This document shows, one piece after another, positions 1 to 63,748 of a DNA stretch of 63,748 bases. The translations under genes and the position numbers were made by a program. Source of the stretch: Minisyncoccota bacterium. GTDB lineage: Bacteria > Patescibacteriota > Minisyncoccia > Phycocordibacterales > Phycocordibacteraceae. The stretch is taken from assembly GCA_041665205.1 (NCBI GenBank), contig JBAYJI010000001.1, positions 1-63,748 on the forward strand, in the 5' to 3' direction. Within the stretch, counting starts at the first letter, position 1; each line of letters starts with the position of its first letter. The notes below the pieces were generated by a model. That model was not told where the DNA came from. It saw only the letters and a list, made by a program, of their open reading frames with translations, and made no database searches.

Positions 1-1
1 A

Positions 2-949
2 TATAAACTGAATCTTCTCATCGCGCACCAATACATTGAGCAGATGGAAGAGGAGGTGCGTGATGCCGTCTTCGGTAACGTCGGCACGACGGTCGTCTTC
101 CGCGTCGGTCCGTTTGACGCTGAAGTGCTCGAGACAATCTTTATGCCCAAGTTCACCAAGGAGGACGTGGTTGCGCTCGATAAGCGACAGGTCTACCTCT
201 CGCTTATGATCGACGGTGTCGGATCAGCACCCTTCTCAGCGGTGACGATACCGCCGATTGAGCCCCCGCCTGTCTCGTACCGAGAACGGGTCATCGCCTC
301 GTCACGCGAACAGTTCACTGCAGAGCGTGCGGGCGTCGAGAACGTCATTGTAGAAGAGCTCGCCGCGAGTGCCGCCTCACCGGCTCCCTTTGATGCGCGA
401 ATGAAGAAGAAGCCGGCTCCTCTCGAGCGCCCGCCGACACCCCCTCTACGGCAGGCAGCATCGCCGATGCCTCCAAGAGAGGAGAGGCCGCTGCCTCCGG
501 TTTCGCAGGGCATAGCGCCAAGACCGTTTGTTAAGCGAGAAGAGGCTCCTCGCCCCCCTGAGCGGCGAATGGACCCACCCCGCGAACAGAAGAGGGAGGT
601 CGCACGGCCACCCGTGGTGACGAAGAGTGCTGAAGAGCTGAAGGCGATTCTCCGTACCATGACGACGAAGACGGGAATGGAGAAGGAGCAGAAGCAGACA
701 GAGAACAAGCAATCGCTCAAGGGAGCTCTTGCCGAGGTATTGCAGAAGAGTCAGCAGCCCCGACGTCCGCAAGGGCCGGAGCCCCGACCGATAGCGCCGG
801 AAGAAATGCAAAAACCCGCGGCGGCGGAGCCGCCACGGGCAGCTCCGACGTCGGAAGTCGGAACGCCGACCGCAAGCGTCGGGAAAGAGAAGAAACCCTT
901 CGAGGTGTCAGAAGAGGCCCTGCGCAAGGTGTTAAAAGGCGAATCATAA
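2..949 (+). CDS. Type IV secretion/conjugation coupling-protein-like ATPase (VirD4/TraG/TraD type), C-terminal part; gene enters from the left edge; long Pro/Arg/Glu-rich tail
   Basis: Frame is open from nt 2 (YKLNLLIAHQYIEQMEEEVRDAVFGNVGTTVVFRVGPFDAE...), a block I recognise from the C-terminal region of T4 coupling proteins. ORF-track entry 44..949 starts at an internal Met. Residues ~95-300 are low complexity (PPTPPLRQAASPMPPREERPLPP...). Stop TAA 947-949. Confidence 0.6.
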   Translation, partial: YKLNLLIAHQYIEQMEEEVRDAVFGNVGTTVVFRVGPFDAEVLETIFMPKFTKEDVVALDKRQVYLSLMIDGVGSAPFSAVTIPPIEPPPVSYRERVIASSREQFTAERAGVENVIVEELAASAASPAPFDARMKKKPAPLERPPTPPLRQAASPMPPREERPLPPVSQGIAPRPFVKREEAPRPPERRMDPPREQKREVARPPVVTKSAEELKAILRTMTTKTGMEKEQKQTENKQSLKGALAEVLQKSQQPRRPQGPEPRPIAPEEMQKPAAAEPPRAAPTSEVGTPTASVGKEKKPFEVSEEALRKVLKGES

Positions 950-958
950 CCTCTCCCT

Positions 959-2101
959 ATGCGCATTGTCGGTCTGATCACCCTGGTCATTCTCCTCCCC
1001 GCACTCGTGTATGCGGTAGCGCTTATAAATATCAACACCGCAGACGCGGCGCTTCTCGATACGTTGCCGGGTATCGGACCGACAAAGGCGACGGCTATCA
1101 TCGACTATCGCACGCAGCACGGGCCGTTCGCCCGGATTGAGGATATCCAGAACGTCAGTGGTATCGGCGCGAGCACCTACACAGATATCAAGTCGCTCAT
1201 CACGGTCGGCGACACAAGCTCGTCGGGCTCGGGAGAGAGCGCGTCGTCGACACCGAGCGTTGCACCGGCTGCGTCGACCTATGTGCCGCCGCCCGCTGAT
1301 CTTGTGGTAGAGATTGGAGAGAACCGTGTGGCGATGCTTGAAGTGCCGCTGCGCCTCTTCGCGCGCGTCACTACCAAGGGCGGCGCAGTCGACCAGTCGG
1401 CGCACGTCTCATGGAGCTTCGGCGACGGCTCCTCGGCAGTCGGCAACTCGGCCGAGAAGGTGTATCGCTACGCGGGTACGTATCTCATCACCGTCGACGC
1501 TGTCGATGGCTCGACAACGGCGCACGACGAGATCGTCGCCACCGCGAAACAGGCGAAGGTGCATCTCCCTCCGGTCTCGGGCGACGGCATTTTAATTGCA
1601 AATGATTCAGACGAGCGCCTCGACCTCTCCGGTTGGCGGCTACTCTCTGAGACCGGCTCGTTCCGTATCCCAAGCGGCATGACCGTCTTGCCCTCCTCGA
1701 GCGTGCTGCTCCCCTTTACCATAACGAACTTACCGATAGCGAGTGAGGCAACGCTCGTGTATCCCGACGGTGTGATAGCGGCGCGTTCGACCGTGCCCGC
1801 CGCAGCCACCGTTGCGGCTGCCGCGCAACTTCTCGAGCCTGCGGCCCGTTCTAATGAAGTGCAGACAGCCGAAGAAGCTCCGCCTGCAGAGACTATCAGC
1901 GTAAGCGCTCCCGCACATGAGAACACAGCAGTAGGCGCCCCCACAGCGACGATAGAGCTCGCGGCTGTGGGGGCAGCATTGCCCGCTCTCGAAGAGGCTC
2001 CGACGACCACGTCCCAGATCCCTCGTTTCCTCCGTTCACCCTGGACGCTCAGCTTTCTCGGTCTTATGACACTTGCGGGCAGCGCTTTCATCTTTCTCTA
2101 A
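959..2101 (+). CDS. comEA: ComEA-type helix-hairpin-helix DNA-binding protein fused to PKD-like and lamin-tail (LTD)-like domains, with N- and C-terminal hydrophobic segments
   Basis: N-terminal TM/signal LITLVILLPALVYA. Tandem HhH ININTADAALLDTLPGIGPTKATAIIDYR...IEDIQNVSGIGASTYTDIK. PKD-like SWSFGDGSSAVGNSAEKVYRYAGTYLITVDAVDG. LTD-like ILIANDSDERLDLSGWRL. C-terminal WTLSFLGLMTLAGSAFIFL. Confidence 0.8.
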   Translation: MRIVGLITLVILLPALVYAVALININTADAALLDTLPGIGPTKATAIIDYRTQHGPFARIEDIQNVSGIGASTYTDIKSLITVGDTSSSGSGESASSTPSVAPAASTYVPPPADLVVEIGENRVAMLEVPLRLFARVTTKGGAVDQSAHVSWSFGDGSSAVGNSAEKVYRYAGTYLITVDAVDGSTTAHDEIVATAKQAKVHLPPVSGDGILIANDSDERLDLSGWRLLSETGSFRIPSGMTVLPSSSVLLPFTITNLPIASEATLVYPDGVIAARSTVPAAATVAAAAQLLEPAARSNEVQTAEEAPPAETISVSAPAHENTAVGAPTATIELAAVGAALPALEEAPTTTSQIPRFLRSPWTLSFLGLMTLAGSAFIFL

Positions 2102-2137
2102 TTCGCATTAAAACCTCTTGTATACTAGGCTCCAAGC

Positions 2138-3583
2138 ATGGATAGCAAAAAACTCATCCTCGTGACTGGCGGTGCGGGCTTTATCGGCTCGCACCTCTGC
2201 GCGCGCCTGGTAAAAGGGGGGCATACCGTCATCTCTCTCGACAACTATTTTGCCGGCAGTCGTGAGAATCATGTTGCCGGCGTCGACTATCGTGAGGGCC
2301 ATACCAAGGATGTCGAGAAGCATGTTCCCGAGGCGCCCGACCTCGTCTACCACCTCGGTGAGTATTCGCGCGTCGAGAAGAGCTTTGAAGATGTGGAGCA
2401 GGTGTGGGACCTGAATCAGTTCGGCACCTTTGCAGTGCTTGAGTTCGCGCGCCGTCGCGGCGCGAAGTTGGTCTATGCAGGGTCATCGACCAAGTTTAGC
2501 GACGGCGGCACCGGACGCGACCAGAGCCCCTACGCGTGGAGCAAGGCGAGCATGACTGACCTCGTGAGAAATTATGGCGACTGGTTCGGCCTCAACTACG
2601 CGATCACCTATTTCTATAATGTGTATGGGCCACAGGAGCGTGCGGGTGCGATGGGCACGGTTGTAGCTATTTTCAAAGAGCAGTACAAGCGAGGACTTCC
2701 GCTCGGTGTGGTCGCTCCAGGGACGCAAGAGCGCGTCTTTACGCACGTGCACGATATCGTCGATGGTCTCATCGTTGTCGGCGCACAAGGAGTTGGCGAT
2801 GGTTACGGTATCGGCAGCGAGGAGAGTTACTCGATCCTCAACCTCGCGAAGCTCTTCGGGAGAGAGGTTATCATGCTCCCCGAGCGGCAGGGGAATCGTA
2901 TGCAGGCAGCGGTTGATACGGCGAAGACACGCTCGCTCGGCTGGGCGCCGCGCCGCCTGCTCGCCGACGATATTGCGGCGTTTGTGCGGGACGCTAAGTC
3001 GGAGACGGCTCCCGAGAAGCGTATCCTCGTCTTCACGACCACCTTCCACCCGATATCCGGCCCGGCCGAGAACGCACTCTGCGAGCTTATGTCTAAGATG
3101 CCTGACGTACATTTCGACATCATCACCGCCGCGCACGCGAAAGAGGCGCTCGATATCCCTTGCATCGTGGAGAACGGGACGGTCTATCGTGTCGGCTTCG
3201 GTAACCGTTTTGATAAATTCCTCTTGCCATTTTTCGGCACGCATAAGGCGCTCAAGCTCGCAGATAAACACAAATATCTCTTCGCCTGGTCAATCATGGC
3301 GAGTTATGGCACGCTCCCGGCGGTCGCCGTGCGAAGAGGGAAGCTCATCCCACTTCTCGTAACGCTCGCCGACCAATCGCTCTCTTGGTACGAACGACTC
3401 TTCCTGCGGCTTATCCTCTCGCAGACTGACCAGGTCTACACCTCGACGCCAGAGCAAGGTGAGAAACTCATCTCGCTTGAGAAGCGCATGCGCGCGCGCA
3501 AGTCGCTCGGCGCGGGCGACTCCTTCGCCAACCAGATCCGCTTCGCCTATTCCGCAATCTTGCGCAAACACAATGTCAGATAA
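2138..3583 (+). CDS. NAD-dependent sugar epimerase/dehydratase (extended SDR) fused to a ~180-aa domain resembling the N-terminal half of a GT-B glycosyltransferase
   Basis: Rossmann motif LVTGGAGFIGSHL and YAWSK catalytic-type motif in the first ~300 aa. Residues ~305-481 (KRILVFTTTFHPISGPAENALCELMSKMPDVHFDII...) resemble GT4 N-terminal halves. Stop overlaps the next start by 11 nt. Confidence 0.8.
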   Translation: MDSKKLILVTGGAGFIGSHLCARLVKGGHTVISLDNYFAGSRENHVAGVDYREGHTKDVEKHVPEAPDLVYHLGEYSRVEKSFEDVEQVWDLNQFGTFAVLEFARRRGAKLVYAGSSTKFSDGGTGRDQSPYAWSKASMTDLVRNYGDWFGLNYAITYFYNVYGPQERAGAMGTVVAIFKEQYKRGLPLGVVAPGTQERVFTHVHDIVDGLIVVGAQGVGDGYGIGSEESYSILNLAKLFGREVIMLPERQGNRMQAAVDTAKTRSLGWAPRRLLADDIAAFVRDAKSETAPEKRILVFTTTFHPISGPAENALCELMSKMPDVHFDIITAAHAKEALDIPCIVENGTVYRVGFGNRFDKFLLPFFGTHKALKLADKHKYLFAWSIMASYGTLPAVAVRRGKLIPLLVTLADQSLSWYERLFLRLILSQTDQVYTSTPEQGEKLISLEKRMRARKSLGAGDSFANQIRFAYSAILRKHNVR

Positions 3584-4799
3584 AAAAACAAAGAAGATCC
3601 TCATCTTCTCGCTCGCGTATTATCCGAACTTCGTCGGCGGCGCGGAGGTCGCCATCAAAGAGATCACTGACCGGATATCGTCTGAGGAGTACGAGTTCCA
3701 CATGGTGACGCTCCGCTTCGATTCTCATCTGCCGAAAATGGAGAAGATCGGGAACGTCATCGTTCACCGTATCGGTTTCACCCGGCCGGCGCCGACCATC
3801 AGCGACCTGAAGAAGTTCCCGCTCTTCTTGAACAAATACTGGTTCCAGTTCGCGACAGCCTTTATCGCTGCGCGGCTCCATCGGCAGTATCGCTTCGACG
3901 GCACGTGGGCGATGATGGCGCACTCCTGCGGCATCCCGGCAGGCATCTTCAAGACGCTCCGCCCCGAGGTGCCCTATCTTCTCACGCTTCAAGAAGGCGA
4001 TCCGCTCGAGCACATCGAGCGGATCGCGCGGCCGGTATGGCCCTTGTTTAAGCGCGGATTCACGAAAGCGGATGCGCTCCAGTGCATCTCGACGTTCCTG
4101 CTCGCGTGGGGTCGGCGCATGGGATTTGCCGGACACGCAGAGGTCATCCCGAACGGGGTCGATATCGAGCGTTTTTCGCATGCGTTTTCTAAAGAAGCGG
4201 TCGCGGCGAAGCGGCAGGAGCTCGGCAAGAATACTGGAGATATCTTCTTGGTAACGACGTCGCGGTTGCTGCACAAAAACGGTATCGACGATGTGATCCG
4301 CGCGCTTCGCGCACTCCCCAAGCATGTGCATTTTCTCGTATATGGCGTCGGTCCTGATGACGCGAAGCTCAAGGGCCTCGCGGCAGAACAGGGCGTCGCA
4401 GGGCGGGTGCACTTCAAGGGGCACCTAGGGCACGCCGAGATACCGCTCGTATTCCGGGCCTGCGACATTTTCATCCGCCCGAGCCGTTCGGAGGGCATGG
4501 GCATCTCATTCGTCGAAGCGATGGCGGCGGGGTTGCCCGTCGTCGCAACGCAAGAGGGCGGTATCGCCGACTTCCTCTACGACGCGAAGAGGAATCCTGA
4601 CAAGGAGCCGACCGGCTGGGCGGTAGACAAGGATTCTCCCGAGCAGATTGCAGAGGCAGTGAGAGACATCCTCGCACATCCCGAGCAGGTCGCGCGGGTT
4701 AAAGCGACTGCGAAGAAGATGGTCTTTGAGCGATACGACTGGGATCTCATCGCACAGGAGATGAGAGAGGTCTTCGCCCATCTCCTCGAAAACCGCTAG
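3573..4799 (+). CDS. Glycosyltransferase family 4 (GT-B)
   Basis: RPSRSEGMGISFVEAMAAGLPVVAT (E-x7-E). Start moved from ORF-track 3459 to ATG 3573 (MSDKKTKKILIFSLAYYP) because the upstream extension is Arg/Ser-rich out-of-frame overlap with the previous gene. Confidence 0.85.
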   Translation: MSDKKTKKILIFSLAYYPNFVGGAEVAIKEITDRISSEEYEFHMVTLRFDSHLPKMEKIGNVIVHRIGFTRPAPTISDLKKFPLFLNKYWFQFATAFIAARLHRQYRFDGTWAMMAHSCGIPAGIFKTLRPEVPYLLTLQEGDPLEHIERIARPVWPLFKRGFTKADALQCISTFLLAWGRRMGFAGHAEVIPNGVDIERFSHAFSKEAVAAKRQELGKNTGDIFLVTTSRLLHKNGIDDVIRALRALPKHVHFLVYGVGPDDAKLKGLAAEQGVAGRVHFKGHLGHAEIPLVFRACDIFIRPSRSEGMGISFVEAMAAGLPVVATQEGGIADFLYDAKRNPDKEPTGWAVDKDSPEQIAEAVRDILAHPEQVARVKATAKKMVFERYDWDLIAQEMREVFAHLLENR

Positions 4800-4808
4800 A
4801 ATACCCGT

Positions 4809-5903
4809 ATGCGGCTCGTTATCGCGACACCCTTATATCCGCCCGAGATAGGCGGTCCCGCGACCTACGCGAAGCTCCTCTTTGAAGGGCTGCCCGGAAA
4901 GGGGGTCAGCGTGGAGCTCGTGAAGTTCAGTGATGTCCGGCATTTGCCGAAGATTGTCCGGCACTACGTGTATTACCGGCGCGTGCTAAAGGCGGCTCGG
5001 CGCGCAGACGTGGTGCTCGCCCTCGACCCGGTCTCGGTCGGTCTGCCGGCACAGAAGGCGGCCGAGAAGGCGGGTAAGCCGTTTGTGGTGAAGATTGTCG
5101 GCGACTACGCGTGGGAGCAGGGGCAGCAGCGATTTGGCGTCACACAGACGCTCGACGAATTTGTACAAGAGAAGAAAGTGTCGCTCCCTCTCCGTGTCCT
5201 CCGGCAGATCCAGACTCGTGTGGCGCTCGCCGCCGCGAAGGTACTCGTCCCGAGCGGCTATTTGAAAAACGTGGTGACCGAATGGGGGGTCCCCAGCGAT
5301 GCGATACAGGTTGTCTACAACGCGGTGTCGCCTGAGGAGCCCGGTACCGTGCCGAGTGCGGTGATGGGGCTCCCGCGGCCCGTTGTGGTGACCGTGGGGC
5401 GTCTGGTGCCCTGGAAGGGTATGAGTGGCGTTATCGACAGCGTCGCCGGTCTGAGTGACGAAGGGGGCAAGGCCTCTCTGGTCATCGTCGGCGACGGACC
5501 GGACCATGTGCCGCTTATCTCACATGCCGAGAAGGCGCTTGAGGGTAGATGTATCTTCACGGGCGCGCTCCCGCACGCGGATACGCTTGCGACGATGAAG
5601 TATGCCGATGTGCTTGTGCTCAACTCTTCATATGAGGGCCTCTCGCACATCCTTATCGAGGCACTCATGCTCGGCGTGCCGGTCGTTGCGACAGAGGTCG
5701 GTGGCAACACCGAGGTGATACAGGACGGAGAGAATGGCCTCCTGGTCCCCTTCGGAGACACCGCCGCACTCAGCGGGGCGCTCGCGCGTATACTTAAAGA
5801 AGGGAAGCTACGCTCGCACATCTCGGCGCGTGCGCTCGAGTCGGCAAAGCGCTTTGAGGTCGAAACGATGCTCAGAGAGACGGCGAATCTTCTCAAGGTA
5901 TGA
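4809..5903 (+). CDS. Glycosyltransferase family 4
   Basis: MRLVIATPLYPPEIGGPATY N-terminus. NSSYEGLSHILIEALMLGVPVVATEVGG E-x7-E motif. Confidence 0.85.
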   Translation: MRLVIATPLYPPEIGGPATYAKLLFEGLPGKGVSVELVKFSDVRHLPKIVRHYVYYRRVLKAARRADVVLALDPVSVGLPAQKAAEKAGKPFVVKIVGDYAWEQGQQRFGVTQTLDEFVQEKKVSLPLRVLRQIQTRVALAAAKVLVPSGYLKNVVTEWGVPSDAIQVVYNAVSPEEPGTVPSAVMGLPRPVVVTVGRLVPWKGMSGVIDSVAGLSDEGGKASLVIVGDGPDHVPLISHAEKALEGRCIFTGALPHADTLATMKYADVLVLNSSYEGLSHILIEALMLGVPVVATEVGGNTEVIQDGENGLLVPFGDTAALSGALARILKEGKLRSHISARALESAKRFEVETMLRETANLLKV

Positions 5904-7042
5904 AAGTCCTATTTATCTCAAATGACTCGACACTATTCCTTGCGACGAGTGCATCGCGCGCCCGGATGCGTGCGTACGCCAGAGCGATAGAGGGTGAGCT
6001 CCATATCGTCTCGGTCGCGGGTTCTGACGCTCACGAAGAGCAGGAGGAGAATCTCTATCTCTACCCCGTGCATGCGTGGAAGATATTCCGCATCCGCGCA
6101 CTTGCCGCCCGCGCCCGCGCCCTTATCCTCGAACACGCAATCGAGGTCGTCTCGGCGCAAGATCCCTTCGAACACGGACTCGCGGCGCTCCGTGCTATTG
6201 CCGGTACAAATGCAAAACTGCATGTGCAGGTGCACACCGACTTCCTCTCTCCGTGGTTCATCCGAAGCGGTAACTGGCGCTCTCCGCGTGTGCGGATGCC
6301 ATTTCTCAATCGTTATCGTCTCGGTATTGCCGACCGTGTGTTGCCTGCAGCTGCGGGTATCCGCGTCGTATCTGAACGGGTGAAGGTGTCGCTCCTCGCC
6401 AAGTACGGGTCGCGTATCCCTGAGCCGTCGGTCATACCGGTCATGGTCGACGCGACGGTTCCCGCACTCGTGCACCTGCCTGCGCATCCTTTGTTTACCT
6501 TTGCACTTATCACCGTTGGCCGGCTCGAACCCGAGAAGCGCATCGAAGATATCCTCGCCGCGCTGAAGCTCGTCATCAATCACTATCCGATGGTGGGACT
6601 CTTTGTCGTCGGCGAGGGGAGCGAGCGCGGGAGGCTTGAGCGGATGACGCGTTCGCTCGACCTCACTGACAAGGTCGTCTTTCTCGGCGAGCGCGCCGAC
6701 GTGCGCTCGCTCATGCCCAGTGCGCAGGCATTTATCCAGGCGAGTGCCTATGAAGGGTACAGTCGTACCCTTGTCGAGGCGGCGCTCGCCAAGGTGCCGA
6801 TCATCACGACCGACGTCGGCATCGTCGGCGAAGTATTCAAGGGATACGAAGACGTGCTCGCGGTGCCGGTTGCCGACCCGACGGCGCTCTCGCTCAGCAT
6901 CGTCGGCTTTATTGAAGACAATCGAGTGCGACAAGAGCTCCCGATGCATGCCGAGACCACGGTGCGCGCGCACCTCGAATCTGTCGGCGATATCCCGGCG
7001 CGTATCGCAGCCGACCTCGCACGTGCAGCGGAAAGCGACTAA
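5900..7042 (+). CDS. Glycosyltransferase family 4
   Basis: ATGA stop-start overlap at 5900-5903. ASAYEGYSRTLVEAALAKVPIITTDVG motif. Confidence 0.85.
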   Translation: MKVLFISNDSTLFLATSASRARMRAYARAIEGELHIVSVAGSDAHEEQEENLYLYPVHAWKIFRIRALAARARALILEHAIEVVSAQDPFEHGLAALRAIAGTNAKLHVQVHTDFLSPWFIRSGNWRSPRVRMPFLNRYRLGIADRVLPAAAGIRVVSERVKVSLLAKYGSRIPEPSVIPVMVDATVPALVHLPAHPLFTFALITVGRLEPEKRIEDILAALKLVINHYPMVGLFVVGEGSERGRLERMTRSLDLTDKVVFLGERADVRSLMPSAQAFIQASAYEGYSRTLVEAALAKVPIITTDVGIVGEVFKGYEDVLAVPVADPTALSLSIVGFIEDNRVRQELPMHAETTVRAHLESVGDIPARIAADLARAAESD

Positions 7043-7102
7043 ACCCCTCGCGGGTCGGTTATAGAGCACATATGGTACCGGCATCGGCATCATGTTAAAG
7101 TC

Positions 7103-7969
7103 ATGCAAATGATTGCACACAAAGAGAATAAGCGACCCGTGGGCTTTATAGGCCAAGGGTACATCGGCAAGAATTATGCCGATGACTTCGAGAAGCGCGG
7201 CTTCTCGACCGTGCGGTATGCGCTTGAAGAGCCTTATCGGAACAATGAAGAGAAAATAAAAGAGTGCGACATCGTCTTCATCGCCGTGCCGACCCCAACA
7301 ACGCCGCAAGGTTTTGACGATTCAATCGTACGCGATGCGATCAGTCTCACGGAGATGGGGAGCATTGTTATCGTGAAGTCAACCATCGTGCCAGGTACGG
7401 CGAAATCGCTTCAGATGCAATATCCGGATTGCATCCTTTTTTATTCTCCCGAGTTTCTCTCCGAAGCGACTGCCGCGCACGATGCCGCGCATCCATTCTC
7501 GAATATCCTCGGTTTCGCTGTCGATGACGAGGCGCACCGCTTTGCGGCAGAGCGAGTACATGCGATCCTCCCGTCAGCACCCTTCTCGCTTACGTGTGAT
7601 AGTACGGAGGCGGAGATCATCAAATATGCGCACAATGGAAGCGGTTTTGTCGAAGTAGTCTTCTTCAATATCATGTATGAGCTCGCACAGAAACTCGGAG
7701 CGGATTGGGCGCCGGTAGAAAAAGCGATACAGGCCGATCCGTATGTCGCTCACCGGTATGCAAAGCCCGTCCACAAGACCGGTCGCGGCGCGGGCGGGCA
7801 TTGCTTCATCAAAGATTTTGCTGCGTTGCGCGGTTTGTGTGAACAGAAGGGTGTAGATGCTCTCGGAGTGTCGGTCCTTTCCGCACTCGAAAAGAAGAAC
7901 AATGCCCTCCTGAAGGGAAGCAATAAAGATTTGGATCTTCTGGAGGGTGTCTACGGAGATAGCGCATAA
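7103..7969 (+). CDS. Short UDP-glucose/GDP-mannose dehydrogenase-family protein (NAD-binding plus central catalytic domain, no C-terminal UDP-binding domain)
   Basis: VGFIGQGYIGKNY Rossmann, IVFIAVPTPT, VKSTIVPGT, YSPEFLSEATAAHD and catalytic-Cys region GGHCFIKD. Only 288 aa. Alternative start ATG 7109. Confidence 0.7.
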   Translation: MQMIAHKENKRPVGFIGQGYIGKNYADDFEKRGFSTVRYALEEPYRNNEEKIKECDIVFIAVPTPTTPQGFDDSIVRDAISLTEMGSIVIVKSTIVPGTAKSLQMQYPDCILFYSPEFLSEATAAHDAAHPFSNILGFAVDDEAHRFAAERVHAILPSAPFSLTCDSTEAEIIKYAHNGSGFVEVVFFNIMYELAQKLGADWAPVEKAIQADPYVAHRYAKPVHKTGRGAGGHCFIKDFAALRGLCEQKGVDALGVSVLSALEKKNNALLKGSNKDLDLLEGVYGDSA

Positions 7970-9039
7970 TGAAACTGCTTATCATCACTCAAGCGGTCGA
8001 TCAAGAGGATCCTGTCCTCGGGTTCTTCGTTCGTTGGATAGAAGAGTTTGCAAAGCAGATCGAACAGGTCGAGGTCATTTGTCTCAAGTCGGGGAAGCAC
8101 AATCTCCCTGAGAATGTACACGTGCACTCACTTGGGAAAGAAAGACGAACGACCGAAAGCGCCACCATATATGATAGTGTTTTCGGTCGTGTCCGGTATG
8201 CGTGGCGGTTCTTCTTGCTCGCGTGGCGTCTGCGCCGCAGCTATGACACGGTGTTCGTGCACATGAACCCCGAGTACGTTGTCCTTGGCGGTCCGCTCTG
8301 GCGTCTCTTAGGTAAGCGCATTGCGCTCTGGTACACGCACAAGAGCGTCAATCTGAAGCTCCGTCTCGCGGAACTCGTGGCGAATGATATGTTCACCGCC
8401 TCACCCGAAGGGTTCCTTCTTCGATCGCGCAAACTCCATGTTGTAGGACATGGTATAGACGCGGCAACGTTTCGTACCGCCATCGGATTGTTTCGGATGC
8501 CCCTGCGCATCGTGAGCGTCGGACGCATCACGCCAATCAAGAACCTCGATATCCTTGTTGAAGTGGTTGCGCTCCTGAAAGAGCGGGGAATTCTCGCGAC
8601 TGCAACCCTTATCGGGGAGCCTGCAAAACCTTCCGACGAAGCATATCGCGAGTCGCTCAGGGATCTTGCGAAGAGGCGGGGTATTTCAGACAGTATTATC
8701 TTTGCGGGAAGCGTGCCGTACGCACAGATGCCGGAGAAGTATCGCGACTTCGACCTGTCGGTGAATTTGAGTCCGACCGGTGGCATGGACAAGGCTGTAC
8801 TCGAATCTATGGCGGCAGGACTCCTCGTCTTCGTGTCCAATCGAGCTTTCGCGGGATTGTTCGGGCCGCATGCGCGCGAACTCATGTTTGATGAAAAGGA
8901 TGCGGCGGCCTGCGCCGACAAGATAGCCGCATTTACGCACCGAGGGGAGGATGTTGCGCACGTGCGCGCGGACTTACAAGGATGGGTCGAGACCATGAGC
9001 GTGCAGTCGCTTATACCGCGTATCCTTTCATATCTATGA
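7969..9039 (+). CDS. Glycosyltransferase family 4-like
   Basis: TAATG junction with the previous gene. MKLLIITQAVDQEDPVLGFFVRWIEEF N-terminus. GGMDKAVLESMAAGLLVFVSN C-terminal motif. Confidence 0.8.
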   Translation: MKLLIITQAVDQEDPVLGFFVRWIEEFAKQIEQVEVICLKSGKHNLPENVHVHSLGKERRTTESATIYDSVFGRVRYAWRFFLLAWRLRRSYDTVFVHMNPEYVVLGGPLWRLLGKRIALWYTHKSVNLKLRLAELVANDMFTASPEGFLLRSRKLHVVGHGIDAATFRTAIGLFRMPLRIVSVGRITPIKNLDILVEVVALLKERGILATATLIGEPAKPSDEAYRESLRDLAKRRGISDSIIFAGSVPYAQMPEKYRDFDLSVNLSPTGGMDKAVLESMAAGLLVFVSNRAFAGLFGPHARELMFDEKDAAACADKIAAFTHRGEDVAHVRADLQGWVETMSVQSLIPRILSYL

Positions 9040-9647
9040 CGCAGGTCACAAAAGACGCGTACCGATTCGAGCGCTATGTCGGGATTGACCGATGGTCGAG
9101 CTACTACTACCAGCTGCGCGAGATCGTAGCGCTCGAGCCGAAGTCGGTGCTTGAAATAGGAGTCGGCGATCGCGTCGTCGGGAACTATCTCAAAGGTCGT
9201 GGCATCGAATACACGTCAGCGGACGTTGCCGAAGATCTCTCACCCGACGTGGTTGCCGACGTGACCGCGCTCCCGTTTGGAGATGGGTCGTTCGATGTCG
9301 TATGCGCCTTTGAGATTCTCGAACACCTGCCGTTCGAGCGGTTTAAACATGCGCTTCAAGAATTGACTCGTGTATCGAAGCGCGCCGTTCTCCTGAGTCT
9401 GCCGCACTTCGGCCCTTCGGTGCGTCTTGAGCTTAAGATACCGCTCCTGCCGTGCATGCGGCTTGCGTGGAAACTCCCATATCCTAAAAAGCATGTCTTT
9501 AACGGTCAACATTATTGGGAGATAGGGAAGCGTGGGTACTCGCTGAACCGAATACGCGCAGCCATCGCCCTTTTCGGCGGTATCCAGAAAGAGTTTGTGC
9601 CGTTCGAAAACCAGTATCACCATTTCTTTCTTATAGAAAAATTATGA
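9036..9647 (+). CDS. Class I SAM-dependent methyltransferase
   Basis: ATGA overlap at 9036-9039. SAM motif I VLEIGVGDRVVG, post-I acidic residue, FDVVCAFEILEHL motif. ORF-track start 8982 rejected. Confidence 0.8.
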   Translation: MTQVTKDAYRFERYVGIDRWSSYYYQLREIVALEPKSVLEIGVGDRVVGNYLKGRGIEYTSADVAEDLSPDVVADVTALPFGDGSFDVVCAFEILEHLPFERFKHALQELTRVSKRAVLLSLPHFGPSVRLELKIPLLPCMRLAWKLPYPKKHVFNGQHYWEIGKRGYSLNRIRAAIALFGGIQKEFVPFENQYHHFFLIEKL

Positions 9648-10714
9648 AGTTACGTTTGTATGTTCATCCTGCATGGCGCCGCCAAGGGATCCATACCCCG
9701 CTTCTCAATCCATGGTGGGGCAACCCAATCATCGAAACATCAATCTTAACGAAACAAATGTTCGACACTTATTCTTTCGATGTTGGACAGTACGCCGTAA
9801 CTGACGATCTGCAGGCGGCGGATATGGTTCTTGCACCCTATCGGCACAGCTGGCTCCTCCAATTCGATCCAAATCTGTTTGCGGAATGTATCTGCACCGC
9901 CCGCGAGGCAGGATTGTCGCTACTTGTAGACGGTTTGGGGGACGTCGAGCGTCCGTTCACTATAGAGAATGCGTACATCTTGCGGTATGGAGGGTATCGT
10001 TTCATGAGCGAGCGCGGGAGGATACAGATACCGCCGCTCGCCGATGATCTCTTGGAGCGATGCAGGGAGGGACGACTCTCTATCCGTAACAAGCGAAATG
10101 AGAAGCCGATTGTCGGCTTTGCCGGCTGGGCGAAAATTTCTCCCGTCCAGCTTCTCCGCACTGTGATAAAAGAATTGCCGATACGCCTGCTCAGTATCAG
10201 TGACGACCGCTATCGCGCGTGTATCAAGGGCGTGTTGTGGCGGCAGAAAGCGATGAGTGTGCTACAGCGATCTCCGCGTGTGGTGAGCAATTTTCATACG
10301 CGCCGCTCTTTTACCAGCAACCCGAGGACTGTGGAAGGTGACATGCATGAATTGCAAGAGGAAATGGTGCGCACTATCTTAGAGAGCGACTATGCGCTTG
10401 ATGTACGCGGCGACGCAAATGATTCGACGCGACTCTTCGAGATTCTCTCTCTGGGCCGCATCCCCGTCATCGTCGACACTGAGCGTAACCTCCCCTTCAG
10501 CGATAAGGTCGACTACTCCTCGTTTGCACTTATCGTCGACTTTCGCGATATCGAGAATCTGCCGGAGCGGATAGCCGGATTTCACGCGAACATCTCGCCG
10601 GAACGTTTTATAGAGATGCAGAAGAACGCCCGTGATGCCTATGTCAATTATTTCCGCATTGATGCGCTTACGCGGCTCATTGTCGAGAGATTGCGAGCAG
10701 AATTGACTTCGTGA
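9644..10714 (+). CDS. Exostosin-like (GT47-like) glycosyltransferase
   Basis: ATGA overlap at 9644-9647. C-terminal block ALDVRGDANDSTRLFEILSLGRIPVIVDTERNLPFSDKVDYSSFALIV resembles the exostosin/GT47 signature (S-x-R-L-x-E-x-L-x-x-G-x-IPV). Confidence 0.5.
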   Translation: MKLRLYVHPAWRRQGIHTPLLNPWWGNPIIETSILTKQMFDTYSFDVGQYAVTDDLQAADMVLAPYRHSWLLQFDPNLFAECICTAREAGLSLLVDGLGDVERPFTIENAYILRYGGYRFMSERGRIQIPPLADDLLERCREGRLSIRNKRNEKPIVGFAGWAKISPVQLLRTVIKELPIRLLSISDDRYRACIKGVLWRQKAMSVLQRSPRVVSNFHTRRSFTSNPRTVEGDMHELQEEMVRTILESDYALDVRGDANDSTRLFEILSLGRIPVIVDTERNLPFSDKVDYSSFALIVDFRDIENLPERIAGFHANISPERFIEMQKNARDAYVNYFRIDALTRLIVERLRAELTS

Positions 10715-10797
10715 AAATAAGTATTGTAAAATGAGAAGAGAAGTGGTACACTTCTTTGCGGAGCTCATTCCATTAACCCATACGAAAGGATATCGAG

Positions 10798-12294
10798 ATG
10801 GCACAGCCTATCTGCTTGATTATTCCGCCCTCTCCATTCCTTATGGACGAGCGGGTGTTCCCATTCCTCGGACCGCTGAAAATAGCGGCAATGTTAGAGG
10901 AAGCCGGTGTGTCCGTTGAGGTGCTTGATCTCGCGGGCATAAAGAACTTCACTGATGCAGTCGAAGACCATGCGCGCAATTCTGCGGCGCGGCACTTCGG
11001 TATCACCGCGACGACGCCGCAGTTCCCTGCGGCCGTGCAGATCGCAAAAACGATTCGTTCAGTGAGAAAAGACGCGCGAATCATCATTGGCGGCACGCAC
11101 GCGACGCTTGTCGTCGCGGCGTGCAAGTACGAAGTCGAGCACGAGCGAATCGGCCGGGCACACAAGGCCTACCGCCAGCTTGAAGCGAACTTCGACGTTA
11201 TCGTATCCGGTGACGGGGAGGAAACCATCTTCCTCGCTATTGAAGACAACGCACCGAAGCTGATTGATGCGGACGACCGCAAGTCACCGCACTTTCTCAC
11301 GAGCGCCCGACTTGATGCGACGCCGTTCCCCGCAAGGCACCTCATTGACCTCAAGAGTTACCACTACACCATTGACGGTGTAGAGGCGAGCGATCTCATT
11401 GCCCAACTTGGCTGTCCGTACAAGTGCGGGTTCTGTGCAGGACGGGCTTCGCCCATGCTGCGCAATATCCGCACGAGGAGTGATGAGAGCATTGTCGAAG
11501 AGATGATATCTCTGTACCAGACGTACGGGTATCGGGGCTTCATGTTCTACGACGACGAGCTCAATGTCAATCCGAAGATGGTCGCGCTGATGCAGAAGAT
11601 CACCATGACTCAGATGAAGCTTGGAGTCGAGTGGAAACTGCGCGGGTTTGTGAAGTCGGAACGTTTTACCGACGAACAGGCGCAAGCGATGTTTGAGGCA
11701 GGCTTCAGGCAGGTGCTCATCGGCTTTGAGTCGGGTTCGTCGCGCATCCTGGAGAACATCCAGAAGATTGCGACGCGCGACGACAATACCCGTTGTGTAG
11801 AGATTGCACATCGGCACGGACTCAAGGTGAAGGCCTTGATGTCGCTCGGTCACCCGGGCGAGTCAGAGGAGACGATCCGTGCAACGCGCGATTGGCTCCT
11901 TGAGGTCCGGCCTTCGGACTTCGATGCATCAGTCATCACGCCGTACCCGGGCTCGCCCTATTATGACCACGCGCTCCCCACAGGAGAGCTGCATAACAGT
12001 AAGCCGGTGTGGGTTTATACCTGCAAGAGTGGTGATCGCCTCTACCAAGAGGAGGTGCACTACGAACTGGAGGCCGACTACTACAAAGGCGATCCGAACG
12101 ACGGGTACACTTCCCATGTGTGGACCGATCACCTAAGCCCAAAAGCTCTGGTGGAGCGGCGGAACGAGCTGGAATCCGAAGTCCGCAAGGAACTCGGCAT
12201 CCCGTTCTACCAAAGCAGCCCCGCGACGCTCTACGAGCACTCGATGGGGCAGTCGCCGCCCTCGCACATCCTTCGTACTTCACCCCTCGCTTGA
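10798..12294 (+). CDS. B12-binding-domain radical SAM enzyme (class B, methyltransferase-like)
   Basis: N-terminal cobalamin-binding-type domain (RIIIGGTHATLV). Radical SAM cluster motif GCPYKCGFCAG (C-x3-C-x2-C). Own intrinsic terminator at the 3' end. Confidence 0.8.
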   Translation: MAQPICLIIPPSPFLMDERVFPFLGPLKIAAMLEEAGVSVEVLDLAGIKNFTDAVEDHARNSAARHFGITATTPQFPAAVQIAKTIRSVRKDARIIIGGTHATLVVAACKYEVEHERIGRAHKAYRQLEANFDVIVSGDGEETIFLAIEDNAPKLIDADDRKSPHFLTSARLDATPFPARHLIDLKSYHYTIDGVEASDLIAQLGCPYKCGFCAGRASPMLRNIRTRSDESIVEEMISLYQTYGYRGFMFYDDELNVNPKMVALMQKITMTQMKLGVEWKLRGFVKSERFTDEQAQAMFEAGFRQVLIGFESGSSRILENIQKIATRDDNTRCVEIAHRHGLKVKALMSLGHPGESEETIRATRDWLLEVRPSDFDASVITPYPGSPYYDHALPTGELHNSKPVWVYTCKSGDRLYQEEVHYELEADYYKGDPNDGYTSHVWTDHLSPKALVERRNELESEVRKELGIPFYQSSPATLYEHSMGQSPPSHILRTSPLA

Positions 12295-12308
12295 GGGGTG
12301 TTTCTTTT
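12281..12308 (+). terminator. Intrinsic terminator overlapping the stop codon of the radical SAM gene
   Basis: Stem CACCCCTC (12281-12288) / GAGGGGTG (12293-12300), loop GCTT, then TTTCTTTT. The TGA stop (12292-12294) lies inside the hairpin. Convergent minus-strand gene ends at 12310. Confidence 0.65.
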
Positions 12309-12309
12309 C

Positions 12310-12879
12310 CTAAGGAGCAGTCACTCTCATGGTGGACTGGCTATTCGGTTTTATTGTCACGTTCGGCGGGATGCCGTACATCATACTGTCTGACGGGATA
12401 TCTTTGTTGCAGAGCGATAGAGCACCGATAACGACATTGTCGCCGATCCGCACCGGCTTGATCACCTTTGCTCCCGTGTAGACGACGACGTTATTGCCGA
12501 GTCGCGGCAGGAGCACGTCTTCAGTGCCGGCTATCGTGACACCGTTGTAGAGAGTCGCGTTCTCGCCTATCGAGGCGCTGCTCCCTATTGTCACGTCGGC
12601 AGGGTGCGGCAAGAACAATCCCGGACCGATATCCGCGTAGGGCGAGATGTCGTTCGCGAACCGATATTGACGCCATATCCGGATGCGGAAGTGTCCGCGC
12701 CAGCCCTTGCGGATAAACAACTGGTTCACACGCAGCCAGAACACGCAGGCGAAACCAGGCCGCATCCGGATGAGGCTCCGAGTCTGTAGCAGGCGGGAGA
12801 GAGACGGCCCCTTCGGGTCGATCGTGCCGCCTGCAACAGCGGCGTCTTGGCACACAGTGTCCCAGAAACTCTTGGTCAT
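12310..12879 (-). CDS. Hexapeptide-repeat (left-handed beta-helix) O-acetyltransferase, serine-acetyltransferase-like
   Basis: ISPYADIGPGLFLPHPADVTIGSSASIGENATLYNGVTIAG...VVVYTGAKVIKPVRIGDNVVIGA hexapeptide repeats. Confidence 0.75.
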   Translation of the reverse strand: MTKSFWDTVCQDAAVAGGTIDPKGPSLSRLLQTRSLIRMRPGFACVFWLRVNQLFIRKGWRGHFRIRIWRQYRFANDISPYADIGPGLFLPHPADVTIGSSASIGENATLYNGVTIAGTEDVLLPRLGNNVVVYTGAKVIKPVRIGDNVVIGALSLCNKDIPSDSMMYGIPPNVTIKPNSQSTMRVTAP

Positions 12880-12892
12880 GAAAGGGAATATA

Positions 12893-14980
12893 TCACACGC
12901 TGCGGTTTAGGAATGAGGCGAGCCCTCCGGGGCGCGAGACGGCATACACCTCCGCTTCGACGTCGAGAGCCAGAATGCGTACTGCTTGTATAAGCTGGTT
13001 CGAGACCGGTCCGCTAAGCTCGGCCCCTTGAAGGGGAGGGTAGCGGAGTAGCATCGTGTAGCCGAGCGCGCTCTTGTCGTCTGGGCGGCCACCCGGGGTC
13101 ACCTCGACAAGCTCGGCACCGAGCTTGTGATGGAAGTTCATCACCGGGTCGCTCCCGGCGAGCAGATAGTCGCGTACGAATTCTGCATCCGGCGTGTCTG
13201 TCATCTCGGGTACTGACTTCGGCTTGAAGGTCGCGCTGCAGATAGAAACGCAGGATATCTTCTTGTCGGCATAAGAGAAAGATATTTGCCCCGCAAGCGT
13301 GTTGCTCGTATCGATTGCACCCAGGGTCGTATAGTTTCCGAGGTACTTCCTGTATTCGCGTTCATCCTTAGTAAGCGGCTGCCAGCAGTGGTTGTAGAGC
13401 ATGCGTGAGGCCTCAGCAAGAGGTGACTGAGACGTGAGTACGACAAATCTGAAATCATGACTCTCAATGAGGTCGTAGATTGATTCGAACGTCCCCTCAA
13501 GCTGCTTCCGGAGGGTCATGCGCTGCACCTTGCCGGTCGAGGTCATGGGCAGTTCTTCAGCACGGACGCTCTTGAGATATTTCGGCGTCTCGTATGCGCT
13601 CAGTACCGCGGATCCGGCAAGAAGAGAGAGCTTCAATCTCCGTGTCGCGCTTGCCGCATCGACATCCGCTTTCCACACCACGACCGCGCCTATCTCCTCG
13701 CCGTAGCGTTCATCGGGGACACCGACGATATAGGCTTGGTCGATGGCGGAGTCCGTTTTCTTGAGTGCGTTCTCGACAGCGACCGGCGAGATATTCACGC
13801 CGCCCTTGATGATGATCTCTTTGGCACGACCTTTGAGGTAGAAGAAGCGCCTCCCCTCAATCTCTTTCCAGTAACCGATATCTCCGGTCAGGAAATATCC
13901 GTCGCGAAAGGCATCCTCGCCGCCGATATACCCCTGCATGACCGCCGGACCTTTGACTATAAGTTCGCCCTCCTCCCCTTCACCAAGAATCTTTCCCCCA
14001 GCACTTGCTGCCTCGACGGTGGCCCATTTCATTGCTACGCCGATTGAGTTCTCCGCGACTGCTTTTGCGTACTGCTCTTCGCTCAGATCCATCGGTACGC
14101 CGGTGACGCGGAGTGCAGTCTCGGTCTGTCCGTAGCCCTGGTAGAGAGGGATGGAGAACTTCTGCATGAACTCGAGCGCATCTCCCGCGATGACGGGCGC
14201 AGAACCGAGCTGGATGCGAGTGAGTTTCAAACGGCTCTTCGTCAACTCAAATTCTTTTTCGCGACTGAGCTGGTCGAAGACGATGGAGGGTACGATTGAG
14301 GTAAACGTCGCGCCGCTCTCTGCTGCTTGCGCAAAGAAATGCGAGTTAGAGTAGCGGGGCGGCAGCGCGATCGAGGCGCCCGCGAGAAGCGACGCAAGGC
14401 AGAAGACGGTCGAGTTGATATGGTGGAGCGGGAGCTCGACCAAGAAGCGATCATCTTCGACGATACGTAGCCACTCGACTATCCCCTCCGCGTTGGCGAC
14501 GAGATTCTCTAATGTCATCCGGGCACCCTTCGGATACGCCGTCGTGCCGGACGTGAAGAGTATGAGCGCTTCGTGAGAGAGGTCAGGCATCCACGAGATT
14601 TCCTCCGAACCTGAAGCGCTGTGTATCTCAGAGAGATTCTCTTGCGTTATCAGCAGCTTTGCATCGCTTGCTGACGTCTTGTACGCACGCAATTCGTCAG
14701 TGTCTCGTTTCGTGTCGAGCGGCATGGTCGCGATACCCATACTCCATGCCGCCCAGCTTATCGAGAGCAGGTCGGCGCAATTGCCGAGCGCAAGCGCGAC
14801 CCGGTCGCCCCTCGAAAGCCGTTTTCTCTGAAGGTATGCGGCGGCGGCCTCGACTCGCGCGAGCAGCGCTGCCCGCGAGATCTCTTCTATGATCGTGCCG
14901 GAAGTGTCGCACACAAGCAACGCTGCCCGCGCGGGATCGGCGTGCGCAAGACCGGAGAGATGTTCGTGCAGGTTTTTCAT
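12893..14980 (-). CDS. Acyl/aryl-AMP ligase (ANL superfamily) fused to a ~200-aa C-terminal domain with GNAT-like features
   Basis: AMP-binding motif LFTSGTTAYPKG, YGQTE, GDIGYW, terminal TGKVQR. The extra C-terminal domain ends with a GNAT-like HHKLGAELVEV block. Start set to ATG 14980 (MKNLHEHL), which forms an ATGA overlap with the gtrA-like stop. Confidence 0.75.
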   Translation of the reverse strand: MKNLHEHLSGLAHADPARAALLVCDTSGTIIEEISRAALLARVEAAAAYLQRKRLSRGDRVALALGNCADLLSISWAAWSMGIATMPLDTKRDTDELRAYKTSASDAKLLITQENLSEIHSASGSEEISWMPDLSHEALILFTSGTTAYPKGARMTLENLVANAEGIVEWLRIVEDDRFLVELPLHHINSTVFCLASLLAGASIALPPRYSNSHFFAQAAESGATFTSIVPSIVFDQLSREKEFELTKSRLKLTRIQLGSAPVIAGDALEFMQKFSIPLYQGYGQTETALRVTGVPMDLSEEQYAKAVAENSIGVAMKWATVEAASAGGKILGEGEEGELIVKGPAVMQGYIGGEDAFRDGYFLTGDIGYWKEIEGRRFFYLKGRAKEIIIKGGVNISPVAVENALKKTDSAIDQAYIVGVPDERYGEEIGAVVVWKADVDAASATRRLKLSLLAGSAVLSAYETPKYLKSVRAEELPMTSTGKVQRMTLRKQLEGTFESIYDLIESHDFRFVVLTSQSPLAEASRMLYNHCWQPLTKDEREYRKYLGNYTTLGAIDTSNTLAGQISFSYADKKISCVSICSATFKPKSVPEMTDTPDAEFVRDYLLAGSDPVMNFHHKLGAELVEVTPGGRPDDKSALGYTMLLRYPPLQGAELSGPVSNQLIQAVRILALDVEAEVYAVSRPGGLASFLNRSV

Positions 14981-15438
14981 AATTCTGACGAATCGGGTCT
15001 GCGCCAGACGAACAGGAGATAGAGCGTATAGTTCCACGCGAATCCGAGAATGATGCCGGCGGCATAGGCTCCGTGGATGAGAAGGAGATTGTTCGTTTGC
15101 CGTTCAGCCAGAAATACGAACAGCCACTGTAGGAAGACGGAACCGCTCACGACCAAGTGGAAGCGCAGGAGGCGCGAAGGGAGCGATATCTCGTGTTGCC
15201 GGTCACTGAAGGAGAAGCGGTTGTTGAGATAGAAATTCGTCAGGATACCGGTTTCTGCGCTGATCAGAACCGCGATACTAAGAGGGAACAGCCGTAGATA
15301 TACGCCGAGCATCTCGAATACCGCGGTCTGTACGACGAGTGCGGCGACGCCCACAAAGAGCGCACGCACAAGGCGCGAATCGGCCAACTTCGTATACATC
15401 TGCAGTACGGTGTGCATCAGAAATGAATGATTGTGCAT
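14977..15438 (-). CDS. GtrA-family small membrane protein (polyprenyl-phosphate-sugar flippase-like)
   Basis: ~150 aa, four hydrophobic helices, RFxxVG-type N-terminus (LVRALFVGVAALVVQTAVFE) and YLNNRFSF motif typical of the GtrA family. Start could be a downstream Met. Confidence 0.7.
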   Translation of the reverse strand: MHNHSFLMHTVLQMYTKLADSRLVRALFVGVAALVVQTAVFEMLGVYLRLFPLSIAVLISAETGILTNFYLNNRFSFSDRQHEISLPSRLLRFHLVVSGSVFLQWLFVFLAERQTNNLLLIHGAYAAGIILGFAWNYTLYLLFVWRRPDSSEL

Positions 15439-15463
15439 ATTTTAGCATGAAGTAGAATCTAAC

Positions 15464-16867
15464 TTGATGTCTTTCGTACGGGCGCATAAGATCGAGATAG
15501 GCATTTTTATGCTCGCGCTCGCGGTGCGCCTCCTCTATTTCGGGTTGAGTTACTCGGCCAACGGCGGGATCCTCGGTGCGGCCGCCAATAGCGGCGACGG
15601 CTATTTCGATATCGGTCAGAATATTATCGCGGGGATCGGTTATTCCATCGTGCACGAGCCGCCGTATGCGCCCACGTCCTACCGGACACCCGTGATGCCG
15701 TATTTCATTGCGGGGGTTTATTTCCTCTTCGGGAACTACTTCATGGTCATCTTGGTGCACCTGCTTATCGGGAGCATCGTGCCCTTGCTTGGCATGCGCA
15801 TCGCGCGGTATATAACTGCAATACGGGTAATACCTATCGCGGTGGGTGTATTTCTCGCTCTTGAGCCGACGAGCATACTGCTCTCCGCTGTATTCTTGAG
15901 CGAGACAGTGTTCACCTTCCTGTTCGCACTCTCGATTATCTTCTTGTTCCGCTACTGGGAGGGAAAGGCGCTCGCGCCACTCCTTGTGTCCGCACTCTTG
16001 CTCGGTCTCTCGACGCTTACGAGGCCGCCGGTGGAGTATCTCCCAGCCGTCCTTGTCGCACTCCTCTTCTGGGAGACGCGTAAGCATCTGTCGCAGAGGG
16101 TGTTCGTGCATATCGGGCTCTATGTACTCGTCTTCGTCCTTACTCTTTCTCCATGGATCTATAGGAATTACCAGGTATTCGGCGTGTTGGGTCTCAGTTC
16201 TCAACAGGGAGCCGCCCTCTACACCATTACCGTGCCGTCGGTGCTCGCGATTGAACGCAAGACGAACTTTTCGCAGGAGTACAACAAGGCGATAGCGGGC
16301 CCGAATGAGACAGATTTCGTGCAGTCTGCCGCGTATACGAAACTCGCTCTGCCAATATTGGCGAGCCACCCGAGAGAGCTTGTGATTCTTGGTGCGAATA
16401 CCGCGTTCAGTTTCTTCACCAACGACGGCATGTTCGATGTGCTACGCCAAATCAAGCGTGATGGCGGGATGTTTGACGTCTGGAGCCGGATCAAGAGCGA
16501 GAACGGTATACAGCTCGGCGAGTCGTCGATCTCTTTGCTGGTGACTGCACCGCTCACGATGCTGCAGTATCTCGCTGCGCTCGCGACTACGCCGCTCGCT
16601 CTCGTCGTTTTCGGGCGGGCGGTGTGGTTTCTAATCACGCTCGCGTTCTTGATGGGCGCATGGCATGCATTGCGTCAGGAACGGGAGAATATCTATGTGC
16701 TCACTGCCATTAGCATTGTTGCTTACATACTACTGACCACGCTCGTCGTCGGCTTCACGGTGAACTTCCGTTACCGTTTGCCGGTGAATGCAATTATTCT
16801 TACCTTTGCTGCGTATGAAGTCGTCTTGCTCTCGATGTGGTTTCGCAGGAGACTGCATACAACATAA
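15464..16867 (+). CDS. GT-C fold membrane glycosyltransferase (GT39/ArnT/PMT-like), copy 1
   Basis: Polytopic membrane protein. Conserved first loop GIGYSIVHEPPYAPTSYRTPVMPYF. Paralog of 17590..18960. TTG at 15464, ATG at 15467 (more likely start). Confidence 0.7.
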   Translation: MMSFVRAHKIEIGIFMLALAVRLLYFGLSYSANGGILGAAANSGDGYFDIGQNIIAGIGYSIVHEPPYAPTSYRTPVMPYFIAGVYFLFGNYFMVILVHLLIGSIVPLLGMRIARYITAIRVIPIAVGVFLALEPTSILLSAVFLSETVFTFLFALSIIFLFRYWEGKALAPLLVSALLLGLSTLTRPPVEYLPAVLVALLFWETRKHLSQRVFVHIGLYVLVFVLTLSPWIYRNYQVFGVLGLSSQQGAALYTITVPSVLAIERKTNFSQEYNKAIAGPNETDFVQSAAYTKLALPILASHPRELVILGANTAFSFFTNDGMFDVLRQIKRDGGMFDVWSRIKSENGIQLGESSISLLVTAPLTMLQYLAALATTPLALVVFGRAVWFLITLAFLMGAWHALRQERENIYVLTAISIVAYILLTTLVVGFTVNFRYRLPVNAIILTFAAYEVVLLSMWFRRRLHTT

Positions 16868-16872
16868 TTGAT

Positions 16873-17589
16873 ATGTCCCGACCGCTCATACAGTATGCAG
16901 GACGAGATCTCGAAGCGATGTTCTCTGCGCCCAATTACTGCGCATGGATACTCTCACAATTCGAGCCCTATCTAGGGCAGACGGTCGCAGAGGTGGGAGC
17001 AGGGTCGGGGAACTTCTCTTCAGAATTGGTGAAGAAAGTCAGCGGAAGGCTGCTTCTCGTAGAACCTTCCGTACAGATGTTCCCGCTTCTGGAGCAGCGT
17101 TTTGCGGGGAATCCGCGTGTCACGTGCGAGCAACATTATTTTGCAGAGGTAGCGCTGCACTATTGCGGTACACTTGATTCCATCGTCTATGTGAATGTCT
17201 TGGAGCACGTGGAGGATGATCGGCAGGAGCTCGCCGAAGCGTATAACGCCTTGAAACCGGGAGGTCATCTGTGCGTGTTCGTGCCGGCACTTCCACTCCT
17301 CTTCAGTGAGTTCGACGCGAGTGTCGGGCACTACCGACGCTATTCGAGACAGCAACTCGCGGCGCGTATGCGCGAAGCGGGGTTCGAGATAGTGAAGCTG
17401 CGTTTCTTCGACTTCGCCGGCATTCTCCCATGGCTTTTGTTTATGAAGCTCTTACATTGGCGGCTTACGCCTGGGAGCGCGGGACTCTATGACCGCATCG
17501 TCGTGCCGCTCATGCGGAAGGCGGAATCTCTCATCTCCCCGCCCGTGGGGAAGAACCTTATGGTTGTCGGGCGAAAACCTGTAGTATAG
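16873..17589 (+). CDS. Class I SAM-dependent methyltransferase
   Basis: Motif I VAEVGAGSGNFS, LDSIVYVNVLEHV, LKPGGHLCVFVP. Start ATG 16873 chosen just after the upstream stop (16867). Confidence 0.8.
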   Translation: MSRPLIQYAGRDLEAMFSAPNYCAWILSQFEPYLGQTVAEVGAGSGNFSSELVKKVSGRLLLVEPSVQMFPLLEQRFAGNPRVTCEQHYFAEVALHYCGTLDSIVYVNVLEHVEDDRQELAEAYNALKPGGHLCVFVPALPLLFSEFDASVGHYRRYSRQQLAARMREAGFEIVKLRFFDFAGILPWLLFMKLLHWRLTPGSAGLYDRIVVPLMRKAESLISPPVGKNLMVVGRKPVV

Positions 17590-18960
17590 ATGCACCGTAT
17601 GCTTTTCTTTAAGAAATACAGATGGGAGATCGCGATATTCGCGCTCGCGCTTGTCGTGCGCTGCCTCTACTTGGGGATGAGTGTTGAGGCGTGGGGCGGG
17701 GATGTGAACGGAGCCGTCGAGGGCTCCGACTACTATTTCGTATTGAGCGAGAATATTTTGGCGGGCAACGGATTCTCAATTGCCACAGAGCCGCCCTATG
17801 AGATGAATTCGTTTCGGACGCCCGTGATGCCATACTTCCTTGCGGCTGCACACAAGGTCTTCGGCGGATATCTCGGGGCTGTACTCTTCCAGGTCATTCT
17901 CGCGAGCCTTCTGCCGCTTCTTGGTATGGTTCTCGCGTGGCAGGTCGTACGGAGACGAGACGTATGTATAGCGGTCGGCATCTTCCTTGCGCTCGAGCCC
18001 TTTACTATCCTGTTCTCGACCATTTTCTACAGCGAGACCGTATTTACGTTCATATTTCTCGTGTCGCTTCTCTATTTCTTCAAATATGTAGATGATCGAC
18101 GACTCCTCTATCTCCTCTTCAGTGGCGCGTTCATGGGCTTCGCAATACTTACCAAGCCCACCGTCGAGTTCTTGCCGCTCTTTCTTGGTGCGCTCCTGCT
18201 CTGGCTCTGGCGCGCTGACTGGAAGCGCGGGCTGGTTCACGTGACATATTTCTTCGCTCTGTGCGCCCTTGTCGTCGCCCCCTGGGTGTATCGCAACTAC
18301 ATCGTGACGGGATCACCGGGGTTGAGCCCTCAAACGGGTGTGCAGCTCTATACGGTGCTGTGGCCTTCGGTAGCAGCCATGAAGAATGGTACCAGCTTCC
18401 AAAAAGAATTTCAGGAATTGATCGACAGCGGCGTGAGCGGTCCGAATAACGCGAGCGTCGCAGAATCTGCGCAGGACCTCAAACTTTCCCTGCCGCTCCT
18501 CTTAGAGAATCCGGTCCCGCTCGCCCTCGTGAGCGCTAACAATGCCCTTGGATTTTTTACCCATGACGGCGTGTACGATGTGCTCCGGCATCTCAAGATA
18601 CGTCCGGACCAAGGGTTCGGAGGACCGGCGCTCTTCTTCGCGCTTAGAGATCCGGCAGCGTTTCTCGGGCTGACAATCCACTTCGTACAGACGCCATTCG
18701 CGCTTGTCCTTATCATGCGCGTCATCTGGGTCGCGTTAACCGTACTCTGCATCCTCGGCATGATCCGCTATCTCATGCGCGAGCGGAGACCTGCGGGTAT
18801 CGCGGCCATCATCATCGTCCTGTACTTCATGCTCACGACGCTTGTCGTCGGGTTGGCGGTCAATGCGCGTTATCGTTTGCCGGTGAACGTGTTTATCACC
18901 GCATTTGCCGCCTACGCCGCCCTGCCGCTTATCGCACGACTGCGTCCCCGCCATGTATAA
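17590..18960 (+). CDS. GT-C fold membrane glycosyltransferase (GT39/ArnT/PMT-like), copy 2
   Basis: GNGFSIATEPPYEMNSFRTPVMPYF loop and C-terminal NARYRLPVNVFITAFAAY both align with copy 1 (NFRYRLPVNAIILTFAAY). Confidence 0.7.
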   Translation: MHRMLFFKKYRWEIAIFALALVVRCLYLGMSVEAWGGDVNGAVEGSDYYFVLSENILAGNGFSIATEPPYEMNSFRTPVMPYFLAAAHKVFGGYLGAVLFQVILASLLPLLGMVLAWQVVRRRDVCIAVGIFLALEPFTILFSTIFYSETVFTFIFLVSLLYFFKYVDDRRLLYLLFSGAFMGFAILTKPTVEFLPLFLGALLLWLWRADWKRGLVHVTYFFALCALVVAPWVYRNYIVTGSPGLSPQTGVQLYTVLWPSVAAMKNGTSFQKEFQELIDSGVSGPNNASVAESAQDLKLSLPLLLENPVPLALVSANNALGFFTHDGVYDVLRHLKIRPDQGFGGPALFFALRDPAAFLGLTIHFVQTPFALVLIMRVIWVALTVLCILGMIRYLMRERRPAGIAAIIIVLYFMLTTLVVGLAVNARYRLPVNVFITAFAAYAALPLIARLRPRHV

Positions 18961-19639
18961 GAAGCTCTCCGTCATCATACCGGCCTACAACGAAGAGCGG
19001 ACCATCGTCGCGATTCTCGAGAAGGTGATGCGGGCACAGATACCGCTTGAGAAGGAGGTAATCGTCGTCGACAACAACTCGCGCGACCGGACAGTCGCGC
19101 TTGCAACCAAGGTGGCGGGAGTGCGAGTTATACACGAGAGCCGGCAGGGTAAGGGCGCGGCGCTTCGGCGGGGAATGACGGAGGCAACCGGCGACATCGT
19201 CATCTTCCAAGATGCAGACCTCGAATATGATCCGGACGATTATGCGGCCGTCGTCGCGCCCATTCTCGACGGCAGAACAGAGGCCGTGCTCGGTGTGCGC
19301 ACCGCTTCGCGCCACCAGCACTGGTACATCTACTATCTCGGTTTTCTCGGCAATAGTGCGATCACGCTCTGGACCAATCTTCTGTATGGCAACCATGCGG
19401 GCGAATATGAGGGATGCTATAAAGCGTTTACCAAGCGGCTGCTCTCGGAGGTGACGCTCCGTCAGTCGGGCTTCGAGATAGACAACGAGCTCGTCTGCAA
19501 GATCCTCAAACGCGGACACAAGACGACGGATGTGCATATCCGCTACTACCCGCGCGATTATACAGAAGGCAAGAAGATCGGCGCAGCGGACTTCTTCAAG
19601 ATTATCTGGACGGTGACCAAGTATCGTTTTATCGACTAG
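18953..19639 (+). CDS. GT2 glycosyltransferase, polyprenyl-phosphate sugar synthase-like (GtrB/DPM1-like)
   Basis: LSVIIPAYNEERTI, VVDNNSRD, DXD motif FQDADLEYD. Start ATG 18953 overlaps the upstream stop by 8 nt. Confidence 0.8.
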   Translation: MYKKLSVIIPAYNEERTIVAILEKVMRAQIPLEKEVIVVDNNSRDRTVALATKVAGVRVIHESRQGKGAALRRGMTEATGDIVIFQDADLEYDPDDYAAVVAPILDGRTEAVLGVRTASRHQHWYIYYLGFLGNSAITLWTNLLYGNHAGEYEGCYKAFTKRLLSEVTLRQSGFEIDNELVCKILKRGHKTTDVHIRYYPRDYTEGKKIGAADFFKIIWTVTKYRFID

Positions 19640-19647
19640 CAACTTGC

Positions 19648-20811
19648 ATGAAAATCATTTGCATTTCCCATTGGCGGTTCCCCTCGGAGAAGACCATGGC
19701 GCCGTACATGATGCGCGTGCTCGAGGCCTTTGCGCGCGAGGGAGCTGAAGTGGAGCTCTGGGCGCCGCGCCGACAGAACAACCGCGAGCTTGCAGAGCAA
19801 GATCCTTTTGCGTACCACCTCATTGAGCGCAATTTTGTCATAAAGAAATTGCCGGTCATAGACCTTATGCCGTACGTGGCGGGGAAACTCGGATTCCTCC
19901 TGATGCTGGGGAGTTTCATTGTGGCAGTCTTCTTCAAGATGCTTTTTATGCGAGGACGCAAGGATGCAATCTTTTATTTTTTCGACTTGCGCGATGCGGC
20001 CACAGCGCATCTCTTGAGCGACAAGACATTCTGCGAGATACACATGTACTACCGCAGCAGCCTCGACGCCATTAATCGCCGCGGCTTCAAGCGGATGCGG
20101 GGCATCATCGCCGCCACCAAGCCCCTGCAGACAGAGATCACTCGCGACTTTGCGGTGCCGCAAGAGAAGATTCTCTATGCGCCGTGCGGCGTCAACTTTG
20201 AGCGGTTCGGTATCAACACGCCTCAAGCGGAGGCGCGCGCGGCGCTCGGTCTCCCGCAAGAAGGGAAGATTATCCTCTATGTCGGGCACCTCTTCCCGGT
20301 AAAAGGGGTAAACGTATTGTTCGATACTCACGCCTATCTGAAGGAGGGCGAGACTATCTATTTCGTCGGCGGCACCGACGAAGACATACTGGGGTTCAGG
20401 CAGAAATGGCGTGATGCCGGGTCGCCCCAGAATATCGTCATCGCCGGCCGCAAGCCGCACGGAGACATCCCGCTCTGGCTCTGCGCGGCAGACATCCTCT
20501 CGATACCCAATACCGCCAAGGAGGCGGCTGGTGCTATCGAGTCATCACCTTCGAAGCTTATCGAGTATATGGCGTCAGGGCGACCCATTGTCGCTTCTGA
20601 TGTGCCCGGGATCCGCGACGTGCTCTTTGAGGGGATGGGGTACTTTGCCGAACCCGATAATGCTGCCGCTATCGCGGATGCTGTCCACGAGGTGTTTGCC
20701 GAACCGCACGAGGCCGCAGCGCGAGCTCTCCGTGCCCGTGCCGCAGCGAAGAACCTTGGATGGAATGCTCGTGCCAAGTCACTCCTCGCTTTTATGCGCC
20801 GCCTCTCATGA
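19648..20811 (+). CDS. Glycosyltransferase family 4-like
   Basis: GT-B C-terminal block AIESSPSKLIEYMASGRPIVASDVPGIRDVL. Confidence 0.75.
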   Translation: MKIICISHWRFPSEKTMAPYMMRVLEAFAREGAEVELWAPRRQNNRELAEQDPFAYHLIERNFVIKKLPVIDLMPYVAGKLGFLLMLGSFIVAVFFKMLFMRGRKDAIFYFFDLRDAATAHLLSDKTFCEIHMYYRSSLDAINRRGFKRMRGIIAATKPLQTEITRDFAVPQEKILYAPCGVNFERFGINTPQAEARAALGLPQEGKIILYVGHLFPVKGVNVLFDTHAYLKEGETIYFVGGTDEDILGFRQKWRDAGSPQNIVIAGRKPHGDIPLWLCAADILSIPNTAKEAAGAIESSPSKLIEYMASGRPIVASDVPGIRDVLFEGMGYFAEPDNAAAIADAVHEVFAEPHEAAARALRARAAAKNLGWNARAKSLLAFMRRLS

Positions 20812-21452
20812 CGTTATTGAAAAGCATATTTCCTGCGTCATGGCACTACGCTCTCTCAAATGTGAAGCGCAAGCTATTCGGCTATACGCAGTATGCGCAG
20901 TTCGGAGAAGATACGGTCCTATTGGAGATCTTTAAAGATATGCCAAAAGGCAGGTATGTAGATGTTGGTGCGCATCATCCCTACCGCTACTCAAATACTT
21001 ATTTGCTCTACAAGAGAGGTTGGCAAGGGGTAAATATCGATCCAAACCCACATACCACCCGACTTTTTAATAAAGCACGTCCTGATGACACAAATATCTG
21101 CAGTGGAGTAGGCAGGGCAGGTACACTCGCGTATCACCAATTTTCCGATCCGGCAGTGAATACGTTTAGTCGGGAGGAGGCCGAAAAGTGGATGCAGAAA
21201 TCGTTTTTAAAATTCCTTGGGACGACCGAAGTCGAAGTGCGCCCGCTCTCACAGCTAATTGAAGGACCAGTCGATCTCCTTACGATAGATGCGGAAGGAA
21301 TGGATTTGGAAGTCCTACAATCCTATGATTGGGGACATTACCCGAAGGCCATTGTTGTCGAAGGGGAGGGGTCGAAACAATTCCTTCTTGAAAATGGTTA
21401 TACGCTATATGCAGAACGTGGCGCTTCGTTCATCTACGTGTATGGGAATTAA
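20808..21452 (+). CDS. FkbM-family methyltransferase
   Basis: ATGA overlap. YVDVGAHHPYRYSNT and LLTIDAEGMDLEVL blocks typical of the FkbM family. Visibly more AT-rich than its neighbours. Confidence 0.65.
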   Translation: MTLLKSIFPASWHYALSNVKRKLFGYTQYAQFGEDTVLLEIFKDMPKGRYVDVGAHHPYRYSNTYLLYKRGWQGVNIDPNPHTTRLFNKARPDDTNICSGVGRAGTLAYHQFSDPAVNTFSREEAEKWMQKSFLKFLGTTEVEVRPLSQLIEGPVDLLTIDAEGMDLEVLQSYDWGHYPKAIVVEGEGSKQFLLENGYTLYAERGASFIYVYGN

Positions 21453-22440
21453 AAAGGTGCTCACGTTCCGTGCTTCTTCTATCGGCGATTCGCTCATGGG
21501 GAAGTATTTCCTAGAGAATATCCGTGCCGCATATCCCGAGGCGCGCCTCGCGCTCGCCGTCTCAAGTCGCGTAGGGATGATCCGCGACCTCTTTGCCGCG
21601 TACTCGTGGCTTGAGGTCGTCGAGGCGAACAAGACCCCATGCTCGTTACTCGCTCTCTTTAAGCGCGGGCGAAATGATGTGGCCGTGACGCCCTACACGG
21701 GCGGCGTGTACCCGCTCGCGCCCAAGCTCTTCGCGCGGTTTATTGCGCGCACACTTGTCGGCTACGCCGACAAGTCGAGACTCAGTCGGTTTTTGTATAC
21801 AAAACTCATTCCACTTGTCGGTCGCAGCCGAGCCCCGCGGCTCCTCGAGTGTGATGCGCTTGCGGCAATCGGCACCCCCGTCTCTATTCCGCGTCCGACC
21901 TTTACGTATCTGCCGCAGCCGCAGCTCCTAGAGCGACTCGGACTACAGGCAAAGAACTACACCGTGCTGCATCTCTTCTCTGGGAGCGACGCGCGCGGGC
22001 TCTCGCTTAAGCGCAAGCAGGAACTCATTCAGGCATTGGCAGCTGTGTTGCCCGAGGGAATGAAGCTTGTATTGACCGGTTCGGACAAAGAGCGAGAGAG
22101 TCTCGGAAACAGTCTCCCGTTGCAGGCAGTGTCAGCGCAGACCACGCTTCAAGAGCTTGCGGCGCTTGTCGATCAGAGTGCCCTCATGGTGTCGCTCGAC
22201 ACCGGCGCCGCACACCTCGCCGCACACCTACAGAAGCCGCTCATCGTGCTCGCCAGCTGTGTCGGGGTGCAGTGGTGGGGGAGCGACATGTACGGAGAGA
22301 ATATTCCCACGTCTCTCTTCACCCGTCTTGACGTCTGCAAGGACGGCCACGATTATTCCGGCTACGCGAAGTGCCTTGAAGCGATAGATGTCATTGAAGT
22401 TGCAGAAAAGGCGCGCAAGCTGTTCAGGATGACGGCATAA
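21442..22440 (+). CDS. Glycosyltransferase family 9 (heptosyltransferase-like)
   Basis: VLTFRASSIGDSLMGKYFLENIRAAYPEARLALAV N-terminus and MVSLDTGAAHLAAHLQKPLIVL C-terminal GT9 signature. Start ATG 21442. Confidence 0.75.
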   Translation: MGIKKVLTFRASSIGDSLMGKYFLENIRAAYPEARLALAVSSRVGMIRDLFAAYSWLEVVEANKTPCSLLALFKRGRNDVAVTPYTGGVYPLAPKLFARFIARTLVGYADKSRLSRFLYTKLIPLVGRSRAPRLLECDALAAIGTPVSIPRPTFTYLPQPQLLERLGLQAKNYTVLHLFSGSDARGLSLKRKQELIQALAAVLPEGMKLVLTGSDKERESLGNSLPLQAVSAQTTLQELAALVDQSALMVSLDTGAAHLAAHLQKPLIVLASCVGVQWWGSDMYGENIPTSLFTRLDVCKDGHDYSGYAKCLEAIDVIEVAEKARKLFRMTA

Positions 22441-22454
22441 GGTATCATTACCGT

Positions 22455-23111
22455 ATGAATATCCGATCCATCCCGCGATATGTAGCAGAATTGCCATATT
22501 ATCTCCGTGGTACGAAACAGGCGATTACCGAGTGGGGAGACCGCATGACGGTACCTTTCCCTGAGTTTCGTTCGCTCTGCACGCTCGGCTATATCGGCGG
22601 CGCAGAAAAAGAGGTGTATGAATACCTACACAAGACAATCACCGCAAAGGATATCTTCTTTGATATAGGTGCGAACGCCGGGTTCTATTCGCTCCTCGCC
22701 ATACAGAAAGGTGCTACCGTCCATGCCTTTGAGCCGATACCGTCCACGTTTAAACTCCTTGAGCAGAACACCGAAGGCAAGAGTATTAGTCTGCACCCTG
22801 TTGCCGTATCGTCCGCAACGGGTACCGTGCGGATGAAGCAGAACGGATCGTCGGGGCTCAATCGGGTAGATAGCAACGGGAATACGGTCGTGCAGACCAT
22901 CACGCTTGATGAGTTTGGCGTCGTACCGACGATAGTAAAGGTAGACGTAGAAGGGCACGAGCTGGCGGCGTTTCAGGGGGCCGAGAGGATTCTGCGAGAG
23001 CATAAGCCGATCATCGTTGCTGAAATATCAGATGCATCCGCAATCGACTTCCTTTGCTCCCTCGGATACACACAAACACTTCTTGGGAAGAATAACTACG
23101 TATTCGTATGA
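22455..23111 (+). CDS. FkbM-family methyltransferase
   Basis: FFDIGANAGFYSLLA, IVKVDVEGHELAAFQGA. Confidence 0.75.
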   Translation: MNIRSIPRYVAELPYYLRGTKQAITEWGDRMTVPFPEFRSLCTLGYIGGAEKEVYEYLHKTITAKDIFFDIGANAGFYSLLAIQKGATVHAFEPIPSTFKLLEQNTEGKSISLHPVAVSSATGTVRMKQNGSSGLNRVDSNGNTVVQTITLDEFGVVPTIVKVDVEGHELAAFQGAERILREHKPIIVAEISDASAIDFLCSLGYTQTLLGKNNYVFV

Positions 23112-23788
23112 GACAACTCATGAAAAAAGTCGCTCTGCGCGTGCTCGTGTTTATCGAATGGCTCGTCGACTTCCATACGTCGCCCTTGCCGCCGATGAAG
23201 CAGCGACTGGAAGAGATTTTTGGCCGGTATGAGATCGGCACGACACGGTTTATCAAGAAGAATTTACGCGGTGGGGTCACCTTCGATATCGGCGCTAATG
23301 TCGGCTACTACGCGCGCCTCATGGCTTGCTATGCCGACCGTGTCTACGCCTTTGAACCCGATCCGGACAACTTCAAGATCTTGGAGGAGAATTGCAGGCG
23401 ACATCCGAACATTACCCCTCTTAATATGGCGGTGTGCGACCGGGTAGGGACCATCGACTTCTTCAAGGTGACGAAATCGGCTATGCGCCACTCGATTATC
23501 GACGAGGGAGTGGGGACCGAGAAGCTTACGGTACAGTGCACGTCGCTCGACGCTTTTATCGCAGAGCACGGCATAAAAGGAGTGAAGCTTATTAAGATGG
23601 ACGTGGAGGGCGCCGAGCCGCTCGCATTTGAAGGTATGCAGGAGCTTCTCGCGAGAGAAACCCCCATCGTCATTTACGAAGGAGACGATCCCAAGGCAAA
23701 AGCGATATCAGAGAACGGTGACATCATCAAGGCCTCGGATGCCGCGTGGTGGGGCTCGCGCAAGAAGGTGACTAACCTCGTACGGTAG
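23108..23788 (+). CDS. FkbM-family methyltransferase
   Basis: ATGA overlap. TFDIGANVGYYARLMA, LIKMDVEGAEPLAFEGM. Confidence 0.75.
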   Translation: MRQLMKKVALRVLVFIEWLVDFHTSPLPPMKQRLEEIFGRYEIGTTRFIKKNLRGGVTFDIGANVGYYARLMACYADRVYAFEPDPDNFKILEENCRRHPNITPLNMAVCDRVGTIDFFKVTKSAMRHSIIDEGVGTEKLTVQCTSLDAFIAEHGIKGVKLIKMDVEGAEPLAFEGMQELLARETPIVIYEGDDPKAKAISENGDIIKASDAAWWGSRKKVTNLVR

Positions 23789-23792
23789 GTAT

Positions 23793-25661
23793 ATGCGGGG
23801 AAGGAACATACTCCTGCTTTCTGAGTTGAAGCATGTTGATGCGGTCGCTCCTTTTCTTTCTGCTCACCCGGAGATACGCGAAGGAGGATATCTCGTGATT
23901 CCGCTGGATCTAGAGATAGAGTATGTCCTGACCACACGGGGAATACCTTTTGAATCGGGAAGAACTTTCCGCAGCGGAGATGCCGATCCGATGATTGTGA
24001 GTGAGGAATGGTCGCGTGCTCTTCTAGAGGACGAACAGTGGGGATTCTTCCGCTACCGCAAGGTCGTGCTCTCGCAACTCTATTTCCATCCGCTTCAGGT
24101 CTACCTTATGTCGGTGCTGTATTGCGCCGATATCGTATCGAACATTGTCTCGCGCTATCCGCATGCCGAGCGTCTCATCGTTTTCCCTTCGACGTATCTC
24201 ACACCGTCGACTGGGTTCTCGTTAGAGAGTCACCGGATACGAGCGTTCGTTGATGTGGTGTCGACTATTGGCGCACAGAGCAATAAGGAAGTACGTATAC
24301 CCGAAGTGACGATGGCGGCTCACCAACTGACGCATACCGCATCGTTCGCAGGCAAGCGGTTCTTGTTTGGGGTGGGGATCAGTCTGCTCAATGCGCTGGT
24401 CGCAGTCTTTTGCCGGCCGCGGCGCATACGGATACTCGCGAGCGATTACTGGAGGAATCTCGCACCATACGTGAAGCATCTCGATTCTGCTGAAGTGGTG
24501 CTTATTGATCGGAAAGAAGCGTTGCGCGCCGGCCTTGCGAACGTAGCGAGATTCCGCATGCGCTTCTTGCATCTGGATGCGTACGCGCAGGAGAATTCTC
24601 TCGAGCAGGAAGAAGCGCGAAGCCGCATAGCGCGCGAGTGGCAGACTGTTCGCTCAAGCGTACCGGCTCTTGTCTTCCGAGGATTCTCTCTGCGATCACT
24701 GGTGCTGGACGCACTCGAGAGTATCGTCGACGACGCTCTCGAGAAATCGCTCAAAGATATTGATGACGCATATGCGCTTGTGGCGCGTTTGAAGCCTGAT
24801 GTGGTCGAACTACGCACGACGATAAGCATCCAGACGCATGTTGGTATCCTTGCACAAGTCGCTCGTACACTCAGCATTCCGTCTCTCGAGATGCAGCACG
24901 GACTCGAATACTATGGTCCCGGCTCGATGGACCGCTATCACCGGGCGGCGTACATGGGTGTGTATGGGCGAATCACGCAGCAGGAGCTCAGAACAGCAGG
25001 AGATTACACGACAACGATTGCTATCGGCTCTCCGCGCTTTGATGTATACGCCGTTTCGGATACAGGAGGGGCACCGTCCGTGCCGGGATCCGAAAATCTT
25101 GTATTTCTCTGTATCGCTCCGGCAGTGGTGCCCGGTATGGCGACCGATACGTATGATGTCGAAGAGTATTTCCAGTCGATTGGCACCGCGCTGCGCAAGT
25201 TCCCGCACGCTTCTGCTGTTGTCAAACTGCGCGGCTCGTATCGAGAATCTTTTTACCGCAGCACAATCGCGGCTGCCTGTTCAGGGGTTCCCATTACTAT
25301 CGTGACCGCCGGGTCGCTTGAGGGGCTCTACGCCATGGCGGATGCGGTTATTTCTTGCAACTCGACCGCAATACTGGAGGCGATGCAGTGCGGAAAGCCG
25401 GTCGTGTATCTCGGCATCTCCTTGCGTGAGCGCATGACGAGTCAGTGCTTCTCTCACGTTGTAGAAGAGGGTGCAATGCGGCTGGCGACGAATACCGAGG
25501 AGCTCGAGAAAGTGCTCCAGGGTCTCTCTCTTGCCACAGAGCGCGGACAAATCGCACATAAAGCAACAGCTCTTTTGGAGCGAGAGTATTCTTTTGACGG
25601 CAAGGCATCTGAGCGGGCCGCAGCACTGATCACCACTCTTGCATCCCGGCAGCTGCCGTAA
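23793..25661 (+). CDS. 622-aa protein of unknown function; C-terminal half looks like a GT-B/capsule-polymerase or glycerophosphotransferase-type domain
   Basis: No motif I can name in the N-terminal ~400 aa. C-terminal LVFLCIAPAV...VVKLRGSY...LYAMADAVISCNSTAILEAMQCGKPVVYLG resembles the nucleotide-sugar-binding half of GT-B enzymes. Confidence 0.4.
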   Translation: MRGRNILLLSELKHVDAVAPFLSAHPEIREGGYLVIPLDLEIEYVLTTRGIPFESGRTFRSGDADPMIVSEEWSRALLEDEQWGFFRYRKVVLSQLYFHPLQVYLMSVLYCADIVSNIVSRYPHAERLIVFPSTYLTPSTGFSLESHRIRAFVDVVSTIGAQSNKEVRIPEVTMAAHQLTHTASFAGKRFLFGVGISLLNALVAVFCRPRRIRILASDYWRNLAPYVKHLDSAEVVLIDRKEALRAGLANVARFRMRFLHLDAYAQENSLEQEEARSRIAREWQTVRSSVPALVFRGFSLRSLVLDALESIVDDALEKSLKDIDDAYALVARLKPDVVELRTTISIQTHVGILAQVARTLSIPSLEMQHGLEYYGPGSMDRYHRAAYMGVYGRITQQELRTAGDYTTTIAIGSPRFDVYAVSDTGGAPSVPGSENLVFLCIAPAVVPGMATDTYDVEEYFQSIGTALRKFPHASAVVKLRGSYRESFYRSTIAAACSGVPITIVTAGSLEGLYAMADAVISCNSTAILEAMQCGKPVVYLGISLRERMTSQCFSHVVEEGAMRLATNTEELEKVLQGLSLATERGQIAHKATALLEREYSFDGKASERAAALITTLASRQLP

Positions 25662-25677
25662 GAGTTATCATACGTCT

Positions 25678-26424
25678 ATGCGCGTCATTGCCCGGCTCGA
25701 TATCAAAGGTCCCAGCCTGATTAAGACGATCCGTACCGAAGGGTTGCGGATCATGGGAGACCCTCGGGTGTTTGCGGAGCGCTACTATGAGGGAGGTGCC
25801 GATGAGCTTATATATATGGACATTGTCGCGAGTCTGTATCAACGGAATCTCGACTTCGAACAGCTCCGCAACGTTTCCGAGAATGTATTTGTTCCGATTA
25901 CGGCCGGGGGCGGCATTCGTTCGGTCGGTGATATCGAAGCAGCGCTTCGCGCAGGTGCCGACAAGGTCGCTATCAACACGTTTGCGATACACCACCCCGA
26001 ATTCCTGACAGAAGCGGTGGAGCGTTTTGGCGCACAGTGTATCGTGCTCTCGGTCGAAGCGAAGAAGACGAGTGACAGGAAGTGGGAGGCCTATACCGAC
26101 GGTGGGCGCGAGAAGACGGGTGTCGACGCTTTGGAGTGGATCACTCGCGGCGTCAGGCTCGGTGTCGGGGAGATATTACTGACGTCAGTTGATAGAGACG
26201 GCACGAAGACCGGGTACGATCTTGAACTCATCCGCGCAGTCGCGAATACTACGGCCGTTCCGGTCATCGCTCACGGCGGTGCCGGGAGCGCGGAGGACCT
26301 GCTCGCTGCCGCGCACGTAGGTGCCGACGCAGTATCCGCTTCTTCGATCTATCATTACAATCTGACCTCATTGCCGCAGGTGAAAGAGTTTCTGCGAGCG
26401 CAGGGAACCGCGATACGCATATGA
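25678..26424 (+). CDS. hisF: Imidazole-glycerol-phosphate-synthase cyclase subunit paralog (HisF/WbuZ-like), glycan amidotransferase partner
   Basis: MRVIARLDIKG...GADELIYMDI...PITAGGGIRS...GADKVAINT...GEILLTSVDRDGT...IAHGGAG. Genomic context is glycan synthesis, not his biosynthesis. Confidence 0.85.
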   Translation: MRVIARLDIKGPSLIKTIRTEGLRIMGDPRVFAERYYEGGADELIYMDIVASLYQRNLDFEQLRNVSENVFVPITAGGGIRSVGDIEAALRAGADKVAINTFAIHHPEFLTEAVERFGAQCIVLSVEAKKTSDRKWEAYTDGGREKTGVDALEWITRGVRLGVGEILLTSVDRDGTKTGYDLELIRAVANTTAVPVIAHGGAGSAEDLLAAAHVGADAVSASSIYHYNLTSLPQVKEFLRAQGTAIRI

Positions 26425-27053
26425 AAAAGGATCCAACTATCGTCATCATCGATTCCGGCGTCGGGAACTTATGGAGCGTTCTCAAGGCGGTTCGTCGCTT
26501 CGCGCCCACCGCGTTCATCACTGAAGAGAAGGAGGGGGTTGAAGCCGCCGACGCGATTATCTTACCGGGGGTCGGTACCTTCAAGGCGGGTATGGACGGC
26601 CTTGTCGTGCGCGGACTCGTCGAACCGATACGGGCGGCGGCGGAGCGCGGTGTACCGATATTAGGAATTTGTCTCGGGGCGCAGCTCTTGCTCGAGCGCG
26701 GGTATGAATTCGGCGAACATGAAGGTCTTGGTCTTATTTCTGGCGAGGTCGTACCGTTTCCCGAGCTGCCTTCTGGTGTGAAGGTGCCGGCCATCGGCTG
26801 GCAAGAGGTCGTGCCGACGGATCTACAGTCAGCAATGCTCTTTGCGGGCATCGCGAAGCCGTTCTTCTATTTTGTACACTCGTATGTCCTCGCGCCCTCC
26901 GTGCCGGGGACAGCGCTTGCGGGGACGACCTATGGCGGCTATGCTTACTGCGCAACGGTCGGACAAGGGAATGTCTACGGGACGCAGTTCCATCCCGAGA
27001 AAAGCGGTGAAGCAGGTTTGCAACTTATACAAAATTTCATTCGTTCAATATAG
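26421..27053 (+). CDS. hisH: Glutamine amidotransferase subunit paralog (HisH/WbuY-like)
   Basis: ATGA overlap. IVIIDSGVGNLWSV, ILPGVGTF, catalytic GICLGAQLL, C-terminal GTQFHPEKSG. Confidence 0.85.
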   Translation: MKKDPTIVIIDSGVGNLWSVLKAVRRFAPTAFITEEKEGVEAADAIILPGVGTFKAGMDGLVVRGLVEPIRAAAERGVPILGICLGAQLLLERGYEFGEHEGLGLISGEVVPFPELPSGVKVPAIGWQEVVPTDLQSAMLFAGIAKPFFYFVHSYVLAPSVPGTALAGTTYGGYAYCATVGQGNVYGTQFHPEKSGEAGLQLIQNFIRSI

Positions 27054-27055
27054 AT

Positions 27056-28315
27056 ATGGGTACGACACCTACCGGCATGTACGGGCTTCCGACTGATGTG
27101 AAGTTTTGCAAGAAGTGCGTTATTTCAAACCAAGCGCCGACATCGGCAGTGGAGTTTACGCATACGGCAAAGACGCTGAAGAATACACTCCCGTTCAACG
27201 AGGAGGGTATTTGCGATCCGTGCCGTGCGGCAGCGGCGAAACGCGACGCCATCGATTGGGGAAAACGCGAAGACGAGCTCAAGGCGCTCTGCGACAAACA
27301 TCGGAGCTCGGACGGCTCCTATGATTGCTTGGTGCCGGGCTCTGGCGGCAAGGATAGCTTCATGGCCGCGCACTTGTTGAAATATAAGTATGGAATGCAT
27401 CCTTTGACCTGCACCTGGGCGCCCGCAATCTATACGCCCTGGGGACTTCGGAATCTCCAGCGTTGGATTCATGCAGGTTTTGATAATTACCTTGCGACCC
27501 CGAACGGTCGGACGCATCGTCTCCTGGCTCGTCTTTCACTCGAGAATATCTTCCATCCTTTTCAGCCGTTCATTATCGGTCAGAAAGGCCTGGCACCTAA
27601 GATTGCGCAGCGCTTCAATATCCCACTCGTATTTTACGGCGAAAGCGAAGCTGAGTATGCAAGTCCGATTGCTGACGGCTCGAGTGCGCAGCGCGACTGG
27701 AAGTATTTCACCACGCACGACGAGTCGGAGATCCATCTTGGCGGCGTGTCGCTCAAAGAGCTTAAGGAGAAATATGGTGTCGAGCGGGGAGAGCTTGCGA
27801 TGTACCTCCCCACCGATCCAGAGCAAGTGAAAGAGGCTGGTATTGAAGTGCACTATCTGGGTTACTACCATAAATGGCATCCGCAGGGTGCCTACTACTA
27901 CGCCGTGGAGCATGGCGGCTTCGAGGCGAGCCCCGAGCGTACGCCCGGTACCTACAGCAAATACATCTCGATAGACGACAAGATCGATGATCTCCACTAC
28001 TGGACAACATTCATCAAGTTCGGGTTCGGACGCGCGACCTATGATGCGTCGCAAGAAATCCGCAATGGCGAAATCACGCGCGAGGAAGGCGTAGCGCTGG
28101 TGAAGCGTTTCGATGGCGAATTCCCCGAACGCTTTATCGACGAGCTTCTCGGTTATCTCTCGATCACAGAGAAAGAGTTCCCGAAAGCGTTCAAGGAGTT
28201 CGAACATCCGGCCATGGACCGCGAGTACTTTATGCAGCTTGCTGACAAATTCCGCGCACCGCACCTGTGGAAGAAGGAGGACGGCGAATGGAAACTTCGT
28301 CATCACGTATACTGA
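27056..28315 (+). CDS. N-acetyl sugar amidotransferase (PP-loop ATP pyrophosphatase; WbpG/PseA/WbuX family)
   Basis: N-terminal Cys motifs CKKCVISN...CDPC and PP-loop LVPGSGGKDSFMAA. Immediately follows the hisF/hisH paralogs. Confidence 0.8.
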   Translation: MGTTPTGMYGLPTDVKFCKKCVISNQAPTSAVEFTHTAKTLKNTLPFNEEGICDPCRAAAAKRDAIDWGKREDELKALCDKHRSSDGSYDCLVPGSGGKDSFMAAHLLKYKYGMHPLTCTWAPAIYTPWGLRNLQRWIHAGFDNYLATPNGRTHRLLARLSLENIFHPFQPFIIGQKGLAPKIAQRFNIPLVFYGESEAEYASPIADGSSAQRDWKYFTTHDESEIHLGGVSLKELKEKYGVERGELAMYLPTDPEQVKEAGIEVHYLGYYHKWHPQGAYYYAVEHGGFEASPERTPGTYSKYISIDDKIDDLHYWTTFIKFGFGRATYDASQEIRNGEITREEGVALVKRFDGEFPERFIDELLGYLSITEKEFPKAFKEFEHPAMDREYFMQLADKFRAPHLWKKEDGEWKLRHHVY

Positions 28316-28845
28316 TGCGAACGTTTATCGGCGAGCGGGTATATGTGCGACCGATGTCCGAGACGGATGCCACGTCGGTCTATGCCGCGTGGCTCAACGA
28401 TTCTGAGGTTAATAAATATCTGGCGACTAAGAGTACGACCGTGGAAGAGTTGAAGCGGTACATCGCTACAAAAAATGGCCAGTCCGATACGCTGCTGTTC
28501 GGTATGTTCCTCAAAGAGGACAATCGGCACATTGGTACCATTAAGCTTGAGCCTATAGATATTGCAAATAAACGAGCGACTATCGCGATTATGCTCGGCG
28601 ACAAAAGAGAATGGGGCAAGGGCTATGGTCCCGAATCCATGCGGCTGCTCATAACGCACTGCTTCAACGAACTCGGGCTCGAGGAAGTAAATCTCGGAGT
28701 TCTCGCACAGAATGTCTCTGCGATTAAGTCCTACGAGAAAATCGGATTTAAAGAGGTAAAAAGGGAAGCGGGCGCGATTACCTATCCTAATGGAATCTTT
28801 GACCAAGTGACCATGACACTCCATACTGATTCTTATGTCAGCTAA
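28315..28845 (+). CDS. GNAT-family N-acetyltransferase (RimJ/RimL/PseH-like)
   Basis: MRTFIGERVYVRPMSETDA..., WGKGYGPESMRLLITHCF, YEKIGFKEV. TGATG junction at 28313-28317. Alternative start 28288. Confidence 0.75.
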   Translation: MRTFIGERVYVRPMSETDATSVYAAWLNDSEVNKYLATKSTTVEELKRYIATKNGQSDTLLFGMFLKEDNRHIGTIKLEPIDIANKRATIAIMLGDKREWGKGYGPESMRLLITHCFNELGLEEVNLGVLAQNVSAIKSYEKIGFKEVKREAGAITYPNGIFDQVTMTLHTDSYVS

Positions 28846-30151
28846 AAAGACCGGGCAGAAGCTTTGGGAAAAGGCAAAGACGCTCATTCCTGGCGGCAGC
28901 CAGCTCTTGTCGAAGCGTGCGGAGCTATTTGCGCCCGATCAGTGGCCGGCCTACTATTCACGAGCAGAGGGAGCGTACGTGTGGGATCTAGACGGCACAA
29001 GATATCTCGACATGCTCAACATGGGTATCGGGAGCTGCGTGCTAGGCTACGCTGATAAGGACGTTAATGACGCGGTTATAGGTGCGGTTAATCGGGGCGC
29101 CATGTCCACACTTAATTGTCCGCAAGAGGTCGAACTTGCCGAGCTCCTGCTCCTGCTCCATCCGTGGGCTAGTATGGTGCGCTATGCGCGTACCGGTGGC
29201 GAGTCTATGGCGATTGCATCACGCATTGCACGCGCATATACCGGACGTGACACGATTGCATTCTGCGGCTACCACGGCTGGGCCGACTGGTATCTCGCGA
29301 CCAATCTGCAGACGAAAGATGCACTTGCTGATCACCTGCTTGCAGGTCTCGAACCACGCGGTGTGCCGAAAGGTCTTGCGGGTACCGTGCTCCCCTTCCA
29401 TTACAACAAGATTGAGGAGCTCGAGGCAATCGTTGCCAAGAATCCGGATCTCGCAGCGATCATCATGGAACCTATGCATGGCGAATATCCCAGAGACGGC
29501 TTTTTGGAGAAGGTACGGGAGATCGCGACACGCACTGGTGCAGTGCTTGTTTTCGATGAGATTACGATAGGATTTCGTCTTGCGATCGGTGGTGCGCATC
29601 TCACTCTCGGGGTCGAGCCCGACCTGGCCATATTTGGTAAAGGAATGAGCAATGGCTATGCGATGGCAGCCATCATCGGCAAACATGATGTCATGCAGGC
29701 GGTGCAGGACACTTTCATATCGAGTACCTACTGGACCGAGGCGATAGGGCCGACCGCAACACTCGCCGCTATTGCGAAGATGCAGCGACTGAATCTGCCC
29801 GAGCATCTTTCAGCAATCGGCAGCAAGGTTAAAGACATCTGGAATACGACGGCCGCACGCCATTCTCTCACGACAACATCGAGCGAAGTGCTCCCGATCC
29901 TATTCTTCTCATTCAAAGACGGAGATAGTGCGGTGATGAAGACACTGTTCGTGCAGGAGATGCTGAAGCGCGGGATTCTCGCGACAACGCAGTTCTACGC
30001 CTCTTATGCGCATACGGATGAGCACATTGCAGAGTACTCGCGGGCGCTCGATGAGGTGTTCGCCCTGATGGGGAAGGCAGTGAAAGCAGGGAATGCAAAA
30101 GACTTGCTTGAAGGGCCTGTCGCGCACACCGGCTTCCAGCGGCTTAATTAA
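28835..30151 (+). CDS. Class III PLP aminotransferase (glutamate-1-semialdehyde aminomutase-like)
   Basis: VFDEITIGFRLAIGGAH...DLAIFGKGMSNGYAMAAIIG (PLP-Lys in FGKG). 11-nt overlap with the GNAT gene. Confidence 0.8.
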   Translation: MSAKKTGQKLWEKAKTLIPGGSQLLSKRAELFAPDQWPAYYSRAEGAYVWDLDGTRYLDMLNMGIGSCVLGYADKDVNDAVIGAVNRGAMSTLNCPQEVELAELLLLLHPWASMVRYARTGGESMAIASRIARAYTGRDTIAFCGYHGWADWYLATNLQTKDALADHLLAGLEPRGVPKGLAGTVLPFHYNKIEELEAIVAKNPDLAAIIMEPMHGEYPRDGFLEKVREIATRTGAVLVFDEITIGFRLAIGGAHLTLGVEPDLAIFGKGMSNGYAMAAIIGKHDVMQAVQDTFISSTYWTEAIGPTATLAAIAKMQRLNLPEHLSAIGSKVKDIWNTTAARHSLTTTSSEVLPILFFSFKDGDSAVMKTLFVQEMLKRGILATTQFYASYAHTDEHIAEYSRALDEVFALMGKAVKAGNAKDLLEGPVAHTGFQRLN

Positions 30152-30872
30152 GGAAATTCTGTATCCGCTCCGCGATTGTCTCGCGGTTCTGATAGAGCAT
30201 TTCGCCGGTCACGAAATCTTGCGGATCATCAAGATCGACCGCGCGCCAGCGTTCAATCTCGTAGCCGACGAGCTTGCCGCCGAGGAGCGAACGCTCGCGG
30301 CGAAGGACGGCCGTCTTGATGAGATATATCATGCAACCGTCGAGTTTGTAGGCTTTCGGCAGCTGCTGACGATTTGTACTTACGGCATAGCCGTCGTAGA
30401 GCGTCCCGAGTGCATCGGTGGTGTCCTTGGTGTACAAACCATTCTCCGTGCGGCAGACACTAACCAGTGAGTCGCCGTCGCGTTCTTCAAGGAGTCGGAT
30501 CGCCTTCTCGATATCATCTGATTCACGCAAGGGCGAAGTCGTCTGGAGGAGGAGGAGACGGGAAGGCTCGTACCCCTCCGTGTCGCGCAGATGATCGAGC
30601 ATGTGGATGATGGCGTCTATGACCGGACTCTTGTCTCCGGCCATCTCGGGCGGGCGCATGACCGGCACTTCCGCACCATACTCGCGTGCGACGGCAGCGA
30701 TCTCTGCATCATCAGTCGATACGACGACACGATTCACGCTCGGTGCACCTTTAGCCGCTGCAATCGAGTAGGCGATAAGCGGTTTGCCGCAGAAAGGGCG
30801 GATATTCTTTTTCGGTATGCCTTTTGAGCCGCCACGGGCTGGCACGAGGGCGAGTATGTTTCGGTCGCTCAT
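30144..30872 (-). CDS. neuA: Acylneuraminate/nonulosonate cytidylyltransferase (NeuA/LegF/PseF-like)
   Basis: ILALVPARGGSKGIPKKNIRPFCGKPLIAYSI signature. Its stop overlaps the stop of the convergent aminotransferase inside TTAATTAA (30144-30151). Confidence 0.85.
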   Translation of the reverse strand: MSDRNILALVPARGGSKGIPKKNIRPFCGKPLIAYSIAAAKGAPSVNRVVVSTDDAEIAAVAREYGAEVPVMRPPEMAGDKSPVIDAIIHMLDHLRDTEGYEPSRLLLLQTTSPLRESDDIEKAIRLLEERDGDSLVSVCRTENGLYTKDTTDALGTLYDGYAVSTNRQQLPKAYKLDGCMIYLIKTAVLRRERSLLGGKLVGYEIERWRAVDLDDPQDFVTGEMLYQNRETIAERIQNFLN

Positions 30873-30893
30873 TGTGATATTATTGTGCCACGT

Positions 30894-31637
30894 ATGTCTC
30901 TAGCGAACAAGACAGTCATGGTGCTCGGCGGCGGCGGACTCCTCGGGAGCGAGATTGTTCGTGCCTGTGTGTCAGAGGGCGCGCGAGTTGTGGCGGCGGA
31001 TATCGCCGAGCCGAGGGTTCTCCCAGAAGGCGCGGTTTTTTTCGCTTGTGACGCAACGAAAGAAGACGAGGTGAACACTCTTGCAGAGAAGATGCGTCGG
31101 GACTTCGGGCGCGTGGATGCGGTCATCAATGCGACATATCCGAAGACCAAAAACTACGGCAAAAAGTTCGAGGATGCAGATATCGATGAGATGCTTGAGA
31201 ATGCGACATTGCATATGAAGACCTGCATGACAGTTGTGCGCGGGTTCCTCCCGCTCTTTAAAGAGCAGAAGAGCGGGTCGGTTATATTTTTCGGTTCAAT
31301 CTACGGTGTTGCTGCGCCGCGCTTTGAAATATATGAGGGGACGAATATGACTGTCCCGGCAGAATATGCTGCGGCGAAAGGCGGCACACTTTCTCTTATG
31401 CGTTATTTTGCCGCATTGCTTGGGTCGTGTAATGTCCGAGTGAATGCAATTTCCCCCGGTGGTATTGCTGACAATCAGTCACAATCATTTATCGACGCAT
31501 ACAGCAAACATCTTCTCGTGGGGGAAGGGTTACTTCGCCCCGAAGACGTCAGCGGAGCAGCTGTGTTTCTCGCGTCAGACGCGTCGAAGATGATGACTGG
31601 TCAGAATCTCATCATAGACGGCGGCTGGACGCTGTAA
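30894..31637 (+). CDS. Short-chain dehydrogenase/reductase (PtmA-like oxidoreductase)
   Basis: VMVLGGGGLLGSEIV Rossmann, catalytic Y-x3-K in AEYAAAKGG. The ORF track starts at GTG 30885; ATG 30894 is preferred. Confidence 0.8.
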   Translation: MSLANKTVMVLGGGGLLGSEIVRACVSEGARVVAADIAEPRVLPEGAVFFACDATKEDEVNTLAEKMRRDFGRVDAVINATYPKTKNYGKKFEDADIDEMLENATLHMKTCMTVVRGFLPLFKEQKSGSVIFFGSIYGVAAPRFEIYEGTNMTVPAEYAAAKGGTLSLMRYFAALLGSCNVRVNAISPGGIADNQSQSFIDAYSKHLLVGEGLLRPEDVSGAAVFLASDASKMMTGQNLIIDGGWTL

Positions 31638-31640
31638 TCC

Positions 31641-32687
31641 ATGGAGATACAGATTGGAAATATGAGGCTCGGAGAAGGCGCACCCGTCTTCGTTATAGCT
31701 GAAGCAGGAGTCAATCATAATGGCGATAGTGCGCTCGCGAAGAAGCTCATTGACGCGGCTGCAGCGGCAGGCGCCGATGCAATCAAGTTCCAGACATTTA
31801 CGCCCGAGGAGCTCGTGAGCGAAGCTGCCCCGCAAGCGGCATATCAGACGGCAAACACCGGCAAGGAAGAGAGTCAGATCTCGATGTTGCGCGACCTCGT
31901 GCTCCCGTATGGAGATCATCAGGCGCTGAAATCTTATGCAGAAGGGAAGGGATTGGTCTTCCTTTCGACACCATTCAGCATTCCCGATGCTGACTTTTTA
32001 GAGACGCTCGGCATGGCAGCGTACAAGATCCCGTCAGGCGAGCTGACCAATATCCCTTTTTTGGCGCACATCGCAAGAAAAGGGAAGCCCATTATTCTCT
32101 CAACCGGGATGGCGACACTCGAAGAGGTTCGTGAAGCACTTGATACGCTGGCCGGAAACGGCGCGACCGAGATTGCACTCTTCCACTGCACCACCGAATA
32201 CCCTACACCGCCTGCCGATATCAATCTGCGAGCGATGCAAAAGCTCGCGCAAGAATTCGGCTTGCCGACCGGGCTCTCGGATCACAGTGAGGGTATCAGT
32301 GTTCCGGTTGCCGCAGTGGCACTCGGGGCACAATTAATAGAAAAGCATTTTACCCTCGACCGCACATTGCCCGGTCCTGACCACAAGGCATCACTCGAAC
32401 CAGATGAGTTAAAGAAGATGATAGGAGACATCCGGATCATCGAGCGCGCGCTCGGTTCGTCTGAAAAAAAACCGGTTGCAGGGGAATTGGAGACAGCGCG
32501 TGTTGTCCGGAAAAGTGTCGTCGCTCGGCGCGATATTCTAATAGGCACCCGCATCACTGCCGAGGACATCTACATCGTTCGTCCCGGTACCGGCATTCCA
32601 CCCAAACATTTTGATGAGATTCTTGGCAAAACCGCACGAGAAACTATTTCGCAGGCGACGCCGTTAGAGTGGAATATGCTCTCCTAA
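31641..32687 (+). CDS. neuB: Nonulosonic acid synthase (NeuB/LegI/PseI family) with C-terminal SAF domain
   Basis: APVFVIAEAGVNHNGD, DAIKFQTF, YKIPSGELTN, LSDHSEG, EKHFTLD. C-terminal SAF-like RKSVVARRDILIGTRIT. Confidence 0.9.
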   Translation: MEIQIGNMRLGEGAPVFVIAEAGVNHNGDSALAKKLIDAAAAAGADAIKFQTFTPEELVSEAAPQAAYQTANTGKEESQISMLRDLVLPYGDHQALKSYAEGKGLVFLSTPFSIPDADFLETLGMAAYKIPSGELTNIPFLAHIARKGKPIILSTGMATLEEVREALDTLAGNGATEIALFHCTTEYPTPPADINLRAMQKLAQEFGLPTGLSDHSEGISVPVAAVALGAQLIEKHFTLDRTLPGPDHKASLEPDELKKMIGDIRIIERALGSSEKKPVAGELETARVVRKSVVARRDILIGTRITAEDIYIVRPGTGIPPKHFDEILGKTARETISQATPLEWNMLS

Positions 32688-32691
32688 CGAC

Positions 32692-33846
32692 ATGAAGCGC
32701 AAAAACATCCTCATCGTCACGGGTACACGGGCAGAGTACGGTCTCCTGCGCTCGACCATGAAGGCTATCCGCGCGCAGGGCGGATTAGCACTTTCCGTCC
32801 TCGTGACCGGCATGCATTTGTCGGGCACATTTGGTAGGACCGTTACGGAGATTGAAAAGGACGACTTTCCCATCGCCGCCAAAGTAAAGATGACTCCCGG
32901 AGAGGACTCTTCCGCAGCGATGGCTGCATCTGTCGGAATAGGAATTCAAGGCATGGTACGGGCATTCAAAAAGATCCGTCCTGATGTCGTGCTGGTGCTT
33001 GGCGACCGAGTGGAAGCGCTGGCTGCAGCGGTCGCGGCTGCGTATATGAATATCGTTGTTGCGCATGTTCATGGTGGTGACAAAACACAAGCAGGACTCG
33101 ATGAGAGCGCTCGGCATGCCATTACGAAGCTGGCTCACGTACATTTTCCCGCGACCAAAAAAAGCGCCGAACGCATCAAGCGCCTCGGCGAGAAGGGGAA
33201 TATGATTCATGTCGTCGGCGCTCCTGGGCTCGACGCTATCGTGTACGGTGACATGACGTCGGAGGATCAGCTCTCCGCGAAGTTTAATCTGGATATTTCT
33301 CGGCCGTTCGTTCTGTTGGTTCAGCACTCCGTGAGTACTGATCCAAAAAGCGCGAAGCAACAGATGATTGAGACACTCCGCGCGCTTGTACGCGTGAAAA
33401 TCCCCGTTATCGTGGTTTATCCGAATGCTGATGCCGGCGGCAGAGCAATGATTACGGTCGTAAAGGAATACGAACGAAAACACACTTTTATCCAGGCGTA
33501 TCAGAACATCAGTAGGAGCGACTATCTCGGACTGCTGCGCACTGCAGCCGTGCTCGTCGGCAACTCTTCAAGCGGCATCGTAGAGGCGGCATTCTTCCGC
33601 GTGCCGGTTGTTAACATCGGTCAGCGCCAAGCGGGAAGGGAACGTGCTGCAAACGTGCTTGATACGCATCCCGATGCTCGTGCGATAGAGCAGACGTTGC
33701 GGAAGGCGCTCTCGGAGCAGTTTCGCGCTGGTCTTCACACATTGAAGAATCCGTATGGGAATGGGAGAGCGGGCGAGAAGATCGCCGGTGTGCTTGCAGG
33801 TTTGCACATCGATCAGGCGCTCCTGCAGAAGCAGATTACCTATTGA
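32692..33846 (+). CDS. neuC: Hydrolysing UDP/GDP-N-acetylhexosamine 2-epimerase (NeuC/LegG family)
   Basis: ILIVTGTRAEYGLL, VLVLGDRVEALAAA, AHVHGGD, SSSGIVEAAFFRVPVVNIGQRQ. Confidence 0.85.
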   Translation: MKRKNILIVTGTRAEYGLLRSTMKAIRAQGGLALSVLVTGMHLSGTFGRTVTEIEKDDFPIAAKVKMTPGEDSSAAMAASVGIGIQGMVRAFKKIRPDVVLVLGDRVEALAAAVAAAYMNIVVAHVHGGDKTQAGLDESARHAITKLAHVHFPATKKSAERIKRLGEKGNMIHVVGAPGLDAIVYGDMTSEDQLSAKFNLDISRPFVLLVQHSVSTDPKSAKQQMIETLRALVRVKIPVIVVYPNADAGGRAMITVVKEYERKHTFIQAYQNISRSDYLGLLRTAAVLVGNSSSGIVEAAFFRVPVVNIGQRQAGRERAANVLDTHPDARAIEQTLRKALSEQFRAGLHTLKNPYGNGRAGEKIAGVLAGLHIDQALLQKQITY

Positions 33847-33856
33847 TCTGGAACAC

Positions 33857-34627
33857 ATGACCACGCCGATGAACATCGTATGGGTTTCAGCAAACACCTT
33901 CGGACTTGAACTGCTCAAGACCGCCGCTGCGCTCTCTGACGTATCGATACAGGCCGTCATAACGCTCTCGGAGGTAGCAACAACGCGGATGTATGATGGC
34001 GTGCCCGCAAGGGCGTGGGAAGACGTCGGTATCCCGGTCGTGCGCACCGAACGTCTCGATGAAGATCTCGATGTCGTGCGGAGGCTCGCACCGAGTCTTC
34101 TTATTGTGGCTGGGTGGCGGCAGGTGCTTTCGGAGGGTCTCCTTACACTTCCGTCTGCCGGTGTCGTCGGGTTTCATCCGACCCTGCTTCCTCACGGGCG
34201 CGGGTCGGCACCAATCATCCATAGCATTCTTGAGGGCCCACATGAGTCGGGTGTCACGTTGTTCTACCTTAACCAAGGGGTCGATACTGGTGATATCATC
34301 GGACAAGAGCCTTTCTGTATCGAGGAGAGTGATTATGCGAGTGATGTCTACACGAAAGTTATCGGAGCCGGAAGGGTTCTCGTTGAGAAGTATGTGCCAC
34401 TTCTCGCTCAAGGACGTGCACCGCGCGTGCCGCAGGACGTTGCACACGCGACCGTGTATCCGCGGCGGGGGCTGCGGGACAACGAGCTTCTGCCGGAAGA
34501 TTCATGGGAGACGAAGCGCCGTAAGGTGCGCGCATTGGCTCCCCCGTATGATGGAGCTTTTCTCTTACGGGACGGACAGAAAGTCATTATTAGGACAATA
34601 GAAGAGTTAGAAGAAACCTATGCATAA
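33857..34627 (+). CDS. Formyltransferase (Fmt/ArnA N-terminal-domain family)
   Basis: LLIVAGWRQVL...GVVGFHPTLLPHGRGSAPIIHSILEG (HxSLLPxxRG motif). Start ATG 33857. Confidence 0.8.
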   Translation: MTTPMNIVWVSANTFGLELLKTAAALSDVSIQAVITLSEVATTRMYDGVPARAWEDVGIPVVRTERLDEDLDVVRRLAPSLLIVAGWRQVLSEGLLTLPSAGVVGFHPTLLPHGRGSAPIIHSILEGPHESGVTLFYLNQGVDTGDIIGQEPFCIEESDYASDVYTKVIGAGRVLVEKYVPLLAQGRAPRVPQDVAHATVYPRRGLRDNELLPEDSWETKRRKVRALAPPYDGAFLLRDGQKVIIRTIEELEETYA

Positions 34628-35273
34628 CATCCTTGTGATAGCTCCGCATCCGGACGACGAAGTGCTCGGATGCGCCGGTACCATACGCAAATACGCTAAT
34701 AAAGGTGCTTCGGTGCATGTGTGCATAGTTACGAAGGCTTATGAACCGGAGTGGTCGGCAGAATTTATACGCAACCGCCCTAACGAGGTGCGCCGCGTTG
34801 CAGATATTCTTGGGTCGGCGGGAGTGTCTTTCCTTGACTTCCCGACGGTAGAACTGGACACGGTTCCCCAAAGAGATATCAGCAAGGCCATCTTGGCTGT
34901 CATTCAGGAAATAAAGCCGGACAAGCTTTACATTCCGCACCACGGCGATCTCAACCGAGATCATCAGCTGGTCCATGAGGCTGCGCTCGTCGCGGCTCGT
35001 CCAACTCTGGAATGGAGTGTTGCCCGCGTGCTCGCGTACGAAACGCCTTCGGAAACAGAGTGGGGTGTAGCGCCCTTTTTACCAAACACGTATGAAGATA
35101 TCACCGAGACCCTTCAGAAGAAACTTGAAGCGATGCAGGTTTATGCAAGCGAAGTGAGGTCCTTTCCGCATCTGCGATCTCTGAAGTCCCTAGAGGCGCT
35201 TGCAATAAAACGCGGTTCGGAAATATGTCGCGGTGCTGCGGAAGCTTTTATGCTTCTTCGCTCGATTCAATGA
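34620..35273 (+). CDS. PIG-L/LmbE-family N-deacetylase
   Basis: ILVIAPHPDDEVLGCAGT zinc-binding motif and HHGDLNRDH. 8-nt overlap with the formyltransferase. Confidence 0.85.
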   Translation: MHNILVIAPHPDDEVLGCAGTIRKYANKGASVHVCIVTKAYEPEWSAEFIRNRPNEVRRVADILGSAGVSFLDFPTVELDTVPQRDISKAILAVIQEIKPDKLYIPHHGDLNRDHQLVHEAALVAARPTLEWSVARVLAYETPSETEWGVAPFLPNTYEDITETLQKKLEAMQVYASEVRSFPHLRSLKSLEALAIKRGSEICRGAAEAFMLLRSIQ

Positions 35274-35274
35274 T

Positions 35275-35682
35275 ATGACGAATCGTTTTGATGATTGGGT
35301 GCCGCCAGAAATGAAACACGGTGAGATGACGAAGTGGCTTTGGGTGGTATTTCGGCCGGAGAATCTTACTCTTGGGAGGAAGACTGACATTGGCGCATTT
35401 ACTGCCATCTTCGCGCATCATGGAGTTGAGATAGGCGACGAAGTGCAGATCGGTTCCCACTGCTCGATTTATAGCCTCAATACAGAAGACAATACGGCGG
35501 GTAAGGTGACGATTGGGAAGGGCGCGATGATCGGTACGCACAGCACCATCATGCCGGGAGTGACTGTCGGTGCGGGTGCCGTTATCGGTGCCTACAGCTT
35601 CGTAAAGAAGGATATCCCGGCTGGCGCTCTCGCTTATGGCGTACCGGCCCATGTTGTAGAAAAGAAGGGGATAAAAGGGTAA
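35275..35682 (+). CDS. Hexapeptide-repeat N-acetyltransferase (PglD/LegH/WbbJ-like)
   Basis: IGDEVQIGSHCSIYS...VTIGKGAMIGTHSTIMPGVTVGAGAVIGAYSFV. Start ATG 35275. Confidence 0.8.
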   Translation: MTNRFDDWVPPEMKHGEMTKWLWVVFRPENLTLGRKTDIGAFTAIFAHHGVEIGDEVQIGSHCSIYSLNTEDNTAGKVTIGKGAMIGTHSTIMPGVTVGAGAVIGAYSFVKKDIPAGALAYGVPAHVVEKKGIKG

Positions 35683-35728
35683 CCTTGCCCGCCCGGGGCT
35701 TGTTTACTACTATTAAGCGATAATCTTC

Positions 35729-36889
35729 ATGAAAGAGCCCCGTTCCAGCGCTCAGGCAGAATCTGCCCGAAAGCCTATCCCTGTCACCAGGCCGACGCTG
35801 GAGGATTTCGCTGCCTACGAGCCGCTGTTTAGGGAGAGTATTAAGAGCGGTATGCTTACGACCAATAAGCATGTGCAGCTCTTTGAAAAGAAAACAGCGC
35901 GCTACCTCGGAGTGAAGCACTGTGTTGCGGTCTCCTCGTGTACCTCGGGACTGATGCTAGTACTGAAAGGTCTGGGACTCACTGGCGAGGTGATTGTGCC
36001 GAGCTTCACGTTCTCGGCGACTGGTCACGTGCTCTTGTGGAATAATCTTAAGCCGGTATTTGCAGACATAGATCCGCAGACGTACACGATAGATCCGAAG
36101 TCAGTTGAGAAGCTGATTACGCCGCGCACATCGGCGATACTTGCCGTGCATGTCTTCGGTGTGATGTCTGACGTGAAGAAGTTGGAGGCTCTGGCGAAGA
36201 AATATAAACTGAAGCTCGTATTTGACGCGGCTCACGCATTCGGCTCCGACACAGGCGGTGTTCGCGCGGGGAATTTCGGCAACGCTGAAGTGTTCAGCTG
36301 CAGTCCCATAAAGGTCCTGACTGCCGGCGAAGGGGGGATTGTCGCGACCAATGATGACGAGCTTGCGGCATTCTGCCGTTTGGGCCGTAACTACGGCGAT
36401 GATGGTACGAACAATACGCTGTTTGCAGGTCTGAGCGCTCGCATGTCCGAGTTCCATGCGGCCATCGGGCTCCGATCGCTTGCGAAGCTCCCGATAAACC
36501 TGAAGAATCGGCGATTGAAAGCCCTGCAGCTCATTTCGCGACTGAAAAAGATTGAACCAAGGCTGCGGTTCCAGTTGATACCACGAAACACCAGAACGAC
36601 GTACTACGTACTTTCTGTGTTTATAGATCCGGAAATGCTCGGCTATACGCGCGATGAACTCTTTGATTTCTTCGCGGCACAGGGTATCGCGACGCGGAAA
36701 TATTTCTATCCACCGCTCCACAAACAGACCACGTACCAACATTTCGTTTCGAAACGGAAGCCGCTCCCGGTGACAGATAACGTCGCAGAGAGGGTCATAT
36801 CCTTACCGTTATATGCGCATCTGTCGGCGGAAGAAGTGGATCGCATCATTGGAACGTTTCAGGAATTTACAAGCGCGATAATTAAATAA
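35729..36889 (+). CDS. DegT/DnrJ/EryC1/StrS-family PLP sugar aminotransferase (PseC/LegC/PglE-like)
   Basis: VAVSSCTSGLMLVL, VIVPSFTFSATG, FDAAHAFG, FSCSPIKVLTAGEGG (PLP-Lys). Confidence 0.85.
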   Translation: MKEPRSSAQAESARKPIPVTRPTLEDFAAYEPLFRESIKSGMLTTNKHVQLFEKKTARYLGVKHCVAVSSCTSGLMLVLKGLGLTGEVIVPSFTFSATGHVLLWNNLKPVFADIDPQTYTIDPKSVEKLITPRTSAILAVHVFGVMSDVKKLEALAKKYKLKLVFDAAHAFGSDTGGVRAGNFGNAEVFSCSPIKVLTAGEGGIVATNDDELAAFCRLGRNYGDDGTNNTLFAGLSARMSEFHAAIGLRSLAKLPINLKNRRLKALQLISRLKKIEPRLRFQLIPRNTRTTYYVLSVFIDPEMLGYTRDELFDFFAAQGIATRKYFYPPLHKQTTYQHFVSKRKPLPVTDNVAERVISLPLYAHLSAEEVDRIIGTFQEFTSAIIK

Positions 36890-36890
36890 T

Positions 36891-37829
36891 ATGAAAGAGT
36901 TTAAAGATAAGATCGTTCTGGTGACCGGGGGCACTGGTTCCATCGGATCGGAGATTGTCCGCCAATTGCTTAAGGCCGATGTTTCAAAGATACGTATCTA
37001 CAGTCGCGATGAGCACAAGCAACACGAGTTGCGCCAAGAGCTCGGTGCAAATTTGCGTCTGACATTCCTCCTTGGTGATGTGCGCGATAAGGATCGTCTC
37101 GACTTCGCCTTCAAGGGAGTCGACATCTGTTTCCATGCAGCGGCGCTCAAGCATGTACCGTTCTGTGAATATAATCCGTTTGAAGCGCTCAAGACAAATG
37201 CCATTGGCACGCAGAATGTCATCGATGTTTCGATACGAAACAATCTCGAAAAGGTTATTGCCATTTCGACCGACAAAGCTGTCAGTCCCGAATCCGTTCT
37301 CGGAGCTTCGAAGCTCATGGCAGAACGCCTTATCGCTGCAGCGAATCTCTCAGCCGGCAGCAGTCGTACGAAGTTCGCGTGCGTTCGCTTCGGTAATGTG
37401 GTGGGGTCGCGCGGCTCGGTCATACACCTCTGGCAACGTCAGATTGAAGAGGGCGGTCCGGTGACCGTCACGCACAAAAAGGTAACCCGTTTCTTTATGG
37501 AGATACCGCAGGCAGTTGGCCTCATCTTCGATGCCGTGAGGCTGATGCGGGGTGGAGAGATATTCGTGTTGAAGATGAAGAAGCATCGTATTGCCGATTT
37601 CGCGCTGGAGGTCATCAAGAAATTTAGTAACGGCAAGAAAATCGCAATAAAGTTCATCGGGTTGCGCCCCGGGGAGAAGCTTGATGAAGAACTCTTTACA
37701 AACGAAGAGCGCTCACACATGCTTGAAACCAAGGACATGTACATCATCACGCCGCAGCACATTCTGCCCGGTTACGAGTACCCGTCGTCCAATTACCCAG
37801 GTTCTCGCAAGGCCGTCATCAGGCGTTAG
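36891..37829 (+). CDS. Nucleotide-HexNAc 4,6-dehydratase (PseB/LegB/FlaA1/CapD short form)
   Basis: VLVTGGTGSIGSEIVRQL, IYSRDEHKQHEL, FHAAALKHVPFCEYNP, ISTDKAV...GASKLMAE. Confidence 0.85.
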   Translation: MKEFKDKIVLVTGGTGSIGSEIVRQLLKADVSKIRIYSRDEHKQHELRQELGANLRLTFLLGDVRDKDRLDFAFKGVDICFHAAALKHVPFCEYNPFEALKTNAIGTQNVIDVSIRNNLEKVIAISTDKAVSPESVLGASKLMAERLIAAANLSAGSSRTKFACVRFGNVVGSRGSVIHLWQRQIEEGGPVTVTHKKVTRFFMEIPQAVGLIFDAVRLMRGGEIFVLKMKKHRIADFALEVIKKFSNGKKIAIKFIGLRPGEKLDEELFTNEERSHMLETKDMYIITPQHILPGYEYPSSNYPGSRKAVIRR

Positions 37830-39623
37830 GTGATTGCAGGTATACTGGTGCATATGCCGCTATTTCCGATGTTTCGTATTCTCTGGCAGACATTTGGTCG
37901 ATACCGCTGGCACGTAATCGCCCTTGTCGTGTTCAGCGTCTCGAGCGCCTTGCTCGAGGGTGTCGGCATCAACGCGGTTATCCCGCTGATGTCGTTCTTC
38001 ACCGGCGGCGGAGGAAACACGGCAACGGACTTTATCACGAGCACGATACAGGGACTCTTCGGCCTCTTCTCCCTGCCGTTCACCTTCCGGTATCTGCTCG
38101 GCTTTATACTCGCTCTCTTCATCCTGCGGGCGATTTCGGTGGTCGTCTTCGGCTATATCCGCGGATGGATCAGCGCCGACTTCCTCGGGAAGGAGAGCGA
38201 AGAGGTGTTGCGCCGGGTGCTTCTCTCCGCGTGGCCGTTCTCGCTCCGACAGAAGATAGGCACTATGCACAACACCCTGGTGCGGGACGTGCAACAGTCC
38301 GGCGCGCTTCTCGGTTCGGTGGCGCAGATTGTCCAGTCGTTTAGCGGCTTCTTCATGTATCTCTTGGTGGCGGTCAATATCTCCCCGACAATGACGCTCT
38401 ACACGCTCGGCGGCGGTGCGGTCCTCCTGATCGTGTTGCGGCCGTTCCTTCGCCGCGCCCAGAACATCGGACAGCAAGCCGCGGGAGCCGAGAAGCAATT
38501 TGCGCAATTCTTGAGCGAGCACATCATCGGGATGAAATCGGTCAAAGCCGCCGGAGTGGAGCGCGAGGCGATCAACGACGGCAGCGCGCACATACGCCTC
38601 TTGCGCCACCTCTCGATACGACAGTCGCTCGTGCGCTCGCTCGGCGCGAGCTTCTTCCAACCGGTCAGCATCGTGCTCGTCGTCGTGCTTTTCCTGCTCA
38701 CCTACCACACGCCGACATTCAGCATCATCTCGTTTGCGGCATCGCTGTACCTGATACAGAAGATATTCACCTATCTCGAGTCCGGCCAAGTCGCGCTCCA
38801 GTCGATAAGTGAACTCGTGCCGTATGCGCAGAATATTGCCGCATTCAAACACAGTTTGGACGCGAATCGCGAGTCTTCCAAGGGTACGCTGCCCTTCGTC
38901 TTCGCTAAAGAGCTCTCTTTTAAGGGTGTCACCTTTGCCTATGACGAAGGCAGGCCGGTCCTCGACAATGTTAGCTTCTCGATACGGGCTGGAGAGATGA
39001 CCGGTCTTATCGGCCCGTCAGGTGCGGGGAAGACCTCGATCGCAGATCTTCTCTTGCGCCTTTTCAAACCGAACGAAGGAACGCTCACGCTCGACGGCGT
39101 GCCGAGTACGGACATTGCGCTTGGGGCGTGGCGCAAGAGCATCGGCTATGTGTCTCAGGACGTGTTCCTCCTCAACAGCACCATCGAGGAGAATATCCGA
39201 TTCTATAATCCTATCGTGACGACTGAGGATATTGAGAGCGCGGCGAAACAGGCGAATATCTATGACTTCATCAAGGGGTTGCCGGACGGCTTCCAGACGA
39301 TGACGGGCGATCGGGGAGTGATGCTCTCAGGTGGTCAACGCCAGCGCATCGCGCTTGCCCGCGCGCTTGTGGGGCATCCTTCGCTCCTTATTCTCGACGA
39401 GGCGACCAGCGCGCTCGACCACGAGTCAGAGAAGCTTATCCACGAGTCTATCCATGCGCTTCGCGGCAAGGTGACCGTATTTGTCATCGCACACCGCCCC
39501 TCGACGGTCGCCGAGGCCGACACGATCCTTGTCTTGAGCCACGGCCGAATCGAGGAGCGCGGCACGCCGCAGGAGCTGCTCCAGGACCATACTTCGTATT
39601 TCCACAAGATGCAGAAGGCCTGA
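37830..39623 (+). CDS. ABC exporter, fused permease/ATPase (MsbA/PglK-like)
   Basis: Six-helix TMD followed by Walker A GPSGAGKTS, signature LSGGQRQR and Walker B LLILDEATSALD. GTG 37830 abuts the upstream stop; ATG 37854 or 37869 are alternative starts. Confidence 0.85.
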   Translation: MIAGILVHMPLFPMFRILWQTFGRYRWHVIALVVFSVSSALLEGVGINAVIPLMSFFTGGGGNTATDFITSTIQGLFGLFSLPFTFRYLLGFILALFILRAISVVVFGYIRGWISADFLGKESEEVLRRVLLSAWPFSLRQKIGTMHNTLVRDVQQSGALLGSVAQIVQSFSGFFMYLLVAVNISPTMTLYTLGGGAVLLIVLRPFLRRAQNIGQQAAGAEKQFAQFLSEHIIGMKSVKAAGVEREAINDGSAHIRLLRHLSIRQSLVRSLGASFFQPVSIVLVVVLFLLTYHTPTFSIISFAASLYLIQKIFTYLESGQVALQSISELVPYAQNIAAFKHSLDANRESSKGTLPFVFAKELSFKGVTFAYDEGRPVLDNVSFSIRAGEMTGLIGPSGAGKTSIADLLLRLFKPNEGTLTLDGVPSTDIALGAWRKSIGYVSQDVFLLNSTIEENIRFYNPIVTTEDIESAAKQANIYDFIKGLPDGFQTMTGDRGVMLSGGQRQRIALARALVGHPSLLILDEATSALDHESEKLIHESIHALRGKVTVFVIAHRPSTVAEADTILVLSHGRIEERGTPQELLQDHTSYFHKMQKA

Positions 39624-39702
39624 ATATACGCGGCGTAGAGGCCGGCCGCATCTCTTGAAAGTTTCAAAAAGGCTTCGGTGTATACTAGGGAGGTAATAAT
39701 TA

Positions 39703-40560
39703 ATGAATCGTAACGTCATTAGTCACATGAATAAAAACATATATATTGCAGGGATTTCAGCGCTCGCGCTCGCCATGAGCGCAGTGCCGGCAGCAGCCTT
39801 TGCCGAGAATGGCGGCGGCGAAGCGCAGGGGAGTGAGAGTACACAGGTAAGCGTAACCGCACAGGCGGTGAGCGAGTCTGCGCGCGAAGGGCAGAAGCAG
39901 GAGGCAGAAGTCTCTCGTGAGCAAGAGAAGCAGCGCACCGAGATTGCACGCGAACAAGAGAAGAATAATCTCGAAGCAGGGAGCTCGACACGCCCTTCGA
40001 TTAAGGGCGGCGACGAAGACGGGCAGGAGATTGATCTCGAACTCGAGGACGATCAGGACCAGGCTCTCTCAAACGACGACCTGAACCAGAAGATTGAGGT
40101 CCGCAAGCATGAGCTTGAGCAAGAGGTCGCGAGCTCGACGCCTGATCATCAGGTTGCCGTAGAACATGCAAACGAGGTACGCCTCGCCGTGCATGCGCTC
40201 CTTGCCTCGAAGGATCTTATCGGCGGTATCGGGCAGCAGGTATCCGAGATTGCAAAGGAGGTGAACAACTCGGTCGCCTCGACGACGAATGCTGAGGCAA
40301 AGATTCAGTCGCGCGGATTTATCACCCGATTCCTCTTCGGTGGCGACAGCACCTCGGCAGAGGTGATCGCACAGGAGGCTGCGCAGAATCAGGCTCGCAT
40401 CGACAGCCTGACGGCGCTTCTCGGCCAGGCGAATATTTCTGCAGACCTGCAGGCGACGCTTACGGCCCAGATAACGGCGCTTAAGGACGCTCAGGCGCGT
40501 CTCCAGGCACTCGCCGACAAGGAGCAGAAGGCGTGGGGGCTCTTCAGCTGGAGGTTCTAG
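39703..40560 (+). CDS. Secreted acidic coiled-coil protein, unknown function
   Basis: GGGAGG (39688-39693) 9 nt upstream of the ATG. Signal peptide IAGISALALAMSAVPAAAFA. Glu/Gln-rich heptad-like sequence. Followed by a strong terminator. Confidence 0.65.
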   Translation: MNRNVISHMNKNIYIAGISALALAMSAVPAAAFAENGGGEAQGSESTQVSVTAQAVSESAREGQKQEAEVSREQEKQRTEIAREQEKNNLEAGSSTRPSIKGGDEDGQEIDLELEDDQDQALSNDDLNQKIEVRKHELEQEVASSTPDHQVAVEHANEVRLAVHALLASKDLIGGIGQQVSEIAKEVNNSVASTTNAEAKIQSRGFITRFLFGGDSTSAEVIAQEAAQNQARIDSLTALLGQANISADLQATLTAQITALKDAQARLQALADKEQKAWGLFSWRF

Positions 40561-40564
40561 GTGG

Positions 40565-40592
40565 AATATAGAAGATAGAATATAGAAGATAG
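40565..40592. repeat. Perfect tandem duplication of a 14-nt unit AATATAGAAGATAG
   Basis: 40565-40578 and 40579-40592 are identical, between the stop at 40560 and the terminator. Confidence 0.9.
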
Positions 40593-40599
40593 GGAGCGC

Positions 40600-40629
40600 A
40601 AAACGCCCCGCCTTTAGGCGGGGCGTTTT
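40600..40629 (+). terminator. Intrinsic terminator
   Basis: AAAACGCCCCGCC / loop TTTA / GGCGGGGCGTTTT, a perfect 13-bp stem including A- and T-tracts. Confidence 0.85.
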
Positions 40630-40646
40630 GTGTCTCTGTTATGCAG

Positions 40647-40674
40647 TTGACACCTCACACCGCAGGCGTATACT
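40647..40674 (+). promoter_or_regulatory. Near-consensus sigma70-type promoter (TTGACA, 16-nt spacer, TATACT)
   Basis: TTGACA 40647-40652 and TATACT 40669-40674. Confidence 0.5.
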
Positions 40675-40687
40675 GTCCATATACACG

Positions 40688-40719
40688 CCCCAGCTAGCCG
40701 AAAGGTCCGCTGGGGTTTT
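40688..40719 (+). terminator. Hairpin with GAAA tetraloop plus U-run, ~7 nt downstream of the predicted transcription start (candidate tiny RNA or attenuator)
   Basis: CCCCAGC (40688-40694) / GCTGGGG (40709-40715), inner GCC-GAAA-GGT, then TTTT (40716-40719). Confidence 0.5.
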
Positions 40720-40747
40720 CGTTATCTGACTGATAGAATACTAACCA

Positions 40748-41347
40748 ATGCAAACAGTCCTTTTGATAGACGGAGAGAATTTCAAAGGCAAGATAAAGAC
40801 TATTTTTAAAGAAGCTGGGAAAGAACGACCGATTTGGTATGAATACAATTTCAAGGGCCTTTTGGATAAGGTACTGAACGGACTTCAGATAGATCAGAAA
40901 GTTTTCTATTTCGCCCGCGTAAAGGAGCACCAAGACAGTAAAGAAAAATCAAAGTTACTCATTGAAGAACAGCGTTTATTGAAAACTCATTTGGAGAAGC
41001 AGGGTTTCGAAGTAGTACTGAGCGGTAGAGTACGCGGACAATGGGAAGACGGACAGGGAGGGAAGAAGATTCTTGTCTTCAAGGAGAAGGGTGTCGATGT
41101 GAAAGTTGCCGTAGATATGGTGAGCCTTGCCTGCGACAAGAAGGTGAAAGAAATAATTCTCGGCAGCTCAGATTCTGATCTCCAACCAGCGATTAAAGAA
41201 GTGCGAGACCGCAGCGTCAGTTGTGTATACCTCGGCTTCGAAGCCCAGCCGAATAAAGGTCTTTCATATACCACAAACCGGACGCTCTTGATACGTAATT
41301 CGGAATTGTTTGAGTTCGAGAAGATTCAAAGAATTCTAGTTCGCTAA
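40748..41347 (+). CDS. NYN-domain (LabA/PIN-like) putative ribonuclease
   Basis: VLLIDGENF N-terminal acidic motif, GVDVKVAVDM, ILGSSDSDLQPAI: the Asp constellation of NYN/LabA nucleases. Clearly more AT-rich than its surroundings. Confidence 0.75.
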   Translation: MQTVLLIDGENFKGKIKTIFKEAGKERPIWYEYNFKGLLDKVLNGLQIDQKVFYFARVKEHQDSKEKSKLLIEEQRLLKTHLEKQGFEVVLSGRVRGQWEDGQGGKKILVFKEKGVDVKVAVDMVSLACDKKVKEIILGSSDSDLQPAIKEVRDRSVSCVYLGFEAQPNKGLSYTTNRTLLIRNSELFEFEKIQRILVR

Positions 41348-41376
41348 ACCGTGATTATGGTATAGTTCTCGTAATT

Positions 41377-43554
41377 ATGGAGAGCGGCGGTACAGCAAAG
41401 CAGATTGCGCGATGGATAGCGCTCGGAGCGCTTTTCCTGATCCCGCTTGCGCCGCTTATCGTCGCTGACGGTTACTTCTTCCCCTTTATCTCCGGCAAGG
41501 CATTCTACTTCCGCATCATGGTCGAAGTGGCGGTCGCTGCGTGGGTAGTGCTCGCCTTCCTCGACAAGGAGTATCGGCCGCGCTTCTCCTGGATCGGGGC
41601 GGCAGTCGTCGCCTTTGTCGTGTGGATGTTCGTCGCCGACGCCTTCGCGCTGAACGCGGCGAAGGCGTTCTGGAGCAACTTCGAGCGCATGGAGGGCTGG
41701 GTGCTCCTCATCCACCTGCTCGGGCTCTTCTTCGCTATGAGCGCAGTGCTCCGTGCCGAGAAGAAGTGGCGTGGATGGTTCCTCACCTCGCTCGGCGTGT
41801 CAGTCGTCATTTCTGGCTACGCGCTTTTACAATTAAACGGCACGCTTGCGATACACCAGGGCTCGGTGCGCATCGATGCCTCGCTTGGCAACTCCGCATA
41901 TCTCGCAATCTACTTCCTCTTCAACGTGTTTATCGCGCTCTGGCTCGCACTCACCGAGAAGTACGCGTGGCTCACGTGGTCCCTAATCGCGCTCGCCGTG
42001 CTCGAGGCGATACTTATCTTCTTCACCGAGACGCGCGGCACGGTGATCGGTCTTGTGCTCGCTCTCGCTCTTGCCTCGCTCCTCACCGTACTCACGGCAG
42101 GCAAGCGCGCCCGCAGCTACGCCGCGCTTGCACTCGCGCTTATCGTCGTCCTTACCGGCGGTTTCTACCTCGCCCGCAACTCTGCCTTTGTACAAGGCAA
42201 TCACGTGCTCCAACGCGTTGCCTCGATCTCGCCCGCAGACGGCGAGACGCGCTTCACGATCTGGAAGATGGCGTCACAGGGCGTGCTCGAGCGCCCTATC
42301 CTCGGCTGGGGGCAGGAGGGCTTCAATTATGTTTTCAATACCTACTACGACCCGTCACTTTATCGTCAGGAGCCGTGGTTCGACCGTGCGCACAATGCAT
42401 TTATCGACTGGCTGACTGCAGGCGGCGTACCGGCCTTCTTGCTCTATCTCTCGCTCTTCGGCACCGCCCTCGTGCTGCTCTGGAGGAGCTCGGAGCTCTC
42501 GCGCCCCGAGCGTATCGCGGTCACTGCGGCGCTCGTCGGCTACGCAGTCCACAACTTCTTCGTCTTCGACAATCTCTACTCCTACGTCTACTTCTTCGCG
42601 CTCCTCTCGCTTATCGACTCACAGGTCGGGCGGCCGATTGCCTCGCTCGAGCGCGCGCCTGAGCTCGACGCTGACCTCGGCATGTCGTACGCGCTCCCGA
42701 TCGCGGCAGTGAGCGCCTTCGCGCTCGTATGGACGGTGAACGTCTCAGGGATGAACGTCTCGAAGAGTCTCATCGCCGCGATGTCACCCACGTCCACAGG
42801 TATCAAAGGGAATCTCGCATTGTTCCAGGAGCTCTCGGCACATCCAGGCTTCGCCGCACAGGAGGTCCGCGAGCAGCTCGTAAGCTTCGCCGCGACGGTC
42901 GTGCGGAGCTCGCAGGCGACAAACGAAGAGAAGCAGCAGGCGGTCACGCTTGCGGTAAAAGAGATACAGAAGCAGGTCGACGCGTATCCGCTCGACGCGC
43001 GCGAGCGGCTGCAGCTCTCCTACGTGTACCGCGCCGCCGGAGACAACGAGAACGCGCTCAGGGAGACAAGGGCGGCGCTTCTTCTCTCGCCCAAGAAGGA
43101 GTCGATCTGGCTCGAGGCAGGTGCGACCGAGTGGGACTTGGGCAAGGTAAAAGAGGCTCAGACTGATTTCAACACTGCGTATAAGCTCGGGCCGCAGTTT
43201 ACCGACCTCGCCGCCTACGCCGCAGCCGGCAATATCGCCGCTGGCGATAAAGCAGCAGCCGACAAGATATTGCGCGCCGCTTTTGGCACGACCGTCGTCG
43301 ACAGTGACATCCTCGCGATTGCGTATTACCGCACCAAGGATTGGCCGAGCCTCGTCGCGCTCTGGAAGCTGCGTACACAGAAGCCGAGCGCGACTGTCGA
43401 GACGTGGTTCTCGTTTGCGGCCGCCTATTACATGAGTGGCGACAAGACATCTGCAATACAGACAATCAACAAAGCGGTTGCGCTCTATCCGGCCGCTGCG
43501 GGAGCCGGTGCGGAAGCGATCAAGCAGATACAAGGGAAGGCCTCCGGTCAATGA
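41377..43554 (+). CDS. Wzy_C (O-antigen ligase/polymerase/O-oligosaccharyltransferase family) polytopic membrane protein with C-terminal TPR repeats
   Basis: ~12 hydrophobic helices with the FFTETRGTVIGLVLALAL region typical of Wzy_C. C-terminal ~250 aa TPR-like (YVYRAAGDNENALRETRAALLLSPKKESIWLEAG...). Confidence 0.75.
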   Translation: MESGGTAKQIARWIALGALFLIPLAPLIVADGYFFPFISGKAFYFRIMVEVAVAAWVVLAFLDKEYRPRFSWIGAAVVAFVVWMFVADAFALNAAKAFWSNFERMEGWVLLIHLLGLFFAMSAVLRAEKKWRGWFLTSLGVSVVISGYALLQLNGTLAIHQGSVRIDASLGNSAYLAIYFLFNVFIALWLALTEKYAWLTWSLIALAVLEAILIFFTETRGTVIGLVLALALASLLTVLTAGKRARSYAALALALIVVLTGGFYLARNSAFVQGNHVLQRVASISPADGETRFTIWKMASQGVLERPILGWGQEGFNYVFNTYYDPSLYRQEPWFDRAHNAFIDWLTAGGVPAFLLYLSLFGTALVLLWRSSELSRPERIAVTAALVGYAVHNFFVFDNLYSYVYFFALLSLIDSQVGRPIASLERAPELDADLGMSYALPIAAVSAFALVWTVNVSGMNVSKSLIAAMSPTSTGIKGNLALFQELSAHPGFAAQEVREQLVSFAATVVRSSQATNEEKQQAVTLAVKEIQKQVDAYPLDARERLQLSYVYRAAGDNENALRETRAALLLSPKKESIWLEAGATEWDLGKVKEAQTDFNTAYKLGPQFTDLAAYAAAGNIAAGDKAAADKILRAAFGTTVVDSDILAIAYYRTKDWPSLVALWKLRTQKPSATVETWFSFAAAYYMSGDKTSAIQTINKAVALYPAAAGAGAEAIKQIQGKASGQ

Positions 43555-44624
43555 AACTCGAAGAACACGTCCCGCTCGCGCCACTCACGACACTTCGTGT
43601 AGGCGGGGAGGCGCGTTTTTTCGTTGCGGCAGAGTCGGTCGAAGAGGTAATCGAGGCGCTCGACTACACACGCGTAAACGCGCTCCCGCTCTTCGTGCTC
43701 GGTGGCGGCTCGAACATCCTGATCTCTGACAAGGGCTTTGACGGGCTGGTGCTCTCGGTACGCATACCGGGCATTTCCCTCGAGAAGTTGGGTGACATGG
43801 TGCTCGTCACTGCTGGCGCAGGTGTCGTATGGGACGATCTTGTTGCGTACTCAATCGAACATGGGCTTGCCGGTATCGAGTGTCTCTCGGGTATCCCCGG
43901 TACGGTCGGCGGTGCCGTAGTCGCGAACTTGGGCGCGTACGGCGCGCAGGCGAGTGATACGTTCGTGAGCGCTGACGCGATCGATACGCAAGATGCGCAG
44001 CACACGCTGCATGTCATACGAAATGAGAAATGCGATTTTTCATACCATGACAGCATGTTCAGTCACACTGGAGGGCGTTACGTTGTGGTGCGGGCGACCT
44101 TCGCACTCTCGACCGCGCTCCCGCTCAAGATCTCGTATCGGGACAATCGCTTCGACCTCGCCGCGCTCGCCGCTACAAGCGGCAAGGAGCCGTCCCAGAG
44201 CGACGTGCGCGCCGCAATACTGCAGATGCGCGAAGAGAAAGGCGTACTCAGCACCTCCTACCAGAGTGCCGGGTCGTTCTTCCATATGCCGTTCGTCTCA
44301 GCAGAGAAATATACAGAGGTTACCGCGCTCGCTCGCTCGCTCGACGCTGCAAAGGAGGAGCGTTTGCGCCCCTGGGCGTGGAAGCAGCCCGACGGCTCTT
44401 ACAAGATAGCCGCCGGCTTCTTGCTCGAATACACCGAGTTCCAGAAAGGGTATACGCGCGGCGCTGCTGGCGTCTCGCCGCGTCACACGCTCGCGATTAT
44501 CAACGTCGCCGGTGCTCGTGCAGAGGACATCGCAGCGCTCGCGCGCGATATGCAAAACGCGGTCGAAAAGATATTCGGCATACATCTTGAACGCGAAGTG
44601 GAGTATGTCGGCGACGTCGAGTGA
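43551..44624 (+). CDS. murB: UDP-N-acetylenolpyruvoylglucosamine reductase
   Basis: ATGA overlap. PLAPLTTLRVGGEARFF, LGGGSNIL, GIECLSGIPGTVGGA, SAGSFF. ORF-track start 43341 rejected. Confidence 0.93.
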   Translation: MKLEEHVPLAPLTTLRVGGEARFFVAAESVEEVIEALDYTRVNALPLFVLGGGSNILISDKGFDGLVLSVRIPGISLEKLGDMVLVTAGAGVVWDDLVAYSIEHGLAGIECLSGIPGTVGGAVVANLGAYGAQASDTFVSADAIDTQDAQHTLHVIRNEKCDFSYHDSMFSHTGGRYVVVRATFALSTALPLKISYRDNRFDLAALAATSGKEPSQSDVRAAILQMREEKGVLSTSYQSAGSFFHMPFVSAEKYTEVTALARSLDAAKEERLRPWAWKQPDGSYKIAAGFLLEYTEFQKGYTRGAAGVSPRHTLAIINVAGARAEDIAALARDMQNAVEKIFGIHLEREVEYVGDVE

Positions 44625-44631
44625 GTGAATG

Positions 44632-44675
44632 AACTTTTGTAAAAAATATTTCGAGAAATATTTTTTACAAAAGTT
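44632..44675. terminator. Perfect AT-rich palindrome (21-bp arms, 2-nt centre) just after murB; likely bidirectional terminator or protein-binding site
   Basis: AACTTTTGTAAAAAATATTTC-GA-GAAATATTTTTTACAAAAGTT. Its 3' end overlaps a perfect DnaA-box 9-mer TTATCCACA (44674-44682). Confidence 0.6.
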
Positions 44676-44806
44676 ATCCACACATTATATTTTTTTCTTA
44701 CACAAAAAGTTTTTATCGCGCGATAATGATGTGTAGAAACGTTTGCGCATGAAATTTTTTTCGTGCACAGGCGGGTCGACTTATCAGCGCATAATTTCCA
44801 ACCACC

Positions 44807-44887
44807 ATGGCAAAAAAGCGTAAGGCAGTAAAGAAGGTCGCGAAGAAGGCAACGAAGAAGCGCAAGGCAGCAAAGAAGCGCGCATAG
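44807..44887 (+). CDS. Unannotated 26-codon Lys/Ala-rich basic peptide (MAKKRKAVKKVAKKATKKRKAAKKRA)
   Basis: ATG 44807 to TAG 44885-44887. Below the ORF-track length cut-off. CATAAT (44790-44795) lies 11 nt upstream and a strong terminator follows 25 nt after the stop, so it looks like a self-contained transcription unit. Confidence 0.5.
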   Translation: MAKKRKAVKKVAKKATKKRKAAKKRA

Positions 44888-44912
44888 TTTCGTATTCGTC
44901 TTTAAGAAAGAT

Positions 44913-44961
44913 CCCCCGTGAGATAGGCGAAGCCGCCATCTCATGGGGGTTTTTCTTTTTT
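44913..44961 (+). terminator. Intrinsic terminator after the small basic ORF
   Basis: CCCCCGTGAGAT (44913-44924) / ATCTCATGGGGG (44938-44949), one G-U pair, followed by TTTTTCTTTTTT. Confidence 0.85.
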
Positions 44962-44983
44962 CCATGCTTAAACCCCGGTATTT

Positions 44984-44992
44984 TGCTATACT
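44984..44992 (+). promoter_or_regulatory. Extended -10 element TGcTATACT, 8 nt upstream of the secA ATG
   Basis: TG 44984-44985, TATACT 44987-44992, ATG 45001. No Shine-Dalgarno sequence in between. Confidence 0.45.
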
Positions 44993-45000
44993 GCCTGCCA

Positions 45001-47517
<2,517 letters not shown>

Positions 47518-47535
47518 TTCTCGCAACAAAGAAAA

Positions 47536-47587
47536 GAATCAGAACTAAAAACACTACCATATATGGTAGTGTTTTTAGTTCTGATTC
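47536..47587. terminator. 52-bp perfect palindrome between convergent secA and the trpR-like gene (bidirectional terminator; palindrome family copy A)
   Basis: GAATCAGAACTAAAAACACTACCATA|TATGGTAGTGTTTTTAGTTCTGATTC, 26-bp arms with no mismatch. Confidence 0.8.
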
Positions 47588-47595
47588 TCCCGTGT

Positions 47596-48012
47596 TTATT
47601 TGATTTCCGGTTCAGGGAAGAGGAGGAAGTGGAGCGGATACCGTTTCTTGAAGCGGAAGAGCATGCTTTTTGCATATTTCTTCTTAAATTCGCGCTTCCC
47701 GAACTCTTCTTCCATCGCTGCAATCGCCGTCTCGTATCCCGGCATCTGATCTTGAAGCCATGAATGTACGCGCTCGATAGTAGAATATCCGGCACCGGTT
47801 CTCTGGCGGATAGCGTCGCGGGTTTCATCTTGCAGGAGAAGGCGGGCGATAAGGATTCGTCGTCCGAGCATGATACGTTCGCTTTCAGTCAGAAGATCAC
47901 GAAGGAAGAGTTTCATCGCGGCGCGCCCACGTACCGCTCCCGCCGCGGTGTAGAGAGCGTCAAGCGTCGCTATACGTTCCTTCTCATTCAACTCGTCCAT
48001 CCTCTTTTTCAT
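47596..48012 (-). CDS. TrpR-like (YerC/YecD family) DNA-binding protein
   Basis: LFLRDLLTESERIMLGRRILIARLLLQDETRDAIRQRTGAGYSTIERV matches the Trp-repressor/YerC fold pattern (LT-x-E-R-x-...-x-G-x-S-x-x-T-I-x-R). Confidence 0.7.
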   Translation of the reverse strand: MKKRMDELNEKERIATLDALYTAAGAVRGRAAMKLFLRDLLTESERIMLGRRILIARLLLQDETRDAIRQRTGAGYSTIERVHSWLQDQMPGYETAIAAMEEEFGKREFKKKYAKSMLFRFKKRYPLHFLLFPEPEIK

Positions 48013-48014
48013 AT

Positions 48015-48038
48015 AAAAACACTACCATATATGGTAGT
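48015..48038. promoter_or_regulatory. Palindrome family copy B: 24 nt identical to 47547-47570, abutting the trpR-like start codon (candidate operator)
   Basis: AAAAACACTACCATATATGGTAGT. The core ACTACCATATATGGTAGT is an 18-bp perfect palindrome 3 nt upstream of the minus-strand ATG (48012). Confidence 0.5.
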
Positions 48039-48146
48039 ACTGATACGCAGCCCGTTTGGGGATATTCGTTAAGGCAATCTCCGCCAGCGTATGCGCACTG
48101 TGCATAAGGTGTTTGGTCTGCGAAGAGCAGTGGTAGGGTAGGGGTA

Positions 48147-51100
48147 ATGCGCGTTCGGAACGTCGCGTTATTTTTTATCAGCTGCGCGTTTGCGTTCAGC
48201 GTGTCGCCGATTGTCGCTACTGCTGCCTCTAATCCGACCGTGCTTATTGCACGGTTCGCAATGCCCCAGGTCTCAAAATCCTGGTACGGCATGTATGAGA
48301 CGGCACTGAAGACTGGCGATACTCCTCAGTTGAAGACATGTATCGAGAGTCCTCAAGGTAAACCGACGGTAACGGTTGACCTCTCGCAATTAGGGGTTTC
48401 GTCGAGTACGTGGGTAGTCAGCGGCAATTCGGGTACTCTTCTGGTTGGCAATGTGTATCACTACTCAGTCTACTGCTACGACTACGGATTCACTATCGGC
48501 GCTGATGCGGCAGTTTCTGACGGATTAAAGACCGTATCTATATCGGCTGTTGACTCGTCTGGCACCACCGCTTCAGGTACCGCACAAGTAGCGGTCGATG
48601 ACGCTCTGCCGACGCTTTCGCTCACCGATATCTCGTTCTCCGCTGTGCCATTAAAAGGGGGCGACAGTGTGTATCTGAGCGGATTAGCAGACGGGACCGG
48701 GAGTCCTTTGTCGGCGTTTCAAATTAAGGGGACATTTTTGGATACGGAAAGGAATATCGTGCTCCAGTCCTTTTACAAGAGAGACGTGCTTACTGCGGCT
48801 ATCGCCACCTCGACCGACGGTTCCTTTAACCGCGTTGCATTTGCTCTCGGTGACAATGAGGCGAGAATCATCTCAGCCGCTCCTTCCTTAAGAATCGACA
48901 TTATTGCGTACGACGGATCCGGACACACCGCGACAACGAGTTTGGAGGTTCCGGTTCCGAAGCCACCTCCGCCCGACCCGTGCATTGCCGCCGGCACCTG
49001 TGTCTCAAATGTCCTCTTCTTGCCGGGTATCGAGGGGAGCCGGCTCTACGAGGGGACGGGCTGCGGCAAGGCTGCCGAAGAGAAACTCTGGGAGCCGTAC
49101 GAGTCACTCTGGGGTGTGTTGCGCAGCGCAGGTGACAAGAAGGCGCGAGACCTCGCCCTCGACTCGTCGGGTGCGAGTGTCTGCACCGATATTTATACAA
49201 AGGAGGGCGACGTGATCGACACAGTCCGCGGCAGCAATATCTACAAGTCATTTCTCGACGAGATGAACGGGCTCAAGGCGGACGGTACGATAAACGATTG
49301 GAAGCCAGTCGCCTACGACTGGCGGTTCTCGCTCGACGACCTGCTCAGTAAGGGTACTGAGCGCGCCGGCAAAATCTATTACGAAGAAGCGACGAGCACG
49401 CCGTACATCGAACAGACGCTTCGCGCGCTGGCAGCGGGCTCGAAGAGCGGCAAAGTGACGATCGTCGCGCACAGCAACGGCGGCCTTGTGACGAAGGCGC
49501 TCTTGAACAGGCTCGGTGGTGCAGCGTCGTCCTTGGTGGACAAGGTCGTGATGGTGGGCGCGCCGCAGAGCGGCGCGCCCGAGAGTCTCGGCGCAGCACT
49601 CATGGGCTACAACGCCGGTATCTACAAATACGGTTTCCCTATCCTCTCAAACGCTGCCGCGCGCTCACTCGCGCAGAACCTGCCGATGACGTACCACCTA
49701 CTCCCGTCAAGCGAGTACCTAGAGAGTATCGCGAGCGACGAAGAACACCCCGTCGCCCGCTTCGCGGGCGACGGCTACGCGCGCGAGATCGCGGCATACG
49801 GCTCTACCATCACGAACACGACTGAGCTTGGCGACTTCCTCCTTGCACGCGAGGGCGGTCGCAAGAAGCCGAAGGAGTATGACCTGGGCTCTGCAGAGGT
49901 TTTGAATCAGGGACTCATAGACTACGCGAACAACACACACTCGATCCTCGACTTGTGGACTCCGCCTGCGGGTATCGAGGTGAGCCAGATCGCCGGTTGG
50001 GGAGCCGACACGGTCGCGGGGATAGACTTCTACACTGAGCCGTCCCGAATCCGCTCCTTTTTCGGGCCGAAGCGGAGGTATAAGCCGATATTTATCGAGG
50101 ATGGCGACGGGACAGTCCCTGTCCCGAGCGCGCTCCTGGTCGCCTCGAGCACTAGTGTAAAGAGGTATTGGGTTGATTTGAATTCTTATCGTATTGCAAC
50201 ATCAATAAAACGTGACCATAAAGATTTATTTGAAATCCCCTCGCTTGAAGAATGTATCAAGAACATCATTAAGAATGTCACCGGCACCTTGCCCCCGTAC
50301 ATCTCGACGAGCCAGCCGGCGCCAATCGCAGATGACAAGAAGCTTGTCTTCTTCCTCCGCTCGTCGCGCGTCCTCTACGTGCGAGACTCTCCTGAGAGCG
50401 AGGAGCCTCCGGTGAAGGTCACGATGCAGGTCAAGGACCCTTCGGGCAAGATTACCGGTATCGCAGAGGACGACTCGGTTACCGAAGACATCCCCGACTC
50501 GACGTACGGCGAGTTCGGCGAGGTGCAATACCTGATCGTCCCCGCAAGTGCAACACCGGGCAGCCGCTACGAGCTCACGCTTCACGGGCAGGCGAGCAGC
50601 GGGGGAGTGAGCGGCGCACAAGAGAGCACCTTCTCGCTCGAGATCCAAGAGAGCTCGGGCGGCGTCGCGACCGCTCTCGCGACTCTCGCAGATATCCCCG
50701 TGGTCGCGAGCACTACCGCGAGCCTCACTATCGGAGCGAACATCGACACTGTCTCGCCGCTTGTGGTCGACGAGCGTGGCGATGGCACCGAGACTCTCAC
50801 CGTCACACCTGTCGTCGGTGAGACCGTGCTCTATGAGCCGCCGGTCGTCGAGACACCTCCTGCACCAGCTCAAGCAGCTCGCGCTGCCGGCGGCCCGGGC
50901 TACTCGCCGTACCTGCCGCTCGCTGTCTCGACCCCTGCTTCTCTATCACTTGTTGTTCTCGAAGCCTCTACGACAACGCTTCTCGCTACTGCGACCGCCA
51001 CTCCTGCGGCTGCCGTCCCGCGTATCGTCACGCCGCGACTTGTAGCAGCTCCCCGTGCCTCTAATCCTGCGAGTACTCCGCTCTCACCGAGCGCTATCGC

Positions 51101-51233
51101 AAACGCGTTCCCCGACCTCTCGCAGACCGCCTCGGTTTATGGCGCTTCTCAACAGCCGGTCTTAAAGAAGATAGGCGAAGCGGTCTATACTAGTCTCTAT
51201 AGGCTCTGGGCTGCCTTAAAGGGATTCTTCTAA
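48147..51233 (+). CDS. Large secreted LCAT/PGAP1-like alpha/beta-hydrolase (phospholipase/acyltransferase-type lipase) with N-terminal Ig-like and C-terminal Pro/Ala/Thr-rich regions
   Basis: Signal peptide VALFFISCAFAFSVSPIVATAAS. LCAT-family motif AYDWR (YDWR codons 49314-49325). Nucleophile elbow VAHSNGG (Ser codon 49473-49475). Confidence 0.7.
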   Translation: MRVRNVALFFISCAFAFSVSPIVATAASNPTVLIARFAMPQVSKSWYGMYETALKTGDTPQLKTCIESPQGKPTVTVDLSQLGVSSSTWVVSGNSGTLLVGNVYHYSVYCYDYGFTIGADAAVSDGLKTVSISAVDSSGTTASGTAQVAVDDALPTLSLTDISFSAVPLKGGDSVYLSGLADGTGSPLSAFQIKGTFLDTERNIVLQSFYKRDVLTAAIATSTDGSFNRVAFALGDNEARIISAAPSLRIDIIAYDGSGHTATTSLEVPVPKPPPPDPCIAAGTCVSNVLFLPGIEGSRLYEGTGCGKAAEEKLWEPYESLWGVLRSAGDKKARDLALDSSGASVCTDIYTKEGDVIDTVRGSNIYKSFLDEMNGLKADGTINDWKPVAYDWRFSLDDLLSKGTERAGKIYYEEATSTPYIEQTLRALAAGSKSGKVTIVAHSNGGLVTKALLNRLGGAASSLVDKVVMVGAPQSGAPESLGAALMGYNAGIYKYGFPILSNAAARSLAQNLPMTYHLLPSSEYLESIASDEEHPVARFAGDGYAREIAAYGSTITNTTELGDFLLAREGGRKKPKEYDLGSAEVLNQGLIDYANNTHSILDLWTPPAGIEVSQIAGWGADTVAGIDFYTEPSRIRSFFGPKRRYKPIFIEDGDGTVPVPSALLVASSTSVKRYWVDLNSYRIATSIKRDHKDLFEIPSLEECIKNIIKNVTGTLPPYISTSQPAPIADDKKLVFFLRSSRVLYVRDSPESEEPPVKVTMQVKDPSGKITGIAEDDSVTEDIPDSTYGEFGEVQYLIVPASATPGSRYELTLHGQASSGGVSGAQESTFSLEIQESSGGVATALATLADIPVVASTTASLTIGANIDTVSPLVVDERGDGTETLTVTPVVGETVLYEPPVVETPPAPAQAARAAGGPGYSPYLPLAVSTPASLSLVVLEASTTTLLATATATPAAAVPRIVTPRLVAAPRASNPASTPLSPSAIANAFPDLSQTASVYGASQQPVLKKIGEAVYTSLYRLWAALKGFF

Positions 51234-51237
51234 AAAA

Positions 51238-51648
51238 ATGAAAACCAAATTCATACAATGTATACCAGCCGTACTCGTTCTAGTAGCTATTGGATTTCGG
51301 TACTTTAGTCAGTGGTGTATTCTTACGGATTCATCATGCTATGGCACATGGGTGCATTGGATTTATCTAGAGATCACTAATCCGGTATTTTATTTCACTC
51401 TCTTTTGTTTACCAATCACCATCGTCCTTGCCTTCGTGCCGTGGGGAGTGTTCAAGTCTTGGCTCAAGCTCGCAGCGTGGGCGGTGCCGCTCCTCCTCTT
51501 CTGGGTCTCGACGCAGCCGGTGTACCCGGGCTTTCTCTCGACCGACCGGGACGACGCGGCACGGCTCGCCGGGGGAGTCTTCGCGGGTGTGAGTCTCGCT
51601 CTCCTTATCTGGCGATCAATCGCCGCCCGGCGAGCAGGGGAGAGATAG
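51238..51648 (+). CDS. Small integral membrane protein, unknown function
   Basis: Four hydrophobic segments. Starts 4 nt after the lipase stop. Confidence 0.55.
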   Translation: MKTKFIQCIPAVLVLVAIGFRYFSQWCILTDSSCYGTWVHWIYLEITNPVFYFTLFCLPITIVLAFVPWGVFKSWLKLAAWAVPLLLFWVSTQPVYPGFLSTDRDDAARLAGGVFAGVSLALLIWRSIAARRAGER

Positions 51649-51676
51649 AGTACAAACAGTTGGTACTACAAGCCAA

Positions 51677-51710
51677 CCTAAAACACTTTCATATATGAAA
51701 GTGTTTTAGG
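51677..51710. terminator. 34-bp perfect palindrome (palindrome family copy C)
   Basis: CCTAAAACACTTTCATAT|ATGAAAGTGTTTTAGG. Shares TAAAACACT-nn-CATATATG-nn-AGTGTTTTA with copy A. Confidence 0.7.
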
Positions 51711-51783
51711 TCTATAGTTTCGGCGGAACGATTTTAATTTGCGGGTTGGTGATTTATGTTTTCTAGTGTATTGTGGAGGGACT

Positions 51784-52752
51784 ATGGCATTTGTTGATGA
51801 AGCGAGGATACAGGTAGCCTCTGGCAAGGGTGGCGACGGTGTTATCCGCTGGCTGCGCACCAAGGAGTCTGCGCGCGGCGGGCCCTCAGGCGGCGACGGT
51901 GGGCGCGGCGGTGACGTCGTGCTCGTGGGTGTGCGCGACTTGGCAGCGCTCGCGCACTATCGCTACGAGAAGAAGTTTAAGGCAGAGGACGGCGAGGCAG
52001 GGAAGGGCGAATTGAAGCACGGCAAGAACGGCGAAGATGCGCTCGTCAAGGTGCCGGTCGGCACGCTCGCGCGCTTAGTCGAGACCGGTGAGGAGTACGA
52101 GATCACCAAGGAGGGCGAAGAGATAATCCTCTTTCGCGGGGGCAGGGGCGGGCTCGGTAACGCCCGCTTCAAGAGCTCGACGAATCAGAACCCTTTCCAA
52201 CAGACTCTCGGTCGCCCGGGCAAGGGCGGGGAGCTCGCCCTCACACTCAAGATTATCGCCGACGCGGGGCTTATCGGCTTGCCGAACGCAGGCAAGTCTT
52301 CGCTCGTGAATGCGCTCACGCGCGCCAAGTCGAAGGTCGGCGCCTACCCCTTCACCACGCTCGGGCCGAATCTCGGAGAGTTTTATGGACGCATTCTCGC
52401 CGACATCCCCGGCCTTATCGAAGGAGCCTCGGATGGCCGAGGTCTCGGGATAAAATTTCTCAAGCACGTAGAGCGGACAGGGATCCTCTTGCATCTTGTC
52501 TCGGCTGACCAAGAAGACCCTCTCGCAGCGTATGGGGAAGTGCACAAAGAGACCGAAGCTTTCGGACATGAGCTCGGCAAGAAGCGCGAGATAATCGTCC
52601 TCTCAAAGACTGACCTCGCCTCGCCCGAGGAGTGCGCGGCAAAGGTAGAGCTCCTAGCCCGCGAGACGGGTAGGGAAGTGCTCCAGGTCTCGGTCAACGA
52701 CCCCGAGGCACTCAAGGCCTTTGCTGACCGGCTTACGAAGATACTGAAATAG
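51784..52752 (+). CDS. obg: GTPase Obg
   Basis: MAFVDEARIQVASGKGGDGVIRW...GGPSGGDGGRGGDV Obg fold. G1 GLPNAGKSS, G3 DIPGLIEGA, G4 SKTD. GGAGGG just upstream. Confidence 0.95.
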   Translation: MAFVDEARIQVASGKGGDGVIRWLRTKESARGGPSGGDGGRGGDVVLVGVRDLAALAHYRYEKKFKAEDGEAGKGELKHGKNGEDALVKVPVGTLARLVETGEEYEITKEGEEIILFRGGRGGLGNARFKSSTNQNPFQQTLGRPGKGGELALTLKIIADAGLIGLPNAGKSSLVNALTRAKSKVGAYPFTTLGPNLGEFYGRILADIPGLIEGASDGRGLGIKFLKHVERTGILLHLVSADQEDPLAAYGEVHKETEAFGHELGKKREIIVLSKTDLASPEECAAKVELLARETGREVLQVSVNDPEALKAFADRLTKILK

Positions 52753-52794
52753 TAAGCAGAAAGCAGCAGGCAGTAAGCAGTAAAAAAATACAGG

Positions 52795-52823
52795 TTGCGC
52801 GTGCCTCCTGCCTCCTGCATACT
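52795..52823 (+). promoter_or_regulatory. Putative promoter of gatB: TTGCGC, 17-nt spacer, CATACT, ending 7 nt before the ATG
   Basis: TTGCGC 52795-52800, CATACT 52818-52823, ATG 52831. Confidence 0.45.
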
Positions 52824-52830
52824 GCTCACT

Positions 52831-54228
52831 ATGTATCGTCCTACTATTGGTTTGGAGGTTCACGCCGAGCTCGCTACAAGGACCAAGATGTTCTGCGACT
52901 CGAAGAACGACCCCGACGAGACACGGCCCAACGTGAACGTCTGTCCGGTCTGCCTCGCGCACCCGGGCACCTTGCCGGTGATCAATAAAGAAGCGGTGCG
53001 GCACGTGTTGCGCCTCGGCACTGCGATCGGCGGCACCTGCGCAGACTTCACCGAGTTCGACCGCAAGAGCTACTTCTATCCGGACATCCCGAAGGGGTAT
53101 CAGATTAGTCAGTACGAGCACCCGCTCGTCTCGGGCGGCACGCTCGCGGGTGTCGCTATCACACGCGTGCATCTTGAAGAGGACACTGCTCGCTCGACGC
53201 ACGCAGGTGGTCAGAGCTTGGTCGACTTCAATCGTGCGGGGATCCCGCTCATGGAGCTCGTCACCGAGCCGGTGGTACACGATGCCGAGACTGCAGGGCG
53301 CTTCGCGCGTGAGCTACAGCTCCTCTTGCGCACACTCGGAGCAGGAGAGGCTAATCTCGAGAAAGGGGAGATGCGCATCGAAGCGAATATTTCGGTATCG
53401 AAAAGCGATACCTTCGGCACAAAGGTGGAGGTGAAAAATATAAATTCGTTCCGTTCGGTTGAGCGCGCAATCGCCTTTGAGATAGATCGCCAGATCGCTC
53501 TCATCGAGAGCGGAGGGAAGGTGGTGCAAGAGACACGCGGTTGGGACGAGGGGAAGCAAGAGACCTTTCATCAGCGCTTCAAGGAGGGGAGTGCCGACTA
53601 CCGCTACTTCCCGGAGCCGGATCTCCCGAAGCTCTATATCAGAGAGATTGCCGAGCTCGCTCCCGAGACGCTCCGCGCCTCACTGCCCGAGCTCCCGTGG
53701 GAGCGACGCGAGCGATATCAAGAGCTCGGCCTTAAGACAGAGGATGTCGAATTCATCATCGCATCAAATGCACGCGGAACATTTTTTGATGCAGTTGTTC
53801 GAGAACTTAACGTGCTCGCCCCGTTAGAAATCGGATTTCTAACGGGGCTCGCGGCGAATTATTTTATATCTGATCTCGCCGGAGAATCTAGAAATGCGAC
53901 ACCGACTTCGTTTGCAAAACTTATCCGCATGGTTGTCGCACAGGATCTCTCTTCGCGCGGCGCGAAGGACACCCTCGCGATCCTCGTCTTTAAGGGAGGT
54001 GACCCAGAAGAGATTGCGCGCGAGCACGGGCTTATCCAGTCGCACGACTCGGGTGCACTCAAAGTAGCAGTGCAAAAAGTCCTCGCCGAAGAGGAGAAGG
54101 CCGTCGGTGAGTATCGCGCCGGCAAGGAGGCAGCACTCCAGTACCTGATAGGGAAGAGTATGAAGGCCACCAAGGGCGCGGGTAATCCGGCACTACTCAA
54201 GGAGCTTATCGTCGCAGAAATAGGGTAG
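52831..54228 (+). CDS. gatB: Asp/Glu-tRNA amidotransferase subunit B
   Basis: MYRPTIGLEVHAEL...KMFC...CPVCLAHPGTLPV, RKSYFYPDIPKGYQISQ, HLEEDTA, VEVKNINSF, C-terminal GatB/YqeY domain. Confidence 0.95.
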   Translation: MYRPTIGLEVHAELATRTKMFCDSKNDPDETRPNVNVCPVCLAHPGTLPVINKEAVRHVLRLGTAIGGTCADFTEFDRKSYFYPDIPKGYQISQYEHPLVSGGTLAGVAITRVHLEEDTARSTHAGGQSLVDFNRAGIPLMELVTEPVVHDAETAGRFARELQLLLRTLGAGEANLEKGEMRIEANISVSKSDTFGTKVEVKNINSFRSVERAIAFEIDRQIALIESGGKVVQETRGWDEGKQETFHQRFKEGSADYRYFPEPDLPKLYIREIAELAPETLRASLPELPWERRERYQELGLKTEDVEFIIASNARGTFFDAVVRELNVLAPLEIGFLTGLAANYFISDLAGESRNATPTSFAKLIRMVVAQDLSSRGAKDTLAILVFKGGDPEEIAREHGLIQSHDSGALKVAVQKVLAEEEKAVGEYRAGKEAALQYLIGKSMKATKGAGNPALLKELIVAEIG

Positions 54229-54276
54229 TTGTGCACAGCTCTTCCATACCAGCCGAGATATGGCTATACTGTGGGT

Positions 54277-55041
54277 ATGGATGAGATTCTCATAGGGGAG
54301 AAGAAGTACGTATCGTCGAAACAAGCAGCCAAGCTCACCGGCTACGCTAAGGATTATGTCGGCCAACTCTGCCGCGAGGGCAGGGTGCCGGCACGGCTCG
54401 TAGGCCGCAGTTGGTACGTACTCGAGTCGGCGATTCACGATCACCGATTTAACGAGCAGAGTGAAGAGAAGGAGAGTCAGCCCGAGAACGCAGCCCTCGC
54501 CTCGACGTGGGAGGCTCCGCACTACGAGGCTATTCCTGCAGACGTGCTCCCTGTACAGAATCCTGAAGAACTCCTCGAGAAAGAAGCAGAAGATGACGGA
54601 AAGATAATGAATTTTGCGACCCCGCAGAATCTCCAGGACTCTTGGAAGGCGTGGTTTGATCGGATCGAGAACCCAAAAGCGGCCGCCCCAAGCGCACCGA
54701 GCAAGGTAGAAGAGCGAGAAATAGAGAGCAGAGAGGTCAGTGTGCCCGTGCACGCGATCCACCACCCCGAGTACAAGCCGCTCCCTGAAGAGCTCTCACC
54801 ACGGCGTACGCGCCTCGCGGCGACGCAGCCGGTGCGTGAAGAGGAGTATGAGCAAGAAATGCCGCGTAGAGAAGAAAGGAGAACAGGGAGGAGACTCGGA
54901 GCAGCATTTCAACTAGTCGGTGCGCTTGTCGCACTTGTGATGGCCTCTCTTGCCGTAGTCGGGAGTGGATACTTTGACGAATATATCATATCGACTAATC
55001 AAGCTGGGATGTTCGCCGGTGTAGGACTCTATAATAGGTAG
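54277..55041 (+). CDS. Membrane-anchored protein with N-terminal excisionase/MerR-type HTH, acidic linker and C-terminal TM helix
   Basis: YVSSKQAAKLTGYAKDYVGQLCREGRVPARLVGRSWYVLESAI (HTH_17-like). Glu-rich middle. LGAAFQLVGALVALVMASLAVVGSGYF near the C-terminus. TATACT 54265-54270 lies 6 nt before the ATG. Confidence 0.7.
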   Translation: MDEILIGEKKYVSSKQAAKLTGYAKDYVGQLCREGRVPARLVGRSWYVLESAIHDHRFNEQSEEKESQPENAALASTWEAPHYEAIPADVLPVQNPEELLEKEAEDDGKIMNFATPQNLQDSWKAWFDRIENPKAAAPSAPSKVEEREIESREVSVPVHAIHHPEYKPLPEELSPRRTRLAATQPVREEEYEQEMPRREERRTGRRLGAAFQLVGALVALVMASLAVVGSGYFDEYIISTNQAGMFAGVGLYNR

Positions 55042-55112
55042 CGTATCTATTATGTATCTCGTCTCGGATATACGAGATATATATAGAAGCGCACTGATGT
55101 CTGCATCGCTTC

Positions 55113-55142
55113 AAAAAGAACTCCGCATAGGGGGTTCTTTTT
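55113..55142 (+). terminator. Intrinsic terminator
   Basis: AAAAAGAACTCC / loop / GGGGTTCTTTTT: stem 55118-55124 with 55131-55137, then T-run 55138-55142. Confidence 0.75.
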
Positions 55143-55713
55143 GTTGGTGTGGGATGATTTTAGATCAAAATGGCTCTGCCTTAGACAAAGTGGCGTACAA
55201 GAAAGACTTATACAGAAGAATAATGAAGTCATGTGCGCACAATGTCCTGAATGCAACGTTTTGCGAACTTGTGTGAGAAAAATGCTGAGTGAATGATTTT
55301 ATTTGTTACTGAGAAAAGCGATCGGTGATGCATACGAGCTGACCTCTCTTCGGATATCCGACATATCTAGCATATACATTATATATAGTGAGATTGGCAT
55401 GTGCCTCAAACGACATAAACTTTTATGCATGGTATCTGAGGATCCGCCAGAGAGCGATTTAGAGCTCTAAAAGTGATTTTCTACAGGTTCATTTCATCGA
55501 AATAGCTCCACAGAGCTCTCTAGAGACGGTCGAGAGCGCTCTTGGGCGTGTGCAGAGGCGCTGCCGGGAGGGCTTCTGTAGCAAATAAAAAATCTTTTGA
55601 TAACGCTGAGAGCATTTTTATTTTGCTCAGGAATCTTATCCACACAATGCATTAATTTTTTTCACTAAACGCCAGGATAGTACGTTATTATTTAGTTAAT
55701 TCGGTTATCCGAC

Positions 55714-58700
55714 ATGACTCCTTCTCTCAACGAAAACTTAATCACCACGAAGGATGCCGGAGAGCTCTCTGGGTACAATCCTGACTATCTCGCACGTCTC
55801 GCACGTTCAGGAAAAATCTCCGGGAAGAGAATCGGTCACAGCTGGCTGATCGAGCGAGAGTCGCTCGATCAGTTTCTCGGTCAGCAGGGCGATCGCAAGA
55901 TTGATTACGCGCGCGCGCTTGCGCGCGCGCGAACAGAAGAGTATCAAGCGAACCGTGCTCCCTTGCGCCGCGTCGTGCGCACGTTGGCAAGGCCGGTACA
56001 GAGCCCACAGATCTCGCCGCTCACCACGCTTGTGGAGAGCTCCTTCCGTTCGCACGCGGTGGCGCTCGCGGTCGCCCTGCTTGTTGTGGGCACTGGGGCA
56101 GTCGGTGCGCGTGCCGCGGCGATCTCGCAGCTTGCAGGGGCGACCGCTTCGCTCATGCGCGAAGTCGCGTACGGGTTTGATGCGGCGTTCGGTGGCACTA
56201 CCTCTGGCATCAGGGCGAAGTTCGCTGAGGTGAATGACGCGATGCGTGCAGAGCGAGCGCGCGTTGCAGAAAATAATCTCGCCACATCTGCTCGCCTCGC
56301 CTCGCCAGAGATTCTCGCGTTTGATCTCGAGGCAACGCGCATGGTACTTACCAGCGAGCCTCGCGCTCATGTCGCATCTCGATTTGAAAGTCGGACATTG
56401 TCGGCATCGGCGAACACATCGATCGTCACGAGCGATGATCTTAAAACATTTGCACGCGACACGTACGCGCTCGCCACACATCCGTCGCGCATCGTGAGTA
56501 CCGTCGGCACGAGCGCCTACGGCGCGATCGGTGCGGCGCTTGCGGGCTATCGCACGCTCCTCGAACAGTCGGGGGTGCGGGCGCTCGCGCTCGGCGTCGC
56601 GACGCGCGACGCGCTCTCTCGTGCACCAGCTGCCAGCGCACGGCTCTCAGCGCAGACAGTACTCGCACTCGGCCAAGGCGTGATCGACGCGACGCATGCC
56701 CTGATCGCCGCTGACGTCAGCCTCGCCTACAGCACTGCCGCCGCGGCACCGGCGAGCGCTCGCGCGACGGTCGCACTAATCGGCTCTACTGGGGACGTGC
56801 TTGCAGGCGCGACCGCGCGCGTACCCGCCCTCGCTGCCGCAGCCTTCTTGCACACAACCGAGATCCCTGCCCGCGTCGCACCGGCAATCGCAGAGACGGT
56901 CTTCGAGGCAGAATACGCGGCCGCGACGCGTTTCGTCCCGCTTGCGCACGCACTCTCTCGCCAGTATCTCGCGCTTGTCCTCGGCACCGGTCGCCTCACC
57001 TACACAGCCACCGACCACACGCTCGCTCTCGCCGCTTCTGCAGGAGCGAGGCTCCCGCAAACGTTCTCGCAACCATGGAAGTCAGACTTCCATACTGTCG
57101 GCATTGCAATAGAAGACGCGTATCTCGGCGCACTCGGCAAGACAGCTGCTGCCATCGAATATGGAATATCGAATATCGAAAATAGAATCGATCACGTGCC
57201 GCAGGTGGCGGCAGCGCTCGCAGCGGTCGGACCCGCGCTCTCTGCGGGCGAGAGAGTGGCGCTCTCTACCTACGAGACTCTCCACGGCTTCTTCATCTCG
57301 ACGACAAGCGCACTTGCAGCGTTCTTCTCTACGACGCCTCCGCTCGTGCTCCCGACCGGCGTACCGAAAGCGCGTGTGATTACGGTCGCAACTTCAGCAA
57401 AACCTACCCCCTACAACCTACCCCCCACAACCTCGAATTCGTATCCCACCTACACCACCATAAACGGCGTTTCGCTTGACTACGTGAGTCAGTCGCTCGA
57501 CACGATGCGTAACAATATCCTCGCGACGGTCGCCGGCATGATCCAGCCGGTCGCGTACCAGACAGCGGGTAACTCGACGACGATCCAGTATGTGAGTATG
57601 ATGCAGGATCTCTCGGGTATCACGATTCGGGACGGCAGCTTCCGCGGGGGGACGTTCGACGGCGGTACCGTGTCGAACGGCATCTCGGTCTCGGCGACCG
57701 CCGGCACCTTCGGCAGTCTCGTCGCGACGAACGCGAACTTCACGAGTCTCACCGCGGGCGCGACGAGCCTCGCGACGACGACCATCACCGGCTCTCTCGC
57801 TGTCGGCACTAGCTCGCCGTGGGGGAATGGCCTCCTGACGGTCGGCACCTCGACGCCGCTCCTTCACATCAGCAGCAACACCGGTAACATCGGTATCGGG
57901 ACGTCAGTACCAGTAGCTCCTCTGCAAGTAAATGGCGGAGTATTTACTCCACTAGGTGGCGTTATCGGCACGACGGTATTTTCTCAATATTCCGGAATTG
58001 GAACATCTGGAATTATTACCCAAGGTGATGGACAGACTACAGGAGGAGGGATATTCGTTGCTACGGGAGATAATCAATGGTCCTCGAACCTTGAGTTTAT
58101 AAAATCTAGGACCAGTGATGGGCTGACAAACAAGGCCGTTCAATACGGCGACCAAATCGGTTTTATCGGTTTTAACGGTGATGACGGAACAACAGTGGCT
58201 CCAGCTAATGCATGGATGCAAGGCATTGTGGACGGAAGTGTTTCAACCGGAGTAGTCCCAATAGCAATTACGTTTAGTACTCAAAGTAACGGCGTGTTTC
58301 CTCCCACTGAAAGATTAAGGATTGCAAGTGATGGCAACGTCGGTATCGGCACCACATCGCCATTCGCACAGCTCTCGATCTCTAACTCCGCGACTACTGC
58401 CGCGAACACCCCACTCTTCACCATCGCCTCCACCACGAGCGGTCTCTCTACCACGACTCTCATGACCGTGCTCGCAAATGGGAATGTGGGCATCGGGACG
58501 ACGACGCCAGCATTTCCATTGGATATATTCAGCAGTACCGTAGCAGCTACAATAGACTTAACAGGGAGCGGACAAGGGGCAAACTTCCGCGCGACCCGTT
58601 ACTCTGATGACACCGTTGCCGCATTCCAGTCTCAACGTAAGGCAAGGGGTACTGCCTTAAATCCAGCCATCGTGCAGTCGGGAGATGTCGCCGGTAATCT

Positions 58701-61700
58701 TGCTTTCAACGGATATGACGGTTCTGCGTTTCGAGTACTCGCTACTGTTCAGGGAGTTGTCGATGGAACACCTGGTGCATCGGATATGCCCGGCCGCCTC
58801 GTGTTCAATACAACTGCCGATGGAGCATTTCTCGCATCAGAACGTATGCGTATCACAAGTGCCGGCTATGTCGGCATCGGGACGACGAGTCCGAGCCAAT
58901 TATTGAGCGTGCACGGCAACGGTCTCTTTTCGGGCGACATCTTCGCCGCCAACATCACCGCCACCGGCACACTCTCAGTGAGTACTATCACCGCCCCCGC
59001 TGCGCTCTCCATCTCGAGCACTGGCGCGGGCGACCTCACCCTCGATGCTGGTTCCGGCTCTATCAATATCGCTTCAGGCGACGACATTCTCGCCGTCGGC
59101 GCGAATTCAAATATCGGCTCGATTGGTGTTAAGTTCAACACCATTTATGCAGACACCATTTCAGCGACCACGCTCGTCGGCGTGGTGGTCGGCGGTGTGA
59201 CCAACTCCGCCGATTGGGTTATCAATAATGATAACGCTTCCGACGACACCGAGCCGATGACGCTCGCCTTCGAACGCGGCACGGTGACACCAAATGCGCT
59301 ACTCACCTGGAACTCCGCCGATTCTGCGAAGCGCTTCGAATTCAACCAGCCACTCTTCATTCAGGACGTCTCCGCCTCCGCCGCCTACACTCTCGACGTC
59401 TCCGGTCTCGGCCACTTCACCGGCCTCGTCGATGCTTCGTATTTTGTGGCGACGACGACCACCGCAACGAGTACATTCGCAGGTGGGCTCACTGTCGGTA
59501 CCAGTCAATTGGTGGTTCAGCACAGCACCGGCAACGTCGGTATCGGTACGACGACGCCATGGGCGCAGCTCTCCATCAACCCGAACGGCATCACGGGTCC
59601 GGCATTTGCGATCGGTTCCTCCACCGTCACGAACTTCGTTGTGACGAACGGCGGTAAGGTCGGGATTGGGACGAGCCCCTCCACCAACGATTTGTTGACA
59701 ATTTCCGGAAACGGCAATAATGCCTATGTTCAACTCATAAGCACAGACGGAACGGATACTGGCATAGGTATTACTTCAGGCAGCGGTCAAACATCGTATG
59801 TTTATGTCGGAGGCAACAACCAGTCGGATCTTCGGTTTTGGACAAATGGGGGAGACCGCATGATGATAAATGCCGACGGCAATGTTGGCATCGGGACGAC
59901 ATCACCGTACGCGCAACTCTCCATCTCTAATTCTGCAACCACCGCCGCGAACACCCCACTCTTCACCATCGCCTCCACCACGAGTGGTCTCTCTACCACG
60001 ACTCTCATGACCGTGCTCGCAAATGGGAATGTGGGAATCGGGACGACGAGTCCGACAAATACACTCGGAGTGAACGGATTCATCGACACTGGCCCCACCT
60101 TCGGCTACAAGCAGAATAACAACCTAATCCTGTATGCATCCAGCACCATCTCATCAGTATTTGGCGGGCAAGGTGCGGGTGCGAGAGTGATTGCGAACGC
60201 AACTTCCAGCTCCGTAACTTCTGGTATCTATGCCACCGCCTTTGGGCATCTAGCACTCGGTAATGCAACATCATCAGCGTATGGAAGCACCGCCGTCGGC
60301 TACAGGGCGCTTCAAAGTAGTGCGACAGGGGGTGGAACCGCCGGAGAAAACACAGCAGTTGGTGCTTGGGCACTCTACCAAAATACGAGCGGGTACGACA
60401 ATACCGCTAACGGTCTGCTAGCTCTTCAGAGTAACACCACGGGTAGCTACAACAACGCATTTGGTACTTGGGCACTCTCATCAAATACCACGGGTCTCTC
60501 CTCTGTTGCTAACGGCACGAGTGCTCTCTTCTACAGTAACGGAGACTTTAATTCAGGTTTTGGAAATGACACCGGTTACAATCCGGACAACGATATTGCT
60601 CAATACCGCATAGTTGACGACACGAACATGACATTTCTCGGTAATGGAGCTACAAAAGACAACGCATCAACTCTCACAAATGGTACTGCCCTTGGCAATG
60701 GCGCCCATGTTCTAGCAAGTAATCAGGTCGTGTTAGGTAATGATAACGTTACAACTACGCTACTTAAAGGCAGCGTCGGCATCGGGACGACGAGTCCGTC
60801 CTCGCTCCTCTCACTTTCAAACTCCGCCTCCACTCCCATCGACACCCCGCTCTTCACGATTGCTTCGACGACAGGCGGCACCTCGACCTCGACACTCATG
60901 ACCGTGCTGGCAAATGGGAATGTGGGCATTGGGACGAATGCCCCGACCAACCTTCTGGGTCTGTATAGCAGTACCGCTGCGACAGCTGCAATAACGGGTG
61001 ACGGAGGGACATCATCTCTTAACATCTATCGTTACTCGAATGACACTTCAAGCAGCGCGTCTATAAAGCAATATGCAGCCCGGGGAAGTCTTGCGTCACC
61101 GAGCGTAGTTGTTGAGGGTGACTCGATCGGGAACAATCAATACTACGGCTATGACGGCGGAGGTTTCCGTGTCCTTGCTACAATATCCCCGCTCGCTGGC
61201 ATTGTTAATGGTGTAAACGATTTCTCCGGCATTCTTACGTTCAAAACGCGCCCTACTGGTGTCGGGGCGAGCAATCTCGAGCGAATGCGTATTGATTCCA
61301 ACGGGAACGTCGGGATCGGGACGACGAGTCCGTATTCGCTCTTGAGCGTGCAGGGCAATAGTTATGTGAGTGGCACAAGCTTCTTCGGCGGGGCAGTCAC
61401 CGCAACATCAACACTCACACTCACCGCACTCGGCACACCGGCAGGCAGCATGCTCGCGGTTGATGCAACCGGCAAGTTCATCGCGACCTCGACTGTCTCG
61501 GTCGCGAATCTCGCCCTCGCGAAAGGCAACTTCCTCGTCGGCGATGATGCGGGCGTTGCGCGGGCAACCTCCTCTATCTTCATCTCTTCTGCGGGCTACG
61601 TCGGCATCGGGACGACGACGCCGACAGAGAAGTTGGATATCAATAACGGGGCGGTGGGTACAGTACAAGGGGCATTGAGAATAGAAGGGACGCTGAACGC

Positions 61701-63748
61701 GGCAGACACGGGACACTCTATTGATTTCTTTGCTGGTTCGGCAAACACTGGTGCAGCGGCAAATGCTTACGCGCGAATTGCAGGAGTTACTGATTCTGGT
61801 GGCGTGGGCGGGGTATTGGCACTCTACACAAACAGTGGACTTGGAGCAGTCGCGTCAGTTGAAAGAATGAGAATAGATAGACAAGGCAACGTCGGCATCG
61901 GGACGACCACTCCAGGTGCAAAACTCGCCATCAACCTCCCCGCCACCGGTCTCGGCATGTATCTCGCAGGATACGCCAGTGGGACAGGGGCACTCTTCAG
62001 CATCAGCACCTCCACCGCCTCCGCCACCACCACGGCATTTCAGATTGATAACAATGGGAAGGTGTCAGTCGGTTCTGGCACCGCCACTCTTGATTTCAAT
62101 GTGCAAGGGCAGTCCTATTTCAGCGGCAACGTCGGCATCGGGACGACGAGTCCGGCATACAAACTGGATGTCGCCGGATTCATCAACACCGACCAGTTCA
62201 GCGGGTATAAGCAGGCGGGGAATACGATTTTGTATGCGTCATCAACATCATTCACCACTTTCGGCGGTATCAACGCAGGGACGGGAATAATAGGTGGTGC
62301 AAGTGTGGCAAACGTCTACTCGACTGCCTTTGGGTACAACGCCATGCAAAACGCGACAACCTCTCAAGTATCAAGTACGGCGTTTGGGTACAACGCATTG
62401 AAAGGCAGTGCAACGATAAGTAACACTGGCGGGAATAGCGCGTTTGGATACAATACATTGACTAGCATCACTTCAGGGAGTAACAACTCCGCGTTCGGCA
62501 GTAGTGCTCTCGGTGTAAACACATCAGGGGCCGACAACAATGCGTTCGGTAGAGTTGCACTCCAACTAAACACCACTGGCACTACTAATAATGCCTTCGG
62601 TGAATATACGCTTCAGTTAAATACGTCAGGTACTTCCAACTCGGCGTTCGGTCACGCGGCTTGTGCTGGCAACACGACGGGTGCTGGCAACAACTGTGTT
62701 GGTAATTATTCACTGCGATACAATAACGGCTCGAACAACGTGGCGAACGGCAGTCTTGCAGGGCTAGGATTAACCAACGCGATAAATGACTACAACTCTC
62801 TTAGCGACAGCAACATGACCTTTATCGGTGCTTTATCCTCTCGTGACGGAAGCGTAGTCGCTTCGACAACCTCACTCACAAACGGGACGGCAATTGGCTA
62901 CGGTTCGCAGGTCGGTGCCTCAAATTCCCTCGTGCTTGGTGGGTTGTACGCAAATGCGGTCAAGGTCGGCGTGGGTACCTCGACTCCTTATGCAAAGCTA
63001 TCTATCCACGCGGTATCCGGCGAGACGAACACGACACTCTTTGCGATTGCCTCATCTACCGCGAGTGCGACGACGACACTCTTTTCTATCTTGAATACGG
63101 GTAACGTGGGCATCGGGACGACGAGTCCGGCAGTTGCGCTTGATGTCTCCAGCACTGATACCACAAACGGGCAACTTCGACTCGAGAATGGCGGTGCGTA
63201 TACGTCGTTTATTGTAGAGGCAGACGGCTCTTTGTTTATCAAACCGAATAACGCGGCGACCTTTTTTGGGGCATACAATTCCGTGAGCTCCGTTCGTATT
63301 CTGAACAACATTCAGGTAAATAGCAATGTGAGTTCATACTTCAACGGCACAGGTAATCTTGGGATTGGGACGACGAGTCCGTATGCAAAGTTATCAGTTT
63401 CAGCACTAAATCCGACTGCGCCGCTCTTCGCGGTTGATTACGGAACGGGTACAGCCACCTCGTCAGCACTGTATATTTCAAGTAGCGGTAACGTCGGCAT
63501 CGGGACGACGAGTCCCGGCTCGATCCTCTCCATCCAAGGCGTCGCCAACTTCACCACCGGTACTACCACCTTCTACGGCAATGGCATCAACATCCCTGCG
63601 AGTCAGTGTTACGCCGTCGGTGGGACGTGTCTCTCGAGTGGTGGGGGTGCGGCCGCGGGCATTGCTGGCGCTGTCCAATTTTCTGACGGAGCTACGTTTG
63701 CCAGTGACACACTTTTCTTCTGGAACAACACCACTAAGTCGCTCGGCA
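55714..63748 (+). CDS. Giant surface fibre protein, 5' part (>=2,678 codons, runs off the right edge): N-terminal HTH, single TM, Ala-rich region, then repetitive tail-fibre-like and YadA-head-like modules
   Basis: Frame 1 is open from ATG 55714 (in-frame TAG at 55693-55695 upstream) to the window end. Missing from the ORF track because it has no stop. HTH LITTKDAGELSGYNPDYLARLARSGKISGKRIGHSWLIERESL. TM AVALAVALLVVGTGAVGA (~56053-56109). 18 in-frame GNVGIGTTSP-type motifs. Confidence 0.85.
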   Translation, partial: MTPSLNENLITTKDAGELSGYNPDYLARLARSGKISGKRIGHSWLIERESLDQFLGQQGDRKIDYARALARARTEEYQANRAPLRRVVRTLARPVQSPQISPLTTLVESSFRSHAVALAVALLVVGTGAVGARAAAISQLAGATASLMREVAYGFDAAFGGTTSGIRAKFAEVNDAMRAERARVAENNLATSARLASPEILAFDLEATRMVLTSEPRAHVASRFESRTLSASANTSIVTSDDLKTFARDTYALATHPSRIVSTVGTSAYGAIGAALAGYRTLLEQSGVRALALGVATRDALSRAPAASARLSAQTVLALGQGVIDATHALIAADVSLAYSTAAAAPASARATVALIGSTGDVLAGATARVPALAAAAFLHTTEIPARVAPAIAETVFEAEYAAATRFVPLAHALSRQYLALVLGTGRLTYTATDHTLALAASAGARLPQTFSQPWKSDFHTVGIAIEDAYLGALGKTAAAIEYGISNIENRIDHVPQVAAALAAVGPALSAGERVALSTYETLHGFFISTTSALAAFFSTTPPLVLPTGVPKARVITVATSAKPTPYNLPPTTSNSYPTYTTINGVSLDYVSQSLDTMRNNILATVAGMIQPVAYQTAGNSTTIQYVSMMQDLSGITIRDGSFRGGTFDGGTVSNGISVSATAGTFGSLVATNANFTSLTAGATSLATTTITGSLAVGTSSPWGNGLLTVGTSTPLLHISSNTGNIGIGTSVPVAPLQVNGGVFTPLGGVIGTTVFSQYSGIGTSGIITQGDGQTTGGGIFVATGDNQWSSNLEFIKSRTSDGLTNKAVQYGDQIGFIGFNGDDGTTVAPANAWMQGIVDGSVSTGVVPIAITFSTQSNGVFPPTERLRIASDGNVGIGTTSPFAQLSISNSATTAANTPLFTIASTTSGLSTTTLMTVLANGNVGIGTTTPAFPLDIFSSTVAATIDLTGSGQGANFRATRYSDDTVAAFQSQRKARGTALNPAIVQSGDVAGNLAFNGYDGSAFRVLATVQGVVDGTPGASDMPGRLVFNTTADGAFLASERMRITSAGYVGIGTTSPSQLLSVHGNGLFSGDIFAANITATGTLSVSTITAPAALSISSTGAGDLTLDAGSGSINIASGDDILAVGANSNIGSIGVKFNTIYADTISATTLVGVVVGGVTNSADWVINNDNASDDTEPMTLAFERGTVTPNALLTWNSADSAKRFEFNQPLFIQDVSASAAYTLDVSGLGHFTGLVDASYFVATTTTATSTFAGGLTVGTSQLVVQHSTGNVGIGTTTPWAQLSINPNGITGPAFAIGSSTVTNFVVTNGGKVGIGTSPSTNDLLTISGNGNNAYVQLISTDGTDTGIGITSGSGQTSYVYVGGNNQSDLRFWTNGGDRMMINADGNVGIGTTSPYAQLSISNSATTAANTPLFTIASTTSGLSTTTLMTVLANGNVGIGTTSPTNTLGVNGFIDTGPTFGYKQNNNLILYASSTISSVFGGQGAGARVIANATSSSVTSGIYATAFGHLALGNATSSAYGSTAVGYRALQSSATGGGTAGENTAVGAWALYQNTSGYDNTANGLLALQSNTTGSYNNAFGTWALSSNTTGLSSVANGTSALFYSNGDFNSGFGNDTGYNPDNDIAQYRIVDDTNMTFLGNGATKDNASTLTNGTALGNGAHVLASNQVVLGNDNVTTTLLKGSVGIGTTSPSSLLSLSNSASTPIDTPLFTIASTTGGTSTSTLMTVLANGNVGIGTNAPTNLLGLYSSTAATAAITGDGGTSSLNIYRYSNDTSSSASIKQYAARGSLASPSVVVEGDSIGNNQYYGYDGGGFRVLATISPLAGIVNGVNDFSGILTFKTRPTGVGASNLERMRIDSNGNVGIGTTSPYSLLSVQGNSYVSGTSFFGGAVTATSTLTLTALGTPAGSMLAVDATGKFIATSTVSVANLALAKGNFLVGDDAGVARATSSIFISSAGYVGIGTTTPTEKLDINNGAVGTVQGALRIEGTLNAADTGHSIDFFAGSANTGAAANAYARIAGVTDSGGVGGVLALYTNSGLGAVASVERMRIDRQGNVGIGTTTPGAKLAINLPATGLGMYLAGYASGTGALFSISTSTASATTTAFQIDNNGKVSVGSGTATLDFNVQGQSYFSGNVGIGTTSPAYKLDVAGFINTDQFSGYKQAGNTILYASSTSFTTFGGINAGTGIIGGASVANVYSTAFGYNAMQNATTSQVSSTAFGYNALKGSATISNTGGNSAFGYNTLTSITSGSNNSAFGSSALGVNTSGADNNAFGRVALQLNTTGTTNNAFGEYTLQLNTSGTSNSAFGHAACAGNTTGAGNNCVGNYSLRYNNGSNNVANGSLAGLGLTNAINDYNSLSDSNMTFIGALSSRDGSVVASTTSLTNGTAIGYGSQVGASNSLVLGGLYANAVKVGVGTSTPYAKLSIHAVSGETNTTLFAIASSTASATTTLFSILNTGNVGIGTTSPAVALDVSSTDTTNGQLRLENGGAYTSFIVEADGSLFIKPNNAATFFGAYNSVSSVRILNNIQVNSNVSSYFNGTGNLGIGTTSPYAKLSVSALNPTAPLFAVDYGTGTATSSALYISSSGNVGIGTTSPGSILSIQGVANFTTGTTTFYGNGINIPASQCYAVGGTCLSSGGGAAAGIAGAVQFSDGATFASDTLFFWNNTTKSLG
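58399..58503 (+). repeat. 105-nt segment nearly identical (2 mismatches) to 59944-60048
   Basis: GCCGCGAACACCCCACTCTTCACCATCGCCTCCACCACGAG[C/T]GGTCTCTCTACCACGACTCTCATGACCGTGCTCGCAAATGGGAATGTGGG[C/A]ATCGGGACGACG. Confidence 0.9.
59944..60048 (+). repeat. Second copy of the 105-nt near-identical segment
   Basis: See 58399-58503. The flanks are only loosely similar. A third, more diverged copy lies at ~60840-60940. Confidence 0.9.

What the first reader, a model, noticed from the sequence alone, without database searches (positions are those of the whole stretch)
55714..63748. Giant open-ended gene (>=2,678 codons) that the supplied ORF track does not show
Reading frame 1 from ATG 55714, the first ATG after an in-frame TAG at 55693-55695, I find no stop codon up to the last base of the window. 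The ORF track lists only stop-bounded ORFs. Over these 8 kb it therefore shows only <=224-aa shadows in frame 2 and on the minus strand.

All 18 GNVGIGTTSP-type motifs between 57883 and 63507 are congruent with 55714 modulo 3. This independently supports an uninterrupted frame.

Architecture:
- cytoplasmic excisionase/MerR-type HTH (55714-~55870)
- one hydrophobic helix (~56053-56109)
- a ~420-aa Ala-rich region
- more than 2,000 aa of Gly/Thr/Asn/Ser-rich fibre modules, continuing past the window edge

This is the largest and least conventional object in the window. It is a plausible cell-cell or host-attachment fibre.
Basis: partly seen in the sequence, partly recalled or inferred. Interest (0 to 1): 0.85.

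Follow-up and report, generated by a model that had tools for sequence, protein, structure and literature searches.

The report
Giant membrane-anchored tail-fibre-like surface protein
The window ends inside a real 3,230-codon gene of an ultrasmall (Patescibacteria/Kaiserbacteria-type) bacterium that encodes a very long phage-tail-fibre-like surface fibre, rooted in the cell membrane and carrying a small DNA-binding-type domain on its cytoplasmic end; it is a good candidate for how these symbionts grip their hosts.

Summary
From ATG 55714 frame 1 is open for 2,678 codons to the last base of the window. The other five frames hold 68-128 stops, and all 18 G-x-V-G-I-G-T motifs are in frame.

The window is a whole 63,748-bp contig. 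A second public contig overlaps its last 2,048 bp without a mismatch and completes the gene at 3,230 codons.

Architecture:
- a cytoplasmic excisionase-type HTH
- one membrane helix
- a roughly 425-aa Ala-rich helical region
- about 2,150 aa of mosaic fibre, homologous to Bdellovibrio MAT fibres and cyanophage tail fibres
- a Peptidase_S74 intramolecular-chaperone domain with its Ser-Lys pair
- a conserved C-terminal module

Intact relatives of 3,046-4,883 aa have the same ends.

The gene sits in conserved housekeeping synteny in Kaiserbacteria and Paceibacteria. It always follows a small HTH-membrane partner gene and has a nearly invariant 31-nt leader.

My best reading is a type-II-anchored trimeric adhesin that folds from its C-terminal chaperone. 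The adhesive role and the role of the HTH are inferred, not shown. I found no paper describing the family. I rate it a new variant of a known kind.

The parts
54277..55041 (+). Partner gene (254 aa): N-terminal HTH_17, acidic linker, single TM helix near the C-terminus. The true start is ATG 54277, not the TTG at 54229 in the ORF list.
   Evidence: Pfam HTH_17 scores 27.3 bits. Its HTH is paralogous to the giant's HTH (E 1e-12). It lies directly upstream of the giant gene in 28 of 28 evaluable genomes and in L001, L002, L007 and L008. The family has 1,506 members, all about 240-296 aa and unnamed.
55051..55083 (+). Conserved hairpin (TCTCGTCTCG-N6-CGAGA) just after the partner gene's stop; possibly a terminator.
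   Evidence: The block is invariant in the 5-locus alignment A2. A similar element follows the first of the two tandem giant genes in L042.
55636..55644 (+). Conserved upstream block TTATCCACA, about 75 nt before the start codon.
   Evidence: Invariant in alignment A2. Also present upstream of the divergent paralogue P0161.
55686..55713 (+). Conserved promoter and leader: a -10-like TATTAT (55686-55691), then TTAGTTAATTCGGTTATCCGAC, ending one base before the ATG. There is no Shine-Dalgarno sequence.
   Evidence: The exact 22-mer occurs once per genome in 32 GTDB species genomes (one MAG has two), always followed by ATG and this HTH. In 59 distinct leaders collected through the protein, positions -31 to -1 are mostly >=90% conserved. 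The hexamer varies as TAnnAT.
55714..63748 (+). Giant CDS, 5' part: codons 1-2,678 of 3,230. The stop lies 1,658 nt beyond the window end.
   Evidence: no stop. (2,048-bp overlap with L009, 0 mismatches, merged ORF of 3,230 aa).
55738..55989 (+). Cytoplasmic excisionase/MerR-type winged HTH (aa 9-58) plus a basic helix (aa 61-92). This is the most conserved part of the protein.
   Evidence: Pfam HTH_17 26.0 bits and TIGR01764. AF2 pLDDT is 77-88 here. Foldseek hits are Pukovnik Xis, BldC, TraN, Tn916 Xis and RacA (probability 0.97-1.0, TM 0.65-0.76, but E > 0.05). Mean identity to 20 homologues is 68.6%, against 23-49% elsewhere.
56050..56118 (+). Single transmembrane helix (aa 113-135), predicted N-in signal anchor.
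   Evidence: It is the only 19-residue stretch with Kyte-Doolittle hydropathy above 1.8. There are 5 K/R in the 30 aa before it and 1 in the 30 aa after.
56119..57393 (+). Ala-rich (23% Ala) family-specific region, predicted all-helical; presumed stalk or anchor outside the membrane.
   Evidence: Conserved in 21 homologues (A1) and in 484 representatives at E<=1e-30. The AF2 model is all-helical but of low confidence, pLDDT 30-45. No Pfam or PDB match.
57394..57813 (+). Conserved neck (YPTYTT..GVS.D.VNQSL ... NGDFRGGTF), where the beta-helical fibre begins.
   Evidence: Alignment A1. Profile positions 650-819 match the solved fibre of Bdellovibrio Bd2133 (8OND, E 3.9e-5).
57814..63748 (+). Mosaic fibre shaft: 18 G-N-V-G-I-G-T-T-x-P capping-loop-type motifs and diverged internal duplications (aa ~866-1135 ~ 1713-1955; aa ~1381-1740 ~ 2050-2468).
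   Evidence: PDB sequence hits to MAT fibres Bd2439 (8OL4, E 1.1e-8), Bd1334 (8OML) and Bd2133 (8OND). PHROG tail-fibre families at E 1e-69 and 6.5e-42. Cyanophage tail fibres match at 30-43% identity. Internal repeats are 40-58% identical at the protein level, with one 73-aa stretch at 84%.
60169..60633 (+). First N-x-A-x-G / NTTG repeat block (approximate bounds), a YadA-head-like beta-roll type.
   Evidence: phrog_4636 tail spike, E 1.2e-8, aa 1486-1593. Consensus NTTGxxNxAxGxxAL in alignment A3.
62281..62793 (+). Second N-x-A-x-G repeat block (approximate bounds), a paralogue of the first.
   Evidence: 41-51% identical to the first block. The AF2 model of the corresponding part of P0022 forms regular short strands, with pLDDT 58-80.

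Best explanation
This is one genuine chromosomal gene of a Kaiserbacteria/Paceibacteria-type Patescibacterium. It has 3,230 codons as assembled, and probably about 3,345 once a 1-nt frameshift near the end of the second contig is discounted.

Proposed mechanism:
1. The first 112 residues stay in the cytoplasm. They form an excisionase-type winged HTH plus a basic helix.
2. Residues 113-135 act as an uncleaved N-in signal anchor. The remaining roughly 3,100 residues are exported.
3. Outside the cell, the C-terminal Peptidase_S74 intramolecular-chaperone domain (Ser2851/Lys2856) brings three chains together. It templates folding of an intertwined triple beta-helix back towards the membrane, then probably cuts itself off.
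4. The product is a homotrimeric fibre on an Ala-rich helical stalk, probably more than 100 nm long. It is held in the cytoplasmic membrane by three helices, with three HTH domains underneath.
5. By homology with Bdellovibrio MAT adhesins and phage receptor-binding fibres, the shaft and tip bind surface glycans of the host cell on which the episymbiont lives.
6. The conserved HTH, the obligatory HTH-membrane partner protein and the invariant leader suggest that expression or anchoring is tightly controlled from the cytoplasmic side.

Shown here: gene integrity, domain order, the homologies, synteny, and conservation of the partner gene and the leader.

Inferred: topology, trimer state, autocleavage, fibre length, adhesion, and any DNA binding.
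For: Gene integrity
- 0 stops in 2,678 codons, against 68-128 in the other frames.
- The window and L009 overlap over 2,048 bp with 0 mismatches, giving a 3,230-aa ORF.
- L009 continues into GAPDH-RpiB-Rpe-Tkt, the same genes found downstream of the orthologue in L002 and L042.
- Intact single-ORF relatives P0169 (3,109 aa), P0161 (3,115), P0143 (3,046) and P0144 (4,883) have the same N-terminal anchor and the same C-terminal module.
- P0017 joins the anchor directly to the C-terminal domain.

Fibre homology
- MAT fibres 8OL4, 8OML and 8OND.
- PHROG tail-fibre families, E 1e-69.
- Cyanophage tail fibres.

S74 domain
- Pfam Peptidase_S74 scores 33.1 bits against a cut-off of 22.
- Ser and Lys are >=90% conserved in alignment A3.
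- The AF2 model has pLDDT 73-92 in this domain. Foldseek's top hits are the MyRF ICA domain (probability 1.0) and the K1F intramolecular chaperone.

Topology
- A single TM helix with a positive-inside bias of 5 K/R before against 1 after.

Cellular rather than phage context
- Conserved synteny Wzy_C/TPR-MurB-SecA-Obg-GatB-partner-giant.
- The partner gene is upstream in 28 of 28 evaluable loci.

What the MAT family does is taken from Caulton et al. 2024 (PMC10769870).
Against: - No experiment or expression data bear on this gene.
- The HTH_17 score is just under Pfam's gathering cut-off (26.0 against 27).
- The residue after the catalytic Ser is Ser, not the consensus Asp (SSERYK against SDxRxK), so autocleavage might be impaired.
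- Monomer AF2 models of both the Ala-rich region and the shaft are of low confidence (mean pLDDT 42 and 50), so trimer state and length are extrapolations.
- One lineage keeps only a 401-aa fibre-less version (P0019). The N-terminal module may therefore have a function that does not need the fibre, or that copy may be a decaying gene.
- The middle 3.6 kb of the gene has no assembly support independent of the window and its identical ENA twin.
Confidence: 0.68

Rival explanations
1. The protein is mainly a contact sensor: a membrane-tethered one-component regulator. The fibre reports binding or pulling by the host surface through the membrane helix to the trimerised HTH domains. These, perhaps together with the partner HTH protein, then change transcription, including transcription of the gene itself. 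This is compatible with adhesion. The rival claim is that signalling is the selected function of the cytoplasmic end.
For: - The HTH plus basic helix is the most conserved segment: 68.6% and 60.7% identity, against 23-49% elsewhere.
- Its predicted fold matches DNA-binding excisionases, BldC, TraN and RacA.
- Some relatives carry two tandem HTH_17 domains (L051, L084).
- The gene has an exceptionally conserved 31-nt leader.
- The partner is a second membrane-tethered HTH and is always adjacent.
Against: - The apparent 12-bp palindrome in the leader is not kept by compensatory change. At pair -10/-5 there are 18 deviations and only 1 is compensated. At pair -13/-2 there are 10 deviations and none is compensated.
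- The exact 22-mer leader occurs once per genome in 31 of 32 genomes (twice in one MAG), so no regulon is visible.
- HTH domains on membrane proteins can instead bind proteins; RodZ binding MreB is an example (established knowledge, not tested here).
- No DNA-binding evidence exists for this family.
Confidence: 0.15
2. It is a structural envelope or cohesion fibre, such as a spacer, a sheath, biofilm or self-aggregation filaments, or protection against phages or grazers. On this view it is not a host-recognition adhesin.
For: - Both ends of the protein are conserved, and the gene sits next to cell-envelope genes (MurB, SecA, Wzy_C) and a 44-kb surface-glycan cluster.
- No recognisable lectin or other receptor-binding tip domain was found upstream of the S74 cleavage site.
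Against: - The closest solved relatives are prey-binding MAT adhesins and phage receptor-binding fibres.
- The shaft is mosaic and its length varies between relatives, 3,046-4,883 aa.
- Assemblies break inside it in most genomes although it has no long exact repeats. This fits strain-level diversification of a recognition protein (inference).
Confidence: 0.12
3. It is a phage, prophage or tailocin tail-fibre gene lying in the chromosome, not a cellular protein.
For: Strong PHROG tail-fibre hits, tblastn hits to cyanophage tail fibres and an S74 chaperone domain typical of phage fibres.
Against: - No phage structural, packaging or lysis genes lie nearby.
- The same housekeeping synteny flanks the gene on both sides in many genomes.
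- The N-terminal HTH, TM helix and Ala-rich anchor have no counterpart in virion fibres.
- GC content is ordinary: 0.54-0.63 against a window range of 0.51-0.61.
Confidence: 0.03
4. It is an assembly artefact or a pseudogene: collapsed or chimeric repeats that happen to stay open.
For: Contigs of most relatives end inside the gene. The second contig has a 1-nt frameshift before the last Ig-like domain.
Against: - 3,230 codons stay open by chance only with negligible probability, given 68-128 stops in the other frames.
- The longest exact repeat is 50 nt.
- Three other contigs agree with the window.
- Complete relatives sit on contigs of up to 137 kb.
Confidence: 0.02

Closest known systems
Bdellovibrio bacteriovorus MAT (mosaic adhesive trimer) fibres such as Bd3182, Bd2439, Bd2133 and Bd1334 (Caulton et al. 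2024, PMC10769870)
   Same: - Direct sequence homology of the shaft modules to solved MAT structures (8OL4 E 1.1e-8, 8OML, 8OND).
- The same G-N-V-G-I-G-T-T-x-P type of capping-loop motif; the paper's consensus is V-G-G/N-pi-x-x-P-x-x-x-L.
- Mosaic build, and an S74 chaperone end as in the S74 subgroup.
- Made by a small bacterium that lives on other bacteria.
   Different: - MATs are about 600-1,150 aa, with a cleavable signal peptide and a conserved ~130-aa beta-rich N-terminal domain. They are displayed on a diderm outer surface.
- This protein is three or more times longer. Its N-terminus is a cytoplasmic HTH, a TM anchor and an Ala-rich helical region.
- It has extra conserved domains after the S74 domain.
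- It occurs as a single syntenic gene (sometimes a tandem pair) rather than a family of 21.
Phage tail fibres and tailspikes with a C-terminal intramolecular chaperone (T5 L-shaped fibre pb1, K1F endosialidase; Pfam Peptidase_S74)
   Same: - S74 domain above the Pfam cut-off, with the Ser-Lys pair.
- Fold match to the K1F chaperone 3GW6.
- PHROG tail-fibre families and cyanophage fibres match the shaft.
   Different: - It is not in a phage genome and has no virion-attachment N-terminus. It is membrane-anchored instead.
- About 380 aa follow the catalytic Ser, and about 490 with the frameshifted Ig-like domain: coiled coil, a beta domain and an Ig-like domain.
- The residue next to the catalytic Ser is Ser rather than Asp.
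MyRF (eukaryotic myelin regulatory factor)
   Same: It is the only well-known protein that combines a DNA-binding domain, a membrane helix and an S74-type (ICA) trimerising, self-cleaving domain in one chain. The MyRF ICA domain is the top Foldseek hit of the model (7DC3, probability 1.0).
   Different: The domain order and the side of the membrane differ. MyRF is DBD-ICA-TM, with the ICA domain on the cytoplasmic side, so cleavage frees the DNA-binding trimer. Here the order is HTH-TM-fibre-S74, with S74 outside the cell, so its cleavage cannot release the HTH. The DNA-binding folds are unrelated (Ndt80-type against excisionase-type).
Trimeric autotransporter adhesins (YadA, AtaA and similar)
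   Same: Very long trimeric surface fibres with N-x-A-x-G type beta-roll repeat blocks. JGI labels several homologues of the shaft 'trimeric autotransporter adhesin'.
   Different: There is no C-terminal YadA-type beta-barrel anchor and no Hep_Hag/YadA_head Pfam hit. Anchoring is by an N-terminal helix in the cytoplasmic membrane. Trimerisation is presumably driven by S74.
Bitopic membrane proteins with a cytoplasmic N-terminal HTH (ToxR/CadC-type regulators; RodZ)
   Same: Predicted layout of a cytoplasmic HTH, one TM helix and an extracytoplasmic domain. This applies to both the giant protein and its 254-aa partner.
   Different: The HTH is of the excisionase/MerR (HTH_17) type, not OmpR-type (ToxR) or XRE-type (RodZ). 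The outside part is a 3,100-aa fibre. No DNA or protein partner is known.

Membership tests
Peptidase_S74 / intramolecular-chaperone tail-fibre-like proteins | S74 chaperone domain detected above the curated threshold | tested here: met
   PF13884 scores 33.1 bits against a cut-off of 22, at full-length aa ~2851-2900. This lies on the continuation contig L009, outside the window.
Peptidase_S74 / intramolecular-chaperone tail-fibre-like proteins | Catalytic Ser-Lys pair (S-D-x-x-x-K) | tested here: met
   The sequence is SSERYK, with Ser2851 and Lys2856. Both columns are >=90% conserved in alignment A3. The consensus Asp after the Ser is replaced by Ser.
Peptidase_S74 / intramolecular-chaperone tail-fibre-like proteins | Autoproteolytic release of the chaperone after trimer folding | not testable with these tools
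   This needs protein expression or proteomics.
Bdellovibrio MAT superfamily | Trimeric beta-helix/prism shaft with capping-loop motifs | tested here: met
   Met at the sequence level only. Hits to 8OL4, 8OML and 8OND, and 20 motifs in the full protein. The trimeric state itself was not tested.
Bdellovibrio MAT superfamily | Signal peptide followed by the conserved ~130-aa beta-rich N-terminal domain | tested here: not met
   The N-terminus is an HTH, a TM helix and a region predicted as all-helical. No direct comparison with a Bdellovibrio N-terminal domain sequence was possible.
Bdellovibrio MAT superfamily | Display on the cell surface and binding to prey or host glycans | not testable with these tools
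   This needs microscopy and glycan arrays.
Phage virion tail fibre | Encoded among virion structural genes of a phage or prophage | tested here: not met
   The flanks are MurB, SecA, Obg and GatB upstream, and NYN, GAPDH, RpiB, Rpe and Tkt downstream. This arrangement is conserved across genomes.
Trimeric autotransporter adhesin | C-terminal YadA-type beta-barrel membrane anchor | tested here: not met
   No such Pfam hit in the window part or in the C-terminal part. The C-terminus is S74 plus an Ig-like domain.
Trimeric autotransporter adhesin | Hep_Hag / YadA_head repeats | tested here: inconclusive
   No Pfam hit at E<=1. The N-x-A-x-G / NTTG repeat blocks are of that general type, and one homologue (P0038) carries PF05658.
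HTH_17 / excisionase-type DNA-binding domains | Domain detected above the curated threshold | tested here: inconclusive
   26.0 bits against a cut-off of 27, and TIGR01764 at 20.1 against 28.8. The confident AF2 fold matches Xis, BldC, TraN and RdfS with probability 0.97-1.0, but E > 0.05.
HTH_17 / excisionase-type DNA-binding domains | Binds DNA | not testable with these tools
   The only indirect test failed to support a symmetric operator: the leader palindrome shows no compensatory changes.
Membrane-tethered one-component regulators (ToxR/CadC type) | Cytoplasmic DNA-binding domain, single TM helix, extracytoplasmic sensor domain | tested here: met
   The layout is predicted from hydropathy and the positive-inside rule. 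The DNA-binding domain is not of the OmpR/PhoB type, so this is a resemblance in layout, not homology.
MyRF-like membrane-bound transcription factors | DBD-ICA(S74)-TM order, with ICA cleavage releasing the DBD | tested here: not met
   The order here is HTH-TM-fibre-S74. The S74 domain lies on the other side of the membrane from the HTH.

The most novel reading that the evidence does not exclude
The giant fibre and its small partner form a new kind of contact-sensing device in ultrasmall episymbionts. A phage-derived, S74-folded trimeric fibre is hard-wired through a single membrane helix to an excisionase-type DNA-binding domain. Attachment to, or tension from, a host cell is then read out directly at the chromosome. 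The two membrane-tethered HTH proteins would act on the invariant leader of the fibre gene or on other targets. This would be a bacterial counterpart, built in a different order, of the DBD-plus-S74 logic seen in eukaryotic MyRF.
Probability: 0.12. Interest if true: 0.85.

Novelty: new variant of a known kind. Interest (0 to 1): 0.62.

Why it matters
Most Patescibacteria are thought to live attached to other microbes. Outside the Saccharibacteria, where type IV pili are implicated, the molecules that find and hold the host are essentially unknown.

This locus gives a concrete, widely conserved candidate. It is a single syntenic gene, found here in Kaiserbacteria, Paceibacterota and Minisyncoccia genomes. 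Its shaft is homologous to the prey-binding fibres of Bdellovibrio and to phage receptor-binding fibres.

The shaft is mosaic and varies in length between relatives. It could therefore serve as a sequence marker for host range in metagenomes. It also helps explain why these genomes so often break at this point in assemblies.

Fusing a cytoplasmic DNA-binding-type domain to an extracellular phage-type fibre is unusual. If functional, it would link surface contact to gene control in cells with very few regulators.

Tried and rejected
- **Palindromic operator or RNA hairpin in the leader.** The 12-mer TCGG-N-TATCCGA occurs three times (<=1 mismatch) in the 672-bp upstream region and nowhere else in the window. 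Extra copies are about 24-fold enriched upstream in other genomes, 6 per 25.6 kb against 2 per 203.6 kb. In 59 leaders collected through the protein, however, changes at paired positions are almost never compensated: 1 of 18 at one pair and 0 of 10 at another. I dropped the symmetric-site reading and keep only 'conserved leader'. The first 'copy' (55064) is part of a separate hairpin after the partner gene.
- **Regulon search with the leader.** The exact 22-mer occurs once per genome in 31 of 32 genomes (twice in one MAG), always before this gene.
- **Fold of the Ala-rich region.** The AF2 model built on a 21-sequence alignment is all-helical but has pLDDT 30-45. There are no Pfam, PDB-sequence or profile hits.
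- **Monomer AF2 of the last 1,179 aa.** Only the S74 domain and the N-x-A-x-G roll are usable. The domain after S74 stays unassigned, and a PDB sequence search of the last 402 aa found nothing.
- **Rfam and tRNA scans.** Rfam over the whole window found no family at gathering score. No tRNAs were found.
- **Literature.** Six full-text searches found no description of this family. The giant-gene preprint (10.1101/2023.11.21.568195) and the Patescibacteria-methanogen paper (PMC10936435) do not mention it.
- **Technical failures and retries.** A first look-up of the partner protein with the TTG start failed; the ATG start worked. One large protein alignment failed internally and was redone with 30 sequences.


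Full report
**1. The observation**

Translating window 55693-63747 shows TAG at 55693-55695, a first Met at 55714, then 2,678 sense codons to the end of the window. Over the same stretch the other five frames hold 68-128 stop codons. The ORF list shows nothing longer than 224 aa there because it omits ORFs that run off the sequence.

I count 17 strict G-[NYKS]-[VIL]-G-I-G-T motifs plus one V-K-V-G-V-G-T variant. They run from 57883 to 63487 and all are in frame.

The start codon is well supported. All homologues begin at the aligned Met, and a conserved non-coding leader ends one base before it.

**2. The gene can be completed**

The window is a whole contig of 63,748 bp ('longest_contig'). 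A search with the last 679 residues returned P0022, a 1,179-aa protein that is 100% identical over the shared part and carries Peptidase_S74.

Its contig is L009, NCBI GCA_041671675.1 JBAZBA010000002.1, 42,363 bp. It starts at window position 61701 and overlaps the window end by 2,048 bp with no mismatch. The merged ORF is 3,230 codons, with the stop 1,658 nt past the window end.

Several lines support the join:
- L009 continues into NYN, GIY-YIG, GAPDH, RpiB, Rpe and transketolase. The central-metabolism genes among these are the ones that follow the orthologue in L002 and L042.
- Intact relatives of 3,046-4,883 aa combine the same N-terminal and C-terminal modules in one ORF.
- P0017 fuses the N-terminal anchor directly to the C-terminal domain.

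At L009 ~3640 a 1-nt frame change separates a final Bact_surface_Ig-like domain (82 bits) that relatives have in frame. The true product may therefore be about 3,345 aa.

Collapse of repeats is unlikely. The longest exact internal repeat is 50 nt, and DNA repeat units are 60-89% identical. Other contigs agree with the window where they overlap. An ENA contig is identical over 19.5 kb. A JGI contig from another sample has 1 mismatch in 6.5 kb.

**3. Anatomy (residue numbers; window nucleotides are in the parts list)**

- **aa 9-58: HTH_17.** It scores 26.0 bits against a cut-off of 27. A basic helix follows, to about aa 92. This is the only confidently modelled part of the first 660 residues, with pLDDT 77-88. 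It superposes on excisionases (Pukovnik Xis, Tn916 Xis, RdfS), BldC, TraN and RacA. Foldseek probabilities are 0.97-1.0, but E-values are above 0.05 because the query is long. It is also the most conserved segment, at 68.6% mean identity to 20 homologues, against 23-49% elsewhere.
- **aa 113-135: the only strongly hydrophobic helix**. It has 5 K/R before it and 1 after, which by the positive-inside rule puts the N-terminus inside the cell.
- **aa 136-560: 23% Ala, family-specific.** It is predicted all-helical at low confidence and has no match in Pfam or the PDB.
- **aa 561-700: a conserved neck.** This is where similarity to solved fibres begins (8OND, E 3.9e-5 with the family profile).
- **aa ~700-2,850: the shaft.** It contains diverged internal duplications that are 40-58% identical, with one 73-aa stretch at 84%, and two N-x-A-x-G repeat blocks. 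There are 20 capping-loop-type motifs in the full protein.
- **aa 2,851 onward: Peptidase_S74.** It scores 33.1 bits against a cut-off of 22. The Ser-Lys pair is conserved (SSERYK). The AF2 model is confident here, with pLDDT 73-92. Its best structural matches are the MyRF ICA domain and the K1F endosialidase chaperone.
- **After S74:** a predicted coiled coil, a conserved beta domain (...FITFN..W.V.DK..GSFRVVLS...DVSFDYFLVQTEG), a Pro-rich linker and the out-of-frame Ig-like domain.

**4. What the shaft is related to**

The only solved structures found by sequence are three Bdellovibrio bacteriovorus fibre proteins: Bd2439 (8OL4, E 1.1e-8), Bd1334 (8OML) and Bd2133 (8OND). They belong to the MAT (mosaic adhesive trimer) superfamily.

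According to Caulton et al. 2024 (PMC10769870), MATs have these properties:
- They are intertwined trimeric beta-helices displayed on the predator surface.
- They carry diverse adhesive tips or an S74 chaperone.
- They share capping loops with the consensus V-G-G/N-pi-x-x-P-x-x-x-L.
- One member binds Proteus glycans.

PHROG tail-fibre families match at E 1e-69 and 6.5e-42. A tblastn search of phage genomes finds only cyanophage tail-fibre or 'chaperone of endosialidase' genes, at 30-43% identity over about 200 aa. More than 1,500 proteins from many bacteria share the C-terminal modules. Many are labelled 'tail fiber domain-containing protein' or 'trimeric autotransporter adhesin'.

**5. Organism and context**

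Named homologues of the N-terminal 660 aa come from Candidatus Kaiserbacteria, Paceibacterota and the Patescibacteria group. A profile of this region finds 484 cluster representatives at E<=1e-30 among 1.84 billion. Many are 2,000-4,900 aa long.

The gene order Wzy_C/TPR - MurB - SecA - Obg - GatB - small HTH gene - giant gene is conserved in every locus I read. The first 44 kb of the window encode surface-glycan and glycosylation functions. Nothing phage-like is nearby.

Nearly all database homologues are flagged partial or end at a contig edge. The gene has no long exact repeats, so this suggests strain-level variation in the shaft. That is an inference.

**6. The partner gene and the leader**

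The 254-aa protein encoded at 54277-55041 has an HTH_17 paralogous to the giant's (E 1e-12). It also has an acidic linker and a TM helix close to its C-terminus. It lies directly upstream in 28 of 28 evaluable genomes. Its family has 1,506 members, none with a functional name.

The 672-bp spacer between the two genes is AT-rich (GC 0.41 against 0.56). The 31 nt before the ATG are mostly >=90% conserved in 59 distinct leaders whose proteins are only about 27-64% identical to this one.

The hexamer at -28 to -23 varies as TATTAT, TATCAT, TACTAT, TATGAT or TAAACT, the pattern expected of a -10 box. A transcript would then start about 15-16 nt before the ATG, and there is no Shine-Dalgarno sequence. 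This is an inference.

The 12-mer next to the ATG looks palindromic, but covariation does not support a symmetric site or hairpin. The partner gene has its own conserved upstream block ending in TATACT six nt before its ATG. That suggests a leaderless mRNA.

**7. How it most likely works**

Shown:
- one intact giant gene
- the domain order HTH - TM - helical region - MAT/tail-fibre-like shaft - S74 - C-terminal module
- cellular, syntenic inheritance
- an obligatory partner gene and a conserved leader

Inferred from established knowledge of S74 proteins (K1F endosialidase, T5 pb1, Bd3182) and of signal-anchor topology:
- The chain is exported with its N-terminus held in the membrane.
- The C-terminal chaperone trimerises the three chains, templates the beta-helix and then self-cleaves at Ser2851.

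Scaling from the Bd3182 model (about 550 A for a roughly 900-aa protein), about 2,150 shaft residues would give a fibre well over 100 nm long. That is comparable to the size of the cell itself. This is a rough extrapolation.

Adhesion to the host surface is the most economical function. The role of the cytoplasmic HTH is open. Possibilities are regulation, tethering to DNA (as with RacA) or binding a protein (as with RodZ).

**8. Comparison and novelty**

By its shaft and S74 domain the protein belongs with S74 tail-fibre-like proteins, and it is homologous to MAT fibres. It fails the MAT definition at the N-terminus. It is not a phage gene and not an autotransporter.

The following features are not described in any paper I could find:
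- the fusion to a cytoplasmic excisionase-type HTH and a membrane anchor
- the size
- the conserved post-S74 module
- the partner gene
- the leader

Databases call the protein only 'helix-turn-helix domain-containing protein'. I therefore rate it a new variant of a known kind, of real interest to people working on Patescibacteria-host recognition. Its function is entirely untested.

Noticed in passing
window 55686-55713 (and loci L010-L122): The 31 nt before the giant gene's ATG (TATTAT-TTAGTTAAT-TCGGNTATCCGAC) are mostly >=90% conserved in 59 distinct leaders. This holds although the encoded proteins are diverged to about 27-64% identity to this one. There is no Shine-Dalgarno sequence. The apparent 12-bp palindrome is not maintained by compensatory changes.
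   Followed up: yes
window 54229-54276: The partner gene has its own strongly conserved upstream block: TTGTGCACAGCTCTTCC...AGCCGAGATAYGGCTATACT. The TATACT lies 6 nt before the ATG, which suggests a leaderless mRNA. The ORF list's TTG start at 54229 falls inside this non-coding block; the real start is ATG 54277.
   Followed up: partly
L009 3620-3710 (beyond the window end): A single-base frame change in a Pro-rich linker cuts off a final Bact_surface_Ig-like domain (PF16403, 82 bits). Relatives carry this domain in frame. It is either an assembly or sequencing error, or a recent mutation in the part of the protein that lies after the S74 cleavage site.
   Followed up: partly
L042 1-13766: One relative, on a 137-kb contig, has two complete giant genes in tandem (2,732 and 3,115 aa). 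The second has a divergent HTH and a different leader. They are followed by a small 23S_rRNA_IVP/bAvd-like gene of the kind that accompanies diversity-generating retroelements. No reverse transcriptase was seen in the 4 kb read.
   Followed up: no
L002 10001-11206: In one lineage the orthologue is a complete 401-aa protein with the HTH, the TM helix and part of the Ala-rich region, but no fibre. Its leader is degenerate. Either the N-terminal module can stand alone or this copy is decaying.
   Followed up: partly
P0017 (711 aa, ENA); L051 and L084: P0017 joins the N-terminal anchor directly to the conserved post-S74 beta domain, so it is a natural fibre-less deletion or a chimeric contig. Some members (L051, L084) carry two tandem HTH_17 domains at the N-terminus.
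   Followed up: no
window 48147-51648: A 1,028-aa LCAT/alpha-beta-hydrolase-like protein and a 136-aa ORF lie between SecA and Obg in this genome. They are absent from that position in L001, L002, L007 and L008, so this looks like a lineage-specific insertion.
   Followed up: no
window 1-44624: Most of the contig upstream is a surface-glycan and glycosylation cluster. It includes an NAD-dependent epimerase/dehydratase, a DegT-family aminotransferase and a class-III aminotransferase, a B12-binding radical-SAM enzyme and an AMP-binding enzyme. It also has two PMT_2 glycosyltransferases, an ABC exporter and a Wzy_C/TPR protein. The PMT_2 enzymes could glycosylate the Ser/Thr-rich fibre; this is speculation.
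   Followed up: no
L009 4799-7075: Downstream of the giant gene lies a 758-aa protein. It fuses an N-terminal GIY-YIG nuclease domain to a hydrophobic segment and about 650 aa of Thr/Gly/Ser-rich repeats. This is an odd combination.
   Followed up: no
window 63748 (contig end): Two assemblies, the 63.7-kb window and a 59.5-kb ENA contig, stop at exactly the same base inside the gene. No exact repeat longer than 50 nt exists there, so the break is more likely due to strain variation or coverage than to repeats.
   Followed up: partly
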